A DNA stretch of 55,603 nt, from IMG/VR virus record IMGVR_UViG_3300031772_000046, positions 1-55,603 of that record; one strand, 5' to 3'. The notes beneath the pieces are model-generated. The model saw nothing but the letters and a program-made list of their open reading frames with translations, ran no database searches and was not told the DNA's origin. Positions 1-55,603 of this stretch are shown one piece after another (positions within the stretch are counted from its first letter, which is position 1; each line of letters opens with the position of its first letter). The translations under genes and the position numbers were made by a program. Source of the stretch: a virus. Lineage: Duplodnaviria; Caudoviricetes.

Positions 1-377
1 ACGAGGTTGGTTGTGTCAACCGATAGGATGAACATGCAGCCGGTCGTGACATCGGAGGCCAGAAGGTTGTCCGCACTCGTATCAAGGTCGGCGGTTTGCT
101 GACCCTTCAGAAACGTGGCGTCAGCCGTGCCAACGTAGTTCGCTTCCAGGATGTCGGCTGAGTCAAGCAGAATGAAATCAGCCTCAACGTCCGTACCGGC
201 GTTCACGTCTTCGATGCATAGGGCATCGGGAGTTGTCCCTCCATTACCCTCCTTGGTCATGCGCTGTGACGAGAACTTGAAGAGACGGCCTGCAACAGCC
301 GTCTCCGAGTCGGTCATATAGAACGCATGAACCTGCGGGGTCGTACCGTGACGATTTCCTACCCAACGGAAAGCCAT
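1..377 (-). CDS. Probable head decoration/cement protein, truncated by window edge (not in ORF track)
   Basis: Own translation MAFRWVGNRHGTTPQVHAFYMTDSE..., open to position 1; GAGGTG RBS; directly after the scaffold gene. Confidence 0.65.
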   Translation of the reverse strand, partial: MAFRWVGNRHGTTPQVHAFYMTDSETAVAGRLFKFSSQRMTKEGNGGTTPDALCIEDVNAGTDVEADFILLDSADILEANYVGTADATFLKGQQTADLDTSADNLLASDVTTGCMFILSVDTTNL

Positions 378-382
378 CTATG

Positions 383-1255
383 TCACCTCTTGTTTTGTTT
401 CTTGAGAGTGCGCCACATCTCAATGTTCGGAGCACCTTTGCCGCCGTCTTGGGATTTGGCATATGCGATGAGCTTGCGGCGCTCGACCCATTCCTTGCGC
501 GTGAGCCCCGCGCGTTTGCGGGCCTTCTCCTCCTTCTCCTCCAGAACTTCCTCGCGCTCCATGTTGGCTGCCGCACCGCCGCCGGATTCGACGGCGTAGA
601 TCCGCCCATCCTTGAACTTCTCGAAGGCGCCGGCCTCGGCGGAAGCGCGTTGCTTGGCGACGATCTTGGACATCTCCTTCGGGAGTAGATAGCGAAGGGC
701 GGCGACTACGGGCATATCCTCTTCACTTGCCAGTTCCTCGGCTTTCGGCAGTAGTTCATTGAACACGTCGTCACCGATTTGCTGGCGCAGTTCGCTCAGA
801 GGCTTCTCCTCAGTCCGCTGCTTGCGCAGGAACTCATGATCCGCGTCCTCTTCGGGATCCCTCTGGGGTTCGCGGCGCGGGGGTGGGTACTGTTGCTGAT
901 CGACGGGGGGCTGTTGTAGGGGGGGCTGCATCTTCTGCCGCAGGAACTCATGCACCTGCGATAGAGGGATGTTGAGCAGTTCCTGGATCTGTCTGGCCGA
1001 AGCGAGTATCGCCTTGGCCTCGTCCCTGTCGCAGCCGAACTCCTTCTCGATTTCACGCACCGCTTGCTTCTTGCCCTTGTTGTGTTCGCGGGCCATGATC
1101 TTCGCTGCTTCCCGCTCGGTCAGGAGCTTCTGGGTTTTTTCCGGCTCACCAGTAGCCGTCTGGCTATCGTCGTCCAGTACGTCGCCCGTTGTCACCGGGG
1201 CGTCGGTGTCGTCGTCGTCGTCAGCGAACATCTGGAGATCAAACACGGTATCCAT
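383..1255 (-). CDS. Capsid scaffolding protein with N-terminal Prp-cleavage-like motif
   Basis: FDLQMFA followed by an acidic stretch and coiled-coil-like sequence; located after portal. Confidence 0.8.
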   Translation of the reverse strand: MDTVFDLQMFADDDDDTDAPVTTGDVLDDDSQTATGEPEKTQKLLTEREAAKIMAREHNKGKKQAVREIEKEFGCDRDEAKAILASARQIQELLNIPLSQVHEFLRQKMQPPLQQPPVDQQQYPPPRREPQRDPEEDADHEFLRKQRTEEKPLSELRQQIGDDVFNELLPKAEELASEEDMPVVAALRYLLPKEMSKIVAKQRASAEAGAFEKFKDGRIYAVESGGGAAANMEREEVLEEKEEKARKRAGLTRKEWVERRKLIAYAKSQDGGKGAPNIEMWRTLKKQNKR

Positions 1256-1265
1256 TGATTGGATT

Positions 1266-1323
1266 ACCTCCGGTTTTATAGTCCCGCGGTGGACTTATTC
1301 AGGGTTTTGCGCTCCCTGTAGCG
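1266..1323 (-). promoter_or_regulatory. Two tandem H-type pseudoknots in scaffold leader
   Basis: CGCT/AGCG stem with loop CAGGG pairing to CCCTG; AGTCC/GGACT stem with loop CCG pairing to CGG at the GGAGG SD. Confidence 0.5.
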
Positions 1324-1329
1324 TCCCGA

Positions 1330-3366
1330 TTACGCGAGGGTCGCGGGGCCGACACGGCGGCCCATGTCAAGCGCCTCCGGCGGAACCGGAGGCTCGACGC
1401 CGAATTGCCGCACTTGTTCCAGTTGCGCTGGCAGTTGCGGCCCTACGGCGGGAACGGGCATCTGTTGGGCTTGTCCCACGCCGGGCTGTCCCGGCATCTG
1501 GGGCTCTACGGGAGGAGTCATGCCCGCCCCTTGCAACAGGGCGGGGATGCCTTGAAGCAATTCGGGGTTCTGTTCGAGCAGGATTCTCAGCTTGTCCTCC
1601 GGTGTCAGATCCTCCTCTCGCGGCAGCGGCAGCCACACGGCTATCCTGCCGTCTGGGGACATCATGTTGAGTTCCTGGCGCTTCCTGAGTCGCTGCTTGA
1701 TCGCCTCCCTCTCTGGTAGCTCGGAGATGTCAAGCAGACCCTCAATGTCTATGCCCCCGATGGGGAACAACTCTTTGGCCTGCTGCATCTTGAACGCTCT
1801 GGTGATCTGGAAGGCATCGGACCCCTCCCACGTCCAGTCGAAGTAGGCGCGTTTGCGCTTGGCGTCGAGTTTCTCCCGATTCCACGTGGGTTTCCCGCCC
1901 TCTAGAATCGGTTGGCCCTCTGCGTCCACCTCCTTGACCATGCGATACTGGGGAAGCTCAACGTGGTTGGCACGCTCGTAGCAGAAGTCCTGTGGCACAC
2001 CGTTCTTGCCAAGGATCCGAAGCCACTTTTCCTCCGGCCAGAACTGCAGGCACAGGGAATAGACCTGCTCGGCCAAGCGGGCCATGGCCTGCTTCTTCAT
2101 CGCCACCATCGCGACTGCGCTCCTGGCGCCCGCCTCATTCAAAAGAGCCATGCCCGTAGCCGTCGGGACGCCGCCGGGCTTCTCGCCACGGCTGACATCA
2201 AACGTGCGTGTCTGCTTGTCCATCTCGAACTTCTTTGTTTCACGCTGCTGCGGTATGTGCGGGGGGAGTTGGGCGGCCTCCAGGCGCTTGATCTGGTTCA
2301 CGTCACGCACGGGCAGGACCAGACCGATTGCGTTGGTCAGCTTCTTGATATTGAGGATGTTCTTCCATTGGCAAATCGTCTGGGGATGTCCGACCGCCTT
2401 CACATTCGTTTCGATCTCGCGGTCGTAGAAGTCGATGCTGTCCTGGATCTTCTCGCACGCCTCCATCGGCGTCCGGCCCCAGAACCGCGCCTCATCCTTG
2501 ATGCAGGGAACGGGGACGACGGGGAGCTGGCGGTGGTTGTAGAACGTCTTCTTGGTCTTCTCCTCGTCCCTGCTGTGGTGAAGCACGACGAGGTTGGAAC
2601 CGGCCAGGTGCGCGACGTGAACGCCGCCATCGGCCAGATACCAGTACTCGTACACCATCGCGTGGGTGTGCGAGGCGGCAAGGTTGGAGATTGCCGCCGC
2701 ATCATCCTCTTCGGCTTGAACAATCGGATGGTCGCGGTCAAGCGTCGTGCCCGTATCGCCGTAGAGTTCCACATCGCCGAAAGATGATTCGGATTCAACG
2801 TACTGCCAGTTCTCGGGCCACCGCTTCTTGATGTAGGAGAGGGGCCGCTTGTTTGCGTAGAGGAAGAACTGGCAATCGTCGATGTCAAGGGCGTTGGGAT
2901 CCTGGAAGCAGTTGACCGGGCTAACCACGTCAACTTTTATGTCTTCGGTGCTGGGGTCGTAGTACGGCTTCAGTATCGCATCCCCGAGCTTGGCGCGCAG
3001 GCGCTCCAGCCGCTCTTCCTTCTCGGGCCACCTGCTCTTCTGTAGCACGAACAGGAACATGGCCGATGCTTGGTCCGCAAGTTCATCGTCGCCGGGTTCC
3101 GTCGCCGCCGCAGAGGCGTTGTAGCTTCTGGATACGCTGTTGGCTATGATCTCTTCGGTTTTGGCCTGGAAGAAGTTCGTCTGCGGGTTGGGCATCCAAT
3201 CTTCCGCAGGCGCTTTCAATTGTTCGCCGTAGTAGTATGAATCGAGCTTGATCATGCGGTCGTTGTCGTTACTCTTCTGCGCCTTCGCGGCGGAGTAGTC
3301 CAACTGGAACCGCCGCTGGATCTCCAGATGCTCGTCAGGCGGCGAATAAAAGGTTACATCGCCCAC
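1330..3366 (-). CDS. Portal protein (P22-like)
   Basis: 678 aa after terL; VVSPVNCFQDP motif, FWGRTPM, TATG motif, Q/P-rich C-terminus. Confidence 0.9.
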   Translation of the reverse strand: MGDVTFYSPPDEHLEIQRRFQLDYSAAKAQKSNDNDRMIKLDSYYYGEQLKAPAEDWMPNPQTNFFQAKTEEIIANSVSRSYNASAAATEPGDDELADQASAMFLFVLQKSRWPEKEERLERLRAKLGDAILKPYYDPSTEDIKVDVVSPVNCFQDPNALDIDDCQFFLYANKRPLSYIKKRWPENWQYVESESSFGDVELYGDTGTTLDRDHPIVQAEEDDAAAISNLAASHTHAMVYEYWYLADGGVHVAHLAGSNLVVLHHSRDEEKTKKTFYNHRQLPVVPVPCIKDEARFWGRTPMEACEKIQDSIDFYDREIETNVKAVGHPQTICQWKNILNIKKLTNAIGLVLPVRDVNQIKRLEAAQLPPHIPQQRETKKFEMDKQTRTFDVSRGEKPGGVPTATGMALLNEAGARSAVAMVAMKKQAMARLAEQVYSLCLQFWPEEKWLRILGKNGVPQDFCYERANHVELPQYRMVKEVDAEGQPILEGGKPTWNREKLDAKRKRAYFDWTWEGSDAFQITRAFKMQQAKELFPIGGIDIEGLLDISELPEREAIKQRLRKRQELNMMSPDGRIAVWLPLPREEDLTPEDKLRILLEQNPELLQGIPALLQGAGMTPPVEPQMPGQPGVGQAQQMPVPAVGPQLPAQLEQVRQFGVEPPVPPEALDMGRRVGPATLA

Positions 3367-5216
3367 AGTTGCTCGTCCTCCTCCTCTTCCTCAACGGAGG
3401 GATGCTTCCACCCTTTGTCGGTGTCTTTGACCTGCTTGGCTCTGCCGGGAACAAAGGGTTCGACCTTTGGCGCCGGCGACATCTCCGTCAGTTGGACAGC
3501 AATACCCATGGCTATGATCGTGTCGTCGCACTTACCCTTGACCGCACGCGGCTTGCCCTTGGCATCGCGGATGAACGTCAGGCATTCATCTATGAAGCGG
3601 CGGGAATGTGTCTTCAGTTCCTCCGTCCTCAAGACACGTCCCAGGCCGTCCACAAGGATCGGGCGCGTCTTCTTGTCCGTCGCCCACCCAAGTTCCTCGC
3701 GCATCTCGTCTGTCTCTTTATCAACGTAGGTGCGTTTGTACTGGGGCGTGTTCTTCTCGCGCAGATAGCGGATCACGGTTAGGCCGTGCTGCATGGCCTC
3801 GACGCCGACAAGGGCGTGGTTGTAGTACGCGCTGAGCTTTTCGAGTTCATGGCCGTACTCATCGGGATCCATGTGCCCATGCCATTCGGCGCAATGATTC
3901 AGGTTCGAGTCCAGAACCTGGGCGCAGGAGTAGTCGCCGTGCTCCAGCCCTTCGGCCACGTCCCCGCCGATGAAGTACTCCTCTTGGGGGTCGGGATTGT
4001 GCCATATCTCCAAGTAGCCGCCCGACATCGGCACGAACTTGACTTGTTTATCCGCCAGTTCGAGGTTGCCGACCGCGCCCTCCTTGCAGGCCAACTGCCG
4101 CTTCTGAAGCATCTTCTTGTCCCACACCGGACGGCCCGAATGCAGGAACGCTTCCTCTTCGGTTGAGGGATACTGCCAGGCGAAGATGTCCGAGTCGCCG
4201 TTGCACTGGATCGATGCGATGATCATCCTGCGCCAGTTCAGCTGCTCGGGCGTCAGGTTGTACTTCTTCATCATCGCCAGTTCGTATGAGTCCGACGGCT
4301 TGCCGCTTTCGGGGCTGAACTCGGGCTTGCTTATACCGGCCAGGAACGCCTTCTTCGCGTCAGGGCTATCAAAGGGCTGCGTGTAGTCGGGGAAGTCGAA
4401 CCACGGGAAGAAGAACGCCTTAAACCCGTTCTCCCCGCGCTTGGCCGCCCAATAGGTGTCGTAGAAGTAGTCGCCGATGTTGCCGCCGGTTGACTCCAGG
4501 ATGACCATCGTACCCGCCATCTCGGGAACGGCGGGCATCATTGCGGCCATCAGCCGCTTGCCGTCTTTCCATTCTGCCACCTCAGAGCCGTGGAAGTTAT
4601 GGATGGTGTAACTGCGACCTGCTCTGAGGTTGGCGGCGGTGTCAATAAGGATCTTGCTGTTCAGCGAAGGACGCGGATCCTTCGACGACGGGTTACGGAA
4701 CAGCAGTTCCTTCTTGTTCGAGGAGGCGGTCGCCGGTTGAAGATGGGCGGGCAGGTTATCATGGATGAGCCGCGACATGTCGAAGATGGTCTTTGACGCA
4801 TCGTCGTCGTGGGCGATGATCATGCTGTTGACGTTTGGATGGGTGGCGGTGTCGGTGTAGATCAACGCTTCTGTGATCGTACTCATACCCGTCTGGCGCG
4901 GCTTCAGGATGATGATCCTGACGGGCTTGCCTATGGTCCGCTGATGCACGATCTCCCGATAAAGCCTCTCCTGGACGACGTTGGGCTTGAGCAGTATCAA
5001 GCCCTTCTCCTTCGTCGTGATGTAGACGAAGTTCTCTATGAACCAGAGATCATCTTCGGCCGCGTGCAGACACTCATACTCAAGGCGGAGGGCGCGGAGT
5101 CTCTGGTCGGCCTCGCGCTCTTCGTCGGGAGTGAACATCCCCAGGTTCTTGCGCCGTTCGTATTCGGGGATGAGAAGGCCAAGTTCGCGTTCGATGTCCT
5201 TTGCGGTCAGCATCAT
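3354..5216 (-). CDS. terL: Terminase large subunit
   Basis: Walker A KPRQTGMST, HGSEVA Walker B, EST coupling motif, RNase H-like GGDVAEG...DYS...DDTIIA. Confidence 0.97.
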   Translation of the reverse strand: MMLTAKDIERELGLLIPEYERRKNLGMFTPDEEREADQRLRALRLEYECLHAAEDDLWFIENFVYITTKEKGLILLKPNVVQERLYREIVHQRTIGKPVRIIILKPRQTGMSTITEALIYTDTATHPNVNSMIIAHDDDASKTIFDMSRLIHDNLPAHLQPATASSNKKELLFRNPSSKDPRPSLNSKILIDTAANLRAGRSYTIHNFHGSEVAEWKDGKRLMAAMMPAVPEMAGTMVILESTGGNIGDYFYDTYWAAKRGENGFKAFFFPWFDFPDYTQPFDSPDAKKAFLAGISKPEFSPESGKPSDSYELAMMKKYNLTPEQLNWRRMIIASIQCNGDSDIFAWQYPSTEEEAFLHSGRPVWDKKMLQKRQLACKEGAVGNLELADKQVKFVPMSGGYLEIWHNPDPQEEYFIGGDVAEGLEHGDYSCAQVLDSNLNHCAEWHGHMDPDEYGHELEKLSAYYNHALVGVEAMQHGLTVIRYLREKNTPQYKRTYVDKETDEMREELGWATDKKTRPILVDGLGRVLRTEELKTHSRRFIDECLTFIRDAKGKPRAVKGKCDDTIIAMGIAVQLTEMSPAPKVEPFVPGRAKQVKDTDKGWKHPSVEEEEEDEQLWAM

Positions 5217-5229
5217 GAACCCCCGTCAG

Positions 5230-5303
5230 AAAACAAATACGCCGGGCGACCCAATGCCTTGAAGCACAGGGCCACCCGGCGCATTACAGCGCACTAGGGC
5301 CAC
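5230..5303 (-). terminator. Terminator/attenuator-like structure upstream of terL
   Basis: Long hairpin 5239-5282 followed by ATTTGTTTT; upstream repeat GTGGCCCT(A)GTGC allows an alternative fold. Confidence 0.6.
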
Positions 5304-5326
5304 GAGGTATCGGTTGTTAGATGCTA

Positions 5327-5521
5327 CTACTCAATCGTAATGGTCAGGATCTGGCCGACGTGGTATTTGGCCGCGTCTTCCGCGGAAGCTAGGAGCTGCG
5401 CGTCAACGGGTGGGAAGGCACCTGGGTCACTCTGGCCGACAAGGGTCAGATACTTCACAAACCCGGACGGACCTGGCAATTCCATAGTTCCGATTTGCTG
5501 CACCTTGCATGTGAACGTCAT
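5327..5521 (-). CDS. Small beta-rich phage protein (paralog of 13943..14227)
   Basis: TMELP...KYHVGQILTITIE pattern. Confidence 0.7.
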   Translation of the reverse strand: MTFTCKVQQIGTMELPGPSGFVKYLTLVGQSDPGAFPPVDAQLLASAEDAAKYHVGQILTITIE

Positions 5522-5790
5522 GCGGATTCCTCCTCGTCAACGGGCCTTACTTCCAGCACGAACTCCCGCCACAACGTATATGGCTTCATGGCCTCCTGGG
5601 TTGCGAGAATGCGGATGCCGTTCGACTCGAAAGTGATAACGCCCTCGTTCCCGTTGCCCAAGTCTACCCTTCGCGCACCGTGCAGCACCGCTTCCACTAA
5701 GGGCGGACAGGCGGGGTGTGACTCCGCCTTTGCAATCTTCTCGTAGACCGTAAGGTTCATTTTCACGAAGATTCCCCCTCTTCCTTTCAT
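5518..5790 (-). CDS. Small hypothetical protein, same beta-rich family
   Basis: Coupled overlap with neighbours; similar C-terminal pattern. Confidence 0.6.
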   Translation of the reverse strand: MKGRGGIFVKMNLTVYEKIAKAESHPACPPLVEAVLHGARRVDLGNGNEGVITFESNGIRILATQEAMKPYTLWREFVLEVRPVDEEESA

Positions 5791-5954
5791 TCCACATACA
5801 CCGTCCGCGTCACGCCCTCTGCGTCCTTGATGCCCACCTGTGTTAGGGCCAATACGTCACCATTACACCTGGGGCACGTGATGTGAACCCCGCCGTCACG
5901 AATGACGGCGACCTTGCGCTCACACGCCTTGTTGGGGCAATGGATGCCTTTCAT
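5787..5954 (-). CDS. Com-like zinc-ribbon regulator (55 aa, not in ORF track)
   Basis: MKGIHCPNKACERKVAVIRDGGVHITCPRC; CxxxxC...CPRC as in the Mu Com family. Confidence 0.65.
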   Translation of the reverse strand: MKGIHCPNKACERKVAVIRDGGVHITCPRCNGDVLALTQVGIKDAEGVTRTVYVE

Positions 5955-5969
5955 GCACCATCCCTCGCA

Positions 5970-6143
5970 TTAACGCTTGTGCTTCTTCTTCGTGGTCTTC
6001 TTGGGCTTCTTCTTCGCCTTTTCGGGGAGGGACTTAATGTTGGGCGTGTGTTCCGCCCATCGCTTGGCGGTCCCTTTCTCAATGTCACCTCTGGCCTCGG
6101 CTGCGAACATGAAACGTCGCTGACGCTGACTACGGAATGGCAT
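5970..6143 (-). CDS. Small Lys-rich protein (57 aa, not in ORF track)
   Basis: MPFRSQRQRRFMFAAEARG...KKKHKR. Confidence 0.75.
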   Translation of the reverse strand: MPFRSQRQRRFMFAAEARGDIEKGTAKRWAEHTPNIKSLPEKAKKKPKKTTKKKHKR

Positions 6144-6317
6144 TATCGGGGCGTCTTTGGGCGCGATAGGCCCGGACGCATGGATGCCTTGGGCGTGATC
6201 AACTTCACCGGGGACTGCTTGACACGCTTCGCGGGTTTGGGCCAGGGCTGCAACTTTGCGCCCTTGCCGCCTCCTGCGGTACGAACGTCAGGCAATGGGC
6301 TCACCTCGCTTCATCTG

Positions 6318-6623
6318 TTAGGATAGATGCGTGATTCCGGCAGGACACACCCCGGCGGAATGGTCTGTGATTACTACCGGGCCAACGTATTGCCTCGCTG
6401 CTTTCCCGCGTCGCCAGGTCGGGGAGCGAAACCGGCACAAGTGGTTAATCAGGCATCCGGCACACTTCCTGGCTCTGAGAACAGGTGTCCCTCGCCAGTC
6501 ACAGACCGCTCTTCCATGCCCTTTTGACGGCCCCGAAGATGCTTCCTCAATTGCTGCCGTTACTTCATCCCGCCATTTGCACAGGTCGCGGTGCAGGCAC
6601 CCAAGACACAGACTGTTTGCCAT
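6318..6623 (-). CDS. Cys-rich hypothetical protein
   Basis: Two CxxCxxxxxC repeats. Confidence 0.65.
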   Translation of the reverse strand: MANSLCLGCLHRDLCKWRDEVTAAIEEASSGPSKGHGRAVCDWRGTPVLRARKCAGCLINHLCRFRSPTWRRGKAARQYVGPVVITDHSAGVCPAGITHLS

Positions 6624-7458
6624 CTGTCTTCCCCCTCATGTACGCCTCGTACTCACTCTCCCTGTACAGATGGGTAGCAGGGTAGTGCGTGTCAAGCCAG
6701 ATGCCGAAGCCGTGGACAGCGGCGCGCACGCAGAACGCGCGATCCTCCCATTGCGACCACGACACGTTGTCAATGGGTTCGTAACGGATACCCGCCTCCA
6801 GGACATCTCGCCTGATCAGGATGCAGGCGCCCGTTCCACCCACCTTGTACAGGCCGGGGACGCGGTACTTCGCGCCGGGTTCGTCGCCTTGCTTGTCCAC
6901 AATGAACGTGTAGAAGTCCAGATCCCATGCGTTGGGCTGCGGAGGGAGACCGGGGTTCCAGCGCGTCCAGTAGACTTCGGCAATGATGGGCATGTTGGCG
7001 GCGACAAGTTGGCGCAGGGTCTTCGGATGAAGGACAAGATCCGAATCCACAAGGAAGAGGTGGCTGGGCCTAAGCTTGTCAGGCGCAGAGAGGGTGATAA
7101 CTTGCACCCCCGTCTTGGTTGACGCAACGCCCGCTATCATGTCGATGGGGCGGATGGGCCCACACGCCCGCTCAATGATGAGGTTCTTCATCGCCGCGAC
7201 GTTCGACAGGTTGTCCCGCGTCCAGCGGTGCGTCTCTTCGTCCCGGTTGTACGCACCGGCATCGTCCCACTCGTAGAACTCCGTGGGGTAGCGCAGACCG
7301 TCAAGTATCGCCCGCGCCTCATCCCTGTTCTCGCCGTTCAGCACGAAGAAGCATGAGACTTCCAGGCCGTCGGTATCAAGGCCGTTCAGGCCGTTGACGT
7401 ACTCGCGCAGTATGTGCGGCCGCTCACGGACGGGGGCGGCTATGAGGATGCTGGTCAC
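6565..7458 (-). CDS. Glycosyltransferase family 2 (GT-A fold)
   Basis: LFLVDSD (DxD), GGTGACILI, WEDRAFC motifs. Confidence 0.92.
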   Translation of the reverse strand: MTSILIAAPVRERPHILREYVNGLNGLDTDGLEVSCFFVLNGENRDEARAILDGLRYPTEFYEWDDAGAYNRDEETHRWTRDNLSNVAAMKNLIIERACGPIRPIDMIAGVASTKTGVQVITLSAPDKLRPSHLFLVDSDLVLHPKTLRQLVAANMPIIAEVYWTRWNPGLPPQPNAWDLDFYTFIVDKQGDEPGAKYRVPGLYKVGGTGACILIRRDVLEAGIRYEPIDNVSWSQWEDRAFCVRAAVHGFGIWLDTHYPATHLYRESEYEAYMRGKTDGKQSVSWVPAPRPVQMAG

Positions 7459-7480
7459 AAACTTACCCCCTCACCGGATG

Positions 7481-7582
7481 CTACTTCTTGCCCTTCTTCA
7501 GGGTGCCGCCGACATTAGCGCCGATGGTGGGATCGCTCTTGCCGCCCATGGTGCCCGAGACGCCGTTGAACTTGAAGCCCAT
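7481..7582 (-). CDS. 33-aa Gly/Lys peptide
   Basis: MGFKFNGVSGTMGGKSDPTIGANVGGTLKKGKK with AGGTG RBS; fills the intergenic gap. Confidence 0.55.
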   Translation of the reverse strand: MGFKFNGVSGTMGGKSDPTIGANVGGTLKKGKK

Positions 7583-7588
7583 GCGTTG

Positions 7589-7915
7589 TCACCTGCCTTT
7601 CTGCTTTTGGGCTTCGATGGCCGCCCTTATCCGCTCATCCTGGGACACCGTATTGACGGGTGTGCGCTTGATTGGATCACCGACGTTGCCGATCCACTTC
7701 GCTTGCGCGTTTGTCCATTGGGTCATGAACGCGCGCTCGTACTCGCCCGCGCAATCGGGGCAGATGTCCTGGCGGGCGATCTCCGCGAATCTGACTTCAG
7801 CCCTCTGCTCGGCCTCCTTTGCGGCGGGGTCGTCACCGTGGAAGGCATGGTCGAACATCACCGCCCAGTAGTAGGGCCGACCGCACTTGCTGCAACGTCC
7901 ACTCTCTGAAGTCAT
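7589..7915 (-). CDS. Zinc-finger hypothetical protein
   Basis: CxxC...CxxC. Confidence 0.7.
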   Translation of the reverse strand: MTSESGRCSKCGRPYYWAVMFDHAFHGDDPAAKEAEQRAEVRFAEIARQDICPDCAGEYERAFMTQWTNAQAKWIGNVGDPIKRTPVNTVSQDERIRAAIEAQKQKGR

Positions 7916-7937
7916 GCACCCCTCGGGCAGGTACAGT

Positions 7938-8180
7938 CTAGGCTTCCTTGCGTTTGGAATAAAGAGCGGAAAGCCTCTCTGCAGTTGCCCTCACCTCCGG
8001 GTCAGACGGGTCGAATGGCTCTTCGTCGGGGATGCCCGCCCGCTGTCGCGGTTTGGCGGGGATAGGCGCATCGGGAAGCGCGGCGATCAGGGCGCGGTAG
8101 AGGAAGATACCGGCCACGCCTCCGACAACAATGCCCAGCACGAAGGACGCGAAGCCCACGGTTAGTGCGATGCCGAGCAT
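7938..8180 (-). CDS. Small membrane protein
   Basis: N-terminal hydrophobic helix MLGIALTVGF... Confidence 0.65.
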   Translation of the reverse strand: MLGIALTVGFASFVLGIVVGGVAGIFLYRALIAALPDAPIPAKPRQRAGIPDEEPFDPSDPEVRATAERLSALYSKRKEA

Positions 8181-8596
8181 GGCTTCTTCGCCAACCTTCT
8201 GAAGAACTCGATGTTCTCCTGGGCACTTCCTGCGTGTTGGGTGATCGATGTGGGCCCACCCGTCAGCAGCTGCGCCAACTTGGGCGTCTCCAGGCACAGG
8301 CGAATCAGTTCCTGATTTGTGATGTCGCCACTCTCCAGGCGCTTCTTTATCGCATCGCGTGTGACATCGTGGAGCCCCCAGAGTTCGGACGCCCGTTCGC
8401 CCTTCGCCAGGTCAAGTGCGGCCTTCAGGGCGGGGTCTGGGATCTTCTTCTGCTCGGCGTCCCACCCACGCACGGTGTTAGCCGGTACGCCCGTGCGCTT
8501 GGCGACCTCAACGCTGGTCAGACCCTCCGCCAGCATCGTCAGGGCGCGTATCTTCTGCTCTTTGGGCCATTCAGTCGTCTTGTTCAATCGCGCCAC
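8162..8596 (-). CDS. terS: Terminase small subunit (HTH type)
   Basis: N-terminal HTH (SVEVAKRTGVPANTVRGW), helical core, QLLTGGPT tail; upstream of terL. Confidence 0.7.
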   Translation of the reverse strand: MARLNKTTEWPKEQKIRALTMLAEGLTSVEVAKRTGVPANTVRGWDAEQKKIPDPALKAALDLAKGERASELWGLHDVTRDAIKKRLESGDITNQELIRLCLETPKLAQLLTGGPTSITQHAGSAQENIEFFRRLAKKPCSASH

Positions 8597-9351
8597 CTCA
8601 CAAGGTTGGGGTGCGGGTCGAGGATTGACTCATACTGCTCCTTGATGCCGTACTTGCAGTCGGGGTCGTGAAGCTTGTACCGCTCGAACTTCCGCTGACG
8701 GCGCTCCGGGGCGGCCCATCCCCAATGCTGGATGCGCGCACTCAACCCAATGCCGTTCTTCCCGATGGCGCCTTGCGGAAAGCGCCCGCAATGCACCGGT
8801 TGGTCGGGCCACACGTTCGGCTGGCCGAGATAACGGACCATCAGGGGCCAGTTGCGAGTATGCGCGTTCCACCATTGATCTTCGCGGTAGTGACAGCTGT
8901 CCCACATGTCGAACAACTGGAATGCCGCATAACTGATAGGCTCATCGGATTCCTCCGTGTTTTGCCTGTCCCACTCGGGCAACTTCTCGTCAAGTTGACG
9001 CAGTCTGTGATTGAAACGACCCTGGTCGCGCCTGGCAATGACCTCATCGGAATCAAGACACAGGATCCAGTTGCCCATACCGGCCTCCTCAGCGGCCATC
9101 TCCCACAGTCGCGCACGCGCCTTGGGTTCGTTCTTCATGAAGGTCGGTTCGGGAAGCGATTCAAAGCGAAGGGGCTTGAAGAGCTTGCATCTGTCGGTTA
9201 GCAGGCTGCTGTTGGAGCAATCATCAAGGATGACAAGGCCCGAAGTTGCCTCTTTGAGCGAGGCGAGGGCGGGGTAGAGACCACCGTAGAGATTATCAAG
9301 GAACGACTCGGGATCGAAATGGACCAGCATCGCGCCTATGATCTTGGGCAT
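8584..9351 (-). CDS. Glycosyltransferase family 2
   Basis: ILDDCS, WILCLDSDE, HCGRFP, IQHWGWA motifs. Confidence 0.9.
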   Translation of the reverse strand: MPKIIGAMLVHFDPESFLDNLYGGLYPALASLKEATSGLVILDDCSNSSLLTDRCKLFKPLRFESLPEPTFMKNEPKARARLWEMAAEEAGMGNWILCLDSDEVIARRDQGRFNHRLRQLDEKLPEWDRQNTEESDEPISYAAFQLFDMWDSCHYREDQWWNAHTRNWPLMVRYLGQPNVWPDQPVHCGRFPQGAIGKNGIGLSARIQHWGWAAPERRQRKFERYKLHDPDCKYGIKEQYESILDPHPNLVRWRD

Positions 9352-9662
9352 TACAGGCGCCCCTCAGATGATGCCGCTGTCAGACCGTCCATAACGGCAT
9401 CCCAGTGGCCGGGTTGCTTGAGGTTCGCCACATCGGCGGGGTCTACATGATCGTCCTTCGTCCATATGTACACGTCGGGCCCTGCTTCCTCCATGTACCC
9501 GCGCGCCATGGCCGAAATGCAGTCGCGGCTACAGACATAATGCGGCGGATGCCATCCGGGCGAATCATTGATAAACCACCCTTCGGGCTGCCGCCACTTG
9601 CCGTCACGGTAGATTCCGAGAACGGTCGTGCCGCAAGCGTCGCAACGAAAGTTTACCGCCAT
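9351..9662 (-). CDS. Zinc-finger hypothetical protein
   Basis: CDAC...VCSRDC. Confidence 0.7.
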   Translation of the reverse strand: MAVNFRCDACGTTVLGIYRDGKWRQPEGWFINDSPGWHPPHYVCSRDCISAMARGYMEEAGPDVYIWTKDDHVDPADVANLKQPGHWDAVMDGLTAASSEGRL

Positions 9663-9697
9663 GATGTCTGCCCCTCGCTTCCCGCTACTTCTGGCGC

Positions 9698-9754
9698 TTA
9701 AAGGTAACGGTTCGCCTCGTTCCTGACCAGCATCGCGCCGATGATCTTGCTCAT
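9698..9754 (-). pseudogene. Relic 5' end of a GT2 gene (18 codons)
   Basis: MSKIIGAMLVRNEANRYL*; 24/25 nt identity of 9725-9749 with 9322-9346. Confidence 0.75.
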
Positions 9755-10389
9755 CTCACCGCTGGCCTCGCTTTATCGACATTGCCCTCCCAGCCACACC
9801 GGCAGCAGATGGCGTGGCCGTCTTGCCACATGAGGTTGTGGGATTGACACAGGGGACACAGGTCGGGCCGTTCCACAAAGCCCGCCGTACCCAAATACTC
9901 CAGCCCCACGCGGTACTTCTCGTAGGGTTCAAACCACAGGTCGCGGGCGGGGGTCTGAATGTGGATGAGGAACGTACTGAGGGAACAGTGGGCATCAGGA
10001 TCGAGCAATGCCCCCGGCTCCTCTACCGCGCTTACCATCTCGGCGAACTGCGCAATGTCGCCGTTCCAGCGTTCGGTGCGCATGGCCTGCCTGACTTCGT
10101 GATCCGTTGACGGTATCTCTGTCGCGGGTAGGCGGTCTTCTCCCCGGCGCTCCAGATGCACGCAATAGACCTGGCCTACCTCGAAGCGAATGGACGGCGC
10201 CGGGTGACTCAGGGTCATTTTGATGATTCCTATCGGCGGGTACTCGGGATGAAACAGCCCGGTACATCGCCTCTGTATGGTCGGGGGATACATCTCCGCG
10301 TACTCCCCATAGTTGTCGCCCATCTCGGATAAACCCTTCATGACACGCGCGACGCGGAAGTCGCCGGTGAAGACCTTGACCGCGCTCAT
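9751..10389 (-). CDS. Hypothetical protein with two beta-rich repeats and C-terminal zinc ribbon
   Basis: FEVGQVYCVHL / FEPYEKYRVGL repeats; CPLC...CCRC. Confidence 0.75.
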   Translation of the reverse strand: MSAVKVFTGDFRVARVMKGLSEMGDNYGEYAEMYPPTIQRRCTGLFHPEYPPIGIIKMTLSHPAPSIRFEVGQVYCVHLERRGEDRLPATEIPSTDHEVRQAMRTERWNGDIAQFAEMVSAVEEPGALLDPDAHCSLSTFLIHIQTPARDLWFEPYEKYRVGLEYLGTAGFVERPDLCPLCQSHNLMWQDGHAICCRCGWEGNVDKARPAVR

Positions 10390-10408
10390 CGAACCCCCTC
10401 CATTCGCC

Positions 10409-10608
10409 CTACTTCTGCCGCTTCACCGTCTTGATGTCCAGGCTCACGCGCGGGTCGTACTCGTTATCCAGACTCTTGATCCTGCCCTTGACCAGCAACG
10501 TGACCGACTCATCAAGGTGTGCCTTCCTTAGTCGCTTCGCATCGGCGCCATATAGGGTGAGGCTGGTCTTGGGTCTTTGTACCCCATTATCTTAGGGGTC
10601 TTCGCCAC
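10409..10608 (-). pseudogene. Small gene split by a 1-nt frameshift
   Basis: GGAGG plus GTG start MAKTPKIMGYKDPRP continues plausibly only in the -1 frame (SLTLYGADAK...VKRQK*). Confidence 0.45.
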
Positions 10609-10633
10609 CCACAAAACCTCCTTTCAAGGGAAC

Positions 10634-10741
10634 GGCGGGCCGCCCACATGCGGTCGCTAACCGCGCGTAATAAGCGAATAGCCGGGGATGCGGTCGCTAG
10701 CCGCGTGTAATAAGCGAATAGCCGTGGGTGGGCGGCCCGCC
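10634..10741. repeat. Two tandem 40-nt pseudoknot-forming repeats inside a 14-bp inverted repeat (candidate ncRNA)
   Basis: Units 10648-10687 and 10688-10727; flanks GGCGGGCCGCCCAC / GTGGGCGGCCCGCC. Confidence 0.85.
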
Positions 10742-10747
10742 AATGGG

Positions 10748-10921
10748 TTACTCTAACGTCTCAGTCACAAAGGCCAACAGGCAGTAATAACCGTGGAATC
10801 GTAGTGGATGTTCGTATTGAGGATCGCGCAGAACGAGTTTGGCGGGTTCCTCATCAAGAAAGGGACCGCTGCAGTAGGCGCAGTTGTTTACGGTGTCTGA
10901 TGGCAGTTGCTTGGCTCCCAT
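10748..10921 (-). CDS. TRASH/MYM-like zinc finger (57 aa, not in ORF track)
   Basis: MGAKQ...CAYC...LRDP...RFHGYYCL; paralog of 11502..11705; GGAGG RBS. Confidence 0.7.
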   Translation of the reverse strand: MGAKQLPSDTVNNCAYCSGPFLDEEPAKLVLRDPQYEHPLRFHGYYCLLAFVTETLE

Positions 10922-10939
10922 CGGTCAGTCCTCCTGCTT

Positions 10940-11260
10940 CTATCCCAACCCTAGAATCTTGGCGGGTTCGGCCATCAGGCCCGTCGCCGGCGCGTGTCCC
11001 ACTCCGGGACCGTAGGACGGGTCGAGCTTGGCGGCGTAGTCCCAGGCGCAGTCGAAGCAGCAGACTTCCACTCTCTTCTGCCCGCGTGCAGTCCAGAACT
11101 GTACCTGCCAACCCGTTATTTCCTTGCCACACGCCGCGCAATGACGGATCGGAATTGACTCGGGCTTCTGGCTGCAGAACGATGCGCCCACGGAAACATG
11201 CGAGAAGAGTGGCACACTCGCCGACGATTCCTCATCCGTGAACTTGGCCTCACCCGCCAA
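10940..11260 (-). CDS. TRASH/MYM-like zinc-finger protein
   Basis: CAAC...VCCFDC. Confidence 0.6.
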   Translation of the reverse strand: MAGEAKFTDEESSASVPLFSHVSVGASFCSQKPESIPIRHCAACGKEITGWQVQFWTARGQKRVEVCCFDCAWDYAAKLDPSYGPGVGHAPATGLMAEPAKILGLG

Positions 11261-11498
11261 TGGGTTGGTCCTTATCTTCCGTAATCGCACAGTCGATACC
11301 GGCATCCCAGACGATTTGATAAGTCTCCCCGCCGTCTTGAACCATTCGGGCGAAGCACTTGTCATACAACACAATGTCACCGACGTGCCAGGGATACCAC
11401 CTGGCCGCCGTTGAGGCCACGACCCGGCCCCGCAGAAAGGAGAGATGCGTTCCTTCGGGTTTGACGAGAACATTGCCCGGTGCAAGTGTGATCCCCAC
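11250..11498 (-). CDS. GroES-like co-chaperonin (divergent)
   Basis: GNVLVKP...GRVVA...VGDIVLY...GETYQIV...I pattern of Cpn10. Confidence 0.7.
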   Translation of the reverse strand: MGITLAPGNVLVKPEGTHLSFLRGRVVASTAARWYPWHVGDIVLYDKCFARMVQDGGETYQIVWDAGIDCAITEDKDQPIGG

Positions 11499-11501
11499 GC
11501 C

Positions 11502-11705
11502 TCAGTCCTCCTGCTTGGCTACGTACTTGGCGAGACAGGACCAGGAGCAGAAACGCACCGGATCTTTGCGCACGGGATCATACAGCGTCAACACGGCATC
11601 GCTGGGCGGTAGAACCTCCTTGCAGAGGGCGCAATAGCGGGCGGCGGTAATGGCTGTATTCCGCCCCGCCATGATAGTGCCGCTGATGATTACGTTGTCG
11701 CGCAT
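11502..11705 (-). CDS. TRASH/MYM-like zinc finger
   Basis: CALC...RFCSWSCL. Confidence 0.7.
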   Translation of the reverse strand: MRDNVIISGTIMAGRNTAITAARYCALCKEVLPPSDAVLTLYDPVRKDPVRFCSWSCLAKYVAKQED

Positions 11706-11743
11706 CAGAAACCCCCTCCTTCCGTTCCTCTGGGAGAGCCAGC

Positions 11744-12382
11744 TTAAGCCGCTTTGGGGGCGTCAGGCTTATGCCTACGTCGTTTCGCCGATGGGCGTTC
11801 GGCTGGTATCTGGCTCTCCCAGAGAGACGGGTTGTCCCGCAAAACTTGATGAACGAGTCGGCCCACGCGACGGGCCTCCTTCTCGGAAAGGCCCAGGCTC
11901 ATCATGCCGCTGGCACAGACGCATACAGCGGCCACCAGGGCCGACATCATGTACTGTAGCGTTCCGGCCACGACGCGCAGGCAGCATTGCGAAGGGTTGA
12001 AGTCCACCGCCGCGCTCTCGTCTTCATCGCCGCACGCATCCTTTAGGGCATCGACCTGCACCACGGCAAACTGCAATCCCACAATGTCCACCACATCGGG
12101 AAGTTGGGTCGTCCCCGCAAATACGGCAAGATTGCGCTGGATCACGTCTGTTAGAATCTGGACGACGGTCTCGCCGTGTTGCATTCCACAGTGCCACTCG
12201 ATGCAATGCAGAATTTCGTGTAGCAACGTCTGCGGCGCCTGGGCAGGACTCAGATCCTTCCGAAGTTTGATACACCCGCGCCTGACGTTGAGGCGCCCGA
12301 GAAGGTCGGGCTCGGAGTCAATCACACCTTCGCGAATCACGGCATATTCGACACTCCCGATCTTCACCGTCTCCGGTATCAC
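11744..12382 (-). CDS. HExxH metallopeptidase-like protein with internally duplicated domain
   Basis: IPETVKIG...QTLLHEILH; second repeat LPDVVDIVG lacks HExxH. Confidence 0.75.
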   Translation of the reverse strand: MIPETVKIGSVEYAVIREGVIDSEPDLLGRLNVRRGCIKLRKDLSPAQAPQTLLHEILHCIEWHCGMQHGETVVQILTDVIQRNLAVFAGTTQLPDVVDIVGLQFAVVQVDALKDACGDEDESAAVDFNPSQCCLRVVAGTLQYMMSALVAAVCVCASGMMSLGLSEKEARRVGRLVHQVLRDNPSLWESQIPAERPSAKRRRHKPDAPKAA

Positions 12383-12395
12383 GTCGCTTCCCCCT

Positions 12396-12593
12396 CTACT
12401 GGTAGCTGTCCCAATCCCCCAGGATCCTGTCGGCCGCCTGCTCCGGGGTGAACTTCCCCAAGTCCTCGCGCTTCGCCGTGCGAGTGATCGCCAGTATCTC
12501 GGGGCGGGCGAGGGCCTTCTGCTCCGCAATGGACATGGCGGGATTCTTGCAGCGCACGCGGAGGATGACGGGTTTGATGTCATCGCGGGTCAT
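12396..12593 (-). CDS. Hypothetical protein
   Basis: ORF in operon packing. Confidence 0.6.
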   Translation of the reverse strand: MTRDDIKPVILRVRCKNPAMSIAEQKALARPEILAITRTAKREDLGKFTPEQAADRILGDWDSYQ

Positions 12594-12799
12594 TGCCGTA
12601 TGGTTCTGGGGCCAAACATTTCATCATGCGGCGCCCGCCAGACAGTGAGGGGAATCGTGAAGACCGTATGGATGCCGCTTGGGCCGTATCGGAAGAGGCC
12701 CCATCGCCTCTGCTCGATCCACTCGCCGCACGCCTCCCGCTGAGCGTCAACGATCTCGAACTTGAACATGGGTCAGTCCTCCTTTGATGTCGTCGCGGG

Positions 12800-13105
12800 T
12801 CATGGTTTTCCCCCTAAGTCCTCATCTGGCTGAAGCCAGGGCATTTCTGCGATATACCAGCCGTCCGCGTCCGGGCGCGGCGAGAAGGGGACGCCCGTAA
12901 GATGGCCCTCTTCAAAAGTGGATGGGGCCGAATGACGCCCAATCATGACCGCCAGGTCCAGGGTGCCATCGTCATGGACGGCTTCGACCATGCACAGCAG
13001 GTCTAGGCGCCGCCTCCGACATGGGGTGTCGGGGGTCGCGATCCCCGACCAGTCGCGCGTGCAGCGGACGCGAATGATCTGACCGACAGGCGGGGTGGGG
13101 GTCAT
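12800..13105 (-). CDS. Hypothetical protein
   Basis: AGGAGG RBS before MTPTPPVGQII. Confidence 0.65.
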   Translation of the reverse strand: MTPTPPVGQIIRVRCTRDWSGIATPDTPCRRRRLDLLCMVEAVHDDGTLDLAVMIGRHSAPSTFEEGHLTGVPFSPRPDADGWYIAEMPWLQPDEDLGGKP

Positions 13106-13149
13106 GGGGATGCCTCCTTTTTCAGGTCCACGCACACCAGCGCCCGAAG

Positions 13150-13905
13150 TCACATCGTAACCTCCATGTCCCTCTCCTTGGCCCCCAGGATCACACGGGG
13201 AAGCCCCCTGGCTCCCGGCGGGTATCCCCCGCGCTCGGCGTATCCACCCCATCCCAGGAAGGACGCGCAAGAGAGGAACGCTTGCGTGTCGTACCTGACG
13301 CGGCCCGCCCGCTCGTCAATGCGCACGCGGAGTTTCTTGAAGGGCGTCACCACATGTCCATGCCCTAGAAGGTAAACATCGGCGTCCACGTGTCCGCTGA
13401 TACCCACGAGGTTGTTCAACTTGTTTCCGGCCTGCTTGCCACCGGCCCATCCATGCGTCGCGTAGATGTGGTAGGAACGCTGTCGGCCCTTGTAGCGGCC
13501 AAACCGGAGCCAGATCAGCGTCCCGTCCTCCACGTAGGGCGCGTCCAGACTTACCGCGATGTCCTCCGCTGGCTTCAGGCCGGTTTCGCGGTAGATGCGG
13601 AGGTCGTGGTTCCCCGCACAGACCGCCAGAACCCGCCCTTTCAGGGGCGCTAAGTCGGCGATGGCGCGCTTCTTTTGCTCCTGGGGTTCCATCTGATTGA
13701 AGATTTCGCCCTTGCTGCTTTTGGTGACGAAGTTGCAGTAGTCGCCCAGAAGTACCGCGTAGGCATTGGGCCTTTCGACTATCCAGGCGATTGCCCTTGT
13801 GAGCCCCGGGCCGTCATGCAGCGGGTCGCCGATGTGGAAGTCGCCAAGGGGTACTAGTATAAGGTTGTCCAGGTCGGAGGATAGCGTACATTGCAGGAAC
13901 CGCAT
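13150..13905 (-). CDS. Calcineurin-like metallophosphoesterase
   Basis: GDxH, GD, GNHD, THG, GHxH motifs. Confidence 0.92.
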   Translation of the reverse strand: MRFLQCTLSSDLDNLILVPLGDFHIGDPLHDGPGLTRAIAWIVERPNAYAVLLGDYCNFVTKSSKGEIFNQMEPQEQKKRAIADLAPLKGRVLAVCAGNHDLRIYRETGLKPAEDIAVSLDAPYVEDGTLIWLRFGRYKGRQRSYHIYATHGWAGGKQAGNKLNNLVGISGHVDADVYLLGHGHVVTPFKKLRVRIDERAGRVRYDTQAFLSCASFLGWGGYAERGGYPPGARGLPRVILGAKERDMEVTM

Positions 13906-13942
13906 GGCCACCCTCCTTCCGTGAAGCGGACATGGTGGAGAG

Positions 13943-14227
13943 TTAGTCCGCCGGCGTGAAGTCGATGTGGTATGCCTTGCCGCGCTCAAACACGGCGGCG
14001 CACTCAGGGTCGCACGTCATGAACTTGAGAGGTGCCTTGATCACATCGCCGAAGAGAACGGACGGTTGGTCAGACACGTCAAAGTAGATGATGTACTGGC
14101 AACGGGGTAGGGGCGGAATGACCTCGAATACGCCGGGTCTGTCGGGAATAGCCTTGCCCGTCGTAAACTCAAGGGGCGGCGGCAACTCCATCGTCGTCTT
14201 CACGCAAACCCTGAATGTCAGCCGCAC
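13943..14227 (-). CDS. Small beta-rich phage protein
   Basis: FERGKAYHIDFTPA C-terminus. Confidence 0.7.
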   Translation of the reverse strand: MRLTFRVCVKTTMELPPPLEFTTGKAIPDRPGVFEVIPPLPRCQYIIYFDVSDQPSVLFGDVIKAPLKFMTCDPECAAVFERGKAYHIDFTPAD

Positions 14228-14230
14228 GTC

Positions 14231-14518
14231 TCATTCCTCCTCCGGCATCGTCGTCGCCGTCTTCTCCACACATGCGACGACGTACTCGGGAATCAGTCCC
14301 GCTATCACGACACCGCGCCGGTCAAGTTCGTCCTTGATGGCCGCCAGTCTCTCCGTGAGGTCCGCCGCCGCGACCGCCAGCGCCTGACTCGGGCCCGTTG
14401 TTGGGTCTGCGGGAAGCGGCAGAAAGTCAACCTCGTGAAGTCCCAGGTGGGTGAAGATTTCGGGAATCAGGGTTACTGGCTCACCATCGCTCATGAGGGG
14501 CACGTTATTCATCCGCAT
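14231..14518 (-). CDS. Hypothetical protein
   Basis: ORF in operon packing. Confidence 0.6.
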   Translation of the reverse strand: MRMNNVPLMSDGEPVTLIPEIFTHLGLHEVDFLPLPADPTTGPSQALAVAAADLTERLAAIKDELDRRGVVIAGLIPEYVVACVEKTATTMPEEE

Positions 14519-14604
14519 TCGCTTTCACCACACTCTGGGCACCATGCGCACCCGCCCTGATGGGCCAAGGCCGTACCGCATAGTTGGCAGGTATCGTCGA
14601 TCAT
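14509..14604 (-). CDS. 31-aa zinc ribbon resembling the C-terminal ribbon of class II ribonucleotide reductases
   Basis: MIDDTCQLCGTALAHQGGCAWCPECGESECG; AGGAGG RBS. Confidence 0.6.
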   Translation of the reverse strand: MIDDTCQLCGTALAHQGGCAWCPECGESECG

Positions 14605-14622
14605 GGGCAGTCCTCCTGTTCT

Positions 14623-14697
14623 TGGCTGAGGCGGCACGGGTCGAACGTGCGTTGACGGGTTCAAGGCCCGGCGTCCTACCGGCTAGACGACGCCTCA
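14623..14697 (-). tRNA. tRNA-Gln(UUG) with C33
   Basis: U1:A72, G73, encoded CCA, T-loop TTCGACC, anticodon loop CCTTGAA. Confidence 0.9.
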
Positions 14698-14707
14698 GCG
14701 TGGGGTG

Positions 14708-15001
14708 CTAGTTGTTGCTGGGTTGCTGGGCGAACACTTGGGCCGGGGCCATGCCACAGGCAACGCCGAAAATGCGCGGCAGGCGCGAGGTTGCGAAGGC
14801 ACAGTAGACGATGGGCGAGACAACCAAAGTGTGTCGCGTCTGAGTGGTGAGAGGATCCACGTTAACGACCTCGCTTCTGAACACGCGGGGCGGCATCTCG
14901 GCGACGGCCTTCCTCACATCGGCGGACAAGGCACATGTTTCCTTGGATGCGCAGTTGTCGCACGGGACCGAAACCTTCACTTCTGCATCGAAACTGGTCA
15001 C
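14708..15001 (-). CDS. Cys-rich hypothetical protein
   Basis: CxxCxxxxxC. Confidence 0.65.
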   Translation of the reverse strand: MTSFDAEVKVSVPCDNCASKETCALSADVRKAVAEMPPRVFRSEVVNVDPLTTQTRHTLVVSPIVYCAFATSRLPRIFGVACGMAPAQVFAQQPSNN

Positions 15002-15014
15002 TCAGGATTCCCCC

Positions 15015-15584
15015 TCATTTGGTATTGGGTGGCGCCTCAATGTACGGGGCGTAGAGACGCACCGGGTTAATCTGAACGGGAACGGGGGTGATGCGCAGGT
15101 CAATCGCCCTGGACAGCGGTTCTCCTGCATCCAAGTCGTCCCAATCGACATTCGCGCGAAAGTGGATGCGGAATGCCAGTCCCTCCTGAAACACGGCGAG
15201 TCTCAGACTGTTCTTGTCGTAGAACAACCCGCGAAAGGCTTGGTTAAGAAGGCGCCCGGCGTGCTCTTCGACTTCGGCGTAGGTCGGGGGTGACTTGCGC
15301 GTGAATGAGGCGTGGCCTACGAAGTTCTGGTCAGCAGGAAGCTGGCCGTAGGCCGCCACCAATTCCCTTATCCGCTGGGCGAGAACCACGTATTCAGGCC
15401 ATGCCGTAATCTCGGGCGGGCGCCTGAAGATGCGCCGCCACCAGGGAAGGCCGCAGTACGAACGCTGGCATTCAACCTGATGCCGCAGGTTGTCTATGTC
15501 ACGGTCGAGGCAGGGAAGAGACTTGTTCAGGTATTGGATGTGCGGCGCGATGGCGATCAACCGCTCGGCGGTGATGGCCTCCAT
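15015..15584 (-). CDS. Hypothetical protein
   Basis: Long ORF with RBS. Confidence 0.7.
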   Translation of the reverse strand: MEAITAERLIAIAPHIQYLNKSLPCLDRDIDNLRHQVECQRSYCGLPWWRRIFRRPPEITAWPEYVVLAQRIRELVAAYGQLPADQNFVGHASFTRKSPPTYAEVEEHAGRLLNQAFRGLFYDKNSLRLAVFQEGLAFRIHFRANVDWDDLDAGEPLSRAIDLRITPVPVQINPVRLYAPYIEAPPNTK

Positions 15585-15689
15585 ACACCGTTCCCCCTCT
15601 CGCATAGACGCGCTACAAGGCCCCTATCGTCCTGCGGGCAGTACGATACTCGGGGCAGTCTGATCGACGCAGGAAGGGGCGTCTACGGC

Positions 15690-15872
15690 CTAGCGCAAAG
15701 CTGGTGGTAGGCTCAGGTTGTAGCCACAGAAACCGTTGAGCAGGTAGATGAGGTCGGCGGCGTCAATCCCACCCTCTTGGTACTGGTGGACCCACAGCGG
15801 AAGGCCCCTGGTTGACTTGGCGGCCTCGCACTCGGGGCGCCATTGGCAACGTCGAAAGGTCTTACACCACAT
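15690..15872 (-). CDS. Small Cys-rich protein
   Basis: ORF packing. Confidence 0.5.
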   Translation of the reverse strand: MWCKTFRRCQWRPECEAAKSTRGLPLWVHQYQEGGIDAADLIYLLNGFCGYNLSLPPALR

Positions 15873-15875
15873 CGG

Positions 15876-16058
15876 CTAGGGCCGCCCCCAGAGGAGGAGG
15901 CTGACGGCCACAAAGCCGCCGAAAAGGAAGCTGACCATCCGCGACCAGCGCAACGCCGCCTCTGACATCTGAGTCTGGGGCAGGTTCAACGCCAGCGCCA
16001 GTAGACCGCAAAGCCCCTGGATGGCAAAGATGCAGAACGCAAGCCAGAAAGGCCACAT
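15876..16058 (-). CDS. Two-TM small membrane protein
   Basis: Two hydrophobic segments. Confidence 0.65.
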   Translation of the reverse strand: MWPFWLAFCIFAIQGLCGLLALALNLPQTQMSEAALRWSRMVSFLFGGFVAVSLLLWGRP

Positions 16059-16062
16059 GGGA

Positions 16063-16359
16063 TTACCCCCTCCGTGTCCATCGCGCCCACCGGGGCCAGA
16101 AAAGCCAGCGGATATACCCGGCGATGTACCGGCCAAGCGGACAGTACGAAACAGTCTTGGGGTTTGCTGCCAACGCCTCTTTCAACATCGTCGCCGCGCG
16201 GTCCATGACGGGCAAGAGTGTTTCCAGCCTACAGCGCGACGTGCACAGGCCAACTTCGACGCATTCACCTTGCCACGTTGACTTGCCCAGGCCGTCGCGC
16301 CAATCGTAGTCGGCGTAGAAGTGCAGCGTCTTGGGCCATCGGTTGGCCGTCCAGTACAT
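16063..16359 (-). CDS. HicB-like domain protein
   Basis: WQGECVEVGLCT...; tandem paralog of the next gene (TANRWPKT vs TAANWPKT). Confidence 0.5.
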   Translation of the reverse strand: MYWTANRWPKTLHFYADYDWRDGLGKSTWQGECVEVGLCTSRCRLETLLPVMDRAATMLKEALAANPKTVSYCPLGRYIAGYIRWLFWPRWARWTRRG

Positions 16360-16363
16360 GCGA

Positions 16364-16636
16364 TTACCCCCTCACGATCCACTTCAGGTGACGGGGCCAG
16401 AGATACCACAGAAGCCACAGATACCACGGGGCGCGGTCGCGGTGAAAACCTTCATCGCCGGGGGGACGATCCCCAAAGATTTCAAGGTGCAGGGCCAGGT
16501 CGTCCCTTGCTTCCTTGACGGTTGGGTAGTCGTCCGATATCTCGTGGAACTCCAATGACTCACCATGCCAGGCGTCGCCCCAACGGACGGCGCGGCAATC
16601 GAACGTCTTCGGCCAGTTGGCGGCGGTGTAGCGCAT
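16364..16636 (-). CDS. HicB-like domain protein
   Basis: WHGESLEF...PTVKEARDDL. Confidence 0.55.
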   Translation of the reverse strand: MRYTAANWPKTFDCRAVRWGDAWHGESLEFHEISDDYPTVKEARDDLALHLEIFGDRPPGDEGFHRDRAPWYLWLLWYLWPRHLKWIVRG

Positions 16637-17022
16637 CACAGACCCGCCTTCGCGCGGGCTTGGGCGAGAACGGCATCGGCGAAGCACTCCTCGATATGGT
16701 TAGGGTCGCGCGGCTGGTTTCGCCCGCAAGCCCACACTCGGTATCCAGCCGAGTCGTATTCCGTCGGCTCGACGATTGCGCCATCTGGACAAAACACACA
16801 CAGGTTGGTGTGGACGTTCAGTATTGCAACAAGGCACCTTACCGCCTCCTCCGCGACGATGGCGCGTTCGAGGGCGTGGGCCTCCATGACCGCCATGGCC
16901 CTAATTGAGTCCCAGTACATCTGGTGTATTGGCACTTGGGGTTGGGCGGCTGCAGCCGCCTCCTTAATCTGTCGTATGAAGTCAAGATCCGCCCGCAGGT
17001 CACGTTGCTCAGGCATCGTCAA
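16636..17022 (-). CDS. Cys-containing hypothetical protein
   Basis: Tandem paralog of the next gene (LCxxC...CF...AGL). Confidence 0.7.
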   Translation of the reverse strand: MTMPEQRDLRADLDFIRQIKEAAAAAQPQVPIHQMYWDSIRAMAVMEAHALERAIVAEEAVRCLVAILNVHTNLCVFCPDGAIVEPTEYDSAGYRVWACGRNQPRDPNHIEECFADAVLAQARAKAGL

Positions 17023-17341
17023 GTCCCGCCTCTCTACGCATCCGGTTCAGTAAGGCGGTCTTGAAACACGCCTGCCTGGAACCCGATTTGATACTGTCTT
17101 GGCAATCGGGGCGCATCTGACACCACGCACATAGCGAATCCTCGTTCTCCAGGCCGTCGATAACGAAGTCCAACGCCTTGTCGCTGGCAATTGCCTGCGG
17201 TAGGACGGCCGCGGCGATGTCGGCGGCCTTCCGGCCCTCATTAGCCAAGAGCGACGGCCACCGCTGGGCCTGCGGGTTGGCCACGGTATCTCTACACTCC
17301 ATCGCCCGTCTCAGATCCGCCAATAGGACATGCTCGGGCAT
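17009..17341 (-). CDS. Cys-containing hypothetical protein
   Basis: GGAGG RBS before MPEHVLL. Confidence 0.7.
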   Translation of the reverse strand: MPEHVLLADLRRAMECRDTVANPQAQRWPSLLANEGRKAADIAAAVLPQAIASDKALDFVIDGLENEDSLCAWCQMRPDCQDSIKSGSRQACFKTALLNRMRREAGLDDA

Positions 17342-17343
17342 CC

Positions 17344-17898
17344 CTACCCCCTCCTGACCTTGTAAACCGCCATTTCGTCCTGCTTGCCGAAGACATTGAC
17401 CTCGCCGCCCAGGTCCACCATCTCCACCAATTCCCACTCGCAGATTTTCAGCAAATGCTGCATCTGCCTCTGCGTCGGAACGATGATGTGATGGCGGTAC
17501 TCCTGCCACCATTGGCCGGGGATGAAGATCAAGCCTTTTCCGCCTGCCTTGACCACCCTTCGCGCCTCGCACAGCGCGTCGTACATCGACGGGCAATGCT
17601 CCAGCGAATCCCACATGACCATGGCATCGAACTGAATGTCAGGGAAGGACAGATTCTGCATGTCGGAGAGAACGAGGTCAATGCCCAGCTTTGCACCTGC
17701 CTCAACCTCACAGGGATTGTACGTGACGCCGACGGCCTCTTTCCCTGAGTCCCGAAGACGCTTTACGAGGTGGCCGACACCGCAACCGAGATCAACGATT
17801 CTCTGGCAGTCCATGAGCCACGGTAGGTGTTCGTCAAGGTAGGCGACTTCGGGGCGGTCTGAGAATTCGTCTTGCCGCCAAGACCAGTAGGCGTTCAT
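17344..17898 (-). CDS. Class I SAM-dependent methyltransferase
   Basis: IVDLGCGVG, FDAMVMWDSLEH, RVVKAGG. Confidence 0.92.
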   Translation of the reverse strand: MNAYWSWRQDEFSDRPEVAYLDEHLPWLMDCQRIVDLGCGVGHLVKRLRDSGKEAVGVTYNPCEVEAGAKLGIDLVLSDMQNLSFPDIQFDAMVMWDSLEHCPSMYDALCEARRVVKAGGKGLIFIPGQWWQEYRHHIIVPTQRQMQHLLKICEWELVEMVDLGGEVNVFGKQDEMAVYKVRRG

Positions 17899-18695
17899 GC
17901 CGCGCTCTCGGGGGGAATCATCAGCAGATTCGCGCACGATCCCGCCGCAAGTACGGCGTCAAGGTCAATCGGGGTCGGTTCGCCGTCGTCGCTCAGGCCG
18001 TGGAAGGTGGCGCCTCTGTGGCCGAGAACCGTCAGTACGCTGCAGAATTTGCGGTAGTCGTCCTGCGCCATCATGCGATTCACTTCCATGACCACGGCGT
18101 GGATCTTGTCGCGGCACAGGAGGTCGCCAAGACCAAGAAGGGCGTGATACTCGCCGCCCTCGATGTCCAGCTTCAGGAGATCCACCGGCAGGTCGTCGGC
18201 CAGCATCGTGTCGAGGCGGGCGGCGTCAATCTCGGACCCGAAGCTTATGCCGTCGTAGTGCTGCTTGTACTCCTCGCTGTGCCGGTGGATACTGGAGTTG
18301 CCGGGGTAACGACCTGCCGTGTAGAAAGACACGTCCCCATTCTCGGAATACGCCGCCTTCGCCTCCACCCGGCACCACGCGCGCATGTAGTTGAGACTCA
18401 AATTGTCCGCAAGGTACACCGCAAGAGCCGGGTCCGCCTCAATGGCAATGACCTTGCCCGTCTCACCCACCAGATAGCCCGCCAGGACCGAGAAGTAGCC
18501 GACGTGGGCACCAACATCCACCACACGTTGACCCGGAAGAAGCGTGCGCATGAAGTAGCGCGTCAACGGCGGTTCAATGATGCCGTCAAGCGCGAACTGG
18601 GGAGTGATGCTCAAGTCGTCAGCCGGGATGATCATGCGACCACCCCAGACGGGTTTCACAAGAAGTCTGCCGTCGCCGATGTAGAGAGCGTTCAT
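17895..18695 (-). CDS. FkbM-family methyltransferase
   Basis: VVDVGAHVGYF, AIEA, LLKLDIEGGE. Confidence 0.93.
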   Translation of the reverse strand: MNALYIGDGRLLVKPVWGGRMIIPADDLSITPQFALDGIIEPPLTRYFMRTLLPGQRVVDVGAHVGYFSVLAGYLVGETGKVIAIEADPALAVYLADNLSLNYMRAWCRVEAKAAYSENGDVSFYTAGRYPGNSSIHRHSEEYKQHYDGISFGSEIDAARLDTMLADDLPVDLLKLDIEGGEYHALLGLGDLLCRDKIHAVVMEVNRMMAQDDYRKFCSVLTVLGHRGATFHGLSDDGEPTPIDLDAVLAAGSCANLLMIPPESAA

Positions 18696-18840
18696 AGAAG
18701 ACTCACCGCCGTCTGCCACATGCAGGCCGCTCCTATTCCGCCGCACAGGATGCGATACCAGGGCGTCCACTTCCGATTGAAGGCGCGCTCCAGACACAAG
18801 ATCCCAAGAACCGCCAGCACTGCAATCACGAGAAGCGCCA

Positions 18841-19437
18841 TTACGATACCCCCTCGTTCCAGCTTCGGGCCACCGCTACCGCGAACTCGTTGTCCAAGAG
18901 TCTACGTTTTTCGGCCTCCCAGGCCACCCCGAGCCGCGCATGTTCCACTAGTGCTCTTTGATGGGCCGCCTTAGACCGTAGGCCCCGCCTTGGCGGCGCG
19001 AACGAGAAGCCCGTCGTGTCACCGTAGGCAAGAACGGGGCAGGCGTATGTGTGTGCCAGCCAGATCCCCGCCGTCTCCAGAAGGACATCGCCATCCGGCG
19101 CCTCTCGACGCGCTTCCAACAGGCGCGGTCGCAGCTCACACACCTCGCCGAATTTGCAGTTCGACCACCCAAAGCAGCCCGGCAACGCACATGGGAGGCG
19201 CTGGTCAAGGGCCGTGGACCGCGCCGGTATCTTCTCATCGACGAACTCCCCGACGGGACACACGAATATGGGGCGGCACCGTATTTTGGGCACCGTCGCG
19301 CCCACGTCGGCAAACCAACGTTCCGCCGCCAGGGTCGCTTGATGTGCGGCCAACGCTTCCCTCACCTGTAGCGGGTACTTGCAGCCGTGGACCTTCTTGC
19401 ACCAGAAGCAGCCGAAAAGCGGATCGGGTCGGTTCAT
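18841..19437 (-). CDS. Cys-rich hypothetical protein downstream of tRNAs
   Basis: GAGGGG RBS; several Cys clusters. Confidence 0.7.
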   Translation of the reverse strand: MNRPDPLFGCFWCKKVHGCKYPLQVREALAAHQATLAAERWFADVGATVPKIRCRPIFVCPVGEFVDEKIPARSTALDQRLPCALPGCFGWSNCKFGEVCELRPRLLEARREAPDGDVLLETAGIWLAHTYACPVLAYGDTTGFSFAPPRRGLRSKAAHQRALVEHARLGVAWEAEKRRLLDNEFAVAVARSWNEGVS

Positions 19438-19456
19438 GGCAATTCCCCCTCAAACA

Positions 19457-19530
19457 TGGTGGAGCGGCGCGGACTTGAACCGCGATCTCCTGGGTGCAGA
19501 CCAGGAATTCTCCCGTTGAACTACCGTCCC
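19457..19530 (-). tRNA. tRNA-Ala(UGC) with C33
   Basis: G3:U70, A73, CCA, loop TCTGCAC on a perfect CCTGG/CCAGG stem. Confidence 0.9.
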
Positions 19531-19535
19531 AAAGA

Positions 19536-19610
19536 TGGTGGGCGCGGGAGGAATCGAACCTCTATCGCGCGGCTTAAAGGGCCGCCGCTCTACCGTTGAG
19601 CTACGCGTCC
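19536..19610 (-). tRNA. tRNA-Lys(UUU) with C33
   Basis: Cloverleaf; loop CCTTTAA on a perfect GCGGC/GCCGC stem; A73; CCA. Confidence 0.92.
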
Positions 19611-21193
19611 GCTTCCTGCGACCCAAACAACGGCAACTCGGCACCCATGCGTTGCCTGATGATGTCGCAGTAGTGCGCATCCTTCTCGATGCCTACGGCG
19701 TTGAAACCCTCGCGCACAGCGGCAAGAAGGGTTGTCCCCGAACCGGCGAAGGGATCAAGGATGGTGCCGTTGGGCGGGCAGACAAGGCGACAGAGCCAGC
19801 GCATCAGGGCCAGGGGCTTGACTGTTGGGTGGTCGTTACCCTCGCCACGCTCAGACTGCGATGCCTTGGCGCAGTATCTAAATCGCTCTACGCAGTCCCG
19901 CCCCCCAAGAACCGCGTTCATCAGCATGGAGTCGGATATGACACTTTCTGCAAAGCCATCGATACTCGAAAGGGTGTGAATAGTCCCCATGGTGCTTATC
20001 AGCCTGTGGACTACCACATATCTCACAGGGGTGTCGTTCAACATTTCCGTGATTATGCGCCGCAACTCGGCAACACACTCTCGCCCTGTATTCCGCATCT
20101 GCGTGATACCGTTCCCGTCTCTCTGCTCGTATGCGTTCCCCATGGCGCTCATAAAACGTGCCAGCGGTGCGTTTGCGGCTTGCCCCTCTGGCAATTGCGC
20201 GACTACTACAAGATCTAGAACAGAATCGGCGAATCCCCTTGACTGCGTTGAATCCATTGCCACAGAATTCGCAGTATTTGACCAACTCTCGTCTCCCCCC
20301 TTCGTAATCTTGAAGAAACGAGAAGCGCCGCCCTTGCTGGGTCCGAAGTGTGCGCCGTCTGGTTTACCTCGAAACTGCCCGTAGATGCCGTGTCGCCCGG
20401 CTATGGCGGGCGCCGTCGGGCTTCTTGTCACGGCACCGCTGTTCAGGACACCGCTCTGCTTATCCAACATCGCAGCCGCCTCTTCGTCCAAGACGACGTT
20501 CGCGGGCCAGCGGCCATCGGTTGGGCGCGGGTGTTCACGGTTATCAAGTTGGCCCCCGTATCCGCATGAGGGATCGCCCTTCCAGCCACCCTTGCCGAAC
20601 AATCGGCACTCCTCGATGTTCATCGCCCCACATCCCCACTTGGCGATGTTCTGCGCATACGTGCCGTCAAGGGGCTTCTGCGCCAGGATAATGTCCTCAT
20701 GGGCGGGTTTCAGGGCCGTGCCCCACCCGTGCCAGTCGGGCATCTCTGCGGCAATGTTGTGGTTCTTGGGGAAGCCTGTCCCGTACAGCCAGCACAGTTT
20801 GTCCCTGACGATGAACCCCGCATCCTCAATCCCACAGGTAAGGCGATGAACCGTGCGCGTCCCGCCGAAGGCAAGGAGGTAGGCGCCGGGCTTCATCACG
20901 CGCAGAAGTTCGCGTGACCATGAGGTACACCACACTTGGTACGGATGTCCCGCCTCGTATGCGTTGACCGCATGGCGGACGTAGGCTCCCTTGCTGGCAT
21001 CGCGCAAATCAGCTTCACGTCGCGTGCGTGCTTCCGCGTGGGTATTGGCGGACTTAAAGCTGTCCCATTCCTGGCCCATGAACTCCAAGCCGTAGGGGGG
21101 ATCGGTGACAACGGCTTCGATGCTGTTGGCTGGCATGGCGCGCATTAGGTCCAGGCAGTCGCCTTGGTGCAGGGTCCATGGCATAGAAGTCAC
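19601..21193 (-). CDS. N6A/N4C DNA methyltransferase (beta class) with 145-codon in-frame insertion
   Basis: TDPPY, HPTVKP, LDPFAGSGTT; usual SRFF|YCAKAS segment is split by the insert. Confidence 0.93.
   Translation of the reverse strand: MTSMPWTLHQGDCLDLMRAMPANSIEAVVTDPPYGLEFMGQEWDSFKSANTHAEARTRREADLRDASKGAYVRHAVNAYEAGHPYQVWCTSWSRELLRVMKPGAYLLAFGGTRTVHRLTCGIEDAGFIVRDKLCWLYGTGFPKNHNIAAEMPDWHGWGTALKPAHEDIILAQKPLDGTYAQNIAKWGCGAMNIEECRLFGKGGWKGDPSCGYGGQLDNREHPRPTDGRWPANVVLDEEAAAMLDKQSGVLNSGAVTRSPTAPAIAGRHGIYGQFRGKPDGAHFGPSKGGASRFFKITKGGDESWSNTANSVAMDSTQSRGFADSVLDLVVVAQLPEGQAANAPLARFMSAMGNAYEQRDGNGITQMRNTGRECVAELRRIITEMLNDTPVRYVVVHRLISTMGTIHTLSSIDGFAESVISDSMLMNAVLGGRDCVERFRYCAKASQSERGEGNDHPTVKPLALMRWLCRLVCPPNGTILDPFAGSGTTLLAAVREGFNAVGIEKDAHYCDIIRQRMGAELPLFGSQEADA
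19878..20285 (-). CDS. HNH-type zinc-finger endonuclease nested in an alternate frame of the MTase
   Basis: CEFC..FCSRSC; CEIC..HHGDYSHP..WLCRKCH; own GGGGGAG RBS plus TTG start. Confidence 0.85.
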   Translation of the reverse strand: MVKYCEFCGNGFNAVKGIRRFCSRSCSSRAIARGASRKRTAGTFYERHGERIRAERRERYHADAEYRARVCCRVAAHNHGNVERHPCEICGSPQADKHHGDYSHPFEYRWLCRKCHIRLHADERGSWGAGLRRAI

Positions 21194-21205
21194 TCCCCAG
21201 ACGCG

Positions 21206-21469
21206 CTACTGTAGTGGACGGGGTTCATGCGCAGCCACCTCCTCATCCAACTCCTCGCGCGTGCGTCCCGTCCTCCGCAGTGTCGCCGCGATCACGTTAT
21301 CCACCCACGCCGCGTGACCGTCGGGGCCGCAGCAGGAGAGTGCTGTCACCAGCACGTCCCATGGTTCGGCGAGAGAGCCCAGGCACTCACGGCAGTAGGC
21401 GCAGGACATGGCTCCGAGGACGGAGGAGGCCACTACTGCATCCGGTGCGCCGCAGACCTCGCAGGTCAT
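21206..21469 (-). CDS. Zinc-finger hypothetical protein
   Basis: CEVC...CREC. Confidence 0.7.
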   Translation of the reverse strand: MTCEVCGAPDAVVASSVLGAMSCAYCRECLGSLAEPWDVLVTALSCCGPDGHAAWVDNVIAATLRRTGRTREELDEEVAAHEPRPLQ

Positions 21470-21482
21470 ACTGCATTCACCC

Positions 21483-21686
21483 TCACTCAAACGTCCGGTA
21501 GCCGCCCTCGTCTTCTGCGTATCGGTCCAGACCCGCAAGCCACAACGGCTCACCCTGAAACGCGCGGCAAGTGGTGTCGCGCAACATCAATTGATCTGGC
21601 GCCCATACATCGACCCCGGTGTCGGCGGTCAGGGAAGTCAAGCCATGTAGGAACTTCGCGACACGCTCCATCTGGTCGGCGGTCAT
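21483..21686 (-). CDS. Hypothetical protein
   Basis: Coupled overlap. Confidence 0.6.
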   Translation of the reverse strand: MTADQMERVAKFLHGLTSLTADTGVDVWAPDQLMLRDTTCRAFQGEPLWLAGLDRYAEDEGGYRTFE

Positions 21687-22048
21687 GCCGTCACCTCATC
21701 CCACGCGGGGTGGTTGCAGGTGATGCGGGCCGTGCCCGTCACCCGCCCCGGAAATTCATTGGGCGCGTCCGCCACCTTCCACTCAACATCTCCAAGCGTG
21801 GTCTTGCCCCCGTAATGGCAGGAGAGGCAGTGACCGTTGAATTGCGGGTCGGGAACCAGCACCGGCCGGCCGCCTTCGTCTTGAACCTGACACATGGTCG
21901 AACCGTCGGCCCCGTGCGTGACGGTGTACTCCGGCTTAGTCACCCATACGCGGGTATATCCGGGACAAGCCGCAGGCGCTACACCCAACTCCTCGAACTC
22001 AATGGAAGCGGAGAACTCACCCTCAATCTCGCGGGACATCCCCATCAC
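21683..22048 (-). CDS. Cys-rich protein, MxRxIxG...TC family
   Basis: MSREIEG...RITCNHP. Confidence 0.7.
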   Translation of the reverse strand: MMGMSREIEGEFSASIEFEELGVAPAACPGYTRVWVTKPEYTVTHGADGSTMCQVQDEGGRPVLVPDPQFNGHCLSCHYGGKTTLGDVEWKVADAPNEFPGRVTGTARITCNHPAWDEVTA

Positions 22049-22340
22049 TCTCCTTGGGGTAGGTGCACGTCACGCGTACGCGGACTTCGACAACGTTGTT
22101 GATCCCGAAGGTATCGGGCAGTCCCTGCTCAATGAGGACAGTCCCCTTCTCGTCATAATACGGACATGCCGTGACACTCCAACCGCTGAAGCAGGCTGGC
22201 TTGCCGGGCAGGCGGCGCGGCACGCTGAATTGGGAACAGTCGGGCCAGGGCACGGCCACTATGGTGGGTGTCGTGACGTACTCCCCGTTGTCCACGAATT
22301 CTATTGTCAGCGTCCCCTCAATCTCGCGCGGCATCGCCAT
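22023..22340 (-). CDS. Cys-rich protein, MxRxIxG...TC family
   Basis: MPREIEG...RVTCTYP. Confidence 0.7.
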   Translation of the reverse strand: MAMPREIEGTLTIEFVDNGEYVTTPTIVAVPWPDCSQFSVPRRLPGKPACFSGWSVTACPYYDEKGTVLIEQGLPDTFGINNVVEVRVRVTCTYPKESDGDVPRD

Positions 22341-22836
22341 TCCCCCATCTGGAGTCAATGACTTTGGCGACTCGGGCAAGGTCCGCTTGCCTCTGGGCCA
22401 AGGCACCCGCCAAGGCATCGTCCACGGCCTGCCGCTCGGCCTTACGCCTCGCGTCGAACCGGGGCTGGTACTCCGCCATCATCTGTCGGATGATACCCCA
22501 CCACGGCCCGTTGTCTGTGTAGTTGATGCCCACGCCGTCACACGTTACGGTGGGACGCTGCCAAGAAGACTGGTAGACCGGGAGGTTGTAATGACTCCCT
22601 AGAAGAACGTTACCGTAACAGTAAACTTGGTAGATTGGATCGCCGCCACATCTTTGAAGAACGTTAGCATTGAAGCGCCAGCAAAGCGACAGGCCGCCAT
22701 ATTGGAGGTGAAGAAAGCCGTCCGGCGACAAGAACAAGGACTGGCGATCATCATGAACAATATCGCCTACGCCGAGAAGATAGAGGCCCGCCCCGAAGCA
22801 TCGCAACCTCTGCCCTTCTTCGTCTGTCAGAAGCAT
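22318..22836 (-). CDS. Hypothetical protein
   Basis: 172-aa ORF with RBS. Confidence 0.7.
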   Translation of the reverse strand: MLLTDEEGQRLRCFGAGLYLLGVGDIVHDDRQSLFLSPDGFLHLQYGGLSLCWRFNANVLQRCGGDPIYQVYCYGNVLLGSHYNLPVYQSSWQRPTVTCDGVGINYTDNGPWWGIIRQMMAEYQPRFDARRKAERQAVDDALAGALAQRQADLARVAKVIDSRWGNGDAARD

Positions 22837-22864
22837 CGCCGTCAGACCCCCTCTGTCCTTGGTT

Positions 22865-23050
22865 CTAAAGGAACCGCACGACCGAGAATGCGCTCCAGAG
22901 GACCACTCCCACCATCAGGACAAGACCCAGCCAACAGCCGGGGTCGGTCCATCGGTTGCGCCACATGTCCCGACCCATCCAGATTGAAGCACCTAGAGCG
23001 ACGGTCCCGAGCGCGCTCCAAAGGCAACACATCACGTGGTTGAAGGTCAT
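22865..23050 (-). CDS. Two-TM small membrane protein
   Basis: Hydrophobic pattern; GAGGGG RBS. Confidence 0.6.
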   Translation of the reverse strand: MTFNHVMCCLWSALGTVALGASIWMGRDMWRNRWTDPGCWLGLVLMVGVVLWSAFSVVRFL

Positions 23051-23542
23051 GCGGATACCCCCTCACTTTAGTCACGCTTCAGAAAATGGCGGGTCGTTCC
23101 CGGTGGGAGAGAAACTCGCAAGGGCGGGAACGATAGCACAAATGAGGGCGTGGCGCTGTTGGGCAAAGACACCGTTGTGTTCGCATATTAAAACCCGTGG
23201 GTGGGTGGAACGAAGCCCCCGGCACGCGACCGTACCCGGTCCCTGGGTCGGGGATCGGGGTGTTGGACGATCCCCCATGATCGGCCAGCGTATCATCGAA
23301 GGATTTCATCTGACAGTGCGCACGCGCCAGCCAGTACCGCTGTTGCCCGCCAGGATCACCCAGCACGGCCCTGCAAGGCCCGCTATCGCCCGCCAGCACC
23401 TGCGGCATGGCTGTGTCCGGCGCGTCCAACACCTCCGACCTGCCAATTAGGGCCTGGAAAGTCCCAGGACGTGACAGATAAATAACTCGGCCTGGGCGGG
23501 AGCAAACCCGCGTGGCTATTGAGTTTGAGGGCATTTTAGGGT

Positions 23543-23570
23543 ACGTCCCTTAATGAGTATTATGTAACCT
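23543..23570. other. dif: dif-like Xer recombination site
   Basis: 11-6-11 layout ACGTCCCTTAA-TGAGTA-TTATGTAACCT; right arm close to the conserved XerD arm TTATGTNAANT. Confidence 0.88.
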
Positions 23571-23616
23571 AGGGGGTGAGAATGGTCCTGCTGGACGCGA
23601 CAGACGCGGGGATCGT

Positions 23617-23922
23617 CTATGATCCTGGTCGCGGTCCTCTACTCAATGCACGCGCCGCTTCCTGGGCCATCCTCTCGACGCAGACCGCCGCGCACGTTTC
23701 GCCCTCCGCCGTCGGCGCATCCCCCGCTATAACGGTGCGGCCCCTAGCAACCAGCGCCTCCTCCTCGGCGCTCAGGGGTATCTGTCTCGCGTCGCCCTGC
23801 CATTGCTGCCCCGTGACCGCCCCCTGCAGTAGCCCGCAGTCTCCATCCCTCCATGCCATGCATCTGCCGCCCCAGCACCTGACACCCTGGCCGCGTCCTC
23901 TGATCGGGCACAGACTCCCCAT
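23617..23922 (-). CDS. Cys-rich hypothetical protein (paralog of 50586..50759)
   Basis: LCPIR...C.G.RCMAW...C. Confidence 0.6.
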   Translation of the reverse strand: MGSLCPIRGRGQGVRCWGGRCMAWRDGDCGLLQGAVTGQQWQGDARQIPLSAEEEALVARGRTVIAGDAPTAEGETCAAVCVERMAQEAARALSRGPRPGS

Positions 23923-24030
23923 ACCTCATTCCCCCCTGTCCTTCCCTGGTCTTCTCGACACGATCCGACATTCCGCGTCCTGCGTGCATTTGCGCGATCA
24001 GATAACCCGGCCCCCACAGGATCGAGGCTA

Positions 24031-24059
24031 TTGACATCCTCATCGGGGTATGATAGGAT
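24031..24059 (+). promoter_or_regulatory. Sigma-A/70 promoter of the rightward small-gene island
   Basis: TTGACA-17nt-TAGGAT with extended TG. Confidence 0.8.
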
Positions 24060-24262
24060 CATGGCAGACAGAGACGCTGCGGGCGCCACAGGGCGCCGGG
24101 CGACAGGGGGACGGACACAATGACGCACTGCACCATATGCCCGCTGAGTCAGGGATGTATCGACTATACCCCCGGCGCGCCGTGCTTCGCACCCGGCGAG
24201 CTCCTCAACGAGGACGACACCCGCGACAACTGAACTGAGCGCCATCATCCATCACGAGGAGG

Positions 24263-24499
24263 ATGCAGACCATGAACGACAGCCAAGTGGCCGAACTCAG
24301 GAACATCGTCGAGAAAGAAGTCGCCCGCGCGTCACAGACCGCGGACGCGGCGCACGTCCTGATCCACAAAGCCCCCGACGCACTGTCGCACGACGCCTAC
24401 ATATACAATTGGGGCGTCCAGGTCGGGCAAGAGACACAGGCCATGTTCTTGCTGACGGTCTTGGATCGTATCACGCGCGAAGCGCCGCAGACCGCTTGA
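24263..24499 (+). CDS. Hypothetical early protein
   Basis: GAGGAGG RBS. Confidence 0.7.
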   Translation: MQTMNDSQVAELRNIVEKEVARASQTADAAHVLIHKAPDALSHDAYIYNWGVQVGQETQAMFLLTVLDRITREAPQTA

Positions 24500-24501
24500 C
24501 A

Positions 24502-24572
24502 GCCGAAACCCCCGTCCACGCGGGCGGGGAGTCCGCCGGGAGTGGTCGCCCGGCGCTGATGAGGTAGACCAC
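24502..24572 (+). ncRNA. Type II hammerhead ribozyme with loop I pseudoknot
   Basis: GCC-GAAA-stem III-GTC^-stem I (CGCCGGG/CCCGGCG)-CTGATGA-GGT; loop GTGGTC pairs with 3' GACCAC; predicted cut after 24533. Confidence 0.95.
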
Positions 24573-24591
24573 ATACGAGGAGGGGTTGAGC

Positions 24592-24879
24592 ATGGATCGC
24601 GCCACTCTCAGCCAGCACGTGGCACAATGCATCGACCGCGCCAAGCGGGATCGGCGCGCATACGGCGACACCCACGACGGCGCCCAGGCAGGATACCGCG
24701 AGGCAGCCAGTCTGCTGGATACTCCGACCGACGACCTCAGTGCATCCCTGAGCTATCATATCCAGTCCGCCGACCGCGCCTACACCCGGGCGCTGGCCGG
24801 GACCGGCCCCGTCGCCTACTGCTCGGGGCGGCTCATTGCTCTGCAGCACGTACTGGCGCAATTGCCTTTGCCCGCTTGA
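24592..24879 (+). CDS. Hypothetical early protein
   Basis: GAGGAGG RBS after the ribozyme. Confidence 0.7.
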   Translation: MDRATLSQHVAQCIDRAKRDRRAYGDTHDGAQAGYREAASLLDTPTDDLSASLSYHIQSADRAYTRALAGTGPVAYCSGRLIALQHVLAQLPLPA

Positions 24880-24897
24880 CAAGCCGGGAACGGCGAA

Positions 24898-24926
24898 TCC
24901 GATGATCCGCCCACGGGCGGGGAGGA
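24898..24926 (+). ncRNA. Kink-turn element 1
   Basis: TCC-GAT-GA-TCCGCC-loop-GGCGGG-GA-GGA. Confidence 0.75.
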
Positions 24927-24958
24927 CGCGGGATACCATCATGGAGGAGGGACGCTGG

Positions 24959-25249
24959 ATGACGCAGTACAGGTGGCGGCCCCGGGGGCAAAGGCAGTAC
25001 AGCCGGGCGGAGAGCATCCCTGGAATCGCCACACTCAAGCGCCAGAACGCGATCAAGACCCCGGTCTATCTGGCACTACGCCGGGCCGGTCTAGAGGACA
25101 AGGCCGAGGAGTTCTTGCGCCGTGCCCGTGATCTCATTGCCCTACCGCTGGCAGAGTATCGGCGCGAGGTGACAGCTATGGCGCGAGAGTACTGCGCGGG
25201 CGACATAGACCTGCTGTGCGACGTGGCCGCCGCCATCGACCCGGCCTGA
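24959..25249 (+). CDS. Hypothetical protein (paralog of 29425..29637)
   Basis: ALRRAGLEDKAEEF. Confidence 0.7.
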   Translation: MTQYRWRPRGQRQYSRAESIPGIATLKRQNAIKTPVYLALRRAGLEDKAEEFLRRARDLIALPLAEYRREVTAMAREYCAGDIDLLCDVAAAIDPA

Positions 25250-25290
25250 CTGAGCATCCCCGCCCTATGGCGGAGAGGAGGTATCGACGA

Positions 25291-25479
25291 ATGGATATTG
25301 TCTGGTCACGGACGTGCCCCGACGGCACCACCCCAAATTACTGTCATATGAGCGACGGACAGCACAACGACAGCTGCCTCGCATGTCGGGGAGTGCGCCT
25401 GCTCGTCCCCGGTGAATGGGAGGTCAACTGTGACGGGCGCTGGGTGCCCGCCACGCTCCGCCCCAGCGATCAGCCCTGA
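25291..25479 (+). CDS. Small Cys-rich protein
   Basis: GAGGAGG RBS. Confidence 0.65.
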   Translation: MDIVWSRTCPDGTTPNYCHMSDGQHNDSCLACRGVRLLVPGEWEVNCDGRWVPATLRPSDQP

Positions 25480-25486
25480 CGTTCCC

Positions 25487-25513
25487 GCGCCGATGATGCG
25501 ACGGCGGAGGCGC
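25487..25513 (+). ncRNA. Kink-turn element 2
   Basis: GCGCC-GAT-GA-TGC-GACG-GCG-GA-GGCGC. Confidence 0.85.
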
Positions 25514-25538
25514 ACAACAGACTGAGGGGGTGTCGGCG

Positions 25539-25691
25539 ATGAGCGACCAGCAATGCGAGTCCTGCGATCACTTCCGCAGCGGCGGCGACATGGACGATCC
25601 CTGGATCGCGTGCGCGCGACTGGTGCCGGAGGCCGACTGGCCCGATCCTGATAACCCCGGCGCCACCTGCGCGTCGTGGGCGGCCCGTTGA
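25539..25691 (+). CDS. 50-aa Cys-rich protein (not in ORF track)
   Basis: MSDQQCESCDHF...CASWAAR; GAGGGGG RBS. Confidence 0.7.
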   Translation: MSDQQCESCDHFRSGGDMDDPWIACARLVPEADWPDPDNPGATCASWAAR

Positions 25692-25698
25692 CGTTCCC

Positions 25699-25727
25699 GC
25701 GCCCGATGACCCCCGTGGTGAGGGCGC
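25699..25727 (+). ncRNA. Kink-turn element 3
   Basis: GCGCCC-GAT-GA-CCC-CCGT-GGT-GA-GGGCGC. Confidence 0.85.
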
Positions 25728-25807
25728 ACGAAGCCAGCGGCTAACTGGCGCGCGAAGTCCTGGCGCCGCCCCACACGGGGCTGCTGGAGGCGGAGGAGGT
25801 AACTGAG

Positions 25808-26146
25808 ATGTACATCCCGCCCGGTCGGCCACCCTCCCCACGAGTCCTCGCCATGATCGACCGTGAGGTGAGGGATCGCATCAATACGCAACTGCGCGAG
25901 GAGTACGGCATAGACCCTGAGCGCGAGGTACTGATCCTGGCCGTTAAAATGTGTGACGGCAGTATCGAGTGGCGCGCGGAGGGCGCGACCTACCCCTGGC
26001 GGGCTGAGTTGACGCGCGCCGGGTTCAGGTGGGACCGCAAGCGCGGCTTCTGGACCAATTGGCCGCAGGGCTGCTATTCGTTTTCGCGCCGCCCCGCCCT
26101 TGAGGCCCTGGCCAATGTCCCGCATGTGGTAAAGGAGGCGTCCTAG
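25808..26146 (+). CDS. DUF5710-like domain protein
   Basis: GATYPWRAELTRAGFRWD...W. Confidence 0.6.
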   Translation: MYIPPGRPPSPRVLAMIDREVRDRINTQLREEYGIDPEREVLILAVKMCDGSIEWRAEGATYPWRAELTRAGFRWDRKRGFWTNWPQGCYSFSRRPALEALANVPHVVKEAS

Positions 26147-26359
26147 ATGGCCATCCAATGTTTCATGTGCCCTCTCAATGATGGGTACTACCTCCGGCGG
26201 GACGACACGATCCGGCGCATCTGCAACGCAAGGTGGCCCGGCGGATGGAGCGGGGCGCGCATACGGAAAATCACAGACGATCCCGGCATGGTCTGCCCCT
26301 GGGGCGACCATCCTCCTGTGGCGCAGGAGCCTCAGGGCCTCGCAGCGAAGGGGTGGTGA
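26147..26359 (+). CDS. Small Cys-rich protein
   Basis: AAGGAGG RBS; CxxC. Confidence 0.65.
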   Translation: MAIQCFMCPLNDGYYLRRDDTIRRICNARWPGGWSGARIRKITDDPGMVCPWGDHPPVAQEPQGLAAKGW

Positions 26360-26471
26360 CAATGCAATGGACGTTCTGCGGCGACCCCGATCCGCGCGAG
26401 GTGGAGATGTGGTTGGACGCCCTGACCGGAGCGATAGACTAGCCCCCACGGGGGGCAGGGAGGTGCCTGGA

Positions 26472-26945
26472 GTGGAGGAGCAGGATAAGCAGGCCCGCGT
26501 GTTAGCCCGGGAGGCCGCCGCCGCGATCAATCTCAAGACGCGGGCGGCCGAGTCGATCACCGGCGAGGAGACGTACTACGTCCTGAGGGACGACGCGCCC
26601 GCGTGGGTGCGTGAGCTGGTCCGCGAGGCCAACGCCGAGGGCGACGATTACCGCTACGAGTACATCTACGACGCTCTGGAAGCCCTGGCCGATGCAACCG
26701 ACGACCCCGATCTGGACGACTTGAGCTGGTACATTGGGCCGGACGCATACCACGGCCGGCTACTGCGCTGGCTGGGCAGCGACCCCGCCCGCATCCAGTA
26801 CGTCGATGATGCGATCAAGGAGGGCCGCGGCGACAGCGTCATGGACGACATCGGCGCCGGGCAGGTGGCCGAGAAGCGGGGGGTCTTTGATAGCGTCCTT
26901 CAGTCTCTTCGCGCCCGCGCCAAGTCTGAGCCCAAGAACGAGTAA
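26472..26945 (+). CDS. Acidic helical protein, candidate Ocr-like DNA mimic
   Basis: Very D/E-rich; located in the early island. Confidence 0.45.
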   Translation: MEEQDKQARVLAREAAAAINLKTRAAESITGEETYYVLRDDAPAWVRELVREANAEGDDYRYEYIYDALEALADATDDPDLDDLSWYIGPDAYHGRLLRWLGSDPARIQYVDDAIKEGRGDSVMDDIGAGQVAEKRGVFDSVLQSLRARAKSEPKNE

Positions 26946-26965
26946 GCCCCCACAGGGGGCGGGAG

Positions 26966-27184
26966 GTGTCTGCTGTGAACAAGAGCGAGGCCGAGAACCT
27001 GAGCGCGCGCATCGTCGAGGAGGATCCCCGGTGCCACGTTGACGGTCTGCGGTCAGAGAGTGGCGGCTACAGCATCGATGTCGTTGACACTCGCACCGGC
27101 TACCAGTTCGTGGTCGCCGACCCCGCAGATTGGGATGAGCGCGTTGCAGAAGCCCGGCGGTACGACCAGATCCTCAACGGTTGA
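26966..27184 (+). CDS. Hypothetical protein
   Basis: GGAGG RBS (start may be GTG at 26975). Confidence 0.65.
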   Translation: MSAVNKSEAENLSARIVEEDPRCHVDGLRSESGGYSIDVVDTRTGYQFVVADPADWDERVAEARRYDQILNG

Positions 27185-27228
27185 GGCGTGCAGTAACCGT
27201 CCCAAATCTGCATCGGGAGGTGTCGAGG

Positions 27229-27756
27229 ATGGCCTACGCGACCCTCGGCCTATGCCCAGCGCCCGACGGCCCGAGCCGACCATGCGTCAAGATCCACGAC
27301 TGGCAGGGGCTGCGCCACGAGTTCGCCTCTGCCGGGTGGCGGATCGACGGCGGCGACTGTTTCAAGGCGACGAAGGACCGTTACGATTTCGCCGGTCTCG
27401 CGGGCATCATGCGCGAGGCGCACGCCCTGGGCGCCAGGTGGGTGCTCTACCCCGAGGCGACCAAATGGAGACAGCTGATCAGCCAGAACCTCGGCTGGTG
27501 CGGGACCGACAAGCCGTCCGCCCTCGAGGCTGGGGCCATGGAGCGCGCTGCCGTGCAGTACGCCCTGATCTACGCGCTGGGCGTCAAGGTCGATTTTGAG
27601 CACGAGGTACTCGCCGCGTTCGCGGGTTTGCAACTCAGCGTCCTGCCCGACCCGGCCCACGGGGCGAACGACCCCGATCAGGAGCCGGCGGGCCCGATGG
27701 TCGTGACGATCAGGCCGGACATCCTGACGGGGCCGGCGCCGGAGCCCCAGCCTTAG
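27229..27756 (+). CDS. Hypothetical protein
   Basis: GGAGGTG RBS before MAYATL. Confidence 0.7.
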   Translation: MAYATLGLCPAPDGPSRPCVKIHDWQGLRHEFASAGWRIDGGDCFKATKDRYDFAGLAGIMREAHALGARWVLYPEATKWRQLISQNLGWCGTDKPSALEAGAMERAAVQYALIYALGVKVDFEHEVLAAFAGLQLSVLPDPAHGANDPDQEPAGPMVVTIRPDILTGPAPEPQP

Positions 27757-27769
27757 ACCGTGCCGTTCC

Positions 27770-27808
27770 GCCGATGATCCGGCGCGCCAGACCCCGCGCC
27801 GGGGAGGC
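27770..27808 (+). ncRNA. Kink-turn element 4
   Basis: GCC-GAT-GA-TCCGGCGCG-loop-CGCGCCGGG-GA-GGC. Confidence 0.85.
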
Positions 27809-27853
27809 CAACTAGGGGACTGCGGCTACCTCAAAATCAGCGCCGCAGAGGGA

Positions 27854-28192
27854 GTGCTGAACATGACCCAGTACGGCGTCGATGACCGCAGCAACGGTGT
27901 CCCGGAGTCCGAGTGCCTGTTCGTCGTGATGGACGCGGGCGAGGAGTGCATCGATGTGTTCCCCACGCGCGCGGAGGCCATCGCGTGCATCGAGAAGGAC
28001 CGCGCAAAGGACCACCCGTACATCGCGGACCCGATCCTGCTTGTGGTGCCCCGCTGGGGACGCACCATCGACCGCGACGCTCTGACCGACGACGACGGCC
28101 GGTACACTGCCGTCCTCTGGCCCGACGGCAAGGCGTCTGAGGTGTGGGCCGACGATGAGCACGACGCCGCCGAGCACGGCTTCAGGGCCTGA
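27854..28192 (+). CDS. Acidic hypothetical protein
   Basis: ORF between k-turn elements. Confidence 0.7.
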   Translation: MLNMTQYGVDDRSNGVPESECLFVVMDAGEECIDVFPTRAEAIACIEKDRAKDHPYIADPILLVVPRWGRTIDRDALTDDDGRYTAVLWPDGKASEVWADDEHDAAEHGFRA

Positions 28193-28200
28193 CCCGTCCC

Positions 28201-28235
28201 GCCCGATGACCCCGCCTCCCCCAGCGGGCGAGGGC
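28201..28235 (+). ncRNA. Kink-turn element 5
   Basis: GCCC-GAT-GA-CCCCGC-loop-GCGGGC-GA-GGGC. Confidence 0.85.
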
Positions 28236-28290
28236 TAAGAGGGGACTGCGGCGGCTCAACTATACTGCCGCCGACAGGGAGGACGAGAAG

Positions 28291-28803
28291 ATGGCGCCCG
28301 ATGACATTGACCGGCTCTGGCGTCTCATTGATAACTGCCGCATCGACGCCGAGAACGAGGTTGGCGATGACTGCCTTGTGAGGGATTTTGACTGGCACAA
28401 CACGTTTCTGGCTACGGCGGCGGCGCTGGCCGATCATTATCTCGCCGGGGCCGACTGGTGCCGCCACGCGCAACTGATCACACGCGCGTGGGGCGCGCTC
28501 GGTAACGCCTACGCCGTGTCCCGGGATACGCCCGTCGAAACGGGCATGTGGTGGGATGCGGGCGAGGACGGGCATGAGTTCCCCGTTGTGATCACGGAGA
28601 CTGTGTTCAAACACTTCTATGTCTCTGATTTTCTGCCTACTCGGCCACGCGCGGAGACGTTCGGCGGATGGCTGCTGGCACTTCAAGGTGTCCTGGGTGT
28701 GTCAGCTATGCCGCTAGACTTCGAGGAAGGCTGGCGCCGTTCCATGATGTCTGTGCTCGCGCCGCTCCTGTGTGAATTGCGCGACGCAGGGAGGGTGGAC
28801 TAA
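28291..28803 (+). CDS. Hypothetical protein
   Basis: GGAGG RBS. Confidence 0.75.
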   Translation: MAPDDIDRLWRLIDNCRIDAENEVGDDCLVRDFDWHNTFLATAAALADHYLAGADWCRHAQLITRAWGALGNAYAVSRDTPVETGMWWDAGEDGHEFPVVITETVFKHFYVSDFLPTRPRAETFGGWLLALQGVLGVSAMPLDFEEGWRRSMMSVLAPLLCELRDAGRVD

Positions 28804-28910
28804 TGTTCCTGGGCCCTCCCTTCCTCACGGCGGGGAGGCCACAAACCGCCAGTCACGGGGCGCGAAGTCCTGGCCCCGGCCTTACGAGGTCTGGCGGAGG
28901 CGGAGAGGAG

Positions 28911-29255
28911 ATGAATGCGATGTCGCCTGATGTCACAGACGCAGAACACCGGCGCCAACAGCGGCGCGATCAAGAGGGCCGATACACGCCGTATTCCGCC
29001 ACCGTCCCACGCGCTCTCCTGGAGGCGGCGATTGACGGGTGGCTACATACTGGTGGCTTGGCCGCGCCCCACAGTCACTGCCCAATAGCGCGGTGCGGAT
29101 TCGAGCCGCGCCCACCCTGTCCTTGCGCCGACTGCGGCGCGGAGCAGGCCAACTGCGACGACAACCCGTGCAGCTTCGGGGACTACTGCAACCGAGAGCG
29201 GGCGCGCGAGTGTGCGGTTGCCGCATTGGTCCAACGGTGCGGAGAGGGGGACTGA
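28911..29255 (+). CDS. Cys-rich hypothetical protein
   Basis: GAGGAG RBS; many Cys. Confidence 0.65.
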   Translation: MNAMSPDVTDAEHRRQQRRDQEGRYTPYSATVPRALLEAAIDGWLHTGGLAAPHSHCPIARCGFEPRPPCPCADCGAEQANCDDNPCSFGDYCNRERARECAVAALVQRCGEGD

Positions 29256-29424
29256 GCATCATGCCCGCTGTCACGCGCTACCTCGACTGCACAGTCACGC
29301 TGTACGACAATCGCCAGATCAGCGTCAATGCGGACAGCATCGTGTTTTTTGCAGAGGTGGATGAGCACACAATGGAGGGGCTGCTCCGCCATCTCCCCGA
29401 CAACGCGGCCCCGAGAGAAGAGGT

Positions 29425-29637
29425 GTGACCGTGGATACAGCCACAAAGCCTGTTGTGCGCCTTGACGGTGCGCCCCGCAACGCCGTCGCCATCATATACC
29501 GTGTGCGCCGTGCGTTGCAGAAGGCGGGACTGGCAGACAAGGCCGCCGAGTTCGAGGCGGAGGGCAAGGAGCACATCGACGATGACGATCTGGATGAGGT
29601 TCTGGGTCTTGCCTTCGACTACTGTGAGGTGGAGTAA
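29425..29637 (+). CDS. Small conserved phage protein
   Basis: KPVVRLDG..NAVAII.RVRRALQKAG. Confidence 0.75.
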   Translation: MTVDTATKPVVRLDGAPRNAVAIIYRVRRALQKAGLADKAAEFEAEGKEHIDDDDLDEVLGLAFDYCEVE

Positions 29638-29646
29638 GCCCAACCC

Positions 29647-29688
29647 GCGCCGTGACCGATGATGCCCGCTGAGCGGAGGTCGCGGCGC
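29647..29688 (+). ncRNA. Kink-turn element 6
   Basis: 11-bp C-stem GCGCCGTGACC/GGTCGCGGCGC; GAT bulge; tandem G.A pairs. Confidence 0.88.
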
Positions 29689-29704
29689 AAATGAAGGAGG
29701 TGCG

Positions 29705-29956
29705 GTGATGAGCAGGACCATCAAGGGCTACGCCGAGTTTGAGACGGATCACGAGGATTGGGATTTCGTGGTCGCGCCCGAGAACAAGGGCGATTGCCCG
29801 GCCCACGACAAGTACGGTCTTGAGGTGGGTCACGGCACGTGTGTTCGACACTACCAGACCTGCCCCCACTACGGCGGTGGTCTGATTCAACACGACCGCG
29901 ACATGGACTTCGGCGAGGTCGCCATTACGTGCAAGCACGGGGAGGCTACCCCATGA
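29705..29956 (+). CDS. Cys-rich protein, MxRxIxG...TC family
   Basis: MSRTIKG...CPHYGG...ITCKH. Confidence 0.7.
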   Translation: MMSRTIKGYAEFETDHEDWDFVVAPENKGDCPAHDKYGLEVGHGTCVRHYQTCPHYGGGLIQHDRDMDFGEVAITCKHGEATP

Positions 29957-30120
29957 CCCGCGATGAGCTGGTGGTCGAGTTGGAGAAGCTGGCCGCAACG
30001 TGGGCGCCTAGGGCCGACCCCGGCAACGACTACTCCTCCTACGGAGAGGGCGTCGCCCACGGGTACAACCGCTGCCTAGGTAATCTGGAAACGCTGATCG
30101 CCAAGGCGAAGGAGGCGTGA
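29953..30120 (+). CDS. Hypothetical protein
   Basis: ATGA-coupled start MTRDEL. Confidence 0.65.
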   Translation: MTRDELVVELEKLAATWAPRADPGNDYSSYGEGVAHGYNRCLGNLETLIAKAKEA

Positions 30121-30123
30121 ACG

Positions 30124-30318
30124 ATGCCCAGATTCCGCCTGACGGTCACCGGCGAGGTCACTACCCGTAAGCGCGACTACCTCGACGGCGCCACGCCCGA
30201 GGACATGTTGAACGTCGAGCTCCAGCAGTTGCGCGACGACCCGGCGGCGTATCTCGACTACTTCGGCGACACCCTCAAAATCGAGGGGGTTATCCTGGAA
30301 TCCAGCGAGGAGGCGTGA
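30124..30318 (+). CDS. Acidic hypothetical protein
   Basis: AGGAGG RBS. Confidence 0.7.
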   Translation: MPRFRLTVTGEVTTRKRDYLDGATPEDMLNVELQQLRDDPAAYLDYFGDTLKIEGVILESSEEA

Positions 30319-30321
30319 GCC

Positions 30322-30537
30322 GTGGACATCAAGGAGGCTGTTGCCAGGTTGCGCGCGGAGGCCGCCTCGCATGAACGGGGCGGCACGATCAGTCTGCTGG
30401 CGCTGCGGGAGATCAAGCACATTGGCGAGGCCGATAAGGTCATGGCGCTTGCCCAGGGCATCCTGACCGCCCGCCAAGGGCGCGACCTGTTGATTCTGAT
30501 GGCAGACATGCTGGAGAAGGAGGCGTCCAAGCCATGA
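30322..30537 (+). CDS. Hypothetical protein
   Basis: GAGGAGG RBS. Confidence 0.7.
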   Translation: MDIKEAVARLRAEAASHERGGTISLLALREIKHIGEADKVMALAQGILTARQGRDLLILMADMLEKEASKP

Positions 30538-30875
30538 GGCCGAAGTTGCCGCTCAACGCCGAGGTGTTCTCGAATTACCGCCATTGGTGTTCTGTGCGGG
30601 ACGCTGACAACAACCATCTCTTCTGCGTGCGCAGCGACGGCAAGACCGACGTACCCGCCGCCGAGTACGCCGCCTTCGTCGTCGCGGCGTGCAACATGGC
30701 CGAGAAGGTGGAGGCGCTGGCGAAGGACTGGGCGTACCGCGCCGAGGCGTGCGAGGACACGGCGACCGTCTCGGCGCAGATGGGCGGCGGTCTCGTTGAC
30801 ATCGCCACTACTCGCGCCAAGGATCTCCGCGAAGGCGCCGCCGCCCTCCGCGACATCCTCAAGGAGGTGGCCTGA
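30534..30875 (+). CDS. Hypothetical protein
   Basis: ATGA coupling. Confidence 0.7.
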   Translation: MRPKLPLNAEVFSNYRHWCSVRDADNNHLFCVRSDGKTDVPAAEYAAFVVAACNMAEKVEALAKDWAYRAEACEDTATVSAQMGGGLVDIATTRAKDLREGAAALRDILKEVA

Positions 30876-30876
30876 C

Positions 30877-31188
30877 ATGCTAGATCCACGCGGGCCGCAC
30901 AAACCGCACAAACCGCACCGACTGATCCCGCCATTCCCCGACTGGTTCACGACCGGGGACGCCGAACGCTGGCTGAAACTGTCGCCAGTCAGACTCGGCG
31001 ACGGCGCGAGGGCGGGGCGCGTGCCCTTCTTGAACCCGGCGCGGGCGTTCGGTAGCACCATCCCATACTACTTCAGCGCGGAGACCTTGATCGCGTTCTG
31101 GCGCGAACGACATGGGCTTGGCCCCGAGTGTCAGCCGCCCCCGATGCCGCCCGACTTGGCGGCGAGAATCGAGGCGGCGAAGAAGTAA
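30877..31188 (+). CDS. Excisionase/MerR-like HTH protein
   Basis: FTTGDAERWLKLSP...ARAGRVP. Confidence 0.55.
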   Translation: MLDPRGPHKPHKPHRLIPPFPDWFTTGDAERWLKLSPVRLGDGARAGRVPFLNPARAFGSTIPYYFSAETLIAFWRERHGLGPECQPPPMPPDLAARIEAAKK

Positions 31189-31191
31189 CGC

Positions 31192-31224
31192 GAGGCCCCC
31201 GGCGAGGTTCTGTCGGGGGCTTTG
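31192..31224. terminator. Hairpin terminator between convergent operons
   Basis: GGCCCCCGGCG...TGTCGGGGGCTTT. Confidence 0.7.
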
Positions 31225-31230
31225 CCGTGT

Positions 31231-31779
31231 CTATTGGCTACACGGCCAGTACGCTACACAGTCATGCACCGTGGTTTGGATGCGGGAATACTCTCGCCCG
31301 CCGGCCAAGTTGCCCTGCCACTTCTCCGCGAACGCCTCCACCCTGCGGATGATCATGTCCGCCTCGGCTTGCGCCTCATCCTTGGCGGGACCGGGATCCT
31401 TGGCGGCGGCTATTGCGTCGCGCAGGTCGGCGACAGACCATTGGCGGTATCGCGTGCTGCTGTCGGGTAGGTGCTCCTCGCCACCATGGACCGCCAAGTG
31501 AAGCCACATAGACGGGTCTTTCGTACACGCGCAGATCCTGTGGATCTCCCAGGACATGTCAGCGGCCCGCGTCTCAACCGGGAACGCCTTCGCCGTCTTG
31601 ATCAGGACGCGAACCCAGTTTGCGGAACAGCCAAGCTCAGAGGCGGCGGCGCGGTCAAACTTCTCATCGCCCTGATAGACTTCCTTGGCGAGGGCCAGGA
31701 GGTCGCCTATCTCCCAGTCGGCGTCCCAACCGTCCTCAAAGTGATCGCGGACGTGGCTCATGAACTCCTCGAAGGTCAC
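31231..31779 (-). CDS. Hypothetical helical DNA-associated protein
   Basis: WEIGDLL...MSWEIH...WSVADLRDAI. Confidence 0.75.
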   Translation of the reverse strand: MTFEEFMSHVRDHFEDGWDADWEIGDLLALAKEVYQGDEKFDRAAASELGCSANWVRVLIKTAKAFPVETRAADMSWEIHRICACTKDPSMWLHLAVHGGEEHLPDSSTRYRQWSVADLRDAIAAAKDPGPAKDEAQAEADMIIRRVEAFAEKWQGNLAGGREYSRIQTTVHDCVAYWPCSQ

Positions 31780-32144
31780 TCAAACAGCCCCCTCTGTGGC
31801 TTGATCTCGAACCCGTCCCACTTGCTCTTCTTGCGCACGTCCAATGTGCCCGCCTTGAACGCCTTCAGCCGCTGTTGGTACAGGGGCGGCAGGATGCGCG
31901 CCAACGATTCTTTGCTCATGCCGTGCGCTACCGTGTGGCAACTGGCGCAAAGCGGTACTCTGTTCTCCAGCATGTCCCCGCCACCGGCCCCGCGTGTCAG
32001 CAGCCAATGGTGGTCTGTCTTGGCGCGTTGCCCACAGACAGCACAGAAGAGCGAGGAGGGTTCGACGTGTTCCTGCGGTTCTGCGTGTAGGCGCGCACGG
32101 CGGCGAAGGGGGGTGGTGGACCTAAGCGGGGTGCGGCGGATCAT
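31776..32144 (-). CDS. HNH endonuclease
   Basis: CAVC..DHH..RGAGG...N..PLCASCH...H. Confidence 0.9.
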   Translation of the reverse strand: MIRRTPLRSTTPLRRRARLHAEPQEHVEPSSLFCAVCGQRAKTDHHWLLTRGAGGGDMLENRVPLCASCHTVAHGMSKESLARILPPLYQQRLKAFKAGTLDVRKKSKWDGFEIKPQRGLFE

Positions 32145-32154
32145 GTGTGTATCC

Positions 32155-32312
32155 CCAAACTCAATCGGCTTTCGCCGTCATATTCGACGGGCCGGGTACG
32201 AGGTTGGCGCCTGACCCGGCCCGTCTGAGGAGGTTTGAGCGTACGGAAACTTGTGCCCCCGGTGACCTTGCAATCCTTGAGTATCCAGCTTCCCTGGGCC
32301 GGGGGCAAACTT
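32155..32312 (-). ncRNA. Structured non-coding region (two long hairpins)
   Basis: GACGGGCCGGGT/ACCCGGCCCGTC and TGCCCCCGG/CCGGGGGCA stems. Confidence 0.5.
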
Positions 32313-32321
32313 ACGCGGGCT

Positions 32322-32391
32322 TGGGGCCGGCGGGGGAGTAGTACCCCATATCTCCGTTGATCAGACGGCGCTCTAGTTGAGTTACGCCGGC
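32322..32391 (-). pseudogene. Degenerate tRNA-like element (GAU/Ile-like loop)
   Basis: GCCGGCG/CGCCGGC acceptor plus CCA, short D-loop, CTGATCA loop, non-canonical T-loop TACTACT. Confidence 0.6.
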
Positions 32392-32441
32392 CCGCACGGC
32401 ACCCTGACTTTATTCAGGCCACCTGCCCGCCAATGGATCCG

Positions 32442-32669
32442 CTAGCCCTCAGTCGGGGCCTTTGTCGTCATGTAGTCCCACAGGCAATCCATGCAGTACG
32501 CGTATCCATCCTCACGGCTACTTTGTCTGGCCTCGCCGCCACAGTCGGGGCACTTGCCGCCAACAGGGGGCTTCCTGATGCCAAACTTCTGCAACATGGG
32601 CATCATTGCGCGCCGTGCGTGGTCAAACGATGGATCCTCGCGCAGTTCGCGCCACTCTTCCGGCGTCAT
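32442..32669 (-). CDS. Zinc-ribbon protein
   Basis: CPDC...CMDC. Confidence 0.7.
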   Translation of the reverse strand: MTPEEWRELREDPSFDHARRAMMPMLQKFGIRKPPVGGKCPDCGGEARQSSREDGYAYCMDCLWDYMTTKAPTEG

Positions 32670-33043
32670 TCGCGGAACTCCTCAACGGTTATCCCGCGCT
32701 TGCGGGCCTCATCTACACAGTCCTTGGTGCCGCTATTCTCTGGCAGGTTCGGGAAGTCGGGGTGAAAAGCCAGTACAACGTCGGGCTTCAGATCCAACAT
32801 CAGTCTGTTGCGCGCTGGACCCGCCGCGCCAACCGCGTTCTGTTTGGCCCATTTCCGCCATTGCGCGGGGTACTCGTGGATGGCGGCCCATTGGAGTTCG
32901 CGGGCCAGGTCGCACGCGATGCGGTCAGCGCCACGGCACCCACCCTCGATCAGTTCTGTGGTGTCAGGGTCAAACCGCTTCATCTCGCGCAGCATGGCCG
33001 TGAAGCTGGTCCAACCGCGGCTGCCGCAGACGAGGACTTTCAC
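32666..33043 (-). CDS. DUF2493/SLOG-family protein
   Basis: VLVCGSR, GGCRGAD, AGPARN, GTKDC. Confidence 0.88.
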   Translation of the reverse strand: MKVLVCGSRGWTSFTAMLREMKRFDPDTTELIEGGCRGADRIACDLARELQWAAIHEYPAQWRKWAKQNAVGAAGPARNRLMLDLKPDVVLAFHPDFPNLPENSGTKDCVDEARKRGITVEEFRE

Positions 33044-33076
33044 TCAGCGACACCTCCCGGCAACTCTACCCATACT

Positions 33077-33128
33077 ACTATACCACGTCCCGACCCCCTG
33101 TTTCACCCACCTTTCACCCAACTTTACG
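33077..33128 (-). promoter_or_regulatory. Putative activator-dependent late promoter with direct repeats
   Basis: TGgTATAGT extended -10; TTTCACCCA repeated at 11-bp spacing just downstream of the ArpU-like gene. Confidence 0.6.
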
Positions 33129-33566
33129 CCGGCGCCAGGGCCAGTCGAGGTCGGTTGAGTCCACCATCCCGTATTCGACCCCTAGGAGTCGCACGACCTT
33201 GCAGCGCTGCCTGTAGTAACTTGAATCCGATAGGCTCATCTCCATCATCACCCGTCGCGGCGGCACGCGGCCCTTGAAGTAGTTCAGTTCCAGGAAGCGC
33301 CGTCCTTCCGTATCCAGGTCCACAATGAGGCGGTCAACGGCCTCCTTCTCTTTGCGCATCATGTTTAGCACCCTGGAGCGTTGCAGTCTGTGCGCCCCCT
33401 CCAGCGTGGGGTCGCTTGGGTCTGACGATAGGCGAACCGTGCTCACATGATCGGTTGACGAGCCTTTGCCCGCCAGTTCATCGATTAAGTCGTCGATCTC
33501 GCGGCCCATGCTAGGGTAGTCATAGAGTATGTCTTCAAGGCCGTAGAACCGCCCCGGTAGTCTCAC
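33114..33566 (-). CDS. ArpU/RinA-family late transcription activator
   Basis: SDPT..., LELNYF, LSDSSYYR C-terminal HTH. Confidence 0.85.
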   Translation of the reverse strand: MRLPGRFYGLEDILYDYPSMGREIDDLIDELAGKGSSTDHVSTVRLSSDPSDPTLEGAHRLQRSRVLNMMRKEKEAVDRLIVDLDTEGRRFLELNYFKGRVPPRRVMMEMSLSDSSYYRQRCKVVRLLGVEYGMVDSTDLDWPWRRRKVG

Positions 33567-33624
33567 GTCCCCTACGCCCCCTTGGGGCCGGTGTCACTAC
33601 CCGGCCCCGGTTCTGGAACGTCAC

Positions 33625-34215
33625 TCAGGCAACCTTCCTCTTCTTCGCCGCGCGATTCATGCGCACGTACCGATCCCGGCGTTCATACCCCTCTCGTTCA
33701 GCGAAGTACACCCTCTTCAGAGGCGCATTGTCGGTGTACTGATCAAGAGGCACCGCCTTGCCGTCTTCAAGGGCGCAGGCGCGGTACAGCCAGCCGGGTT
33801 TGAAGCCCTTGAGTTCGAGGAACTGCCGCAGTCGGATAGACCGCACTTCCCAGAACGACTGCTTGTTGGCGCTGACATGCAGGGTTTGATGCCCTTCCGC
33901 GGCGGCGCCGCACTCCATCACCACGGCGGAGACACGTTGGTCCCAGCCGAACCTGACATCCTCGCCACCTGCTTCAATGCCCATGCGGGACCGTAGGTCG
34001 GCTGAGATGGTGTGCCTATCCTTCTCGGCCAAGTACATGTAGGCACCCCGCGTCACCTGCGAGAAGCACAGGAGCCATTCGACGCCTTCGGAATCAGTCT
34101 GACAACAGACCATAGGCCCCGATGGGCCGACATCGCGCAAGTCGCCGGCCTTGGGCGCCCATTTCGGCTGTATCAGCTTGCCGTTCTCCGTAACCGCTAT
34201 TGCTCCTATCGCCAC
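33625..34215 (-). CDS. Hypothetical protein
   Basis: 196-aa ORF. Confidence 0.7.
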   Translation of the reverse strand: MAIGAIAVTENGKLIQPKWAPKAGDLRDVGPSGPMVCCQTDSEGVEWLLCFSQVTRGAYMYLAEKDRHTISADLRSRMGIEAGGEDVRFGWDQRVSAVVMECGAAAEGHQTLHVSANKQSFWEVRSIRLRQFLELKGFKPGWLYRACALEDGKAVPLDQYTDNAPLKRVYFAEREGYERRDRYVRMNRAAKKRKVA

Positions 34216-34227
34216 GTCTCCTACCCC

Positions 34228-34608
34228 CTAGAATGGCGCGTCTTCTGCCACGTCTTCTTCTCTCACCGGCGGCCTGTGCCCGGCATCCTCGAACTCCGGT
34301 TCCTGATCAGCCACGATCTCCACGGTGTCACACGCGATCTCGTGCGATGTGGACTGCCGGCCCTGGACCTCGTACTCGCGGACGTGATATTCGCCGGTGA
34401 CGGCCAAGGCCATGCCCTTCACGGCCTCGCTGGCGGCCTTGGCTTTGTCACCCCACACCACGAACTTGAGCACGTCGGTGTTGACATCGCCCTCGCGCGC
34501 CCAGCGGCGGGCAACGGTGAGGGTGAACTTCACCGCCAACTTGCCGGTTCTCGTGTAGGTCACGACAGGATTCTCTGTCAGGTGTCCGGTGAAGCAGCAG
34601 GTGTTCAT
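34228..34608 (-). CDS. ssb: Single-stranded DNA-binding protein
   Basis: N...TGHLT..P, FTLTV.R, VWG..A, acidic ...APF tail. Confidence 0.95.
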   Translation of the reverse strand: MNTCCFTGHLTENPVVTYTRTGKLAVKFTLTVARRWAREGDVNTDVLKFVVWGDKAKAASEAVKGMALAVTGEYHVREYEVQGRQSTSHEIACDTVEIVADQEPEFEDAGHRPPVREEDVAEDAPF

Positions 34609-34811
34609 GACGCTTCCTCCTTTTCTTCGATGGCGACGACCTCTGCCTCGCAGTACCGGCTACCGCAGATGGCGCAGTAGCGGACATGGCCGCAGGTGTA
34701 GTTTTCGAGGTCCTTGAACGCGCAATAGACGAGCGGCAACTTATCCCCGACCGCACGTCTTTCGGCTCCAAATTCGACGACCTCGCCGCAGGGAACGCGA
34801 ATGGTCATCAT
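34605..34811 (-). CDS. Small Cys-rich protein
   Basis: GGAGGAGG RBS; coupled to ssb. Confidence 0.55.
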   Translation of the reverse strand: MMTIRVPCGEVVEFGAERRAVGDKLPLVYCAFKDLENYTCGHVRYCAICGSRYCEAEVVAIEEKEEAS

Positions 34812-34819
34812 ACATGCGC

Positions 34820-35278
34820 TCACGCCGCCTCCTCCCCTCTCTTGACCGCCCGCAATGGGACTGCCAGCGCGAACTCCCGATCCGTAGACAAGGTATGGCT
34901 GCCCAATTGACCGCGCGCGTGGACCATGAACCGTCTCTCTGGCGGGGTCATGAGCCAGCCGATCAATTCGGGCAGCAGGGTCCACACATTGCGCCGCCTC
35001 TGCCTCAACGCCAACCCCTCGCGGAAGGAACGATTGAGGCGGTGGTTAAACCGTGTCAGCACGTCCTCTAGCTCGGCGCGGGCGCCCTCGACTGTGGGCA
35101 GAACCCCCGTTGCAAGGTCAAGGTCAACGCACTCGCCTTGATAGCCATCTCCACGGGATGCGATACGGCATCTGAGTACCCGCGATGGGTAGGCAGAGGT
35201 TGTCCATGCGCCGGGGTAGGCACCGGCCAGAAGGTGGAGGGCCAGGACCACACCTACGAAGATGACGATGGTGGGCAT
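34820..35278 (-). CDS. Membrane-anchored HicB-like domain protein
   Basis: N-terminal TM; GDGYQGECVDLDLATG..PTVEGARAEL. Confidence 0.55.
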   Translation of the reverse strand: MPTIVIFVGVVLALHLLAGAYPGAWTTSAYPSRVLRCRIASRGDGYQGECVDLDLATGVLPTVEGARAELEDVLTRFNHRLNRSFREGLALRQRRRNVWTLLPELIGWLMTPPERRFMVHARGQLGSHTLSTDREFALAVPLRAVKRGEEAA

Positions 35279-35715
35279 TCTTTGGACGCCTCCTTCTTCT
35301 CGCGCTCCTCAAAGTACACGCGGCAGCAGTCGGCCCGGACTTCAGGGTTCCATTGGTCGGGGCAGCGGTACTCGCATTGCGCCGCGCTGATCTTGTGTCC
35401 TCGCCCCGCACACCACTCTGTAGTGACGCAGCCTTCGACGTGGGGGCAGGGTTGTACGATGTCGCCTATGTCCAGGTCCAGGAGGGCGCGGGCGCACGCG
35501 GCGCCAATCTGAATCAGATGCACCACGGCGCGAGGATCCGGGCGTCTACTCTCGTCGGAACCCCATCCTAGATTCGTCGCGTGACGCTCGAACAGGGTCA
35601 GTTCCGCGCGAAGGACGCACGCGGCTTCGTAGATGTTCACAAAGCGGTGGGTCTCCTCGCCCGTCGCCGTAAACCGTATCGCATTCAGCGCGTCGGTGAT
35701 GGTGGTGTCGCTCAT
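35254..35715 (-). CDS. Degenerate MazG-like protein with Cys-rich tail
   Basis: F..IYEA..VL..E...LIQIGA...R...DL. Confidence 0.5.
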   Translation of the reverse strand: MSDTTITDALNAIRFTATGEETHRFVNIYEAACVLRAELTLFERHATNLGWGSDESRRPDPRAVVHLIQIGAACARALLDLDIGDIVQPCPHVEGCVTTEWCAGRGHKISAAQCEYRCPDQWNPEVRADCCRVYFEEREKKEASKECPPSSSS

Positions 35716-35912
35716 ACGGATGCCTCCTCTGCCTCCTGCCTGATGATGGCCGCCCAGCAATCGGCACCCGCGCGGTCGCACTTGATGGGGCCAGCGGCTG
35801 GACCGGCCTTGCCTTGATCCACCGGACACACGAACTCCGCCTCGACCGCAGGGCAGCCGCAGTTGTCATACAGGGCCTCGCACGCGCGGCGGAATAGGTC
35901 TGCGTCCGTCAC
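35712..35912 (-). CDS. Cys-rich protein (tandem paralog)
   Basis: RRACE...CP...CP...CW. Confidence 0.65.
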   Translation of the reverse strand: MTDADLFRRACEALYDNCGCPAVEAEFVCPVDQGKAGPAAGPIKCDRAGADCWAAIIRQEAEEASV

Positions 35913-36136
35913 TTGGGTGTCTCCTCGTTCTGCGCCAGTTCGATGTAACGGGCGACCCAGCACTCAATGTTGCCGTTGTCGTCGTCCTCTGGCACGGTGC
36001 ATTTGGCTTGGTCATCAACGTGCCTGGCGGGGCATGGGTAGTGGTAGATGCGCGGGCAACAGTCGCTGTGGCGGAAGTAGACCGTCTCGCAAGCCAGCCT
36101 CAGCGCCCTCGCCAGTACGACGGGATCCTGTGTCAT
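35909..36136 (-). CDS. Cys-rich protein (tandem paralog)
   Basis: RLACE...CP...CP...CW. Confidence 0.65.
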   Translation of the reverse strand: MTQDPVVLARALRLACETVYFRHSDCCPRIYHYPCPARHVDDQAKCTVPEDDDNGNIECWVARYIELAQNEETPK

Positions 36137-36546
36137 GCGGAAGCCTCCTCAAGCAGCGACTGATACTCCTTCATGGCCGCAATCCCCACCAGAACACGGG
36201 GCACCGCGTCGTATCGCTTGTGAACGTCCAGGCTCACGATGCAGGAGTCGTCGCGGTAGATCACGCCGAGAAGGGCGTCCTCGACCGCCTTGATGAGGTT
36301 AGAACAGTCGGGCCGTCCCGTTGGGTACTGCTTCTTCTTCGACTTCGGCGGGCTTGAGTAGAAGACCGCCACTACCGCCAGGGGTTCATCCAGGGGCACT
36401 TCAGGCCGATGCTTCAGGGCCTCTTCCCTGATGCACAGGCGCCATGCCGCCGTGTTGGGGGGTGTGTACGGCCTACCCCCGCGCGTTCCCGAGTGACGCG
36501 CCCGCGCCTCCGCTACCGCCGTGCCGTAGACGGTGAAGGAGATCAT
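36133..36546 (-). CDS. rusA: RusA-family Holliday junction resolvase
   Basis: RPDCSNLIKAVEDAL.GVIYRDD. Confidence 0.95.
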   Translation of the reverse strand: MISFTVYGTAVAEARARHSGTRGGRPYTPPNTAAWRLCIREEALKHRPEVPLDEPLAVVAVFYSSPPKSKKKQYPTGRPDCSNLIKAVEDALLGVIYRDDSCIVSLDVHKRYDAVPRVLVGIAAMKEYQSLLEEASA

Positions 36547-37949
36547 GTCATGTCGCCTCCAAGTTGCAGCTGCTGGGGTACATCGATGGCCCCGCGCTCG
36601 AACGACCACCTTGCTTGTGCGGCCTCCGCGTCTATGCGCTTACGCGCCTCATCGGCATAGGCGGGGTTCAGCTCAACGCCGATGTATGCCCGGCCATGGC
36701 GCACGGCGACAAGCCCTGTGGTGCCCACGCCCATGAAGGGATCGAGGACAACGCACTTGGCGGACCCGTCGTTTGAGGGGCAGGGGCAGGTGGGGCGCCA
36801 GCCGCTAGTATTATAGAGGCGGGTTGCGTTACACGATGCGCCGGCATCATTGCGATCTGGATTTGGCATCGCACGTCTCTGTTTGCGTTCTGATTGCATC
36901 TTCATTACCTGCCGCCTCCATGGCGCTCCGCAGCTTGGACAAGCCATGGGGCTTGTCCCCGCCAGGATGCAGGGTTCGACGAGGGCCGGGGGAAAGACAG
37001 CGAAGTGAGGGCCGGGATAGGGTTCTGTGGGCACCCTCCAGACGTTGCGCTTGTTGCGGCCCCGCAGGGGGTCGCCGTACTGCGCCCGCCCGTCATGTAG
37101 GCCCCCCGTTGTGCGATTGCCCTGCATGGTCAAGGCGCCTGTCTTGTGGGCCGCCGTGTCGGCCGCAAACACTCGCCCGGGCTCCGCCATCGGTTCCCGT
37201 ATCGCGTCGGCGTCATAGGCGTAACTCGAGCTCTTGGCGAGGTGGAACACGTGCTCGTGGGCGCACGTGGTCCTGTCAGTCACACTCTCGGGCATACAGT
37301 TAGACTTGCCCCAGATGTTGTCCTGGCGCAGATACCAGCCGTCCGCACGCAGGGCGAAGGCGAGGAGCCAGGGGATGCCCACTAGATCCTTGGGCTTGAG
37401 GTTTCCCGTTGCCCGCCTTGTAATCTGATACCCCGCCGCACCGCGATTCTTCCCGCCCTTAAGCGTCGAACACGAACTCGGATTCGACATCCCGCCTTGA
37501 GCGTAGGTATCAGCTATGATCACCCACAGCGTGCCGTCCTTGCGCAGCACCCTGCGCACTTCGCCGAAGACCGCCACCAGATGGCCGATGTACATCTCCG
37601 GTGTCGGCTCCGCCCCCAGCTCGCCCCTCCAGGCGCCGCACGCCTGACAGAACAGCCCGCCGGCGACCAATGAATGCCTAAGCGCCCTCTCGCCTATCTG
37701 CCCTTTGCGCCGGGCTTTGCCATCGACCAGCCCCCCATGATAACCAGGATCTAGCCGACCGCCATCATCGCCCCAGTTGGTGTGCGGGCACGCCGGAGCG
37801 CCGCCCCATACCTGCGGCTCAGTACCGTAGGCCCTCAGCCCAAAGTAGGGGGGCGAGGTGACGCAGCAATGTATGCTGTTGTCGGGCAGCGTTGCAAGCG
37901 CGTCCAGGACGTGGCCTGTGATGATGGTGTTGAGGGGCAGGGAAGTCAC
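36543..37949 (-). CDS. N4C/N6A DNA methyltransferase
   Basis: VTSPPY, HFAVFP, VLDPFMGVGTT. Confidence 0.95.
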   Translation of the reverse strand: MTSLPLNTIITGHVLDALATLPDNSIHCCVTSPPYFGLRAYGTEPQVWGGAPACPHTNWGDDGGRLDPGYHGGLVDGKARRKGQIGERALRHSLVAGGLFCQACGAWRGELGAEPTPEMYIGHLVAVFGEVRRVLRKDGTLWVIIADTYAQGGMSNPSSCSTLKGGKNRGAAGYQITRRATGNLKPKDLVGIPWLLAFALRADGWYLRQDNIWGKSNCMPESVTDRTTCAHEHVFHLAKSSSYAYDADAIREPMAEPGRVFAADTAAHKTGALTMQGNRTTGGLHDGRAQYGDPLRGRNKRNVWRVPTEPYPGPHFAVFPPALVEPCILAGTSPMACPSCGAPWRRQVMKMQSERKQRRAMPNPDRNDAGASCNATRLYNTSGWRPTCPCPSNDGSAKCVVLDPFMGVGTTGLVAVRHGRAYIGVELNPAYADEARKRIDAEAAQARWSFERGAIDVPQQLQLGGDMT

Positions 37950-38323
37950 GCTACATCGCCCTCCTCCGCCGCATCCCCGGCCAGCTCGAACTCGTAGGCC
38001 CAGACCTCTTCATTTGTTGATGCCCTGAACGCTCTTTCGTGGGGATCGTATCCGCCATTGATGGCCGCCCACGCCAAGTAGAAGTCTTGGCGGTCGCGGA
38101 ACCCCTCCGCCCGCGCCTCCTCCGCGCTCACGTCCCCGATCTTCTGCCGCCACGCCTTGGCGATGCGGATCCTGGGGCCGCCCTTGCTGTAGTAGTTCGT
38201 GCAGCAGCGGTAAACGTGCCCGACCTTATAACGCTGCACCTCTCCGGCGCGGCGCGTCTGCGTCTTCTGGCCCGCCAGAATCAAGTCGATGAGGTAGGGC
38301 TTGAAGAGCATTGGATACGGCAC
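37946..38323 (-). CDS. ASCH domain protein
   Basis: ILAGQKTQTRR, ARAEGF. Confidence 0.88.
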   Translation of the reverse strand: MPYPMLFKPYLIDLILAGQKTQTRRAGEVQRYKVGHVYRCCTNYYSKGGPRIRIAKAWRQKIGDVSAEEARAEGFRDRQDFYLAWAAINGGYDPHERAFRASTNEEVWAYEFELAGDAAEEGDVA

Positions 38324-38571
38324 CTCCTCTGCCAGTCGGAACGCAGAACGGTCTTCATGACCCATCCGCTGGCCTCCAGAGCCCAAGCCGCCTTCGTGCC
38401 TCCAGGCAGGTAGGCGTACACCCGCATACCCCGCCCTCGCTTCTGGACCTTGGCACCACAGCGGAGGGTTGTCATCAACCCGGCCCTGGCCCGGCGCGCG
38501 ACGGCATCGCCCCTCGACCCATACACCTCCCGGAGGCGCTTGCGGGCGTGCTTGGATATGACCATGCGCAT
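38281..38571 (-). CDS. Hypothetical protein (DUF4258/RelE-like N-terminus)
   Basis: VISKHARKRLRE...VMKTVL. Confidence 0.5.
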   Translation of the reverse strand: MRMVISKHARKRLREVYGSRGDAVARRARAGLMTTLRCGAKVQKRGRGMRVYAYLPGGTKAAWALEASGWVMKTVLRSDWQRRCRIQCSSSPTSST

Positions 38572-38574
38572 GGG

Positions 38575-39300
38575 CTACCCCTCCTCCGCCATTGCGGCCT
38601 CAAGACACACGGCCTCGATTGCCGCCAACCTCCGCGCCATCAGCCGCGTGATCCCGTGCTTCCAGTTTGGGTCCACGGCCCACCTCGTACCGACACCGGC
38701 AATGGTCGGCCCGTGGTAGTACCGCCCGTCCTCGTAGAGGTAGCACATCGCCAGCAAACGGGCAGCGGCGTAGACGCTGGCTTCAAGCGACTCATAGCGA
38801 AACGCGGTGTTGGGCGTATCGTCGTAGGCGCCGATCCCAAAGGCGTTGTGGCACACCACCCCGATGAGTGAATCCCCAAACCCACTCTCCCAGTCGGCTA
38901 TCGTCACCAGAAGCAGGGGATTGACGTAGCGGAATCCCTCGCCCTCGACTGGAACCCACGCCGCGTCCAGGAACACCTCGCCCATACCTTGCATGGGTGA
39001 GGCGTGGAGGATCTTGTTAATCTCAGGCACCGTGATGTTGATGGGGATGGTCATGTCCATCTCCTGTGGCTCGGACCACCCACCCCGAGAGACGGGGGTT
39101 GTCCTCATGCGCGTCGAGACTTTGACCGACCGCGATGCTTCCAGCATGTCCATGCCGTGCGCCTTGGCGGCGATCTGGACATCAGGCGGCGGCAAGTCGA
39201 GGATCGGCGTTGACTCATACGGGACGGCCATGGCCGCGCCCTGGACGAAACCCATGGAGAACAACACGAGGATGCTCAGGACGGTTTGCCAGCGTCGCAT
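38575..39300 (-). CDS. Secreted glucosaminidase (GH73-like) cell-wall hydrolase
   Basis: Signal peptide; WESGFG, NAFGIGAYD, WAVDPNW. Confidence 0.85.
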   Translation of the reverse strand: MRRWQTVLSILVLFSMGFVQGAAMAVPYESTPILDLPPPDVQIAAKAHGMDMLEASRSVKVSTRMRTTPVSRGGWSEPQEMDMTIPINITVPEINKILHASPMQGMGEVFLDAAWVPVEGEGFRYVNPLLLVTIADWESGFGDSLIGVVCHNAFGIGAYDDTPNTAFRYESLEASVYAAARLLAMCYLYEDGRYYHGPTIAGVGTRWAVDPNWKHGITRLMARRLAAIEAVCLEAAMAEEG

Positions 39301-39303
39301 TGG

Positions 39304-39534
39304 CTACGCCTCCTCTGTGTGAAGTGGACGCCGCGCCCTCATCATGGGTCTGGCCTTGCGTGCATCGATCACGTCACCCCAGCACTCGCCCTCACCGCAG
39401 GTCAGGATGTCGGCGCAGGACTTGCGCAGCGCCTCGCGAACGGCCTTGTGGTAGTTGCGCTTGTCACCATAGAGGCGCCAGGACTGGGTTTCCGTTTCGC
39501 CGCAGGGAAACTCGACAGTCAGGTAGAGGATCAC
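39304..39534 (-). CDS. Hypothetical protein
   Basis: GTGA-coupled start after the DnaC-like gene. Confidence 0.55.
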   Translation of the reverse strand: MILYLTVEFPCGETETQSWRLYGDKRNYHKAVREALRKSCADILTCGEGECWGDVIDARKARPMMRARRPLHTEEA

Positions 39535-40340
39535 GCCGAATGCCCCCTCCCTCGATAGCTTTTGCCGCCGTTCTCCACGAACGCACACCTGTCCATCAGC
39601 CGGTCGAAGGCCCTGTCTTTGATGTACCCCCTCAGTTCATTGGGGGTCAGGTTCGTCGTCGCCAGCAGCGGTTGATGGTTTGCCGTCCTCTCGTCGATGA
39701 TGTAGAAGAGCCTGTCCCTATCGGCCTCAGACCACCGCTTCGCGCCCAGGTCGTCAAGAACGGGCAGGTCCATCGCCAGGATCGCATCCAGGATGTCAAG
39801 CTCGTTCTCCTTGGCGCGGTCGCCATAGCTCGCGTTGATCTCAAACATCAACTTCTGGACCTTGAGGAACACGGCGACACCTCCCTTGCCCACGACCTCT
39901 CCGAGAATGGCGGCGGCCAGATGGGACTTGCCGTTGCCAACCGGCCCCCACAGCAGAAGGCCCTGCGTCTGCGGCCAGCCTGAAGCATAGGATTTGGCCG
40001 CCTCGAACGCGCCCTTGCAGCCGTCACGGAGGGCGAAGTTGCGAAACGTCTTTTCCTGTAGGTCCAGGGGCAGCCCCCAGTCCGGCCACCGTTCCAGGTA
40101 ACGTTCCCGCCGCGTCGTCTGATGCGTCTGGCGCTGGCGCTTCTCGGCCTGCGCCTCCGCCCTGTCGCGGCACATTGGGCACGCGGGGATGATCCACTTG
40201 AGTTCGCCCAGTAGCGTTATCTGCAGGGCCTTGATCTCTGTCCCGCACGTCGGACATGCGCGTGCCGTCGGCGGCGATGAACTCGCCCCTGGAATAGAAG
40301 TCGTCTTCAGGATGTCGCCCAGCCGCTGCGGCCCCTGCAC
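39531..40340 (-). CDS. DnaC/IstB-like helicase loader ATPase
   Basis: Zn finger, GPVGNGKS, VLDDLG, TTNL, DRL. Confidence 0.93.
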   Translation of the reverse strand: MQGPQRLGDILKTTSIPGASSSPPTARACPTCGTEIKALQITLLGELKWIIPACPMCRDRAEAQAEKRQRQTHQTTRRERYLERWPDWGLPLDLQEKTFRNFALRDGCKGAFEAAKSYASGWPQTQGLLLWGPVGNGKSHLAAAILGEVVGKGGVAVFLKVQKLMFEINASYGDRAKENELDILDAILAMDLPVLDDLGAKRWSEADRDRLFYIIDERTANHQPLLATTNLTPNELRGYIKDRAFDRLMDRCAFVENGGKSYRGRGHSA

Positions 40341-41145
40341 GTGCACCCACCCCCTCGTAGTGCAGCCACTCGTCGGTCTTGCCGTCGTTCCTGAAGACGA
40401 ACTCGGGCGTGCCAAATACGCGCTCGTCGCCGTTCACGCCGCAATGCCAAGGCGAACCGCGAATGTTCGTAACGGCTTGGCAGAGCTCTTCGACCGTGAA
40501 CGTCTTCAGCCGCGTCTGGATCTTCGCCCGCCGGTCGGGAGTGAGGCGAAGTGCTTTCTTGAACGGCCCCGCTGGCCCGGCGAAGGTCGCGTTGTAGTGG
40601 AGCATGATCAGGGCGACAGGATCGACATTACTCTCTTCCCCTCCGGTAGGTGCAAGTGAAGGAGAAGGAGAAGGAGAAGGAGAAGGGGAAGGGGAAGCAA
40701 CTTTTTGAGCGATTTTCAGCGATTTCTCGCTAACTTTGCCCGATCTTAGCGATGTTGCTGTGGCGCGGATCCAGGGCGCATCGGCCGGCGGCGGGCAACT
40801 TGATTCATCTGTGGTGCGCTTCGATTGTGGGATGTAGTTCTGGTATTCGTACCACTTCGATGGGTCAATAGCCATGTACCGCTGTTCGTCTAGCTGGTAT
40901 AAGTGAACCAGCCCATGGGCAGCGTACAGTTCAACCACCGCTTCAATATCAGCCGCCGCGATATGATCCAGGGCGGGGAACAGGGACAACTTCAATGATA
41001 CGGGATCGAATTTTGCCCTGGCCCAATCGTCGAAGGCGAGAAGAAACCAGGGCCACATCAGCACGGCCCGTTCATCCCTCAGTCCGATTGCCGCAAGTCC
41101 ACTATTGACGGACATCTTGTTTGAGACGTACCGTTTACGGCTCAT
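40024..41145 (-). CDS. Phage replication initiator / replisome organizer
   Basis: FDDWAR..LK..LFP N-domain, (SP)n linker, LTPDRRAKI..RL C-domain. Confidence 0.85.
   Translation of the reverse strand: MSRKRYVSNKMSVNSGLAAIGLRDERAVLMWPWFLLAFDDWARAKFDPVSLKLSLFPALDHIAAADIEAVVELYAAHGLVHLYQLDEQRYMAIDPSKWYEYQNYIPQSKRTTDESSCPPPADAPWIRATATSLRSGKVSEKSLKIAQKVASPSPSPSPSPSPSLAPTGGEESNVDPVALIMLHYNATFAGPAGPFKKALRLTPDRRAKIQTRLKTFTVEELCQAVTNIRGSPWHCGVNGDERVFGTPEFVFRNDGKTDEWLHYEGVGARAGAAAAGRHPEDDFYSRGEFIAADGTRMSDVRDRDQGPADNATGRTQVDHPRVPNVPRQGGGAGREAPAPDASDDAAGTLPGTVAGLGAAPGPTGKDVSQLRPP
40658..40757. repeat. (GAAGGA)n tract and AGCGAT iterons, probable origin inside the initiator gene
   Basis: Hexamer tandem 40658-40697, then repeated AGCGATTT. 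Confidence 0.55.
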
Positions 41146-41167
41146 GTCGTCCTCTGATGCCCCCTCG

Positions 41168-41545
41168 TCAGACGCTCATCATCGCGCGCAGGAGCCGCCA
41201 GAAGGCGGGGCCAGTACCCCGTTCGGTACACTCCAGCGCCAACTCGGAACCGTCGCGCATGTGGGCAAACTCCGGTGATAGCTGGCGGTTCTGGAGTTCG
41301 AGTTCATGGATGGTGTAACCATCGTCGGAAATGCGCCACTTCCACGTCTCGGTGTTGCGGTACGTCAGGTACACCTGGAGGTAGTCGTTGTGGCGGTCCA
41401 GAAACGGCAGGGTGACTACAACCGTGTTGCCCTCAACGCTGCGGCGCGTCTCACGCCAAAGATGTTGAAATAACTCGGAAACCGCGTGTCCCGCCGTGGT
41501 ACTCAGGTACTGCGGGTCGAATATCGCAGATTCGGCCATGGTCAC
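41168..41545 (-). CDS. DUF1828 domain protein
   Basis: TLPFLDRHNDYLQVY...ISDDGYT. Confidence 0.85.
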   Translation of the reverse strand: MTMAESAIFDPQYLSTTAGHAVSELFQHLWRETRRSVEGNTVVVTLPFLDRHNDYLQVYLTYRNTETWKWRISDDGYTIHELELQNRQLSPEFAHMRDGSELALECTERGTGPAFWRLLRAMMSV

Positions 41546-41733
41546 TCACCCTCCCCCTGGACCCAGACATGGCCGTGGACGCGCCAATGGATGAGGAGCA
41601 AGTCGAAGCAAAGGCGCGGCGCCGCGAGGAAGAACGGCATGACCATGAAAGCGAACGACACGCCCCAGCCACAGGCGTTGAATTGAACCCAGCCACGGAC
41701 TGGACCCTTGGCGAACTGGACTGGCCTAGCCAT
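41542..41733 (-). CDS. Small hydrophobic protein
   Basis: AAGGAG RBS before MARPVQF. Confidence 0.5.
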   Translation of the reverse strand: MARPVQFAKGPVRGWVQFNACGWGVSFAFMVMPFFLAAPRLCFDLLLIHWRVHGHVWVQGEGE

Positions 41734-42667
41734 GTTGCGGCATCTCCTTCCATTGGCGGCCGTCAAGCAGGTCGCCGGCGGCCTTGCGACCGACGCGGAC
41801 CATTGTGGCGCTCGGCTCGACGGCGACTCGGAAATCCAGGACAAAGCCGCGAACGCCGAGATGGACATGCTTCAGTCCCTTCTCCATGGCCCAACCCTGA
41901 TCGCCTTTCCGCCACTCGCCGTGTCCTTTCATCCAGTAGGGCACCCCCGCCGCCATGCATTGGTCGCGCAGACGACGCAGCCAGTCGGGGTGACAGGGGC
42001 GGGCGCCGGGGCCTGTCTCGCCGCCGGCAATGATCCAAGAGACCGGTTGGCTGGCGCCATAACGGGCCAACATGTCTTCGGCGCGTTCGTGCTCGCCCTC
42101 GAAGGTCAGATACCGTATCAGATCCACCGGCCCCAACAGCGCCTCACACGAAACGAACCTGAGCGCCGCCTGGGTTTCGAGGAGCGGAGGAATGCGGATG
42201 TCCGCCGCCTCCTGATTCTCGACGCTCACCCCAAGCCAGACGTTGCGAAGGGGCCAGTTCCAGGGATTCACGCCGCTGCATTCCCTGAAAATCCGCCACA
42301 AAGTAGCCGTGTTATTCAGGTACCCCATTGCGTTCTCGGGACGCTTCGTCAGGATCTGAAACGTCAAACGGGGCGCATGGGCCATGACCGCAAATACGCG
42401 GTCTAGCACGTCGGTTGACACGTCCTCATGAAACAGATCCCCCATGCTGTCGACAAACACGCGACAGGGCCGCCATCTCAGAGGAAGTTCCAGCCTGTCG
42501 GGATGGAACGTGACACGGAAGGGATCGTCCTGGGGATACCCATACCGCCCCGCAAGACGCGTGGCGAACCGGCGGGCGTAGCAACGCTCGTAACATTGGA
42601 GCCCGGGGCTACAGCCGGTGGTGGGGTTCCATACACGGTCGGTCCACTCGATAAGGGACTTGCCCAT
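41726..42667 (-). CDS. Phage Gp37/Gp68 (DUF5131) radical-SAM-like protein
   Basis: IEWTD..WNP.TGC...C..CYA, SMGDLFH, LTKRP, GGETG. Confidence 0.93.
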   Translation of the reverse strand: MGKSLIEWTDRVWNPTTGCSPGLQCYERCYARRFATRLAGRYGYPQDDPFRVTFHPDRLELPLRWRPCRVFVDSMGDLFHEDVSTDVLDRVFAVMAHAPRLTFQILTKRPENAMGYLNNTATLWRIFRECSGVNPWNWPLRNVWLGVSVENQEAADIRIPPLLETQAALRFVSCEALLGPVDLIRYLTFEGEHERAEDMLARYGASQPVSWIIAGGETGPGARPCHPDWLRRLRDQCMAAGVPYWMKGHGEWRKGDQGWAMEKGLKHVHLGVRGFVLDFRVAVEPSATMVRVGRKAAGDLLDGRQWKEMPQHG

Positions 42668-42668
42668 C

Positions 42669-43028
42669 CTACATCCCCTCCATCGCTTGCCGTATCTCCG
42701 CTTCATGTGCGGGACACAGCCACCCGTGGTCGCGTGGGTCGCCCATGTACAGGGTCAGCCACTCGTCGGACGATTCGGCGCGGCACAACAGACAGGTGTA
42801 GCCGATGAACTTCCCCTCGCGGCGAATTGCGAGAACATCGTTACGCACAGTAACCCGGTTAAGCGTGCCGTCCCGGTTGTCGTGTTGCTGGTGGGGCGCA
42901 AGCGACCGGGGGCCGTCTTCGGTCAGCCATTTGTAGACGCGGCGGTGGTTGTATGGCCTGCCACCGGGAATCGGCTCACCGCACTTGTACAGGAACTCGT
43001 CGTCGAGGCGGATAAGATACACGCTCAC
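42669..43028 (-). CDS. Zinc-finger hypothetical protein
   Basis: CLLC...CPAH. Confidence 0.65.
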   Translation of the reverse strand: MSVYLIRLDDEFLYKCGEPIPGGRPYNHRRVYKWLTEDGPRSLAPHQQHDNRDGTLNRVTVRNDVLAIRREGKFIGYTCLLCRAESSDEWLTLYMGDPRDHGWLCPAHEAEIRQAMEGM

Positions 43029-43465
43029 AGCTTGTCCACCTCCGCGAGGGCCGCCTTCAGTTCCCCAATGAACCCCCGCCGCCAGTTGTAGGCCGATGAA
43101 CCCTTTTGGCTGTCCTCCTCGCCGAGAGGCAGGGCCTTCGTGTCGCGTTCGAAGTCTGCGATGAACCGCAGGAGGCGCAGGTACACCTTGATGTACGGCT
43201 CCCAGCCGTCACGGGCGGCGGCGATGAAGGCAGCGTTCTCGTGCCACTTGTCGTCGCCTACGGCAACCGGAAAGGCGACCAGCCCATTGTCAAGCGTCAC
43301 GGCGACAAGTTTGCCCGCGTCGTCAAGGTCGGTGGGGTCAGGATTGGGCGCCGTGGCAACGCCCACAACATTGCTGCAATCCCTGTCGTCCTCGCAGAAC
43401 TCATACCACGGCCCCGGCGTCGCCGCCTCGCACACCTTCAGGTCAGCGTCAGGGTCACGCTTCAT
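43025..43465 (-). CDS. Ead/Ea22-like protein
   Basis: ATPGPW...NAAFIAAAR. Confidence 0.8.
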   Translation of the reverse strand: MKRDPDADLKVCEAATPGPWYEFCEDDRDCSNVVGVATAPNPDPTDLDDAGKLVAVTLDNGLVAFPVAVGDDKWHENAAFIAAARDGWEPYIKVYLRLLRFIADFERDTKALPLGEEDSQKGSSAYNWRRGFIGELKAALAEVDKL

Positions 43466-43710
43466 ACCATCCCCGCCTCCTCAAGGGCCTTCTTGGCGCG
43501 GTCTATCGGTACGTCCAGCAATGCCTGCCACTCGTCGTCGGAAGATCCTTCAAGTATGGCGCCCTCGGAGGCGATGTACTCGGGGCCAGAGCGGAGGTTT
43601 ATGATGTCCTCAAGTGCCTCGCGTAGGATCTTCTCCCTGCACTCCAGATCCTCGATTGCCTCCTCAAGTTGGTGGTGCAAGCACAGGATCTCACTCATCA
43701 TCGTCGGCAA
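43462..43710 (-). CDS. Hypothetical protein
   Basis: ORF packing. Confidence 0.65.
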   Translation of the reverse strand: MPTMMSEILCLHHQLEEAIEDLECREKILREALEDIINLRSGPEYIASEGAILEGSSDDEWQALLDVPIDRAKKALEEAGMV

Positions 43711-44050
43711 CCTCCTCGTCTTGCCGCTTCAGGTGACACTCGTACTCGCGATCAATGTCGGCTTGCGAGGGACCGACATCCTCGATAGCCATGTCCGCCC
43801 GATCCAGCCGGTCATGAAGCATCATGAGGTAGTTGGCGGCGTCAGCGGTTTCGTGTTGGGCGCCCAGATGGTTTCCCGCCTGAAGTTCCACGACCAACTC
43901 CGCCATCTCGAACAGGAGACGGCCTAGCAGGTCGAGGGTGGTGAGGTGGTCCCACCCGCCCTTCCAGTCGTTCCCCCGCAGCCTTGCCTCCATGACCTTG
44001 GCAAACCGCGCCACGGGCGCACGCAGTTGGTCGCTACTCATCCTTGCCAA
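43691..44050 (-). CDS. MazG-like all-alpha NTP pyrophosphohydrolase domain protein
   Basis: KGGW..., E..EL, ETADAANY. Confidence 0.7.
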   Translation of the reverse strand: MARMSSDQLRAPVARFAKVMEARLRGNDWKGGWDHLTTLDLLGRLLFEMAELVVELQAGNHLGAQHETADAANYLMMLHDRLDRADMAIEDVGPSQADIDREYECHLKRQDEEVADDDE

Positions 44051-44336
44051 CCCCCTTATCCGCTAGGCCCTCGTCCCGCGCCTTCGTATCCTCATCGGCG
44101 GCCTCGAAGAGTAGGCGGTTGCGGCCCACGGCCTTACAGAAGTCGGCCGCCGCCATGTCGATTGCCTCATCGATGGTGGCGCCGTAACCAAACCATGAGG
44201 GGCTGACACCGAAGTTGGGCCAATGGGTGAGGTGGATAATATACCGGGCGTCGGGATGTAGCGCCTTCGTTTCTTCAGGTGCGGGTCGGATCACAAGTTG
44301 CCAATGGCCGATCTCCTCAAGGAGGTCATTAAGCAC
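44034..44336 (-). CDS. Hypothetical protein with HicB-like segment
   Basis: WFGYGATIDEAIDMA. Confidence 0.45.
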   Translation of the reverse strand: MLNDLLEEIGHWQLVIRPAPEETKALHPDARYIIHLTHWPNFGVSPSWFGYGATIDEAIDMAAADFCKAVGRNRLLFEAADEDTKARDEGLADKGVGKDE

Positions 44337-44340
44337 GGCC

Positions 44341-44709
44341 CTACACCTCCACGTCCTCGATCCTGTGGAACGTCACCACGCGCTTGCCCAACTTCTTCGC
44401 GTACTCGATGTCGTCAATCATTCCTGGGGTCAGGATGGTGTTGTGGTGCGCTGGGATGCCGGTTAGCAGTTCCAGAACGTACACCTCATCGCAGACCTCC
44501 ATGAACGAACGCGCCATCGCCATGGCCACCTTGCGTTCCACGCGTGACTTGTCGGAGAGAAACCAGGGATAGATCAGGTGCGGGGCGTAGATAGCCACCT
44601 TCTCCCCGACGACCAAATGTGCGTCCAAGACGGCGTGGCAGAAGCGGGCCGCCAAGTCCTGGTTGTCTTTTTCGCCCCCGTAGGGGGAGACGACGAAGAC
44701 GCGCTTCAT
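44341..44709 (-). CDS. DUF4406 / nucleoside deoxyribosyltransferase-like protein
   Basis: VFVVSPYGG, APHL, CDEVYV, TPGM..DIEYA. Confidence 0.8.
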   Translation of the reverse strand: MKRVFVVSPYGGEKDNQDLAARFCHAVLDAHLVVGEKVAIYAPHLIYPWFLSDKSRVERKVAMAMARSFMEVCDEVYVLELLTGIPAHHNTILTPGMIDDIEYAKKLGKRVVTFHRIEDVEV

Positions 44710-44891
44710 TCGCGAACCCCCCTGCACCCATACTTGCTGCGGAGCTTGCGGAGAATGCGGTAGGCGTGCCGGGTCATGTCGCCGCCGGGGGCGTAATGAA
44801 ACCAAGGAATACCCCGGTGGCCGAAGTAGACTGCGGCGCGGATGAACTCGCGCAGCAGTTCGCGTTCCTCAAGGTCGATGGACACCTGCAT
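44706..44891 (-). CDS. Hypothetical protein
   Basis: RBS and coupling. Confidence 0.6.
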   Translation of the reverse strand: MQVSIDLEERELLREFIRAAVYFGHRGIPWFHYAPGGDMTRHAYRILRKLRSKYGCRGVRE

Positions 44892-44914
44892 GTCCCAAAC
44901 CCCCTCTGGTTATC

Positions 44915-45187
44915 CTACTTCAGGCCGTCGAGGCCGCCCGCATCGGCCATCTTCTCGGCCCGCTTCACGTCCTCTGCATAACATGCGGCGATGATGTCGG
45001 TGGCTAGTTCCGGGTTCACGCGGTACAGAAAGTCGGCATACTGACGCAGCGCCTTCCTCGCGTAGGGGTCGCCGTCAAGGTCGTACCGGAGAACGAAGTA
45101 CTTGGCGCCGGGGTCAACGGGGGAACCGTCCACCTTCGTGACCACGTACTTGTCTCTCAGACCACCCTGCTTGTATCCACCGGGCAT
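44915..45187 (-). CDS. Conserved phage hypothetical protein
   Basis: KY.V.K.DG...YFVLR.D..DPYARKAL..YA. Confidence 0.8.
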   Translation of the reverse strand: MPGGYKQGGLRDKYVVTKVDGSPVDPGAKYFVLRYDLDGDPYARKALRQYADFLYRVNPELATDIIAACYAEDVKRAEKMADAGGLDGLK

Positions 45188-45210
45188 GTTCCGCGCCTCC
45201 TCTGGTCATG

Positions 45211-45456
45211 CTACTTCAAGCTGTCCGTGGCGGCAGCCGGGGCCGCCTCCTTCAGTTGTGCGCGCAGTCGGCGGACAAGAAGGTTGTGGGCTGCGATACA
45301 GCCAGCAGCGGTACATGGATCCTCAGCGTCAAGCGCGTCCTCCGCCTCCTGAAGGTTCTGCGCGAGGTGCCCCACTTCAAGGGCGGCTCGGTCTTCGCCT
45401 ACCATGGCCCTCAACGCCTCCACCTCAGCGCGGGTCAGTCGCAACTCAAGTTCCAT
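45211..45456 (-). CDS. Hypothetical protein
   Basis: GGAGG RBS. Confidence 0.65.
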   Translation of the reverse strand: MELELRLTRAEVEALRAMVGEDRAALEVGHLAQNLQEAEDALDAEDPCTAAGCIAAHNLLVRRLRAQLKEAAPAAATDSLK

Positions 45457-45763
45457 GCTTAACGGCCTCCTCCCGTGGGAAGAACGCTGCGCAGAGGGCG
45501 ATTTTCACCCTCACCGCAAGGAAGGCGGTTCCTACTACGACTGGTGGGCACAGGAGCCAGCCCACCCGCCCCCCGGTGGTGATGAGTGTGACAGCCGCCA
45601 ACATGCCTATCACGCTTATGGCCACCTCAACTACCACGACGAGGCCAAGGAGCACGATGGTTCTGAGAACCTTCATGCGGGCCTGTATCCGCCTACGCCG
45701 ACGCGCCGCGAATTGCGCCCGTAGTCCACCGTAGAAGTCAAGCGGGTCCAGCTCACGCCTCAT
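45446..45763 (-). CDS. Membrane protein
   Basis: Two hydrophobic helices. Confidence 0.65.
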   Translation of the reverse strand: MRRELDPLDFYGGLRAQFAARRRRRIQARMKVLRTIVLLGLVVVVEVAISVIGMLAAVTLITTGGRVGWLLCPPVVVGTAFLAVRVKIALCAAFFPREEAVKHGT

Positions 45764-46019
45764 GGTCAGACACCACGCGCCCCGCTGCGTTCATGACCTC
45801 TGTACAACGGTTGTCCAGCTTCATCCATTCCTCGAAGCTGGTGGAATTCAGGCGCATCAACGCAACCGCCAAGCAGGGGTCATGCTTGAAGAGTGCGAAG
45901 GCATTGACCGCTACGTTGATCAACAACAATTCCCGGGGCGTCAGTTGCAACGTTACCTTTGTTTCCGATGCCTGAAACGCCGCGCACAGGTTGCGGTCGG
46001 GGCGAACAACCTCTTCCAC
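45753..46019 (-). CDS. Hypothetical protein
   Basis: ORF packing. Confidence 0.6.
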   Translation of the reverse strand: MEEVVRPDRNLCAAFQASETKVTLQLTPRELLLINVAVNAFALFKHDPCLAVALMRLNSTSFEEWMKLDNRCTEVMNAAGRVVSDHEA

Positions 46020-46298
46020 GTCTCCTCACCTCCAGAACATGCCCCAGACGGCCAGGGCTAGCGTGATCACCACGATACAGCCGAAAACGATGTCGGGGTT
46101 CAAGGTATGGCCGTTGCGCTTCCACGGGCCGTCAAGTTGCAACACAGGTCGTCCCTCCTCATTTGGTGGCAGGGCGTGAGACGATTCCCACGCCCGCCAC
46201 CAGGGGTTTTAGCCCCAGGTCCATTGGTCGAGTACGATGCCTAGCGCGATCATTGCGGCGAAGAGAGCGGATACGATGAAGGTCCAGTTCTTCAGTCC

Positions 46299-46481
46299 TC
46301 ACACCCCCTCGCAGACGATAAGGTCGCCCGCGTTCATCGTCAGGTGCCACTCACCGCATTCCGTGCAGTTGCCCCACCGGAGGGGACATTCTTTTGGTGA
46401 CACCTGCGCGCCCACGATCTCCCCGAGATCATCACGGAAGAACTCGGGGGCGAAGATGTAGCCGGAATGGTAAGGCTGCAT
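46299..46481 (-). CDS. Small zinc-ribbon protein
   Basis: Coupled to the recT stop. Confidence 0.55.
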   Translation of the reverse strand: MQPYHSGYIFAPEFFRDDLGEIVGAQVSPKECPLRWGNCTECGEWHLTMNAGDLIVCEGV

Positions 46482-47344
46482 CAGACCAACTTGCCTGCCT
46501 CTAGAGGTTCCGCCACCGTCGGCCCAAGGTCGCCGCCCAGTACCTCGTAGGGCACGCTGATTGCATCATCGCCAAAGTCAGGCTTCTCGGAACCGACATC
46601 CGCAAGACTGGCCTTGATCGACTCGTCCTGCTGGATGCCGCGCACGATCTCTGCGGAGAGAGGTAGGAACGGCACAAGTGCGCGGATCACGGTTTTCCGG
46701 GCCATGGCGTTGTAGTCTGTGACCCACGGCCCCGAATCCTTGGCCTTGGAACGCTGCCTGCGGTCCTCAATGTCCTCGATGGACATGACTTTGAACGCAT
46801 GGCCGCCGTCCTTGAACATCGCGTAGGCGTAGAAGTGGGTGACGGGGCCTCGCTCTTTGGCGGCGGGCCGATGGGTCAGATCCTCATGTAGGCCGTACTC
46901 CCAGTGGAAGAAGTCTTCCTTATGAGCCTCCTCCGCGTAGATGGACAGAAGTTGGCCGGACCTCTGCGCAAGGCTGATGTAGCCACGGTAGCCGATGATG
47001 AACTGGACATCCTTGCTCCACGTCTCATGACCCTGGGCGTCCTTGCGCCGGCGGTTGAAGGGAACGAGGTAGCAATGGCCCAGAAGGCCCGGCTCAAGAC
47101 CCAACTGGGCGGCCTGCATCACGCCCCCAATGAGGCTCTGCACGTCGCAGTCCAGGAGGACCGGGTTCTCCCTGATCGTGGTCAGGGCAATGCGGATGAG
47201 CCGGTCGGCGGTCAGGTGCCTGGGAAGTGCGCGCCTGAACTCAGGCTCCATCTTCTGGAGCGCCTCCCGAATCGTCTGAATCGGCTTCTGGCCCTTGACC
47301 GGCTGCATGGCCTTGTCGGCCACCCTCTGTTTCAGGTCGTCCAT
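46481..47344 (-). CDS. recT: RecT single-strand annealing protein
   Basis: AQLGLEP..LGHCYLVPF, QFIIGYRG, SGPW..DY..MARKTV. Confidence 0.97.
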   Translation of the reverse strand: MDDLKQRVADKAMQPVKGQKPIQTIREALQKMEPEFRRALPRHLTADRLIRIALTTIRENPVLLDCDVQSLIGGVMQAAQLGLEPGLLGHCYLVPFNRRRKDAQGHETWSKDVQFIIGYRGYISLAQRSGQLLSIYAEEAHKEDFFHWEYGLHEDLTHRPAAKERGPVTHFYAYAMFKDGGHAFKVMSIEDIEDRRQRSKAKDSGPWVTDYNAMARKTVIRALVPFLPLSAEIVRGIQQDESIKASLADVGSEKPDFGDDAISVPYEVLGGDLGPTVAEPLEAGKLV

Positions 47345-48246
47345 TCGTCGTCCCCGCCTTTCGCGGTGATAGTAAACCTGCGGAACGTGATCTCCTTGCC
47401 GTTCCTTTGTTGCGTGACGGCCTTCCACGCGACCCGCCACTCGCCGATGACCCCGACTTCGTTATAGCGCAACATCTGCTTCAGTCTGTTTTCGGCTAAC
47501 CGAACGTCTATCTCCGCCGTCCCTAGGCGTTCCTTGGCCTCCTGGCGGGCAACCACGAGGTCAAGTGCTTTTGGTCCAAGGGGGATGGTGTTGTCGCTGG
47601 GATCGTTGTAGAGGGATGCCAGAAGGTCAGAGCAGGCGTCGGAGCCGTCGGCCAAAGGCGGGGTCTTCGATTCTACCAGTTCCCAGAACCCGGCCTCGCG
47701 CTTGAGGATGTTGGCGATCACCTCGTCGTCGCGCGCGATGGGTTCCCGTGTGAACCAGAACTTGTTGCCGCCGATCAAGGCCGCAACGTAGGCTCTATCG
47801 GCCCCGGTCACGGCCATCTGGTGCTGAATCTGGATCATCACGCGGTCGGGGATCCTGTCGTCCCAGTCGGCCTTCCTGTATTCCGACGTGCTCTTGCACT
47901 CAAGGACGGCCCTGCCATCGTTGCCGTCCAGGACCACGTAATCGAGGTTGGCGAGAACGAATGGGTACTCTGAATGCTGCAATATCGCCCACTTGCGGCG
48001 GATCCTGAAACCCGTCTTGGCGGCGAATTCCTTGGCGATCACGGGTTCAAGTTGCTGGCCCCAGTAGGCCGCCTCTGACTGTTCGTCTTCCGGCAGGAGG
48101 TTGAGCTTGTCCAGGAACAGGTGCATCTCGGAATGAAACGGGTCAACGCCGAATAGGATCGGGGCGTCAGAAGCACCAATACCTTTGCGCCTCCAGGCAA
48201 GCCATTCATCACGGGGCATGTTCTTCGTGGAAACGAGGATCTTCAT
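47332..48246 (-). CDS. YqaJ-family (lambda-type) exonuclease
   Basis: WRRKGIGASD, ANLD, LECKS, QIQHQM. Confidence 0.96.
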   Translation of the reverse strand: MKILVSTKNMPRDEWLAWRRKGIGASDAPILFGVDPFHSEMHLFLDKLNLLPEDEQSEAAYWGQQLEPVIAKEFAAKTGFRIRRKWAILQHSEYPFVLANLDYVVLDGNDGRAVLECKSTSEYRKADWDDRIPDRVMIQIQHQMAVTGADRAYVAALIGGNKFWFTREPIARDDEVIANILKREAGFWELVESKTPPLADGSDACSDLLASLYNDPSDNTIPLGPKALDLVVARQEAKERLGTAEIDVRLAENRLKQMLRYNEVGVIGEWRVAWKAVTQQRNGKEITFRRFTITAKGGDDEWTT

Positions 48247-48460
48247 TGGACGGCCCCCCGTCAGGCGTACCACTTGTGCGAGGCGCGGAATGTCACGACC
48301 CCAGCCCCGTAACCCAGCGAATCCAGGAGGTCGCACATCAAGTCGTCGGCGTCCAGGTGTGCGCATTCGGGGTCGCCGGGGCGACACGTCTCCGACATCT
48401 TCTTGGCAAACTCGTCGGGCGTCATCTTGGCCTTCCTCCCCGATGTCAGATTGGGAACCG

Positions 48461-48664
48461 CTACTCCGCCAAAGGGGCGCTGTGTTCCTGGATCTCCTCG
48501 TCAAGTTGCTGGATGGCCCCGATCAGGAGTGACCGCGCATGGGCCGGGTCGTCGCAGATGATGTTCAGGGTCCCGCCGTTGGGAGTGTAGAACACGACAC
48601 CGGGCGCGTGGGCAAGGCACAGCGAGTCAAGGCGCGTCGTACTGTAGATGTGGAAGGTTGCCAT
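48461..48664 (-). CDS. Hypothetical protein
   Basis: AAGGAGG RBS. Confidence 0.65.
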   Translation of the reverse strand: MATFHIYSTTRLDSLCLAHAPGVVFYTPNGGTLNIICDDPAHARSLLIGAIQQLDEEIQEHSAPLAE

Positions 48665-48724
48665 GAGTCAGACCTCCTTGCTAGCGCATCCTCGCCATGT
48701 CGGCCCCTTGGACACCAACTCTGC

Positions 48725-48988
48725 TGGCGGGCGGGGGCCGGGTTATCCGGCCCAGCGCGGGATAGGCGTGTAGCGACGCCTCGTTTTACGTCCTGCCCGG
48801 TATCCATCCTCCGCTTGCCATCGTGACTCCCCGTAGGGTCCTCATCCATGGGAAGCTACTCGTCAGTACTCCGATGGTTCGCATCACCGAGCTTGTGGCC
48901 TGCCTACCCGTTTAGGGGCTGTGCCCTCAGTACTAAGCAGGTTCTCCCGCGTTCGATTCACACAGGCGTTGTGTCGCCCCGCCCGCCA
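48725..48988 (-). ncRNA. About 265-nt structured RNA with tRNA/tmRNA-like outer frame
   Basis: 12-bp terminal stem TGGCGGGCGGGG/CCCCGCCCGCCA, 5' hairpin, CGCGGGA/TCCCGCG helix enclosing multibranch domains, stacked 3' hairpin GCCGG-ATAAC-CCGGC. Confidence 0.7.
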
Positions 48989-48995
48989 AACTTGT

Positions 48996-49131
48996 CCTCA
49001 CGGGGGCTGGATTTGAACCAACTTTGGCGCCATCGGCCTCCCTGTTCTTGCCGCCGACTATATTGCCAGCGGTTCCAAGACGGTCGCGCCTTGAGGCTTT
49101 CAGCGTGTGCCCACCACGCCGCCCCGTGAGG
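48996..49131 (-). ncRNA. About 135-nt tRNA-like RNA with extended central arm
   Basis: CCTCACGGGG/CCCCGTGAGG stem, D-like arm CGTG-GTGGGCA-CACG, canonical T-arm GTTGG-TTCAAAT-CCAGC, no anticodon arm and no CCA. Confidence 0.8.
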
Positions 49132-49138
49132 CGAAATA

Positions 49139-49378
49139 CTACTGGGCGTTGTCGATCTCGTCGGCGTAGACGCGGTACTTGTCGGCCAAGGCCTTGCGTG
49201 CCTCCTGCTCTGTCTCCGCCGCCGCGTTGTAGGCGGGTACAGACGTTGCCTCCGCCGTCCAGCGCACACCGTCTTCGGTCCAATGCCGCCCGATGATCAC
49301 TCGCACGCCCGATTCCTCCTTCTCGGGGTCAAAGTCAGCGAGATGTGCCAGTCCGAACACGGCGTCATGCTCCATCAT
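49139..49378 (-). CDS. HicB-like domain protein
   Basis: EDGVRWTAEATSVP....AETEQEARKAL. Confidence 0.6.
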   Translation of the reverse strand: MMEHDAVFGLAHLADFDPEKEESGVRVIIGRHWTEDGVRWTAEATSVPAYNAAAETEQEARKALADKYRVYADEIDNAQ

Positions 49379-49380
49379 CC

Positions 49381-49584
49381 CTACGCCGCCTCCTCCACGC
49401 CTCGCAAGCGCGCCGCACGCATGATCAGGGCGTTGTTCGCGGTGTCGTAGAACACGTCCACCTGATCACCGGGTTTCAGACCCAAGGGGCCTCGCGCACG
49501 GACCGGGATGTAAACGCGGCCCAATTTGTCGATCTTGAGCGTGCCCGCCCACAGCAACGTGCGCGAAAAGTCAGTCGGCTTCAC
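49381..49584 (-). CDS. AbrB/MazE/SpoVT-family DNA-binding protein
   Basis: KIDKLGRVYIP...R..LGLKPGD.V. Confidence 0.9.
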   Translation of the reverse strand: MKPTDFSRTLLWAGTLKIDKLGRVYIPVRARGPLGLKPGDQVDVFYDTANNALIMRAARLRGVEEAA

Positions 49585-49604
49585 GTTCCTACCTCCTCGC
49601 GCTC

Positions 49605-49856
49605 TCAGTCTTGGGCAAAGAAGCGTTGCACGGCTTCCACATCTTCTGGGCGACAGTACAAAATGCTGGCGTCCCAGTAGTCCGGCCCATCGTCGAAGTA
49701 CTTGGCAAAGACGACGCCCAGCGCCTCAGCTTTGTGGAAATCGTCGTGCCACATCGGCGCCTCGAAGGTGTACAGGTCCACGTTCCGGCCCTCAATTACC
49801 TCAACTTCATGCTTGGGATTCTCGCGCTCAGCCACGTCTCTACCTCCTCGCTGCAT
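49605..49856 (-). CDS. Hypothetical protein
   Basis: ORF packing. Confidence 0.6.
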   Translation of the reverse strand: MQRGGRDVAERENPKHEVEVIEGRNVDLYTFEAPMWHDDFHKAEALGVVFAKYFDDGPDYWDASILYCRPEDVEAVQRFFAQD

Positions 49857-49953
49857 TCTCGGGCCGCGCCGCCATGGTCACAAGCGCGACCACGTACTCT
49901 CGGCCACGAAGAGACTTGCCAACCACGGCGACCATAGGGGCACCTCCTACCGC

Positions 49954-50364
49954 TTACTTGCCCGTTAGGGCACGCAAAATCGTCTGAAGCGCGTAGTACT
50001 CGGGATTGATGAAGTGGCCCGCCCCCGTGGTGACGCAGGAAACGAGCAGACCGACTATGAGTACCGCGCCGCCCGCAAGAAACACCGTCACGGGAATTAC
50101 CCCCTCATCCTCGCTCCAGTCCGTCCTGCGCAGGTAGCGTAGACCGAACCGTAGGCCCACAGACCAGACGGCGATGAGGAGGAGGGTGGAGGCAAGCAGC
50201 GTGAACGCCTCCACGATCTGCTGCCGCACAAGGATCGCCCACACATGCTGCGCCGTTGGCCCGAGGACGCCACCCACCTTGTCCACGATGGGGCCAAGTC
50301 GCTTGCCGACCTCATCCAGGACCGCGCCAACCTCTGTGGAGATCGGGGTCGCCATCAAGGGCAC
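49954..50364 (-). CDS. Two-TM membrane protein
   Basis: W.ILVRQ...NPEYYAL. Confidence 0.75.
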   Translation of the reverse strand: MPLMATPISTEVGAVLDEVGKRLGPIVDKVGGVLGPTAQHVWAILVRQQIVEAFTLLASTLLLIAVWSVGLRFGLRYLRRTDWSEDEGVIPVTVFLAGGAVLIVGLLVSCVTTGAGHFINPEYYALQTILRALTGK

Positions 50365-50367
50365 CTC

Positions 50368-50571
50368 CTACCAGCCGATTCGTTTCAGCCCTGTCGCGCC
50401 GCAGACGGGACACTTCACCGGGACGTTGTTGGGCTGCATATGGCCGGGGTCTTGCCAGTCCATCTCCGCGCCGCATTTGTCGCATAGGACTCCCGCGCTT
50501 CTTTGGCGGCGGTTGTGTTCCGAAAGGGTCGGCCTCAGATTCGGCATCTTGTACTCACTCTCGGGGTTCAT
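50368..50571 (-). CDS. Zinc-ribbon protein (paralog of 50761..51015)
   Basis: PTL.E.N...AGV.CDKCGAEM. Confidence 0.7.
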   Translation of the reverse strand: MNPESEYKMPNLRPTLSEHNRRQRSAGVLCDKCGAEMDWQDPGHMQPNNVPVKCPVCGATGLKRIGW

Positions 50572-50585
50572 GGGGGCACCTCCCG

Positions 50586-50759
50586 TTACTCGGCGTAGGA
50601 TACGCCCGTCAGCCGGGCTATGGACAGGAACGCGCAGCTCCCGCCTTTCTTGTTTCCGTGCCACAGGGCGCACTTGTCGCCAAGGCAGAACACGTCGCCC
50701 CCACCCGCCCAGGCAGCAGCATCCCGTATCGGGCATATCAGCCGCTTGTCCTCCGCCAT
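50586..50759 (-). CDS. Small Cys-rich protein
   Basis: ICPIR...C.G.KCALW...C. Confidence 0.65.
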   Translation of the reverse strand: MAEDKRLICPIRDAAAWAGGGDVFCLGDKCALWHGNKKGGSCAFLSIARLTGVSYAE

Positions 50760-50760
50760 G

Positions 50761-51015
50761 TCAGTCACCCCTTCCAAGATCAACGCGCCAGGGGGCCAAC
50801 CCCACCCCGCCATTTGGGCGCTTCGTGCCGCGATAGTCGCACTCGGGACAGGCAACCGGTATCACGTCGGGTTGGTCGGGGTAGCCGCCCGTCGGACTAT
50901 CGGGCAAGGCGAAAACCATCTCCGCGCCGCACTTGTCGCAGGCAACCCCGGCGGGTCGCTGGTGGGGCTTGTTGAACTCCTTCAGGGTGGGTATCCGCAG
51001 CCTCTGACCGTCCAT
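50761..51015 (-). CDS. Zinc-ribbon protein
   Basis: AGVACDKCGAEM...CPEC. Confidence 0.7.
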   Translation of the reverse strand: MDGQRLRIPTLKEFNKPHQRPAGVACDKCGAEMVFALPDSPTGGYPDQPDVIPVACPECDYRGTKRPNGGVGLAPWRVDLGRGD

Positions 51016-51130
51016 TTTCACGCACGCCCCCTCGCCGTCAGTCTTGACACCAGATACACCGGCACCCCCACGGTCAGGACGATCAACGGTAGCGCCAGCG
51101 CAAGGAACAGGAGGTGGGGCCAGAGGATCG

Positions 51131-51880
51131 TCATGGGCTTTCCTCGCCCAGCACACGGAACACCGCCTCATCGGCCAGCCCCAGTTCTCGAAGGATCAGC
51201 GCCTCAGCGTCGCGCTCGGTGTAAAAAGGGTGGATAAACGAATGGCGAAGGTCAATCAGGGCTGTGCGCAGGACTTCCCAGGGCAAGACCGGGACGAGGA
51301 GGGAAATCGCGCGGTGGCTCATCCAGGCGGCGGCATAGTCAGCGAATCTACCGTGTCTTCGGGCGCTAGCCAAATGGCCCTCGTACCGTGCGGATTCCGC
51401 GCGCGCAAGGTCGGTAATCGCGTTCGAATTCATGCCATCGATGACCTTGCTGGTGTCGGAGAGCGCCAGCATCGTCTCAAGTCGCCCCCTGCCCGCCATG
51501 GCGCGAACGCTCAGACCGGCGTCGTAGGCGGCTGCGCACACAAAGCGCCGGAGCGCCGTCATCTGCGCGAGGTCGGCGAAGGCGACGCAACGGCGATATT
51601 CGCTGCACAGGACTCCCCGGTCTTCGTCCTCGACCACTTGACCCCAGCAGTCCCCGATCTCAAGGATCGGGCCACAACCAGAGAACATCAGCGCCATGCC
51701 CAACCTGCGGGCGCTGAGGGGTTCTCGCGCAAATAGTCCGAAGGGCGGGTCCAGGTGTTCCACGGCCCCGATCTTGACCGGATTGGATGTGCTGTTGGCC
51801 TCACATCCCTCCACCTCGCGGAAGTGCCAGCACCGGATGGCTGAGGACTCGGAGACGGTGAACTCCTTACTCACGCGCAC
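51131..51880 (-). CDS. Hypothetical protein
   Basis: 249-aa ORF with RBS. Confidence 0.7.
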   Translation of the reverse strand: MRVSKEFTVSESSAIRCWHFREVEGCEANSTSNPVKIGAVEHLDPPFGLFAREPLSARRLGMALMFSGCGPILEIGDCWGQVVEDEDRGVLCSEYRRCVAFADLAQMTALRRFVCAAAYDAGLSVRAMAGRGRLETMLALSDTSKVIDGMNSNAITDLARAESARYEGHLASARRHGRFADYAAAWMSHRAISLLVPVLPWEVLRTALIDLRHSFIHPFYTERDAEALILRELGLADEAVFRVLGEESP

Positions 51881-52037
51881 TCACACCACCCCCCTCTTCG
51901 GAACGATCAGCCAGTAGGCTGTCAGCGCCACGAGGGCGACGGCGCACAGGACCGCCCCCGCGCGCAGCAGGACTATCGCCAGAACCGGGGTGAAGCTCAG
52001 GGGCATGTCCGGTCACCTCGCGTATATAAGGTAGGGG

Positions 52038-52265
52038 TCAGGCTGCGTCGCGGCGCTGGTACTGGACGATCAAGCCCTGCGCCAGATAGCCCGGTCTGAC
52101 TGAAAGGGCAGCCGCCACCTTGGCGGTGTTCCGAAGATTCGGCAAGCCGGAGGCTTCGACCATGACCTTGACCGTGGATCTCGATACCCCCGCCGCCCTG
52201 GCAAGTCCCTTGATGGTGGCCTTTTTGCGCCGCAGTAGTTCCGCGAACCAAGTCCGGCGTTCCAT
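52038..52265 (-). CDS. Cro-like HTH regulator
   Basis: TIKGLARAAGVSRSTV...P.L....KVAAAL; first gene of the leftward operon. Confidence 0.85.
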   Translation of the reverse strand: MERRTWFAELLRRKKATIKGLARAAGVSRSTVKVMVEASGLPNLRNTAKVAAALSVRPGYLAQGLIVQYQRRDAA

Positions 52266-52301
52266 GGGGTGCCTCCCTTTCCAGATTGCTGATCTGTCTT
52301 G

Positions 52302-52330
52302 AACGTAACACATATGAACGGAAAAGTCAA
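52302..52330 (-). promoter_or_regulatory. Leftward early promoter
   Basis: TTGACT-17nt-TACGTT with extended TG. Confidence 0.65.
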
Positions 52331-52489
52331 TACCCCCGAGCAAGCTTTTCAGGCAGGAGGACGAATGGGTCATGCGCAGACGGAAAGATCAACCCGCAGT
52401 TTGCGCCACAACGCACGACGGGTAGCAACAGACCCTTGCCGCGCGCGGTTTTTGGCACATTACGTCGAAGACTTTTCGGCCCCCGTATC

Positions 52490-52518
52490 TTGCTGCGCCG
52501 TCATGAGTATGCTACAAT
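52490..52518 (+). promoter_or_regulatory. Repressor promoter
   Basis: TTGCTG-17nt-TACAAT with extended TG. Confidence 0.6.
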
Positions 52519-52552
52519 GAAGACACCGGATAACTGCGGAGGTGTGAAAGGC

Positions 52553-53035
52553 ATGAACATCGAGAAGGGTCCGACCGTTGAGACGATTGCGGAATTCGGC
52601 AGGCGTTTGCAGGCATGGCTGGACGGGAAGGGCATGACCCAATGCGAGCTAGCCCAGGCACTCGGGATGCACGCGAGCCAGTTGAGCCGCATTATACGCG
52701 GGGCCGTCAATCCGTCGTGGAGTACGGGCGAAATGCTCAGGGTGATTATGGCCGAGGAGGAAGCGCGCGACCCGGAGGCCGCGCTGGCAATGACCCTGGC
52801 CCGGCTCTTCCCCGACCAGGAGCGGAGGCGTCTGGTCCTCGATCTGATCAAGACCGTCCGCGCCCTGGAGTCAAACAACGCCACCGACAACGGCGGCGAC
52901 CTCGCCCCCCCGGTTTCATCTCCCCTCAGGCAGCACGGCGCGGAGACGACCAAGCGCAGGCGGGATGGGCAGAGACGGCAGCACCCAAAATCTTCCGAGC
53001 CACTAATACTCTTATATGCCGCCTCCTCAGCGTAG
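52553..53035 (+). CDS. CI-like XRE HTH repressor (no S24 peptidase domain seen)
   Basis: GMTQCELAQALGMHASQLSRIIRG...PS; divergent from the cro-like gene. Confidence 0.85.
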   Translation: MNIEKGPTVETIAEFGRRLQAWLDGKGMTQCELAQALGMHASQLSRIIRGAVNPSWSTGEMLRVIMAEEEARDPEAALAMTLARLFPDQERRRLVLDLIKTVRALESNNATDNGGDLAPPVSSPLRQHGAETTKRRRDGQRRQHPKSSEPLILLYAASSA

Positions 53036-53133
53036 CCCGCTAGCATCATCCTGTCAAGTCCTTCTCGCCCCGCCTAATTCCCTGGACATTATAGCTCGAC
53101 CGTGGTATCCTGTTCCTTGAAGGGGGTGCCCGG

Positions 53134-54027
53134 ATGAGGCCCGAGTTCGTGGATTGGGCACGATCCGAAAGGGGTGTGGCGCCCGATTCTCTGAGGACGT
53201 ATCTTTACGGCATCAGCAAGCTTGACCGGGCGGCGGCGGGTGACGACCTCGACATAGACCACCTGGACAAGGGGCAATTGCGCCACTACATCGGGGTCAT
53301 GTATGATCGGTTCAGCAACGTCAGCACGCGCCTCACGATAGTGAGCGGCATAAAGAGGTACTACGAGTTTCTGCAAAAGGAGGGCCTGCGTGCGGATAAC
53401 CCGGCCCGCGACTTCCGGGCCGTGGCCCGGCACGGGGAGTTGCCCCGCATCCCCAGCTTCGCGGACGTGGAGCGGTTCCTGCATCTGCCGCCCGTCTCTG
53501 AAACCCCCTGGGCGCGCCGCGACTATCTCATCAAGTGGCTACTCGCGGGGTGCGCCATCAGGCGGGGCGAGGTTCGTGAGCTTCGCGTCGGCGATGTCGG
53601 TCTGGAGGAACGAACGCTGCGCGTTCTGGGCAAGGGCAGGAAGACCCGCATTGTGCCCCTAGGAGACCGACTGGTGGCCCTCCTCGGAGTCTACCTTGAG
53701 GATATTCGCCCGAGGCTTGCCCGGGGAGGCCTGCGGCACGGCCGTGCCCCCACCGACTACCTGCTCTTGGGGTGGAGGGGCGGCCCCCTGGCTAGGGACT
53801 GCGTTCGTCACGCCCTGGTGAACATCGCCAAGCATTACGGGGTGCCTCCGATTTCGCCGCATAAGTTCAGACATGCGGCGGCGCGGCGGATGATCATCGG
53901 CGGCGCCAGTCTGCGGGCGGTGCAGAAGGTGCTGGGGCACTCCAAGGTCGCGACCACGGAGGTCTACACATTCATGTACGATGAGGAGGTTGGCGACCAG
54001 GTGCGCCGGGCGAACCCCTGGGCGTGA
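53134..54027 (+). CDS. XerC/XerD-like tyrosine recombinase
   Basis: R..E, GKG.K.R.VP, HKFRH, LGH...TT..Y; 297 aa with no arm-binding domain. Confidence 0.96.
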   Translation: MRPEFVDWARSERGVAPDSLRTYLYGISKLDRAAAGDDLDIDHLDKGQLRHYIGVMYDRFSNVSTRLTIVSGIKRYYEFLQKEGLRADNPARDFRAVARHGELPRIPSFADVERFLHLPPVSETPWARRDYLIKWLLAGCAIRRGEVRELRVGDVGLEERTLRVLGKGRKTRIVPLGDRLVALLGVYLEDIRPRLARGGLRHGRAPTDYLLLGWRGGPLARDCVRHALVNIAKHYGVPPISPHKFRHAAARRMIIGGASLRAVQKVLGHSKVATTEVYTFMYDEEVGDQVRRANPWA

Positions 54028-54034
54028 AGGGGAA

Positions 54035-54143
54035 AGCCGCCGCCGTATTCGCCTCCCGTGGGGGCCTTGCTGCATGGCTGCGATTACGGGCGGCGTGGCG
54101 GCGGCTACGCCTTTATATTAGGACACTTTCCCGGCAGCGTCAA
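54035..54143 (-). ncRNA. Candidate small RNA with its own promoter, convergent to the recombinase
   Basis: TTGACG-17nt-TAATAT followed by a long hairpin closed by AGCCGCCGCC/GGCGGCGGCT. Confidence 0.45.
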
Positions 54144-54203
54144 GCGATACTAGTTGCTGGCGGCGTGAACATCCTCCTTCCAGGCATCCACCCCCTAAAA
54201 TAG

Positions 54204-54236
54204 CAAAAGCCCCCGCCTTGCGGCGAGGGGCTTTTG
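54204..54236. terminator. Bidirectional intrinsic terminator
   Basis: CAAAAGCCCC-CGCC..GGCG-A-GGGGCTTTTG. Confidence 0.85.
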
Positions 54237-54323
54237 TGCGGGCCGTAGACGGCCCTAGATGCGTTTGTCCGGTTGTAGGCTAAGTGAGTAGGGCCAAGGC
54301 CGTTTCGGTTCAGGGCGGTGCCT

Positions 54324-54680
54324 CTACGCCGGGGGGTTATCGGCCACAGGGGCGGAGGGCAAGACGTACTCCACGGCCTGGTTCATGGCGAATACCGCCT
54401 GCTCTCCAAGGATGCGCCACTGGTCGTCGGTCAGCTTCGGGCCGTATCTGGTCGCCAGATTCTTCATGTACCGGATCGCCGCCTGCATCTTCGCCTCGCC
54501 GTGGGCGTCCACGACGAACTGCTCGACGCACTCAACGGCGGTCGCCGCTATCGAGTACGCCTTGCCAAGCTTCTCGCCGCCCATCTTCTGTTGAAGATAC
54601 AGGCCCAGCAGAGTGAGGACGGTCGTAACCAGGGTGCCCACAACGGAGACGATCACCCGGAACAGGACATCATCCATCAT
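54324..54680 (-). CDS. Holin (LL-H-like)
   Basis: Single N-terminal TM; AVECVEQ..G.AK...A; EQAVFAMN. Confidence 0.8.
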   Translation of the reverse strand: MMDDVLFRVIVSVVGTLVTTVLTLLGLYLQQKMGGEKLGKAYSIAATAVECVEQFVVDAHGEAKMQAAIRYMKNLATRYGPKLTDDQWRILGEQAVFAMNQAVEYVLPSAPVADNPPA

Positions 54681-54691
54681 CTCGTACCCCC

Positions 54692-55336
54692 TTACTTGTT
54701 CTGCGGAAGGACGTTCTCCACGAGTCTCTTAAACAGGACCGCCGCCTGACCCACGGTCAGATTGGCAGCGGCATCAATGAGACCGTTCTGGTCGCCTTTC
54801 ATCAGGCCCACGTCACGCGCCCACTTGATGGCTATCTCGGCCCACTGCGTATCGCCTACTGGCTTCACCGCCTCTACAACGGCCTTTCTGAAGTTGGCTT
54901 CGGGAAAGAACTTGCCCGGACATGCGGTCGCCGTTCCCCCGATCTGCTGGCGGTGCAGGAGGATCCTGTCGGGCGTCAGACCGTGCTCCTTCATCAGGCC
55001 CAGGACAACCACGAGAAGGCCGCCAAACTGCGCCGGGGGCATGGGGGTGGTATCGAAGTTCCCGATGCAGGAGACGCCGATGCTACAGCGGTTGAGGCTG
55101 GGGCTAGTGGGCGATGAACCCGGTGCCCTGCCGTCGGTGTGGGCGCCGTCCATCAGCAAGGGGCGCCCGGTGCCCACAGACCCGTCAGCACGAACGAGGA
55201 AGTTGTAGCCGATGTCCTTGAACCCGCGTCCCTTGGGCGGCGGAGCCATGTGATAGGCCCTGATCTGTTCCACCGTCTGCGTCGCGGGACCGGCGGTGTG
55301 GTGAATGACGATCCATTCCTTATTATATGGTGCCAC
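54692..55336 (-). CDS. Endolysin: N-acetylmuramoyl-L-alanine amidase (Amidase_2) with SLH-like tail
   Basis: IHHTA, DIGYNF, GAHT, N..SIG, H...T.CPG; WA..AIKWA...GLMKG. Confidence 0.95.
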   Translation of the reverse strand: MAPYNKEWIVIHHTAGPATQTVEQIRAYHMAPPPKGRGFKDIGYNFLVRADGSVGTGRPLLMDGAHTDGRAPGSSPTSPSLNRCSIGVSCIGNFDTTPMPPAQFGGLLVVVLGLMKEHGLTPDRILLHRQQIGGTATACPGKFFPEANFRKAVVEAVKPVGDTQWAEIAIKWARDVGLMKGDQNGLIDAAANLTVGQAAVLFKRLVENVLPQNK

Positions 55337-55603
55337 TACTCTGGCCCCCGTTCCCCTTGAACCAGTTGATCAGCTTCCCGCCCACGTTCCCGATGGTCTG
55401 GATCGCGCCGGCGGTCAGGACGATCCCGAATACGAACGTGGCGACGTTGTAGAACTCCAGCCAGGATGAGTCGATGGGACAGCGCGAGGCGGTGATCTTC
55501 GTCAAGACGCCGTGCAGAAAGAGCCAGGCGATGATCACGGCCATGCCCGCCACGTCCTGGAGGGTCAGGCCGTTGGGGTCGTTCCCCCACCACACGAACT
55601 TTG
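55323..55603 (-). CDS. Two-TM membrane protein, possible second holin (5' end may lie outside the window)
   Basis: Two hydrophobic helices directly upstream of the endolysin. Confidence 0.6.
   Translation of the reverse strand, partial: KFVWWGNDPNGLTLQDVAGMAVIIAWLFLHGVLTKITASRCPIDSSWLEFYNVATFVFGIVLTAGAIQTIGNVGGKLINWFKGNGGQSSGTI

Follow-up and report, generated by a model that had tools for sequence, protein, structure and literature searches.

A probable homing endonuclease gene hidden out of frame in a stop-free insert of a phage DNA methyltransferase gene

The closest described system is the ShiLan domain, an insert of the mycobacteriophage ShiLan gp65 DNA methylase that contains a hidden, out-of-frame HNH endonuclease gene (first noted in PMC9957025; Arsenault, Gosselin, Gogarten, Genes 2025, PMC11855218). 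In ShiLan, the HNH ORF starts a few codons into the insert and stops within its last four bases, intron and intein features are reported to be lacking, and structure prediction renders the in-frame peptide as a helical excursion of low confidence. A second case, Pacc40 gp60 (section 3.6 of the same paper), carries a hidden 160-aa HNH-like ORF in a stop-free methylase insert, with the host frame at +1. The paper further mentions "several" similar elements in other phages and prokaryotes, which could include the insertion site described here.

The locus lies in a 55,603-nt stretch of DNA from a Caudoviricetes virus (IMG/VR record IMGVR_UViG_3300031772_000046), hereafter the window. The features, in the order in which they are read, are as follows.

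19601–21193, minus strand: uninterrupted ORF of a beta-class N6/N4 DNA methyltransferase, including the 145-codon insert (PF01555, phrog_67)
20312–21193, minus strand: methylase part upstream of the insert, from the DPPY motif to GGASRFF (homologue alignment)
19877–20311, minus strand: 435-nt insert, which the methylase frame reads as 145 codons (KITKGG...VERFR; absent from close homologues, lower GC, host frame stop-free)
20293–20300, minus strand: Shine-Dalgarno-like GGGGGGAG, 7 nt upstream of the nuclease TTG (sequence; relatives compared)
19878–20285, minus strand: 135-aa zinc-ribbon plus HNH-type (His-Me finger) endonuclease ORF (PHROG, tblastn, hhalign, motif)
20208–20273, minus strand: N-terminal zinc ribbon CxxC...FCSxxC, nuclease residues 5–26 (invariant C5, C8, C22 and C26; weak zf-FCS)
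19926–20030, minus strand: nuclease core PCExCG...D[KR]HHxDY..P....W.CR.CH...H, residues 86–120 (alignment, hhalign)
19601–19876, minus strand: methylase part downstream of the insert, with YCAKAS, HPTVKP and DPFAGSGTT (homologue alignment)

The methylase ORF encodes 530 aa from a GTG, or 527 aa from the ATG at 21184, three codons further in. It matched PF01555 (E 1.1e-31, 111 bits against a curated cut-off of 26.7) and phrog_67 (E 9.1e-78). Both the N-terminal DPPY and the C-terminal FxGxG AdoMet motif, here DPFAGSGTT, were found. When 16 invaded proteins were aligned with 12 insert-free ones, D28, P29 and P30 of DPPY were at least 90% conserved and G481, S482 and G483 were invariant, and the YCAKAS, HPTVKP and DPFAGSGTT motifs downstream of the insert were intact in the window and in invaded relatives. 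In the predicted structure, the methylase core reached a pLDDT of about 87–97, and the insert, which was modelled as helical, 30–70. As far as motifs and model go, the methylase of the invaded gene looks intact, and it may be active.

The first-pass annotation had placed a 435-nt insert between GGASRFF and YCAKAS, and alignment to seven close homologues, chosen for their short length (380–399 aa, 50–54% identical), confirmed that they lack it. In four of the seven, GGASRFF is followed directly by Y.AKA, and the other three read GGASRFFPxFRY.AKA. Because the homologues show these two junction forms, the insert comprises 145 codons, or 142 when compared with the longer form. Three further proteins, P0106, P0119 and P0130, are likewise without the insert. 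The insert has a length that is a multiple of three bases and a GC content of about 0.50–0.56, compared with about 0.62 in the flanks. Neither the methylase frame, as had been claimed, nor the HNH frame contains a stop codon; the third frame contains 13. The RF dipeptide that had been reported at both ends is present in the window and common in relatives, but it is not universal; the C-terminal junctions of relatives include KSFIY, RAFY, RLFY and HSLIY.

The nuclease ORF occupies 408 of the 435 nt; 27 nt of the insert precede it, and a single nucleotide follows its stop codon. Its codons begin one base upstream of the methylase codons on the same strand. [quoted passage not shown] The out-of-frame zinc-finger/HNH ORF, its own putative ribosome-binding site and a stop at the insert boundary were all found as first described. 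AAGGAGG-like purine runs occur at the same place in relatives. A frameshift fusion of the methylase N-terminal part to the nuclease was considered as well and rejected, because in AT-rich relatives the HNH frame is closed by a stop 0–5 codons ahead of the nuclease start codon.

One sequencing run contains the whole window and may be the source of it; the other runs contain 0.05–0.47 of the sampled words. Contigs from four sequencing runs that matched the locus were mostly short pieces of other methylases lying on conserved motifs; the insert was barely covered, and none bridged it. The match of one RNA contig stops at 19876, directly beside the insert, and a DNA contig links 19831 with 20484; each is too short and too dissimilar to the window for an insert-free relative to be told from other sequences.

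The 135-aa ORF matched phrog_2340 ("endonuclease", 3.1e-8) and phrog_1271 ("HNH endonuclease", 3.4e-7), and tblastn matched it to phage endonucleases with E values down to 3e-8. In hhalign, comparison with six free-standing phage endonucleases gave a probability of 99.1% (E 8.7e-19). An alignment of 20 sequences shows no variation at C87, C90, H98, H99, C112, H116 and H120, and conservation of C115 is 90% or higher. The core has no invariant Asn in these sequences, which would fit a variant of the HNH motif. [quoted passage not shown]

None of the 20 family members matched a Pfam or NCBIfam HNH model, and the weak matches to other models in these databases were to NinG (5 of 20), TNB/TnpB, DUF7685 and zf-FCS. 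An AlphaFold model of the nuclease, built from five sequences, had a mean pLDDT of 64, with strands at residues 95–99 and 108–111 and a helix at 113–124. With this model, Foldseek found no PDB entry at E ≤0.001 and only small zinc ribbons at E ≥0.45, and the wide VIA-align search gave no hit at Z ≥5; in sequence profile searches of the PDB, the hits were confined to an FCS zinc finger (E 0.018) and a chain of CasD (E 0.09). Because Pfam and NCBIfam are silent and the structural model is weak, the identity of the nuclease rests on the PHROG profiles, the annotation of its homologues by others, and the motif. Judged from its sequence, the 135-aa ORF is a genuine nuclease homologue.

The window element resembles the ShiLan domain in the invaded methylase family (the alignment includes ShiLan gp65), in the same-strand HNH ORF with a stop-free host frame at +1, and in each of the features listed above for that domain. 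The dual coding that the first-pass annotation proposed is supported but not new, since the same architecture has already been published for the ShiLan domain in PMC11855218. In contrast, the insertion sites differ: the ShiLan domain lies between ALKP and A.EPI, and the window element between SRFF and YCAKAS. The sizes differ as well (202 aa with a 195-aa HNH protein in ShiLan, 145 aa with a 135-aa HNH protein in the window), and tblastn of the window ORF against the ShiLan locus was not significant, the best matches (E 0.015–0.05) lying in other places or frames. Pfam HNH_3 matches the ShiLan-type HNH protein in L007, a relative of the window methylase, whereas the window clade matches no Pfam HNH model. 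According to PMC11855218, ShiLan has no detectable ribosome-binding site and a leaderless GTG start is proposed, whereas the window family has Shine-Dalgarno-like runs and TTG or ATG starts; the published cases are all from GC-rich actinophages, whereas the segments of the window family range from 34 to 62% GC. These comparisons of sequence indicate that the window element is an arrangement of the same kind as the ShiLan domain, at a different site and with an unrelated HNH lineage. Pacc40 gp60, unlike the window gene, is a helicase-fused methylase invaded at another site, and its hidden ORF has no similarity to that of the window (best E 0.73).

Other nuclease-bearing elements share some of these properties. 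Inteins with a hidden nuclease likewise encode it in the third frame, within a stretch across which the host frame stays readable, but the read-through peptide leaves by protein splicing, whereas the window insert has no flanking splicing domain. L007 carries such an intein with a hidden HNH_3 ORF; its methylase gene contains three hidden nucleases, which stand in two different relations to the host frame. The homing endonucleases of group I introns, inteins and split genes are likewise selfish nucleases at a conserved site of a conserved gene with a patchy distribution; there, however, the host is spared by splicing or splitting, and here it would be spared by stop-free read-through. Phage endonucleases that are free-standing and have ssb or replication genes as neighbours, such as those of Escherichia phage phiEB49 (gp25) and Vibrio phage 1220 (g2, "endonuclease"), have a homologous core, 33–43% identical in tblastn, but they are intergenic and not nested, with 5–8 stops at +1.

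Relatives of the element were searched for by way of the HNH frame, a route that takes no account of whether the host frame is open, and comprised 31 IMG/VR loci. The +1 (host) frame was open across the whole match in all 31 loci, within host-frame ORFs of 216–1024 aa, and the +2 frame in none. All relatives share one insertion site, between G[SG]A[AS]RFF and Y[CTSAV][AGSP]K[AT]. Together with the window, the loci represent 26 distinct DNA sequences; none of these has a stop at +1, and all have stops at +2 (1–24). The first-pass annotation had asked whether homologous inserts carry methylase-frame stops, and none of the 26 does, whereas all six free-standing homologues examined (GC 0.37–0.47) do, which supports dual coding that spares the host gene. 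In one relative (L026/L027), a stop lies inside the HNH frame and the host frame is still open. Dipeptides that would force a host-frame stop are absent from the nuclease in all 26 copies.

For the window alone, chance suffices to explain the open host frame, which has a probability of 0.22 given the HNH protein (synonymous shuffle) and of 0.27 by the codon usage of the host gene; significance comes only with the relatives. Across these, the shuffle gave probabilities of 0.02–0.95 per sequence. In 21 copies with less than 80% nucleotide identity, 48.5 stops were expected under host-gene codon usage and none was seen; the summed log10 P of −29 assumes independence and is overstated owing to shared ancestry. 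Because the family includes AT-rich members and the free-standing homologues serve as controls, these counts provide quantitative support for selection keeping the host frame open. A frame kept open by selection speaks for ribosomes reading through it and against both bypassing and splicing.

Taken together, the locus is best explained as a homing gene of the HNH/His-Me type that spares its host methylase by stop-free read-through and not by splicing, an explanation that we regard as likely. The nuclease gene would have been inserted site-specifically at a conserved position, with G[SG]A[AS]RFF on one side and Y.AKA on the other, immediately ahead of the C-terminal lobe with HPT.KP and FxGxG. 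No splicing would take place; ribosomes would translate the methylase through the insert, giving the protein an additional, poorly conserved loop of 145 residues. The nuclease would be made separately from its own Shine-Dalgarno sequence and TTG, one base out of frame, and would presumably cut insert-free methylase alleles of co-infecting phages, the element being copied in during repair.

Alternatively, the invaded methylase might be dead or dispensable and the open frame an inherited accident of an element that was stop-free to begin with. The copies do share ancestry, the window alone fits chance as described above, and phage methylases of this family have been argued to be dispensable (PMC11855218, section 4.1). 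However, the third codon positions of the HNH frame, which are the second positions of the host frame, differ at 58% of sites, giving ample opportunity for stops to arise, and yet none of the expected 48.5 was seen. The motifs on both sides of the insert are, moreover, conserved in invaded alleles. We therefore consider a dead or dispensable methylase unlikely.

Removal of the insert by an unrecognised self-splicing RNA or by protein splicing, which would yield a mature methylase without it, appears improbable. Homing endonuclease genes are mostly carried by introns or inteins, a classical intein occurs elsewhere in the same methylase family (L007, ShiLan gp65), and the short junction repeats RFF ... 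RF.Y resemble exon mimicry. Nevertheless, an Rfam search of 19300–21400 returned no intron family at E values up to 10, and the ORF leaves only 28 nt of the insert, in which a ribozyme core has no room. In the host frame, the insert begins with K and ends with R, followed by Y; it thus has neither a Cys, Ser or Thr nucleophile nor a terminal Asn, and its ends vary in relatives. These findings agree with the first-pass annotation, which had seen no intein or group I intron signatures. In addition, the host-frame sequence is only 31.5% conserved, and splicing would need no stop-free host frame, although all 26 distinct copies have one.

The HNH frame and the host frame differ markedly in conservation. 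Nucleotide diversity at HNH codon positions 1, 2 and 3 is 0.327, 0.294 and 0.583. Translated in the HNH frame, the copies have an amino-acid identity of 0.60, compared with 0.315 for the host frame, and the HNH value is higher in 299 of 300 pairs. These values indicate that, at the sequence level, the nuclease protein is under purifying selection and the host-frame peptide is merely kept open. The term "overprinted", which the first-pass annotation applied to the endonuclease, is therefore misleading, since it is the HNH frame that is conserved and selected (60% against 31.5% identity), and what the methylase frame encodes across the insert is a by-product. The nuclease is also more conserved than its hosts: of the 200 pairs compared, 191 had a higher identity in the HNH protein than in the methylase N-terminal part (0.587 and 0.433, respectively; rho 0.23). 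The window methylase is 50–54% identical to insert-free homologues and at most 43% identical to invaded ones. By these comparisons, the distribution of the element among methylases is patchy.

Purifying selection on the nuclease would also be expected if the nuclease, the loop or both had been domesticated to the benefit of the phage, with the nuclease perhaps working alongside the methylase, and were not a selfish homing element. This idea has been raised in PMC11855218, and the element was always found at this methylase site (31 of 31 loci). A scan of viral contigs with a single HNH protein confirmed none of 20 pattern matches, and a scan of species-representative prokaryote genomes, for which the HNH alignment was used, confirmed none of 54; across the two scans no prophage, cellular or free-standing copy of this nuclease clade was found. 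Against domestication stand the patchy distribution, the higher conservation of the HNH protein relative to its hosts, the GC content of the insert below that of the flanks, the copy with a broken HNH frame and an open host frame, and the unconserved host-frame peptide. Domestication is thus very unlikely as an alternative to homing.

In bypassing of the T4 gene 60 type, a stop follows the take-off codon, the landing codon is matched and the gap is short (50 nt). Bypassing, which the first-pass annotation had offered as an alternative, would here take ribosomes from the Phe of SRFF to the Phe of ERF and is extremely improbable: the two window junctions do have Phe codons (TTC and TTT), but the host frame contains no stop, after the take-off site or elsewhere, the gap extends over 435 nt, relatives do not conserve the RF of the 3' junction, and the open frame kept in 26 of 26 distinct inserts would be needless.

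Stop-free read-through of a homing gene, the explanation preferred here, would have consequences beyond this locus. The published hidden-HNH cases are all from mycobacteriophages of high GC content, in which a long open alternative frame costs little, and the arguments made in the available text rest on anatomy and predicted structures. To the insertion sites in this methylase family the window family adds a third, occupied by an unrelated nuclease lineage, and the arrangement is widespread in uncultured viruses, with 31 IMG/VR loci and 100 protein clusters at E ≤0.001. It makes testable whether read-through truly occurs and how much foreign sequence a methylase can accommodate ahead of motif X. 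It also carries a warning for annotation, as gene callers give one long "methylase" and miss the nuclease. More speculatively, and with considerable doubt, out-of-frame, stop-free nuclease genes might be a general third way for homing elements beside introns and inteins, and might occur commonly in uncultured phages whatever their GC content. The codons and amino acids of the nuclease would then be shaped by the host frame, and host translation across the nuclease ribosome-binding site might gate the nuclease level, tying homing to methylase expression.

In the window (55,603-base virus record; CheckV completeness, 60), genes for portal, terminase, RecE/RecT-like proteins, endolysin and methylase are present together with three tRNA genes. 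The nested locus consists of the following features.

19601-21193 (-): methylase ORF of the N6/N4 DNA methylase family, 530 aa, single ORF (PF01555, E = 1.1e-31; phrog_67, E = 9.1e-78)
19877-20311 (-): insert within the methylase ORF
19878-20285 (-), same strand as the methylase: second ORF, 135 aa, TTG start (ORF call)

The methylase was aligned with seven close homologues, chosen for short length (380-399 aa; 50-54% identical). At the insertion site, four of them read GGASRFF/Y.AKA (slash, junction) and three read GGASRFFPxFRY.AKA, so that the window carries 145 extra codons, or 142 relative to the longer form. Neither the methylase frame nor the second-ORF frame contains a stop within the insert, versus 13 in the third frame. 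[quoted passage not shown] The GC content is 0.50-0.56 in the insert versus about 0.62 in the flanks. The first-pass description of the insert and of both ORFs was right on every point. The methylase stop (19601-19603) falls within tRNA-Lys(ttt) (19536-19610), with the final 10 nt of the ORF overlapping the tRNA 5' end; tRNA-Ala(tgc) follows at 19457-19530. The window also encodes a second methylase of another subfamily (36543-37949, -, 468 aa; phrog_67, 2.4e-61), without the SRFF/Y.AKA target, and an additional methyltransferase (17895-18797, -; phrog_8156, 2.8e-17).

The second ORF is a real gene. It matched phrog_2340 "endonuclease" (3.1e-8) and phrog_1271 "HNH endonuclease" (3.4e-7), whereas the insert translated in the methylase frame had no PHROG match. 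A tblastn search with the second ORF returned 312 phage records at E <=0.01 (best E, 3e-8), and the matches are free-standing genes whose depositors named them endonuclease, endonuclease VII or PacI-like HNH. Profile-profile alignment of 20 family members against six free-standing genes gave a probability of 99.1% and an E value of 8.7e-19 over the core. All 20 members share C87, C90, H98, H99, C112, H116 and H120 as well as the N-terminal CxxC...FCSxxC ribbon, and C115 reaches at least 90% conservation. The Pfam and NCBIfam HNH models match neither the window's nuclease clade nor its free-standing relatives, and structural searches, for which the nuclease model had a pLDDT of 64, gave no significant match; the putative HNH-type assignment consequently rests on the PHROG profiles, the annotations of others and the motif.

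For the window alone, the open methylase frame does not exceed chance: it remained open in 22% of synonymous shuffles with the nuclease protein fixed, and in 27% of back-translations using the host gene's codon usage (1.14 stops expected). The answer comes from the relatives. Searching with the methylase-frame insert yielded three more proteins, 37-41% identical across the whole insert, and four IMG/VR loci (whole-locus GC 0.35-0.61). All four loci have an open methylase frame, a third frame riddled with stops, and a well-conserved nuclease encoded one base upstream of the methylase frame. A profile of the methylase-frame insert matched 100 clusters at E <=0.001 (42 at <=1e-10) among 1.84 billion representatives, a count biased to open frames.

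Because methylase-frame searches favor open frames, the search was repeated via the nuclease frame, so that the state of the host frame had no influence on which loci were found. It gave 31 loci out of 74 pattern matches, including the four contigs already found and several identical loci. Counted from the nuclease frame, the +1 (methylase) frame was open over the entire match in 31 of 31 loci, as part of an ORF of 216-1024 aa, and the +2 frame in none. Together with the window, these represent 26 distinct DNA sequences (segment GC 0.34-0.62), in which the +1 frame contains no stops and the +2 frame 1-24, and all copies share the methylase site G[SG]A[AS]RFF / ... / Y.AKA. For the 21 copies less than 80% identical in DNA, the host-gene codon usage null predicts 48.5 stops in sum, and none was seen; the summed log10 P of -29 assumes independence, which the copies do not have. 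Stop-forcing dipeptides occur in no copy. As a control for the nuclease family's own tendency to open frames, the +1 frame of free-standing homologues (GC 0.37-0.47) was inspected, and it has 5-8 stops in six of six, with forced-stop dipeptides in two. The absence of methylase-frame stops from all 26 distinct inserts bears out the earlier proposal of dual coding that spares the host gene. In the AT-rich relatives L009/L023 and L010/L019 (GC about 0.35), the nuclease is longer (170 aa) and has an additional zinc ribbon at its N-terminus, and the 184-aa insert is likewise stop-free in the host frame.

The nuclease frame is the selected one. Across the 25 sequences compared, differences at nuclease codon positions 1, 2 and 3 were 0.327, 0.294 and 0.583, respectively, and amino-acid identity was 0.60 in the nuclease frame versus 0.315 in the methylase frame, the former being higher in 299 of 300 pairs. 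The conserved methylase-frame patches PV.Y, NTM and LLSIDGFAE sit exactly over the nuclease motifs PCExCG, DKHH and FEYRWLCRxCH, indicating that the host-frame peptide is a by-product, merely kept open. The first-pass reading of an HNH gene overprinted on a methylase has the direction reversed.

A dead host methylase is possible for the window alone, and fits poorly with the family-wide stop avoidance and with the methylase motifs conserved across the family. When 16 invaded and 12 insert-free methylases were aligned, the DPPY residues D28, P29 and P30 showed at least 90% conservation, and G481, S482 and G483 did not vary. In the whole-protein model, the core has a pLDDT of about 87-97, and residues 292-436 are helical with a pLDDT of 30-70. 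In L026/L027 (2501-2890), a stop breaks the nuclease frame within the N-terminal zinc ribbon, whereas the methylase frame has stayed open, as expected for a nuclease that may be decaying in a still-needed gene. Translational bypassing, the alternative offered in the first-pass annotation, is very unlikely: no stop follows the would-be take-off codon, the span to be skipped is 435 nt, some relatives lack the 3' RF, and a stop-free host frame would be pointless. An intein is opposed by the junctions, as the insert begins with K and ends with R, followed by Y, and by insert ends that differ among relatives and an unconserved host-frame sequence. Against splicing as an intron, Rfam gave no intron family match up to E = 10, the nuclease ORF leaves just 28 of the 435 nt, and a stop-free frame would again serve no purpose.

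Nuclease identity exceeded methylase N-terminal identity in 191 of 200 pairs (means, 0.587 versus 0.433; rho 0.23), and the window methylase is 50-54% identical to insert-free homologues versus at most 43% to any invaded one. This host-independent, patchy pattern, together with the low insert GC, is the pattern that homing would produce.

Further interruptions were observed in related methylases. For the IMG/VR contig L007 (52-3624; GC 0.45), the methylase-frame ORF has no stop over at least 1191 aa and holds three inserts, each with an out-of-frame nuclease ORF.

434-1297: nuclease ORF of insert 1, 287 aa, Pfam HNH_3 (2.7e-11), within a classical intein (CLSEDTEILT...FITGN/SGFPK)
1958-2692: nuclease ORF of insert 2, 244 aa, HNH_3 and NUMOD3, after GRWPANLVL
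3051-3455: nuclease ORF of insert 3, a member of the window's nuclease family

In inserts 1 and 2, the host frame is +2, with no stops, and +1 has 14 and 30 stops, respectively. For cluster P/F mycobacteriophages (L004:2000-2560, which is Phineas; L001, L002, L005 and L042), annotations divide the homologous methylase into two ORFs, and the break lies about 15 codons downstream of where the window has its insert. The N-terminal fragment closes with ...AKAPGAERP followed by SVVTTKLRLRADLTPEQVDHVVARLREAGVEID and a stop, a tail that also terminates P0103 (a JGI protein) and P0119; a small ORF ends ...VAHPT and a stop, with seven bases (TAGAGCC) between HPT and VKPL; and Malithi and Willsammy carry an additional 262-aa ORF at the split. 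This nearby natural split suggests that the methylase stretch near the insertion site tolerates interruption. At the SRFF site, the protein P0112 (NCBI source, 524 aa) contains a smaller in-frame insert, about 50 aa long and flanked by repeated PTFR (SRFFPTFR...LPTFRYEPKA), which may be a remnant of another element. Among invaded methylases, P0002 and P0004 have an extra in-frame insert of about 280 aa after DPPY, and P0003 and P0004 an extra 30-60 aa between ER..G and HPT.KP; these extra inserts might hide more ORFs.

The same architecture is already in print (Arsenault, Gosselin, Gogarten, Genes 2025, PMC11855218). As described there, the ShiLan domain is a 202-aa stop-free insert in the gp65 methylase of mycobacteriophage ShiLan. 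The third frame of the insert encodes a hidden 195-aa HNH, which starts at a GTG after 18 bp and stops at a TAA within the final four bases; that account reports neither intron nor intein features and predicts the in-frame peptide as a loop. Pacc40 gp60 is its second case, PMC9957025 gave the first description of the domain itself, and a genome announcement mentions an out-of-frame HNH in one more methylase. The window's methylase and ShiLan gp65 are members of one family, but the ShiLan insert is located at ALKP/A.EPI, about 130 residues before the insertion point in the window, and the window nuclease is not significantly similar to the hidden ones in ShiLan and Pacc40 (best E, 0.015-0.73). 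The nuclease of L007 insert 2 is homologous to the ShiLan HNH (30% identity, E = 4e-16) and occupies a site other than that used in ShiLan. The full-text searches turned up no description of the SRFF/Y.AKA site or of the window's nuclease clade, although the supplements or repository of PMC11855218 may list them.

Overall, the nested nuclease in the window methylase is a well-supported, real feature, and the main first-pass reading is right. Read-through, methylase activity, internal initiation and homing are proposed from sequence. The element is of the kind published in 2025; its site and nuclease lineage are new, its GC range is broad and its origin is environmental. What these relatives add to the published cases is a statistical comparison that supports selection on the open host frame.

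Follow-up and report, generated by a model that had tools for sequence, protein, structure and literature searches.

A type II hammerhead ribozyme motif and six predicted k-turn hairpins in the intergenic spacers of a phage operon

A short intergenic spacer near position 24,500 of an IMG/VR virus record raises the question of whether it holds a complete self-cleaving RNA and, if so, whether this RNA is connected to the k-turn-like hairpins that lie in other spacers of the same operon. The window analyzed is the whole stretch of 55,603 bases, a record classed as linear and with a CheckV completeness estimate of 60%. A preliminary description, made from the sequence alone, had claimed a complete type II hammerhead with all core nucleotides, three stems and a 6-bp pseudoknot. 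This was borne out: positions 24501-24573 on the plus strand aligned to Rfam family RF02276 (Hammerhead_II) over the full model (positions 1-66 of 66), with a consensus core, stems I-III and all six pseudoknot pairs. The comparison with Rfam hammerhead models that the same description had proposed as a check gave 58.8 bits against a gathering threshold of 37, with E 1.2e-9 in a search of both strands of the whole window with 4227 Rfam families.

The element is the sole hammerhead of the record, being the one match among 24 scored candidates. Above the gathering thresholds, the Rfam search detected this hammerhead and three tRNA genes on the minus strand (14626-14697, 19460-19530 and 19539-19610; 50.2-55.6 bits) and nothing else in the window. 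Two of the tRNA genes, 19460-19530 and 19539-19610, are adjacent, and a DNA methylase gene (19601-21193) lies just upstream of them.

All parts of the motif were located on the plus strand. The topology is type II, with stems I and III closed and stem II open, and the structure line of the Rfam model agrees with this. Stem II consists of three pairs (G24502-U24565, C24503-G24564 and C24504-G24563, from the alignment and pair list) and is followed by G12, A13 and A14 at 24505-24507 (sequence and pair list). Stem III, supported by the fold and the pair list, is a 10-bp hairpin at 24508-24532 with a bulged A at 24530 and an ACGC loop, and its closing pair A15.1-U16.1 corresponds to A24508-U24532 in the sequence and the Rfam alignment. 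The same two sources place the GUC (G16.2, U16.1 and C17) at 24531-24533. The predicted scissile bond C17/N1.1 falls between 24533 and 24534 in the Rfam alignment, its chemistry being taken from the family, and the position agrees with the earlier prediction of cleavage after base 24533. Stem I is a 7-bp hairpin (24534-24540 with 24549-24555, fold and pair list) with an 8-nt loop at 24541-24548, and the core CUGAUGA (C3 U4 G5 A6 U7 G8 A9, sequence and Rfam) covers 24556-24562. The 5' strand of the pseudoknot, GUGGUC in loop I (24542-24547), forms six Watson-Crick pairs with the 3' strand GACCAC (24567-24572), which is separated from stem II by one spacer A (24566).

All conserved core positions have the consensus nucleotide, including the GAAA at 24505-24508 and the GUC at the cleavage site. 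G24563 appears as an insertion in the Rfam alignment, and we take it to be G10.1, paired to C11.1 (C24504) by the usual numbering. The bulged A of stem III adjoins the second pair of the stem and is scored as a mismatch in the Rfam alignment; it counts against activity.

Unconstrained minimum-energy folding recovered both stems I and III. The folding energy had a z-score of -1.58, and 14 of 200 shuffled sequences folded as well as the native one, a modest result that reflects the high GC content of the sequence. The significance of the element thus comes from the covariance-model score and not from the folding energy. Six or more loop-tail pairs arose by chance in 325 of 20000 tail shuffles and for 165 of 20000 random 15-mers of the window (0.8-1.6%).

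The possibility that the motif is a chance or antisense artefact was weighed against these results. The region might be coding on either strand, since shadow ORFs overlap the ribozyme (24397-25056 and 24332-24574 on the minus strand, 24409-24567 on the plus strand), or it might be a CRISPR-like repeat, as it includes a sub-threshold match to CRISPR-DR29 at 24523-24559 on the minus strand (22.9 bits against a threshold of 39). The overlapping ORFs do not, however, have the codon-position GC pattern of real genes, a stop codon and an RBS with its ATG flank the element, and the match to the full model has the E value of 1.2e-9 given above. No repeat array is present, and the CRISPR-DR29 match is therefore regarded as fortuitous, arising from the palindromic stems. 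Together these observations effectively refute an artefact.

The nearest relatives of the hammerhead were found in two metagenome contigs, L272 (334-402) and L273 (607-675), with scores of 56.8 and 57.2 bits. Searching with an exact 17-mer from the ribozyme tail found 12 viral loci, of which only one, the IMG/VR locus L014, contains a hammerhead (1453-1518; 51.2 bits), whose 3' tail matches that of the window. A contig of a Chloroflexaceae MAG (L274) contains a hammerhead-like sequence, as judged by eye and with a pairing script. The tail GGUAGACC is common to the window and to L272, L273, L014 and L274, and continues with AC in all of them except L274. One further candidate, L275, was rejected as an apparent chance match, having no stems. 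L014 also contains a twister-P5 ribozyme (2267-2328; 48.4 bits) on the same strand, about 750 nt downstream of its hammerhead.

Stems I and III of L272, L273, L014 and L274 differ in sequence and still pair. In comparison to the window, L272 and L273 have two changed pairs in stem I, one swapped from C-G to G-C and the other altered from C-G to U-G. Their stem III pairs despite a largely different sequence, and the register of their pseudoknot is displaced by one. The test for compensatory change included four relatives, two of them nearly identical and three (L272, L273 and L014) exceeding the Rfam threshold, and pairing was assessed with a script for each sequence and not as a column-wise pair count across the five hammerheads. 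The retention of the fold through compensatory change argues for selection on the structure. Membership in RF02276 is accordingly indicated by the score above gathering, the invariant core, the type II topology, the pseudoknot of at least 4 bp and the compensatory change in the relatives.

The hammerheads of L272 and L273 are located directly upstream of an ArdA antirestriction gene, and in L272 this ArdA-family gene (PF07275, 71.4 bits) covers 421-954 and begins about 20 nt after the ribozyme. The proteins encoded upstream of the ribozyme in L272 and in the window were compared and are unrelated, which indicates that the ribozyme travels independently of its neighbours. Directly 5' of the ribozyme, the heptamer CUUGACA (24495-24501) is shared with L272 (329-335) and L273 despite the unrelated upstream genes. 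This heptamer contains TTGACA, and in the window it also contains the upstream stop codon.

In the window the hammerhead fills the gap between a stop codon, TGA at 24497-24499, and a GAGGAGG Shine-Dalgarno sequence at 24577-24583 on the plus strand, 8 nt before the ATG at 24592. As had been described, the first base of the motif (24502) follows the stop codon after 2 nt. The GAGGAGG also lies downstream as described, but the gap to it is exactly 4 nt (24573-24576) instead of about 5 nt; apart from this single adjustment, the coordinates and features of the preliminary description were correct.

The upstream ORF (24272-24499, plus strand) is the first convincing cistron and an ORFan, encoding 75 aa from the ATG at 24272 or 78 aa from the ATG at 24263, with GC contents of 0.64, 0.39 and 0.79 at the three codon positions. 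Its protein has no Pfam or PHROG family and no relative in the viral contigs. Also the second cistron, downstream of the ribozyme (24592-24879, plus strand; GC by codon position 0.71, 0.54 and 0.76), is an ORFan. Its 95-aa protein matched only itself among 5.8 billion clustered proteins, searched at lengths of 52-167 aa, and gave no ArdA signal in profile searches. The locus L002 was considered as a source of a relative of this gene and rejected, as it gave one weak match of 22 residues and has no hammerhead.

The transcript had been assigned to a promoter at 24031. A promoter-like site is present there on the plus strand (24031-24059; TTGACA-17 nt-TAGGAT with TG before the second hexamer), and it is well placed and matches the consensus at 10 of 12 positions. 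The number of such sites is no better than expected by chance, as this is the single match in 23400-31400 and shuffled sequences average 1.1. The promoter is plausible as far as the sequence goes. No plus-strand terminator-like site was found between 24059 and 24500.

The cistrons belong to a plus-strand island (approximately 24050-31190) of about 16 ORFs inside a phage whose other genes lie nearly all on the minus strand. At the start of the island is a 515-nt divergent spacer with the promoter-like site, and at its end is a strong terminator-like hairpin at 31190-31225 on the plus strand (15 pairs, 10 of them G-C). The divergent promoter region and the convergent terminator as boundaries give the island the look of a moron or early-gene cassette. 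Its GC content is 0.635-0.674 per kb, in comparison to mostly 0.57-0.64 elsewhere, and it has a clear plus-strand codon bias. None of the 16 island ORFs had a Pfam or PHROG match, and NCBIfam gave only noise far below the cutoffs. Some small ORFs of the island are rich in Cys, for example 24120-24233 and 25291-25479.

The phage is of a temperate type and encodes a portal protein, a large terminase, an integrase, RecT, a YqaJ-type exonuclease, SSB and RusA, together with a DnaC-like loader, a holin, an amidase and two DNA methylases. The terminase had one relative, with 32% identity, and the portal protein had none among the genome contigs; the phage is isolated in these comparisons.

The placement of the ribozyme was compared with that of other phage hammerheads by means of a pattern scan of IMG/VR. 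The scan gave at least 104 distinct matches including that of the window, and 46 others passed a filter requiring at least 4 bp in both stems I and III. Since the pattern was derived from the ribozyme of the window and the stem filter was then applied, these 46 represent a sub-type and not an unbiased sample. An RBS and start codon were present within 70 nt downstream in 39 of the 46 listed hammerheads, while 13.7 ± 3.2 were found at random positions drawn from the same loci. A stop triplet occurred within 15 nt upstream in 38 of the 46 (25.2 ± 3.3 at the random positions). Loop-tail complementarity of at least 4 bp was detected in 31 of the 46, in comparison to 12.6 ± 2.6 (maximum 20) with permuted tails. 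The stop-to-RBS spacer is therefore the usual slot for such phage hammerheads.

Type II hammerheads are common in bacteria, and according to Perreault et al. (2011, PMC3088659), most of them can form a pseudoknot of at least 4 bp that joins loop I to the tail following stem II. When this pseudoknot was shortened or mutated, the cleavage rate fell 20- to more than 100-fold, and pseudoknotted representatives with a stem II of as few as 1-2 bp cleave fast and are located between prophage genes (PMC3088659). In prophages, several hammerheads are often found at the flanks of a gene or of a short block of genes, and three Legionella strains carry ardA directly downstream of a hammerhead (PMC3088659). 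In Desulfovibrio vulgaris, cleavage in vivo was detected with cyPhyRNA-seq for three predicted type II hammerheads in the neighbourhood of phage-like genes (PMC8782182).

The hammerhead of the window has the same core and topology as the pseudoknotted type II hammerheads (RF02276; PMC3088659), the same pseudoknot with a single-A spacer and the same setting among small phage genes. Its long stem III (10 bp with the bulged A) differs from those described in 2011, with no difference of principle. The window contains a single copy, whereas the 2011 paper stresses pairs and triplets flanking genes. The relatives L272 and L273 precede ardA, as do the ardA-linked hammerheads of Legionella and of the triple arrangement in Agrobacterium tumefaciens that it describes; the window differs from these in having a 95-aa ORFan as the downstream gene. 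The D. vulgaris hammerheads are members of the same family with hypothetical and phage-like genes nearby, and their products carry a 2',3'-cyclic phosphate and a 5'-OH (PMC8782182); they have been verified experimentally, whereas the copy of the window is predicted from sequence. It is sound to conclude that the hammerhead is genuine but ordinary, its kind and placement having been known since 2011.

The most probable function, held with considerable confidence from the sequence, is that an active, pseudoknot-stabilized type II hammerhead cleaves the operon transcript after C24533. The polycistronic phage mRNA would probably be initiated at the promoter-like site at 24031. Stems III and I would fold upon transcription, after which the pseudoknot would form between loop I and the tail that follows the short stem II. 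Attack of the 2'-OH of C24533 on its own 3' phosphate would then release a 5' product made up of the leader and the first cistron (24272-24499), with the stem III hairpin and a 2',3'-cyclic phosphate at its 3' end. The 3' product would start at C24534, 58 nt before the ATG at 24592, with a 5'-OH and with stem I as its first hairpin. By way of altered decay, cleavage would likely make the first gene independent of the following genes in stability and expression.

Unmasking of the RBS by cleavage was also considered. The probability of the RBS being unpaired in secondary-structure predictions was 0.69-0.76 in the uncleaved and 0.78 in the cleaved RNA. Because this accessibility is practically unchanged, no translational effect is predicted and unmasking of the RBS is not supported.

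It is also conceivable, though improbable, that the element is a hammerhead by descent that no longer cleaves appreciably in vivo and serves as a folded spacer, such as an exonuclease barrier or a pause site, or has no function at all. The bulged A in stem III is in line with this, as is the stop codon 2 nt from the ribozyme, at which terminating ribosomes should transiently unfold the 5' part of the motif and could keep it unfolded. In addition, certain hammerhead-like candidates were inactive in the assays of Perreault et al. (2011, PMC3088659). Against such a loss of cleavage stand the consensus nucleotides at every core position, the full-length presence of the pseudoknot, which was critical in the 2011 mutational work (PMC3088659), and the compensatory change in the relatives, which implies selection on the structure. 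Self-cleavage after C24533 thus remains the favoured interpretation.

The second part of the question concerns the k-turn hairpins. The preliminary description had noted that the hammerhead occupies the same stop-to-RBS slot as the k-turns, and this holds for six units in spacers of the same plus-strand operon: Kt1 (24898-24926), Kt2 (25487-25513), Kt3 (25699-25727), Kt4 (27770-27808), Kt5 (28201-28235) and Kt6 (29647-29688). They were identified with a k-turn descriptor consisting of a C helix of at least 3 bp, GAU, GA, a hairpin, GA and the complement of the C helix. The window contained nine descriptor matches, in comparison to 2.43 ± 1.65 (maximum 7) in 100 shuffles, and seven of the nine lie on the plus strand within 24898-29688. 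The seventh of these, at 25535-25561, is weak and falls inside the start of an ORF. The six GC-rich units have the sequence features of standard k-turns, namely a C helix, a 3-nt bulge, tandem G.A/A.G pairs and an NC helix, all with GAU as the bulge and C:G at -1b:-1n, and are predicted k-turns. In every case a stop codon precedes the unit and a GGAGG-type RBS follows it, and four units share the 5' flank CGTYCC, which follows or overlaps the stop codon.

A speculative evolutionary link between the hammerhead and the k-turns, raised from the resemblance of their cores, was not supported. The hammerhead model matched none of the six units at E ≤ 5 and none of Kt1-Kt5, scanned as short stretches, at E ≤ 10. 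The units have GA followed by G where A14 is required, they are closed by the C helix, and they have neither stem III nor a GUH site. GAUGA-type k-turn hairpins were not enriched across the 112,434 bases of 30 further phage hammerhead loci, which contained five descriptor matches on the same strand as the hammerhead and one on the opposite strand, none of them compact. The likeness is a shared short motif, GAUGA-helix-GA, which is small and common in RNAs. Minimal hammerhead crystal structures contain tandem G.A pairs next to a helix.

One explanation of the shared slot would be that the hammerhead and the six k-turn hairpins are one system, acted on by a common factor or doing equivalent jobs such as processing or translational control, and that hammerheads might even have given rise to the k-turn units. 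The common slot and strand and the strong clustering of the descriptor matches (7 of 9 in 24898-29688) are what it would predict, and the units and the hammerhead core have the local GAUGA-helix-GA motif in common. Set against this are the failure of the hammerhead model on all six units, the G at the position of A14, the missing stem III and GUH site and the low number of matches in the 30 other hammerhead loci, given above. Nor was an L7Ae-type or RNA-ligase domain found by Pfam among the 90 ORFs of the window. A single system is consequently considered very doubtful.

No compact GC-rich k-turn hairpins like those of the window were seen by eye among the listed pattern-matched IMG/VR loci, at least 120 in number, of which 11 fitted the descriptor at the site of the pattern. 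Among the listed results of a literature search, nothing relevant appeared on k-turn arrays in phage operons.

Among known k-turn RNAs, the drum RNA was the closest in appearance. Kt4 together with its 3' domain (27769-27851) aligned to the full drum model RF02958 with 23.6 bits against a gathering threshold of 43, a threshold that none of the k-turn units reached. The model gave no match to the other units at E ≤ 5 when all six were scanned, and none to Kt1-Kt3 and Kt5 at E ≤ 10. The likeness of Kt4 to drum consists of a k-turn hairpin followed by GGG...ACC.CAAA and a second hairpin. Kt5 shares the start of the 3' domain (AGGGGACUGCGGC) with Kt4, in the region 28236-28290 on the plus strand, where drum was not matched. 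Drum RNAs have a rho-independent terminator at their 3' end (Weinberg et al. 2017, PMC5737381), and their k-turn has been experimentally established (PMC8191799). Unlike in drum, an RBS and a start codon follow the units of the window, and no terminator-like site is present at any of them. Another k-turn motif, RAGATH-18, has reportedly been assigned to IS607 TnpB guide RNAs; it had no match in the window.

A bolder interpretation, which we regard as unlikely, is that seven structured RNAs, beginning with the hammerhead, punctuate the ORFan operon, the k-turns forming a new, phage-specific punctuation system that, alongside cleavage, sets the expression of each cistron. The k-turns could then be operators for a k-turn-binding protein, possibly encoded in the island, or a new processing signal. 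If this were true, one of the units would be a divergent drum-like RNA and would provide the first concrete context for drum RNAs.

For the biology of phage hammerheads, the present element adds one more well-formed member to a class whose biological purpose in phages remains unproven. Its clear-cut position behind the first cistron, in a discrete operon bounded by a terminator, makes it a convenient case for following how cleavage affects the fate of a phage transcript. The position of the nearest relatives ahead of ArdA reinforces the published connection of these ribozymes with early or anti-defence genes. Within the operon, the k-turn hairpin array is the more interesting and unusual feature, and it could lead somewhere new.

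Follow-up and report, generated by a model that had tools for sequence, protein, structure and literature searches.

A series of six predicted kink-turn hairpins in the intercistronic leaders of small phage genes

Introduction

[quoted passage not shown] The same source makes protein-free folding in Mg2+ dependent on 3b:3n (3n = G or 3b = C) and on -1b:-1n being C:G, and assigns to the internal loop of drum RNA a k-turn, one that adopts its fold in Mg2+ and to which A. fulgidus L7Ae binds in vitro (PMC8191799). Drum (RF02958) belongs to the phage-rich motif set of Weinberg et al. 2017, which describes drum RNAs with intrinsic terminators behind them. Clustered hammerheads that flank single genes and lie on a long transcript, with surrounding genes of inconstant identity, are described for prophages by Perreault et al. 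2011 (PMC3088659). In the PeSL cassettes of T4-type phages, as Arbiol et al. 2010 (PMC2839356) present them, stem-loops are repeated in the intergenic regions among small non-essential ORFans; a PeSL joins a strong sigma-70 promoter to a terminator stem-loop, and recombination between the repeats leads to gene insertion, deletion and replacement. Integron attC/cassette arrays consist of promoterless small ORFs on one strand, each with an imperfect palindrome whose structure is conserved more than its sequence, and their content varies. A further study of the PeSL cassettes of T4-type phages was reportedly made by Comeau et al. in 2014.

Here we analyse a stretch of 55,603 nt from an uncultured sediment phage (the window; IMG/VR record IMGVR_UViG_3300031772_000046, estimated to be 60% complete), in which six hairpins with the letters of a simple k-turn lie between small genes, and compare them with these systems.

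Results

The phage is tailed and of temperate type, and the hairpins are found in what appears to be one long plus-strand operon made up of some 25 small ORFans; the label 'early' for this gene island is an assumption. A preliminary description had reported six intergenic copies of the order C-stem, GAT, GA, hairpin, GA, C-stem. Scanning with the corresponding descriptor (C-stem of at least 3 bp, GAT, GA, NC hairpin of at least 2 bp, GA, C-stem) returned precisely these six, confirming the observation:

24898-24926, plus strand: k-turn hairpin copy 1; C-stem UCC/GGA (3 pairs), loop GAU, G.A/A.G; NC side of 6 pairs, 3b:3n U:G plus NC stem CCGCC/GGCGG
25487-25513, plus strand: k-turn hairpin copy 2; C-stem GCGCC/GGCGC (5 pairs); NC side of 3 pairs, 3b:3n U:G plus NC stem GC/GC
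25699-25727, plus strand: k-turn hairpin copy 3; C-stem GCGCCC/GGGCGC (6 pairs); 3b:3n C:U, NC stem CC/GG (2 pairs)
27770-27808, plus strand: k-turn hairpin copy 4; C-stem GCC/GGC (3 pairs); NC side of 9 pairs, 3b:3n U:G plus an 8-bp NC stem; orthologue at 120-155 of contig L211
28201-28235, plus strand: k-turn hairpin copy 5; C-stem GCCC/GGGC (4 pairs); 3b:3n C:C, NC stem CCCGC/GCGGG (5 pairs); orthologue at 530-561 of L211
29647-29688, plus strand: k-turn hairpin copy 6; C-stem of 11 bp including one U.G; NC side of 3 pairs, 3b:3n U:G plus NC stem GC/GC

The pairs counted here, with the 3b:3n U.G included on the NC side wherever one exists, match the stem sizes given before (C-stem 3-11 bp, NC-stem 2-9 bp). 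Likewise, the first C-stem base follows the stop codon after 18, 7, 7, 13, 8 and 9 nt in copies 1-6, within the ~20 nt claimed, and start codons lie 17-81 nt downstream of the elements. The flanking plus-strand genes show GC3 > GC1 > GC2, the coding signature of GC-rich genomes, and for one of them a 66%-identical orthologue shares the position of the stop, indicating that the elements are indeed intergenic. Copies 2 and 3 have identical flanks and wholly different NC hairpins, while copies 4 and 5 have a 3' module in common and differ in their stems.

When the CC...GG core was included, the plus strand of 24001-30500 held six matches, where 500 dinucleotide shuffles averaged 0.024 and never exceeded 1, and both strands of the whole record held seven against 0.36 (maximum 3) in 200 shuffles. 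The seventh, at 36622-36656 on the minus strand, falls in the coding sequence for the C-terminal part of a DNA methylase and was dismissed as a chance match. The plain pattern CCGATGA-N5-35-GAGG matched ten times against 1.99 +/- 1.47, a count reached in none of 100 shuffles; with the CC/GG requirement dropped, 11 matches against 5.99 +/- 2.55 in shuffles were nothing unusual.

As judged from the letters, every defining position fits the published k-turn definition, in line with the identity first proposed. The -1b:-1n pair is C:G in all six copies, and 3b:3n, which is U:G in four copies, C:U in one and C:C in one, is never Watson-Crick; since each copy thus has 3n = G or 3b = C, folding in metal ions is predicted. 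The 3-nt bulge with tandem G:A and A:G pairs, the C:G at -1b:-1n and a non-Watson-Crick 3b:3n are common to these elements and the simple k-turns of the H. marismortui Kt-7 type, and L1-L2 is GA here as in the Kt-7 and drum sequences of PMC8191799. However, 3b:3n is A:G in the Kt-7 type, and Kt-7 is a single junction within a large folded RNA, whereas the present elements, whose kinked fold is a prediction, are stand-alone hairpins in which a loop closes the NC helix, six of them per predicted mRNA.

Pairing was assessed in a model-guided alignment of eight rows, the six copies and the orthologues of copies 4 and 5 in L211, a related metagenome contig; five modelled pairs gave 40 cells. All 40 were paired, against 80.6% in shuffles (0 of 500 equalled it) and 44-62% with slid partners as a control, in counts that come from a structure-fitted alignment with three of the five pairs invariant and with paralogues plus two orthologues, not independent lineages, as rows. 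While the core CC-GAUGA...GA-GG is kept in all six copies and both orthologues, with 11 core letters fixed, the flanking helices vary in sequence and length and retain pairing: C-stem pair -3 is CG in three rows, GC in three, AU in one and UA in one, and 4b:4n is CG in six and GC in two (covariation score 0.486 vs 0.090). All cells pair although the stems differ, which bears out the view that structure rather than sequence is conserved. Between the orthologue pairs (copies 4 and 5 vs L211), no compensating changes were seen.

A covariance model built from four copies (R1) recovered both held-out copies, copy 3 at 17.1 bits and copy 5 at 16.5 bits, in a search in which three non-copies scored between or above them. 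With the eight-row model (R2), the six copies scored 28.3-34.5 bits (copy 1, 34.5; copy 2, 31.1; copy 6, 30.2), and in unrelated viral DNA of high GC content (953,203 bases) the top match reached 22.6 bits. Thermodynamic folding gave no support, with z-scores of -0.29, +1.93, -0.26, -0.50, -1.67 and -1.65 for the six intergenic regions. Both stems appeared in the minimum free energy (MFE) fold for only four of the six copies, among them copy 1 and, in an alternative inner register (CCGC/GCGG), copy 6; copies 2 and 3 were absent from it. The k-turn hairpin was also missing from the RNAalifold structure of four leaders aligned with MAFFT. Taken together, we consider it quite probable that the elements are a real, selected RNA structure of k-turn type.

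No catalogued family claims them, as none of the six reached a threshold in a search of Rfam. The leaders follow the order stop codon, a few nucleotides, k-turn hairpin, an optional module B or C, Shine-Dalgarno (SD) sequence and start codon, with these additional features:

24031-24059, plus strand: TTGACA-17-TAGGAT, a sigma-70-like promoter match where the plus-strand gene block starts, a lead only
24501-24573, plus strand: type II hammerhead ribozyme (Rfam RF02276, 58.8 bits vs a gathering score of 37)
25734-25787, plus strand: module C after copy 3 (family D1), immediately followed by the SD of gene 25808; three-way junction of P1, P2 (11-nt loop GCGAAGUCCUG) and P3 (tetraloop)
27815-27848, plus strand: module B after copy 4, GGGGAC, hairpin CUGCGGC/GCCGCAG and SD (family D4); conserved in L211
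28241-28277, plus strand: module B after copy 5, GGGGAC, hairpin and SD (family D4)
28812-28840, plus strand: plain hairpin in the k-turn slot (family D8)
28846-28897, plus strand: second copy of module C, before gene 28911

The hammerhead begins 2 nt past the stop codon at 24497-24499, one gene upstream of the k-turn series, and is followed by the SD and start of the next gene, so that its position is equivalent to that of the k-turn hairpins. In module B, GGGGAC can pair with GUUCC at 27765-27769 before copy 4 and with GUCCC at 28196-28200 before copy 5. The outer helix GTYCC...GGGAC described earlier is thus present at both copies, but is weakly supported, as the orthologue of copy 4 loses two of its five pairs. 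In L211, module B after copy 5 has a changed loop and unchanged stems. The helices of the two module C copies, read from the sequence, differ by compensating changes, and the genes behind them (25808 and 28911) are unrelated. In the hairpin at 28812-28840, the 3' strand CGGGGAGGCCA is common with copy 4 and the 5' strand pairs through without the GAUGA bulge, indicating that the kink is not indispensable for a leader. Promoter and terminator matches were not above chance, the promoter site being the one found vs 1.6 expected, and none lies at any element.

In contig L211, the 66%-identical gene, whose product is strongly acidic, lies between the orthologues of copies 4 and 5. At the nucleotide level, the two leaders are 84.5% and 87.1% identical and the gene 80.4%; k-turn cores and C-stems are unchanged, and the changes fall in loops, linkers and two innermost pairs. 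Outside this block, from copy 4 to the leader of copy 5, L211 is unrelated: a global alignment gives ~55% identity, and the proteins differ. In contigs of other sediment runs, 27184 is joined to 27768 and 27810 to 28856, at both borders of copy 4, and the plain hairpin at 28812-28840 partners copy 4 in deletion joints; these joints come from short metagenome contigs at 80% likeness, one with a 30-nt side, and could have their origin in other organisms. Unrelated contigs are also attracted by 27770-27803, a part of copy 4. The cassette shuffling suggested in the preliminary description receives real support from the different genes beside the same elements and from the breaks at their borders, while RecT, which is encoded in the record together with a YqaJ exonuclease, is a conceivable agent. 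That the elements serve as linkers in cassette exchange seems to us somewhat better than an even bet.

Discussion

Among the systems compared, the hammerhead clusters share with the present array structured RNAs that fill one intergenic slot after another along a long phage transcript, amid inconstant genes, and a true type II hammerhead occupies the first slot here. The element core GAUGA-helix-GA also resembles hammerhead positions 5-9, helix II and positions 12-13. However, the elements are two-way junctions with C for U4 and G for A14, whereas hammerheads are three-way junctions, and hammerhead models gave no match to the six elements at E<=10; we thus do not expect them to cleave themselves. 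The likeness to PeSLs lies in the intergenic repeats among small ORFans and in the recombination between them, but PeSLs carry a promoter and a terminator, while the elements match neither and conserve a k-turn core instead.

The preliminary description had read the array as a regulon or cassette system under one RNA-binding protein, an interpretation that is partly supported. Under its regulon part, the hairpins would be operators of a single k-turn binder, a host protein of the L7Ae family (YbxF/YlxQ type) or an unrecognised phage protein, whose binding represses or times the translation, processing or decay of individual genes; we regard this as unlikely. L7Ae/15.5K proteins favour U at loop position L3, and the U at L3 of the elements presumably suits the L7Ae/YbxF/YlxQ family. 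By sequence, the motif fits the targets of such proteins, its core is very similar to that of the L7Ae-binding drum k-turn, the start codons are 17-81 nt away, and the loop GAU is invariant in 8/8 rows despite complete turnover of the adjoining stems, a constancy that folding alone may not need, given the freedom of loop letters in the k-turn definition. Yet the record itself is without such a gene, as had been noted: the L7Ae domain PF01248 found nothing at E<=10 in its six frames, in a record put at only 60% completeness. Of the island proteins, 20 are without a Pfam family and 10 without a PHROG, and the gene conserved alongside copies 4 and 5 has an acidic product, which does not resemble an RNA binder. 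The reference to Firmicutes YbxF/YlxQ is without basis here. Moreover, all copies follow the rules for protein-free folding and should fold in Mg2+ alone, so that a protein partner is not required. Slighter still is the prospect that the elements are distant members of drum, with copies 4 and 5 and their downstream hairpins forming a small structured RNA rather than an mRNA element. Both consist of a long k-turn hairpin followed by a second hairpin, and the drum model aligns over its full length with copy 4 plus module B (27769-27851; 23.6 bits), matching at the internal loop with the k-turn and at several of the letters conserved in its second half. But this score is far under the gathering score of 43 (E = 0.36), and neither copy 5 (in a 141-nt search) nor the L211 orthologue of copy 4 (in 1,089 nt) matched, leaving one of eight elements; the model found nothing over the whole record. 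Drum RNAs are free-standing and are described with terminators, whereas the elements are intercistronic in an operon, with no terminator-like site at any of them.

Could the elements instead act as DNA, as imperfect palindromes that fold as single strands or cruciforms into attC- or REP-like sites for a recombinase or transposase, with RNA irrelevant? We hold this to be improbable. The layout is cassette-like, in that behind each of the small ORFs, which share one strand, stands an imperfect palindrome of conserved core and variable arms, gene presence switches at element borders, and a tyrosine recombinase is encoded in the record. This enzyme, however, is XerC/D-like (177-180 bits), lies 24 kb away and scores 65.7 bits with the integron-integrase model, against a cut-off of 265; unlike in integrons, no integron integrase was found in the record. 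The attC core consensus is, we presume, absent from the elements, their core sequences and order being different. A duplex site would not be explained, since the conserved halves CCGATGA and GAGG are not mutual complements, and the U.G pairs in the helices (C-stem of copy 6, outer helix of copy 4) become A-C mismatches on the other strand, while the core is an RNA k-turn letter for letter. It is just as doubtful that the hairpins are passive linkers, remnants of a duplicated intergenic spacer spread by recombination with no RNA function of their own. The plain hairpin in one leader, the clear duplication of flanks in copies 2/3 and 4/5 and the fact that the element family has been seen in one phage lineage alone would fit such an origin, but stems that have diverged past recognition while every modelled cell stays paired and 11 core letters stay fixed are not expected from neutral decay, and in L211 conservation is higher in the leaders than in the intervening gene.

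The best explanation overall, to which we give about an even chance, is that k-turn hairpins punctuate the intercistronic leaders and that the repeats double as recombination linkers; the insulator and stabiliser role by itself is put forward tentatively. Each element would be a cis-encoded RNA hairpin with a simple, Kt-7/drum-like k-turn, the first module of its leader, and would provide every cistron of the polycistronic mRNA with a self-contained, sharply bent, Mg2+-stable structure. Such a hairpin could shield the ribosome-binding site from the influence of whichever gene precedes it, and could cap cistron ends against exonucleases after transcript cleavage, the cut being made by the self-cleaving hammerhead that fills the corresponding slot one gene further upstream; a bound protein could be accommodated at the invariant GAU loop. 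At the DNA level, the repeated leaders would act as conserved linkers where cassettes are swapped, acquired or dropped among related phages, as conservation in a relative and mosaic breakpoints at element borders partly show.

Results

Six hairpins behind stop codons in the small-gene island

The record is a linear virus contig of 55.6 kb with an estimated completeness of 60%, and its DNA is present in sediment-metagenome runs. Most of its genes lie on the minus strand, including those for a P22/SU10-type portal, two DNA methylases, RecT, a YqaJ exonuclease and a DUF5131 protein. A plus-strand block at about 24.0-31.2 kb, hereafter the island, comprises about 25 small genes, with 20 proteins outside any Pfam family and 10 outside any PHROG. 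Terminase relatives reach at most 32% identity in viral contigs (three small loci) and at most 35% in cultured phages, and DUF5131 relatives 33-48% in many phyla; since the best relatives of the two proteins overall are 28-48% identical and scattered across many phyla, we make no host call.

Features of the record outside the island
17895-18797, minus strand: FkbM-type methyltransferase
19601-21193 and 36543-37949, minus strand: two separate N6/N4 DNA methylase genes
14626-14697, 19460-19530 and 19539-19610, minus strand: three tRNA genes, two of them adjacent
53134-54027: XerC/D-like integrase

The preliminary description had proposed an array of six kink-turn (k-turn) hairpins in the island, and a descriptor scan returned exactly these six on the plus strand.

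Candidate k-turn hairpins, plus strand
24898-24926: copy 1
25487-25513: copy 2
25699-25727: copy 3
27770-27808: copy 4
28201-28235: copy 5
29647-29688: copy 6

Copies 1 to 6 begin 18, 7, 7, 13, 8 and 9 nt behind a stop codon, with the next start 17-81 nt further on; the adjoining plus-strand frames have the coding-type pattern GC3 > GC1 > GC2, and one of them is confirmed by an orthologue. Between 24001 and 30500, six elements with the CC/GG core were observed, compared to a mean of 0.024 in 500 shuffles, and a simple pattern matched the whole window ten times (1.99 +/- 1.47 expected). A descriptor lacking the CC/GG core was not enriched (11 observed, 5.99 expected), indicating that the signal resides in the full core and its position. 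A seventh core match, on the minus strand at 36622-36656, codes for the conserved C-terminus of a methylase and was dismissed as chance.

K-turn features and conservation of pairing

According to PMC8191799, the standard k-turn has a bulge of 3 nt and, next to it, a G:A and an A:G pair. It folds more readily in metal ions when -1b:-1n is C:G and when 3b is C or 3n is G, and less readily when 3b:3n is a Watson-Crick pair. The signature originally noticed, GAU and then GA, opposed by GA, is present in all six copies and in both orthologues found on L211, a related metagenome contig. Positions -1 and -2 of the canonical (C) helix are C:G in all eight of these rows, and at 3b:3n four copies have U:G, one has C:U and one has C:C, in each case with 3n = G or 3b = C; U:G was taken as non-Watson-Crick here, a point on which the source of the rule is silent. 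Thus, every defining k-turn feature is found at the level of sequence, and 3n = G or 3b = C together with C:G at -1 places the copies in ion-folding classes, so that all six are predicted to fold in metal ions free of protein.

As no structural alignment of all six copies could be obtained with MAFFT, a covariance model was built from the four copies that did align. Covariance modelling had been suggested as a check on the array; this model detected both held-out copies, at 17.1 and 16.5 bits, with three non-copies (23.0, 19.0 and 17.1 bits) among their scores. We then considered all eight rows, the six copies and two orthologues, in an alignment to a covariance model with five modelled pairs, giving 40 cells. 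Standard pairs occupy 40 of 40 cells, against 80.6% in shuffles (none of 500 attaining 100%) and 44-62% with slid partners, in an alignment that is itself fitted to the structure, has three invariant pairs and consists of paralogous rows. The third C-stem pair (-3) is paired in every row and occurs as four types, CG, GC, AU and UA; 4b:4n, seen as CG and GC, and 5b:5n are likewise paired throughout. A covariance model of the eight rows scores the six copies at 28.3-34.5 bits; in 953,203 bases of GC-rich viral loci that are unrelated, its top score is 22.6 bits. In about 200 kb of other viral loci, a match at 24.5 bits (positions 23-61 of locus L122) was judged to be chance, as it stands alone, at the end of a contig and within apparent coding sequence.

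Energy-based folding was unsupportive: z-scores ranged from -1.67 to +1.93, both stems appeared in the minimum free-energy fold for four of the six copies, and RNAalifold did not recover the hairpin from a MAFFT alignment of four leaders. Nearest-neighbour folding neither supports nor excludes the tight kink predicted in the presence of Mg2+ or an L7Ae-type protein.

Comparison with known RNA families

The elements match nothing in Rfam 15 at gathering thresholds, a comparison through which a known family might have come to light; the only matches in the window at these thresholds are tRNAs and a type II hammerhead ribozyme at 24501-24573 (58.8 bits). The nearest candidate is drum RNA (RF02958), to which copy 4 with its downstream hairpin scored 23.6 bits in a search at E <= 10, compared to a gathering score of 43. 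At that E-value neither the other five copies nor the two L211 orthologues matched, and a scan of the whole record with the drum model gave no match. The k-turn in drum folds in Mg2+ and binds L7Ae (PMC8191799), and drum RNAs end in Rho-independent terminators (Weinberg et al., 2017). Of eight terminator-like sites between 22500 and 32500, none is located at an element, and no T-tract follows the hairpins. With one matching element, a score below gathering and no terminator, the elements were not filed under drum.

Drum was not found in 49 bacterial and archaeal genomes, in a scan that, being without a match anywhere, says little. A guess that the protein domain associated with drum is STIV B116-like gained no support: 20 of 35 viral loci with a STIV B116-like gene were scanned, and drum was absent beside all 20. 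One of the 20 loci, L217, carries a type II hammerhead at 1647-1720, about 800 nt upstream of its B116-like gene. The open-access literature searched yielded no functional work on drum.

Several further identities were rejected. Hammerheads have the core CUGAUGA ... GAAA set in a three-way junction, with UH as the site of cleavage. The elements are two-way junctions with CCGAUGA ... GAGG, in which C replaces U4 and G replaces A14, and they do not match a hammerhead model at E <= 10. Matches to CRISPR repeats, considered as a possible case of mimicry, are weak (CRISPR-DR9, 11.6 bits at copy 5; CRISPR-DR29 inside the hammerhead). Readthrough of the stop codon, or use of the AUG within GAUGA, would give in-frame continuations that are short and inconsistent, and in four of the six copies we judged the helices too short for RNase III sites.

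Anatomy of the leaders

In each of its intergenic regions the k-turn hairpin is the first module of the leader, the stretch between a stop codon and the next start. Two further modules lie behind certain copies, and the hammerhead sits between a stop codon and the Shine-Dalgarno (SD) sequence and start, in the same slot as the k-turn hairpins.

Other leader elements
27815-27848 and 28241-28277, plus strand: module B, GGGGAC and a 7-10-bp hairpin ending at the SD, behind copies 4 and 5
161-197 and 567-603 of L211 (approximate): module B, kept, with changes confined to the loop
25734-25787 (behind copy 3) and 28846-28897, plus strand: module C, a three-way junction directly before the SD
24501-24573, plus strand: complete type II hammerhead ribozyme (58.8 bits), starting 2 nt past a stop codon and ending 5 nt short of the next SD

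The two copies of module C have exactly the same P2 loop, GCGAAGUCCUG (11 nt), show compensating changes in P1, P2 and P3, and precede unrelated genes. The loop holds UCCU and could pair with the SD downstream. Module C matches no Rfam family, and exact-loop scans revealed no instance in viral contigs; a 15-mer of the loop returned more than 120 stretches there, all coding or chance by inspection, and a 19-mer including stem letters 11, all coding. A pattern combining the k-turn with module B found a single stretch in viral contigs, and this is not a hairpin.

Before the second module C lies a plain hairpin, 28812-28840, that contains the 3' strand of copy 4 and lacks the bulge; its loop (UUCCUC...) is complementary to the SD of its own leader, as is the non-canonical (NC) helix loop of copy 5 (CUCCCCCA). 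A third, minimal leader type in the operon is formed by two near-identical simple hairpins, GCCCCCAC(A)GGGGGC, at 26443-26456 and 26946-26960 on the plus strand, which directly follow stop codons and directly precede GGGAGGUG and a GTG start. The hammerhead is predicted to cleave after position 24533, by our count, and a variant contig from sequencing run X2 differs from it at three positions (24515, 24520 and 24522), all in the stem III loop.

Gene changes at the borders of the elements

L211 (1,089 nt) encodes a 66%-identical orthologue of gene 27863-28192, placed between orthologues of copies 4 and 5. Homology sets in at the 5' border of copy 4 and runs as far as the start codon behind the copy 5 leader. 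At the nucleotide level the gene is 80.4% identical and the leaders are 84.5% and 87.1% identical, compared to about 55% for the sequence on either side of this block, which carries other genes. The leaders differ in loops, linkers and two innermost pairs, and nowhere in the k-turn cores or C-stems. Two genes past the copy 5 leader, L211 carries a STIV B116-like gene (PF08960, 798-1088) that is absent from the window; neither DUF3800 nor B116-like domains were found in the record.

Contigs from four other sediment runs, placed at 80% likeness and thus possibly derived from other organisms, contain the joints 27184>27768 and 27810>28856, which lie at the two borders of copy 4. Two more joints, 27785>28831 and 27798>26243, begin inside it, so that copy 4 is touched by four of the six joints listed, the other two being 27530>27635 and 29413>25554. 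The last of these has no k-turn element and shows that genes are ordered differently in a diverged relative; in a contig of run X5, the end of the 55-codon gene at 29261 (stretch 29261-29413) is joined, across six other letters, to 25554-25632 (the start region of gene 25539). Together, the joints and L211 record three different upstream neighbours for copy 4. Caution is due at 27770-27803, however: these 34 nt of copy 4 match contigs of runs X3, X4 and X5 at 80% or more with unrelated flanks on both sides and have a local depth raised to 28-68, an excess that probably stems from a gene of an abundant unrelated organism. The changes listed within elements include two loop deletions (27787 and 28218) and those listed in linkers 27811 and 28237-28239; the deletion at 28218 and the changes at 28237-28239 are identical in L211. 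In keeping with the earlier suggestion that the repeats could serve cassette shuffling, to be followed by comparing gene content between elements, L211 and the joints from other runs (27184>27768, 27810>28856 and 27785>28831) display insertion, deletion and replacement of genes at the borders of the repeats, with the caution given above for the joints.

Relatives were otherwise scarce. The 6-kb island has no blastn match among GenBank phages. Viral contigs yielded no relatives for island proteins 27229-27756 and 28291-28803; the former has none in metagenome contigs either, and the latter stands alone among 5.8 billion proteins, over the range of lengths searched. Loci L212 and L213, weak protein matches, contain no elements.

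Discussion

The elements are best explained as selected RNA structures of the k-turn type. We envisage that the k-turn hairpins head portable intercistronic leaders and would double as recombination linkers. At the RNA level we favour, by analogy, insulation and end-protection of single cistrons, the job suggested by the hammerhead in the same slot and by the clustered hammerheads of prophages, which are thought to insulate single cistrons and protect their ends (PMC3088659). A live alternative is that a bound protein reads the hairpins, as the GAU loop never varies; the preliminary description had looked in vain for an L7Ae gene, and the record, estimated to be 60% complete, indeed has no match to PF01248.

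At the DNA level, the elements behave like the PeSL repeats of T4-type phages, but these carry a sigma-70 promoter and a terminator stem-loop (PMC2839356), both of which the elements lack; a search for such features found one promoter-like site in 10 kb (24031-24059) and none at the elements. An integron is rejected, given that the sole tyrosine recombinase is XerC/D-like, scores 65.7 bits with the integron-integrase model TIGR02249 (cut-off 265), and lies 24 kb away. Extending the favoured role of insulating leaders and recombination linkers, one can imagine, as a rather improbable proposal, a new cassette system: the portable k-turn leader would be the RNA signal that makes promoterless genes expressible and stable anywhere in the operon, read by a k-turn-binding factor of the bacterial host or the phage, and the same leader would offer the DNA homology for gene swaps by the phage RecT and exonuclease. 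Functionally, such a system would correspond to integron attC sites, but would dispense with a recombinase. In a further twist of this improbable proposal, the k-turn core might have arisen from a hammerhead helix II domain by two core changes, turning a self-cutting mark into one read by proteins or ions.

K-turns are well known in ribosomal RNA, riboswitches, snoRNAs and a few orphan bacterial RNAs. In the open-access literature searched, we found neither a phage k-turn array nor a repeated, free-standing k-turn hairpin that acts as intercistronic punctuation in an operon of a phage. The evidence presented here is sequence, compared with one short contig and tables of differences. If the fold is confirmed, and with it a role in insulation, stability or protein binding, the hammerhead arrays around phage genes would gain a counterpart read by proteins or ions, and the context-insulating RNA parts that synthetic biologists make by hand would have a natural example. 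The array would also connect the mechanics of cassette exchange to an RNA structural motif, in the hypervariable islands of phages where anti-defence and host-takeover genes usually reside, and would pose the concrete question of which factors read k-turns in bacteria outside the Firmicutes.

What the first reader, a model, noticed from the sequence alone, without database searches (positions are those of the whole stretch)
48725..48988. Large ncRNA with a tRNA/tmRNA-like frame and a multi-domain insert
Seen on the minus strand: a 12-bp terminal helix with a directly stacked 3' hairpin (acceptor plus T-arm geometry), a 5' hairpin followed by GAATCGAA, and a CGCGGGA/TCCCGCG helix enclosing about 180 nt. 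That insert holds a TAGTACT/AGTACTG-closed multibranch domain and further hairpins. No convincing ORF covers it. It lacks G3:U70 and a TTC T-loop, so it is not a standard tmRNA. Inference: an undescribed early-expressed structured RNA (decoy, sponge or scaffold) placed just upstream of the YqaJ-RecT module.
Basis: partly seen in the sequence, partly recalled or inferred. Interest (0 to 1): 0.72.

Follow-up and report, generated by a model that had tools for sequence, protein, structure and literature searches.

The report
Conserved phage RNA with tRNA-like frame
The flagged stretch is a real, non-coding, folded RNA gene belonging to a so far unnamed family found in phages of many bacterial groups, often beside tRNA genes, whose job is still unknown.

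Summary
On its own the fold is only moderately unusual. The decisive evidence is comparative. The element belongs to a widespread phage RNA family, with relatives in phages or phage-like replicons of Bacillus, Listeria, E. coli, Hafnia, Aeromonas, Acinetobacter, Achromobacter and Pseudomonas. A second subtype occurs in Rhodococcus, Arthrobacter and Stenotrophomonas phages. At least 120 IMG/VR contigs carry its most conserved block.

A covariance model built without the window sequence hits the window once, exactly here (70.7 bits, E 6e-13). A third hairpin, inside the block GUAAAACGAGGCG...CGCCUA, never varies. An outer cloverleaf-like frame recurs: a closing helix, a D-like hairpin, an AAUC motif and a T-like hairpin.

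No Rfam 15 family covers it. It is not a tmRNA, tRNA, group I intron or hammerhead. It is not tied to YqaJ-RecT (0 of 100 loci), but it is enriched next to same-strand tRNA genes (39 of 120 loci). One member lies inside a permuted tmRNA gene and one is circularly permuted. Function is unknown. My best guess is a stable RNA cut out by tRNA-processing enzymes, with a conserved junction core that binds something.

The parts
48725..48988 (-). Whole framed element B (264 nt): outer cloverleaf-like frame plus conserved core
   Evidence: The MFE fold closes the ends. The frame recurs in homologues.
48977..48988 (-). P1 5' strand (acceptor-like closing helix)
   Evidence: 12-nt perfect inverted repeat with 48725-48736. 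All 10 framed members fold with a closing helix of 4-11 pairs, each with a different sequence.
48725..48736 (-). P1 3' strand
48960..48974 (-). D-like hairpin (ACACA-ACGCC-UGUGU)
   Evidence: Read. A hairpin sits at the same place, just before AAUC, with different sequences in L280, L281, L288, L289, L294, L295 and L287. The window's own MFE prefers a competing 4-bp hairpin.
48955..48958 (-). AAUC motif (consensus UAAUCAGG) just 5' of P2
   Evidence: Invariant A31 A32 T33 C34 in the 7-sequence alignment A4 and conserved in A5.
48945..48951 (-). P2 5' strand (CGCGGGA)
   Evidence: Pairs with 48756-48762. It covaries: inner pairs are AU/GC/UA, CG/GC/AU and so on.
48756..48762 (-). P2 3' strand (UCCCGCG)
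48934..48941 (-). P3 5' strand (CCUGCUUA)
   Evidence: Pairs with 48899-48906. 7 of 8 pairs show changes on both sides. Two natural substitutions in run X6 (48936, 48934) keep these pairs.
48899..48906 (-). P3 3' strand (UAGGCAGG)
48763..48789 (-). Gamma block GUAAAACGAGGCGUCGCUACACGCCUA, including the invariant hairpin AGGCG/CGCCU
   Evidence: The most conserved part of the family. It is what BLAST found in plasmids and phages. Invariant in A4-A6. The pattern is found in at least 120 IMG/VR contigs.
48735..48753 (-). T-like hairpin (GGGCCGG-AUAAC-CCGGCCC) stacked on P1; not a canonical T-loop
   Evidence: The single-sequence MFE folds show a hairpin just before the P1 3' strand in the window, L280, L281, L288, L289, L291 and L295. 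L282 has one only by eye (GCCGG/CCGGC); its MFE folds differently. L294 has none and L287 only an imperfect one.
48754..48959 (-). Core matched by the family covariance models
   Evidence: R2, built without this sequence: 70.7 bits, E 6.2e-13, model 1-156 of 156, the only hit in the window. R1: 112.9 bits.
48699..48724 (-). 3' tail that travels with the element in another genomic context
   Evidence: The X6 contig matches only 48699-48991 and runs on unlike on both sides. An X4 contig matches 48672-48998.
48997..49131 (-). Element A: a separate tRNA-like element directly upstream. It has a 10-bp closing helix, a D-like hairpin, and a canonical T arm at 49006-49022 (GUUGG-UUCAAAU-CCAGC). It is not a member of the B family.
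   Evidence: A T arm with a stacked 7-bp acceptor is expected 0.17 times per shuffled window. Its 22-nt T-arm/acceptor string is identical to phage tRNA-Met(CAT) genes. ARAGORN calls it only below threshold. R1 does not hit it.

Best explanation
B is a gene for a structured non-coding RNA. It belongs to a widespread phage RNA family that is not annotated in Rfam 15.

Architecture (shown):
- Outer cloverleaf-like frame: closing helix P1, a D-like hairpin, the AAUC motif, helix P2 at the anticodon-stem position, a T-like hairpin, then the P1 3' strand.
- Conserved multi-helix junction core held in P2: P2, P3, a variable arm, and the invariant gamma hairpin preceded by GUAAAAC.

Mechanism (inferred):
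- The element is co-transcribed with its neighbours. Here that is the leftward early operon; elsewhere it is tRNA arrays, late leaders, or the spacer of a permuted tmRNA gene.
- The tRNA-like frame lets host tRNA-processing enzymes (RNase P at the 5' side, 3' trimming) release it as a discrete stable RNA of about 210-270 nt.
- The junction core is the working part. It binds a partner common to very different bacteria, most likely a component of tRNA, tmRNA or translation biology.

Shown: family membership, helices, covariation, genomic niche. Inferred: excision by tRNA-processing enzymes. Speculative: the partner.
For: - Homology. BLAST found intergenic matches in phage-like replicons of Bacillus and E. 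coli. From there I reached phages of Hafnia, Aeromonas, Acinetobacter, Pseudomonas, Achromobacter, Listeria, Rhodococcus, Arthrobacter and Stenotrophomonas.
- Leave-one-out test. The model R2, built from 9 other members, gives a single hit in the 55.6-kb window, at 48754-48959 on the minus strand (70.7 bits, E 6.2e-13, full model length).
- Covariation, 10 sequences. 88.6% of cells are paired against 34-48% with slid partners. 14 of 21 pairs change on both sides, reached by 0 of 500 shuffles. The score is 0.385 against 0.195. RNAalifold finds P2, P3 and the gamma hairpin on its own, with compensatory changes in 10 of 17 pairs.
- Covariation, 56 distinct IMG/VR sequences. 85.6% paired against 34-42% slid. 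214 cells change on both sides against 86.5 +/- 9.3. The score is 0.372 against 0.141, reached by 0 of 500 shuffles. This alignment was fitted to the model, which favours it.
- Spread. 84 of the 100 I searched match the model at E <= 0.001. The E. coli form is in 119 of 5426 complete E. coli genomes, with no annotated feature in the 8 rows shown.
- Frame. All 10 framed members fold singly with a terminal closing helix (4-11 pairs). Most show the D-like and T-like hairpins, with different sequences.
- Niche. 39 of 120 loci have a tRNA within 600 nt, all 39 on the same strand, against 265 of 2400 random positions in the same loci. One member lies in the intervening segment of a permuted tmRNA gene (RF04321, 95.8 bits). 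Another sits between a tRNA array and an 83-nt tmRNA-like gene. In the window a tRNA-like element lies 8 nt upstream.
- Self-contained module. There is no recurrent neighbouring protein (at most 6 of 85 loci). In run X6 the element is 98% identical (6 differences in 293 nt) with unrelated flanks, while the neighbouring 79-aa gene has 34 differences plus a 21-nt insertion.
- Strand and pairing. The three X6 substitutions that fall in predicted pairs keep pairing on the minus strand (U-G to C-G, and A-U to G-U twice). Only the two in P3 concern a helix supported by the family. The third (idx 182, partner U115) is a pair of the window's own MFE fold and lies in a variable region. The fourth substitution is in a loop.
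- No coding signal.
Against: - No experiment or read-end data show a discrete RNA. The one RNA-library contig has a depth (37.8) like that of neighbouring genes (48.4 and 32.3), and DNA in the library cannot be excluded.
- The T-like hairpin is not a canonical T-loop and there is no CCA, so recognition by RNase P or other tRNA enzymes is conjecture.
- One member lacks the T-like hairpin (L294). The second subtype lacks the frame altogether. One member is circularly permuted (L290). The frame is therefore dispensable for whatever the core does.
- Only a third of loci have a tRNA within 600 nt.
- Thermodynamic stability is not exceptional for this genome.
- The gamma hairpin never varies, so it is neither supported nor contradicted by covariation. 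Its invariance in the IMG/VR set is forced by the search pattern.
- The interior between P3 and the gamma block is variable and its fold is not settled. The MFE topology changes when the four X6 substitutions are applied.
Confidence: 0.55

Rival explanations
1. The conserved junction core is a small self-cleaving (or otherwise catalytic) RNA. It cuts polycistronic tRNA, tmRNA or early transcripts, much as hammerhead and HDV-like ribozymes do in phage tRNA regions.
For: - The core is a compact multi-helix junction. Its strictly conserved nucleotides lie in the joining strands (AAUC..., GAA, GUAAAAC, A) while the stems covary.
- A natural circular permutation exists in Pseudomonas phage D6. From recall, this is typical of small ribozymes.
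- It sits in tRNA arrays and exactly in the spacer that must be removed from a permuted tmRNA precursor.
- The same phage carries a bona fide type II hammerhead elsewhere.
Against: - No match to any ribozyme family in Rfam 15. The only hit is Hammerhead_II at 13 bits against a gathering score of 37, E 6.8, and it lacks the hammerhead helices.
- No cleavage site can be named.
- At 150-200 nt the core is larger than the known small ribozymes.
- Nothing was tested experimentally.
Confidence: 0.12
2. The core is an intron-like or mobile insertion that has landed in the anticodon-loop position of tRNA-like genes, and in the spacer of a tmRNA gene. It is removed to give a functional tRNA-like RNA.
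For: - The conserved part is the insert. The frames differ and resemble different tRNAs: a tRNA-Leu-like D arm in Listeria phage B025, and a GCGGGG/CCCCGC acceptor resembling tRNA-fMet in the window.
- The insert sits where bacterial tRNA introns sit.
- The element appears in unrelated flanks at 98% identity.
Against: - No group I intron match in any member.
- The insert is shorter than known group I introns.
- P2 is 7-9 bp, often with a bulged A, rather than a 5-bp anticodon stem. No 7-nt anticodon loop can be rebuilt from the residues next to P2.
- The T-like loops are not canonical.
- The second subtype has no tRNA-like frame.
Confidence: 0.08
3. It is a cis-acting leader that controls the downstream gene or operon, for example by antitermination, mRNA stabilisation or translational control.
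For: - In the window it ends 60 nt before the start of the 67-aa gene.
- In lambdoid phages it lies in the late leader between Q and the holin gene.
- The X6 flank read has a Shine-Dalgarno-like GAGGAGG soon after the element.
Against: - No recurrent downstream gene: at most 6 of 85 loci share any neighbour family.
- Many members are followed by tRNA genes, not mRNAs.
- One member is inside a tmRNA gene.
- No terminator or promoter was predicted around it on the minus strand.
Confidence: 0.06
4. It is a relic without RNA function: a decayed tmRNA or tRNA gene, a remnant of the DUF932 gene that precedes YqaJ in other phages, or a MITE-like DNA repeat with terminal inverted repeats.
For: - Weak nhmmer hits (E 0.12 and 0.16) to the DUF932 gene upstream of YqaJ in L077 and L005.
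- The frame is tmRNA-like.
- It has 12-bp terminal inverted repeats and occurs in different flanks.
Against: - PF06067 finds nothing in the record. tblastn gives E 2.9, the match contains a stop, and a second weak match (E 45) lies out of order.
- Compensatory changes across phyla are not expected of a relic or a DNA repeat.
- There is a single copy per record.
- The conserved unit in X6 extends 26 nt past one inverted repeat.
Confidence: 0.03

Closest known systems
tmRNA (standard and permuted ssrA)
   Same: - A closing acceptor-like helix, a short element after it, a long helix P2 and a hairpin stacked on the closing helix together frame a large insert.
- One family member lies inside the intervening segment of a permuted tmRNA gene in Achromobacter phage JWDelta. 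Another is followed by an 83-nt tmRNA-like gene.
   Different: - No tmRNA model matches B at E <= 10, and ARAGORN finds none even at lowered thresholds.
- No G3:U70, no UUC T-loop, no CCA, and a 12-bp rather than 7-bp acceptor.
- No plausible tag reading frame in the three minus-strand frames.
- The insert shares nothing with the tmRNA pseudoknots.
ROOL and GOLLD RNAs (large ornate phage and prophage RNAs)
   Same: They are encoded in phages and prophages, often near tRNA islands, with unknown function (PMC12286853; I read passages only). The B family has the same genomic niche and is also of unknown function.
   Different: They are much larger (about 580 and over 800 nt by recall and by that paper), with a different sequence and fold. 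No Rfam match to either in B or in the other members scanned.
Bacterial tRNA genes with a group I intron in the anticodon loop; tmRNA genes with group I introns
   Same: A cloverleaf-like frame with a structured insert of 120-190 nt at the anticodon-loop position.
   Different: No Intron_gpI match. The insert is too short. No rebuildable anticodon loop. The known tmRNA introns sit in the T-loop (PMC11915505, passages).
Phage T4 species 1 and 2 RNAs; P1/P7 C4 and P4 CI RNAs (from recall, not tested here)
   Same: From recall, these are stable or regulatory phage RNAs that sit in tRNA clusters or immunity regions and are released by RNase P because their ends mimic a tRNA acceptor/T-arm.
   Different: No sequence comparison was made here. 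Rfam's C4 family did not match. They are much smaller.
YrlA (bacterial Y RNA-like)
   Same: A non-coding RNA with a tRNA-like domain, also found in phages (recall).
   Different: No YrlA match on any member. The only YrlA hit (32 bits, gathering score 69) lay on ordinary tRNAs of L290. No Rsr gene context was seen.

Membership tests
Unnamed phage RNA family defined here (models R1 and R2) | Full-length match to a covariance model built without the candidate | tested here: met
   R2 (9 other members): 70.7 bits, E 6.2e-13, model 1-156 of 156, the only hit in the window.
Unnamed phage RNA family defined here (models R1 and R2) | Gamma block GUAAAACGAGGCG-N8-CGCCUA directly 5' of the P2 3' strand | tested here: met
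   48763-48789 on the minus strand. Identical in the invariant columns of A4 and A5.
Unnamed phage RNA family defined here (models R1 and R2) | P2 and P3 helices at the conserved positions, kept by compensatory changes | tested here: met
   B forms 7 bp in P2 and 8 bp in P3. B lacks the bulged A seen in most P2 helices.
Unnamed phage RNA family defined here (models R1 and R2) | AAUC motif after a hairpin, 5' of P2 | tested here: met
   GAAUCGAA at 48952-48959. AATC is invariant in A4.
tmRNA | Match to the Rfam tmRNA models or detection by ARAGORN | tested here: not met
   No hit at E <= 10. ARAGORN -m finds none, even at -ps70.
tmRNA | G3:U70 wobble pair, canonical T-loop, 3' CCA | tested here: not met
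   Read: the helix is all Watson-Crick, the loop is AUAAC, and the helix is followed by GCAG.
tmRNA | Tag reading frame with a resume codon and a hydrophobic C-terminus | tested here: not met
   The three minus-strand frames show no such peptide.
tmRNA | SmpB binding and alanylation | not testable with these tools
   Biochemical.
tRNA (with or without an intron) | Cloverleaf with a 7-nt anticodon loop, canonical T-loop and D-loop G18 G19 | tested here: not met
   ARAGORN at default settings and with introns finds none on the minus strand. Only a forced sub-threshold call appears, on the plus strand. No Rfam tRNA hit.
Group I intron | Match to Intron_gpI; P3-P7-P8 core with a G-binding site | tested here: not met
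   No hit at E <= 10 in B. None in the members scanned with gathering thresholds or at E <= 0.1.
Hammerhead ribozyme type II | Score at or above the gathering threshold, with three helices around the CUGANGA/GAAA core | tested here: not met
   13 bits against 37, E 6.8. The helices are reduced to 7 and 4 nt.
ROOL / GOLLD / YrlA / C4 | Match to the Rfam model | tested here: not met
   No hit at E <= 10 in 48500-49300.

The most novel reading that the evidence does not exclude
The family is a new class of functional RNA with a universal target. Either it is a new self-cleaving or processing ribozyme that phages use to cut tRNA and tmRNA precursors, or it is a tRNA-shaped mimic. In the second case its invariant junction core would capture a translation or tRNA-handling factor shared by Actinomycetota, Bacillota and Pseudomonadota, for example to blunt tRNA-targeting defences or redirect tRNA processing. 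The natural circular permutation, and the placement inside a permuted tmRNA gene, fit a compact autonomous fold whose ends do not matter.
Probability: 0.3. Interest if true: 0.9.

Novelty: new variant of a known kind. Interest (0 to 1): 0.74.

Why it matters
The family shows clear covariation and occurs in phages of at least three bacterial phyla. It is present, unannotated, in about 2% of complete E. coli genomes (119 of 5426).

It has no Rfam model, and I found no paper describing it. It shares the puzzling niche of ROOL and GOLLD (phage tRNA islands), but it is small enough for easy biochemistry, and members exist in tractable E. coli and Bacillus phages.

The mix of a tRNA-like frame, an invariant junction core, a circularly permuted member and a member inside a permuted tmRNA gene gives concrete, testable ideas about how phages manipulate tRNA and tmRNA biology.

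It would also improve phage genome annotation. Several members are currently overlapped by 'hypothetical protein' calls.

Tried and rejected
- Synteny route. The neighbouring 67-aa and 79-aa proteins have no relatives in IMG/VR. YqaJ alone gave one truncated locus. 160 YqaJ loci from genomes and IMG/VR hold no relative of the gap by nhmmer, apart from two weak hits. The model found none in the 100 loci I searched (L003-L102); L103-L162 were not searched with the model.
- DUF932 pseudogene idea: rejected.
- Exact or R/Y-coded patterns from the 5' junction. IMG/VR gave none. JGI metagenomes gave one near-identical phage, L163, with 0 differences in the gap, so it was no use for covariation.
- blastn of the gap against 210 genomes of one Bacillota class, plus 5 single genomes: only short GC-rich matches inside coding DNA, taken as chance.
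- blastn against INPHARED phages with the long query at E 1e-5: no match. The family only surfaced with the plasmid search and with relaxed E-values.
- tmRNA, tRNA-with-intron, group I intron, hammerhead, YrlA: see the membership tests.
- MITE or repeat: a single copy in the record.
- A full-length model of B could not be calibrated, so only the core was modelled. P1 and the D-like and T-like hairpins are supported by single-sequence folds and by reading, not by a covariation statistic.
- The first genome-wide fold scan timed out. I repeated it with a coarser step.
- Read laying. Parts of the stretch without cover in X6 (48000-48698, 48992-49111, 49391-49648) are not evidence of absence or silence. 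The joint 49061-49458 in X4 has only 20 nt on one side, and I took it as another organism.
- Model R1 over 100 IMG/VR loci chosen for a tRNA-fMet-type T arm: 0 hits.
- Literature. Sequence-word search found 0 papers. 'tmRNA-like' with 'phage' found 1 irrelevant paper. Searches on tRNA-like structured RNAs in phages (56), permuted tmRNA (107, 108), tRNA clusters and RNase P (125) and tRNA arrays with covariation (133) found no description of this element.
- The 8,495 candidate RNAs predicted from IMG/VR in PMC10690425 (abstract and passages read) may include it. Supplements are closed, so I could not check.
- The search of earlier findings was not open.
Full report
**Setting**

The window is an IMG/VR virus record (55,603 bp, about 61% GC) of a temperate tailed phage.
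- It has a terminase and portal at the left, and a DnaC-like loader.
- It has an integrase (53134-54027, plus strand), an HTH protein, a holin and an amidase.
- Its closest protein relatives, at no more than 51% identity, are from Bacillota.

On the minus strand, a 79-aa gene ends at 49139 and a 67-aa gene starts at 48664 with a good Shine-Dalgarno sequence. A 54-aa gene, YqaJ (47332-48246) and RecT (46481-47440) follow.

The 474-nt gap between the two small genes has no codon-position GC periodicity, unlike every neighbouring gene. No sigma-70-like promoter, and no terminator on the minus strand, was predicted around it.

**The observation**

- The 12-bp closing helix.
- The stacked 3' hairpin, the 5' hairpin followed by GAAUCGAA, and CGCGGGA/UCCCGCG.

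The fold scores z = -4.03 against shuffles. Against the phage's own 264-nt windows, after GC correction, z is only -2.14, and 16 of 1258 windows fold as well. Perfect 12-nt inverted repeats are not rare here.

Rfam 15 has nothing here at gathering thresholds, or at E <= 10 apart from a meaningless 13-bit hammerhead alignment. ARAGORN finds no tRNA or tmRNA here at default settings. At lowered thresholds it makes forced calls only.

**A discrete module**

Sediment metagenome runs hold the stretch.

In a metatranscriptome run (X6), a 486-nt contig matches only 48699-48991, with 6 differences in 293 nt, and continues with unrelated sequence on both sides. The neighbouring 79-aa gene in that run has 34 differences and a 21-nt insertion. 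A DNA contig of run X4 matches 48672-48998 and then diverges.

The element therefore travels as a unit and is far better conserved than its neighbours.

Four X6 substitutions are listed.
- Two lie in what later proved to be helix P3 and keep its pairs (U-G to C-G, A-U to G-U).
- One keeps a pair of the window's own MFE fold (A-U to G-U), in a region that varies across the family.
- One lies in a loop.

The G-U outcomes fit the minus strand. Depth in the RNA library is similar for the element and for neighbouring genes, and DNA carry-over is possible. Transcription is therefore only weakly indicated, and accumulation is not shown.

**Finding relatives**

Searching by neighbouring genes failed. 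A pattern search found only a 99% identical phage with no change in the gap.

A relaxed blastn against plasmids gave the first real relatives. These are intergenic DNA in a 215-kb Bacillus replicon and in a lambdoid E. coli phage-plasmid, between Q and the holin gene.

Using those as queries I found members in several phages.
- E. coli phages CUS-3, IME10, Huey and Jgk1.
- Hafnia, Aeromonas, Acinetobacter, Achromobacter and Pseudomonas phages.
- Listeria phage B025.
- A second subtype in Rhodococcus, Arthrobacter and Stenotrophomonas phages.

None is annotated as an RNA. Several are overlapped by 'hypothetical protein' calls.

**Architecture**

Alignment and reading give a common plan, in this order:
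1. P1, the closing helix (7-13 bp).
2. 1-3 nt, then a D-like hairpin.
3. (U)AAUCAGG.
4. P2, usually 4 bp, a bulged A, then 4 bp. In B it is 7 continuous bp.
5. GAA.
6. P3 (8 bp) with a small capped hairpin. In B and in the Bacillus, Acinetobacter and Pseudomonas M1 members this hairpin carries CCCUAAACG.
7. A variable arm.
8. GAUGUAAAACG, then the gamma hairpin AGGCG-N8-CGCCU, then A.
9. The P2 3' strand, a T-like hairpin, and the P1 3' strand.

Single-sequence MFE folds of the 10 framed members all close their ends, and most reproduce the D-like and T-like hairpins with different sequences.

The T-like hairpin is missing in JWDelta. The second subtype is closed by P2 alone. In Pseudomonas jumbo phage D6 the order is circularly permuted: the gamma block and the P2 3' strand come before UAAUCAG and the P2 5' strand, with a new closing stem in place of P3.

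**Covariation and membership**

- RNAalifold on 10 cores predicts P2, P3 and the gamma hairpin unaided, with compensatory changes in 10 of 17 pairs.
- For a 21-pair structure, 88.6% of cells pair, against 34-48% when partners are slid. 14 pairs change on both sides, reached by 0 of 500 shuffles. The covariation score is 0.385 against 0.195.
- A model built from the nine other members (R2) hits the window once, at 48754-48959 on the minus strand: 70.7 bits, E 6.2e-13, full length.
- The 10-member model (R1) also recovers second-subtype members that were not used to build it (37.1 and 34.7 bits), and the permuted one in part.
These hold 85 distinct cores.
- 84 of the 100 loci searched match R1 at E <= 0.001.
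- On their 56 distinct sequences, 85.6% of cells pair against 34-42% slid. The score is 0.372 against 0.141, reached by 0 of 500 shuffles. That alignment was fitted to the model, and the invariance of the gamma hairpin there is forced by the search pattern.

**Context**

- The element is not linked to YqaJ-RecT: 0 hits in 100 such loci.
- It is not found in 100 loci picked for a tRNA-fMet-type T arm.
- No neighbouring protein family recurs in more than 6 of 85 distinct loci.
- 39 of 120 loci have a tRNA within 600 nt, always on the same strand. That compares with 11% of random positions in the same loci. Many loci are short, so this is a lower bound.
- In JWDelta the element sits inside the intervening segment of a permuted tmRNA gene (RF04321, 95.8 bits).
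- In Jojan60 it lies between a tRNA array and an 83-nt tmRNA-like gene.
- The tmRNA database paper mentions a tRNA or a repeat in such intervening sequences, but not this element (PMC11915505, passages).
- The E. coli form is present in 119 of 5426 complete genomes, with no feature annotated in the 8 rows shown.

**The upstream neighbour**

Eight nucleotides upstream of B lies a second element, A (48997-49131).
- It has a 10-bp closing helix, a D-like hairpin containing GG, and a canonical T arm.
- A T arm with a stacked acceptor is expected 0.17 times per shuffled window.
- Its 22-nt T-arm/acceptor string is identical to phage tRNA-Met(CAT) genes. Relative to those genes the 5' acceptor strand carries a matching change.
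- Its interior is not tRNA-like, and the family model does not hit it.
- X6 does not show A next to B.

**Interpretation**

B is a member of an unnamed phage RNA family. I am very confident of that.

How it works is inferred. The cloverleaf-like frame and the tRNA/tmRNA neighbourhood suggest release from polycistronic transcripts by tRNA-processing enzymes. The core is the conserved part, is shared across three phyla and tolerates circular permutation. That suggests a compact fold acting on a universal partner.

The rivals are a new self-cleaving or processing ribozyme, an intron-like insertion, a cis-regulatory leader, and a relic or DNA repeat. They are ranked in the Rival explanations section.

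The closest known analogues in niche are ROOL and GOLLD, which are phage RNAs near tRNA islands with unknown function (PMC12286853, passages). The closest in shape is tmRNA. B fails the membership tests for all of them.

**Novelty**

No Rfam 15 family covers it, and none of my literature searches found a description.

Noticed in passing
window 48997-49131 (-): Element A is a tRNA-like RNA directly upstream of B. It has a canonical T arm (49006-49022), and its T-arm/acceptor string is identical to phage tRNA-Met(CAT) genes, but it carries a non-tRNA interior of about 60 nt in place of the anticodon arm.
   Followed up: partly
window 24501-24573 (+): A bona fide type II hammerhead ribozyme (58.8 bits against a gathering score of 37) lies in a GC-richer segment of the phage.
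   Followed up: no
window 14623-14697, 19457-19530, 19536-19610 (-): Three phage tRNA genes: Gln(UUG), Ala(UGC) and Lys(UUU).
   Followed up: no
window 54033-54296 (+): This is the most stable 264-nt window of the whole record after GC correction (z = -3.2). It lies between the integrase and the holin gene and may be the attP region.
   Followed up: no
L163 (JGI metagenome contig, 4536 nt): A 99% identical relative of the phage lacks window 49948-50573 (the membrane protein and one zinc-ribbon gene). It carries a repetitive Pro/Ala/Trp-rich ORF region where the window has other sequence.
   Followed up: no
L294 692-1076 (Achromobacter phage JWDelta): A permuted (two-piece) tmRNA gene in a phage. 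A family member (789-940) fills its intervening segment.
   Followed up: partly
L296 977-1059 (Stenotrophomonas virus Jojan60): An 83-nt tmRNA-like gene consisting of the tRNA-like domain only (RF00023, 61.8 bits) lies right after a second-subtype family member and a tRNA array.
   Followed up: no
L290 775-885 (Pseudomonas phage D6): A circularly permuted family member sits inside a tRNA array, next to a gene annotated as 'tRNA-OTHER'.
   Followed up: partly
L281 2782-2860; L284 1505-1590; L286 1437-1525; L288 630-705: Many enterobacterial, Klebsiella and Acinetobacter phages carry a separate conserved long hairpin (ACAACAGGTAAGAGCATTG...CAGTGCTCTTATCGTTGTGG). Sometimes it sits directly 5' of the family member and sometimes it stands alone.
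   Followed up: no
L283 1592-1723; L286 1327-1431 and 1518-1629: Shorter tRNA-like units share the enterobacterial frame (GUGGUG-AAU-GCGCAGGCUGAUGCGC ... AAGCCGGAGAUCAGCACCGGC-CACCACA) but lack the gamma block. They lie next to tRNA genes, so the frame seems to host different inserts.
   Followed up: no
L291 534-771 and 1057-1107 (Listeria phage B025): Sub-threshold matches to the Listeria sRNAs rliG and rli62 end just where the family member begins. An mcrA RNA motif lies downstream.
   Followed up: no
L164, L169, L171 (genomes G202, G192, G061): A 26-28-nt stretch of B's 3' end (GGAUAACCCGGCCCCCGCCCGCCAGC) matches what reads as helicase-like (AddA-type) coding DNA in L164, judged from one translated stretch. 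I did not inspect the context in L169 and L171. I took the matches as GC-rich chance similarity.
   Followed up: partly
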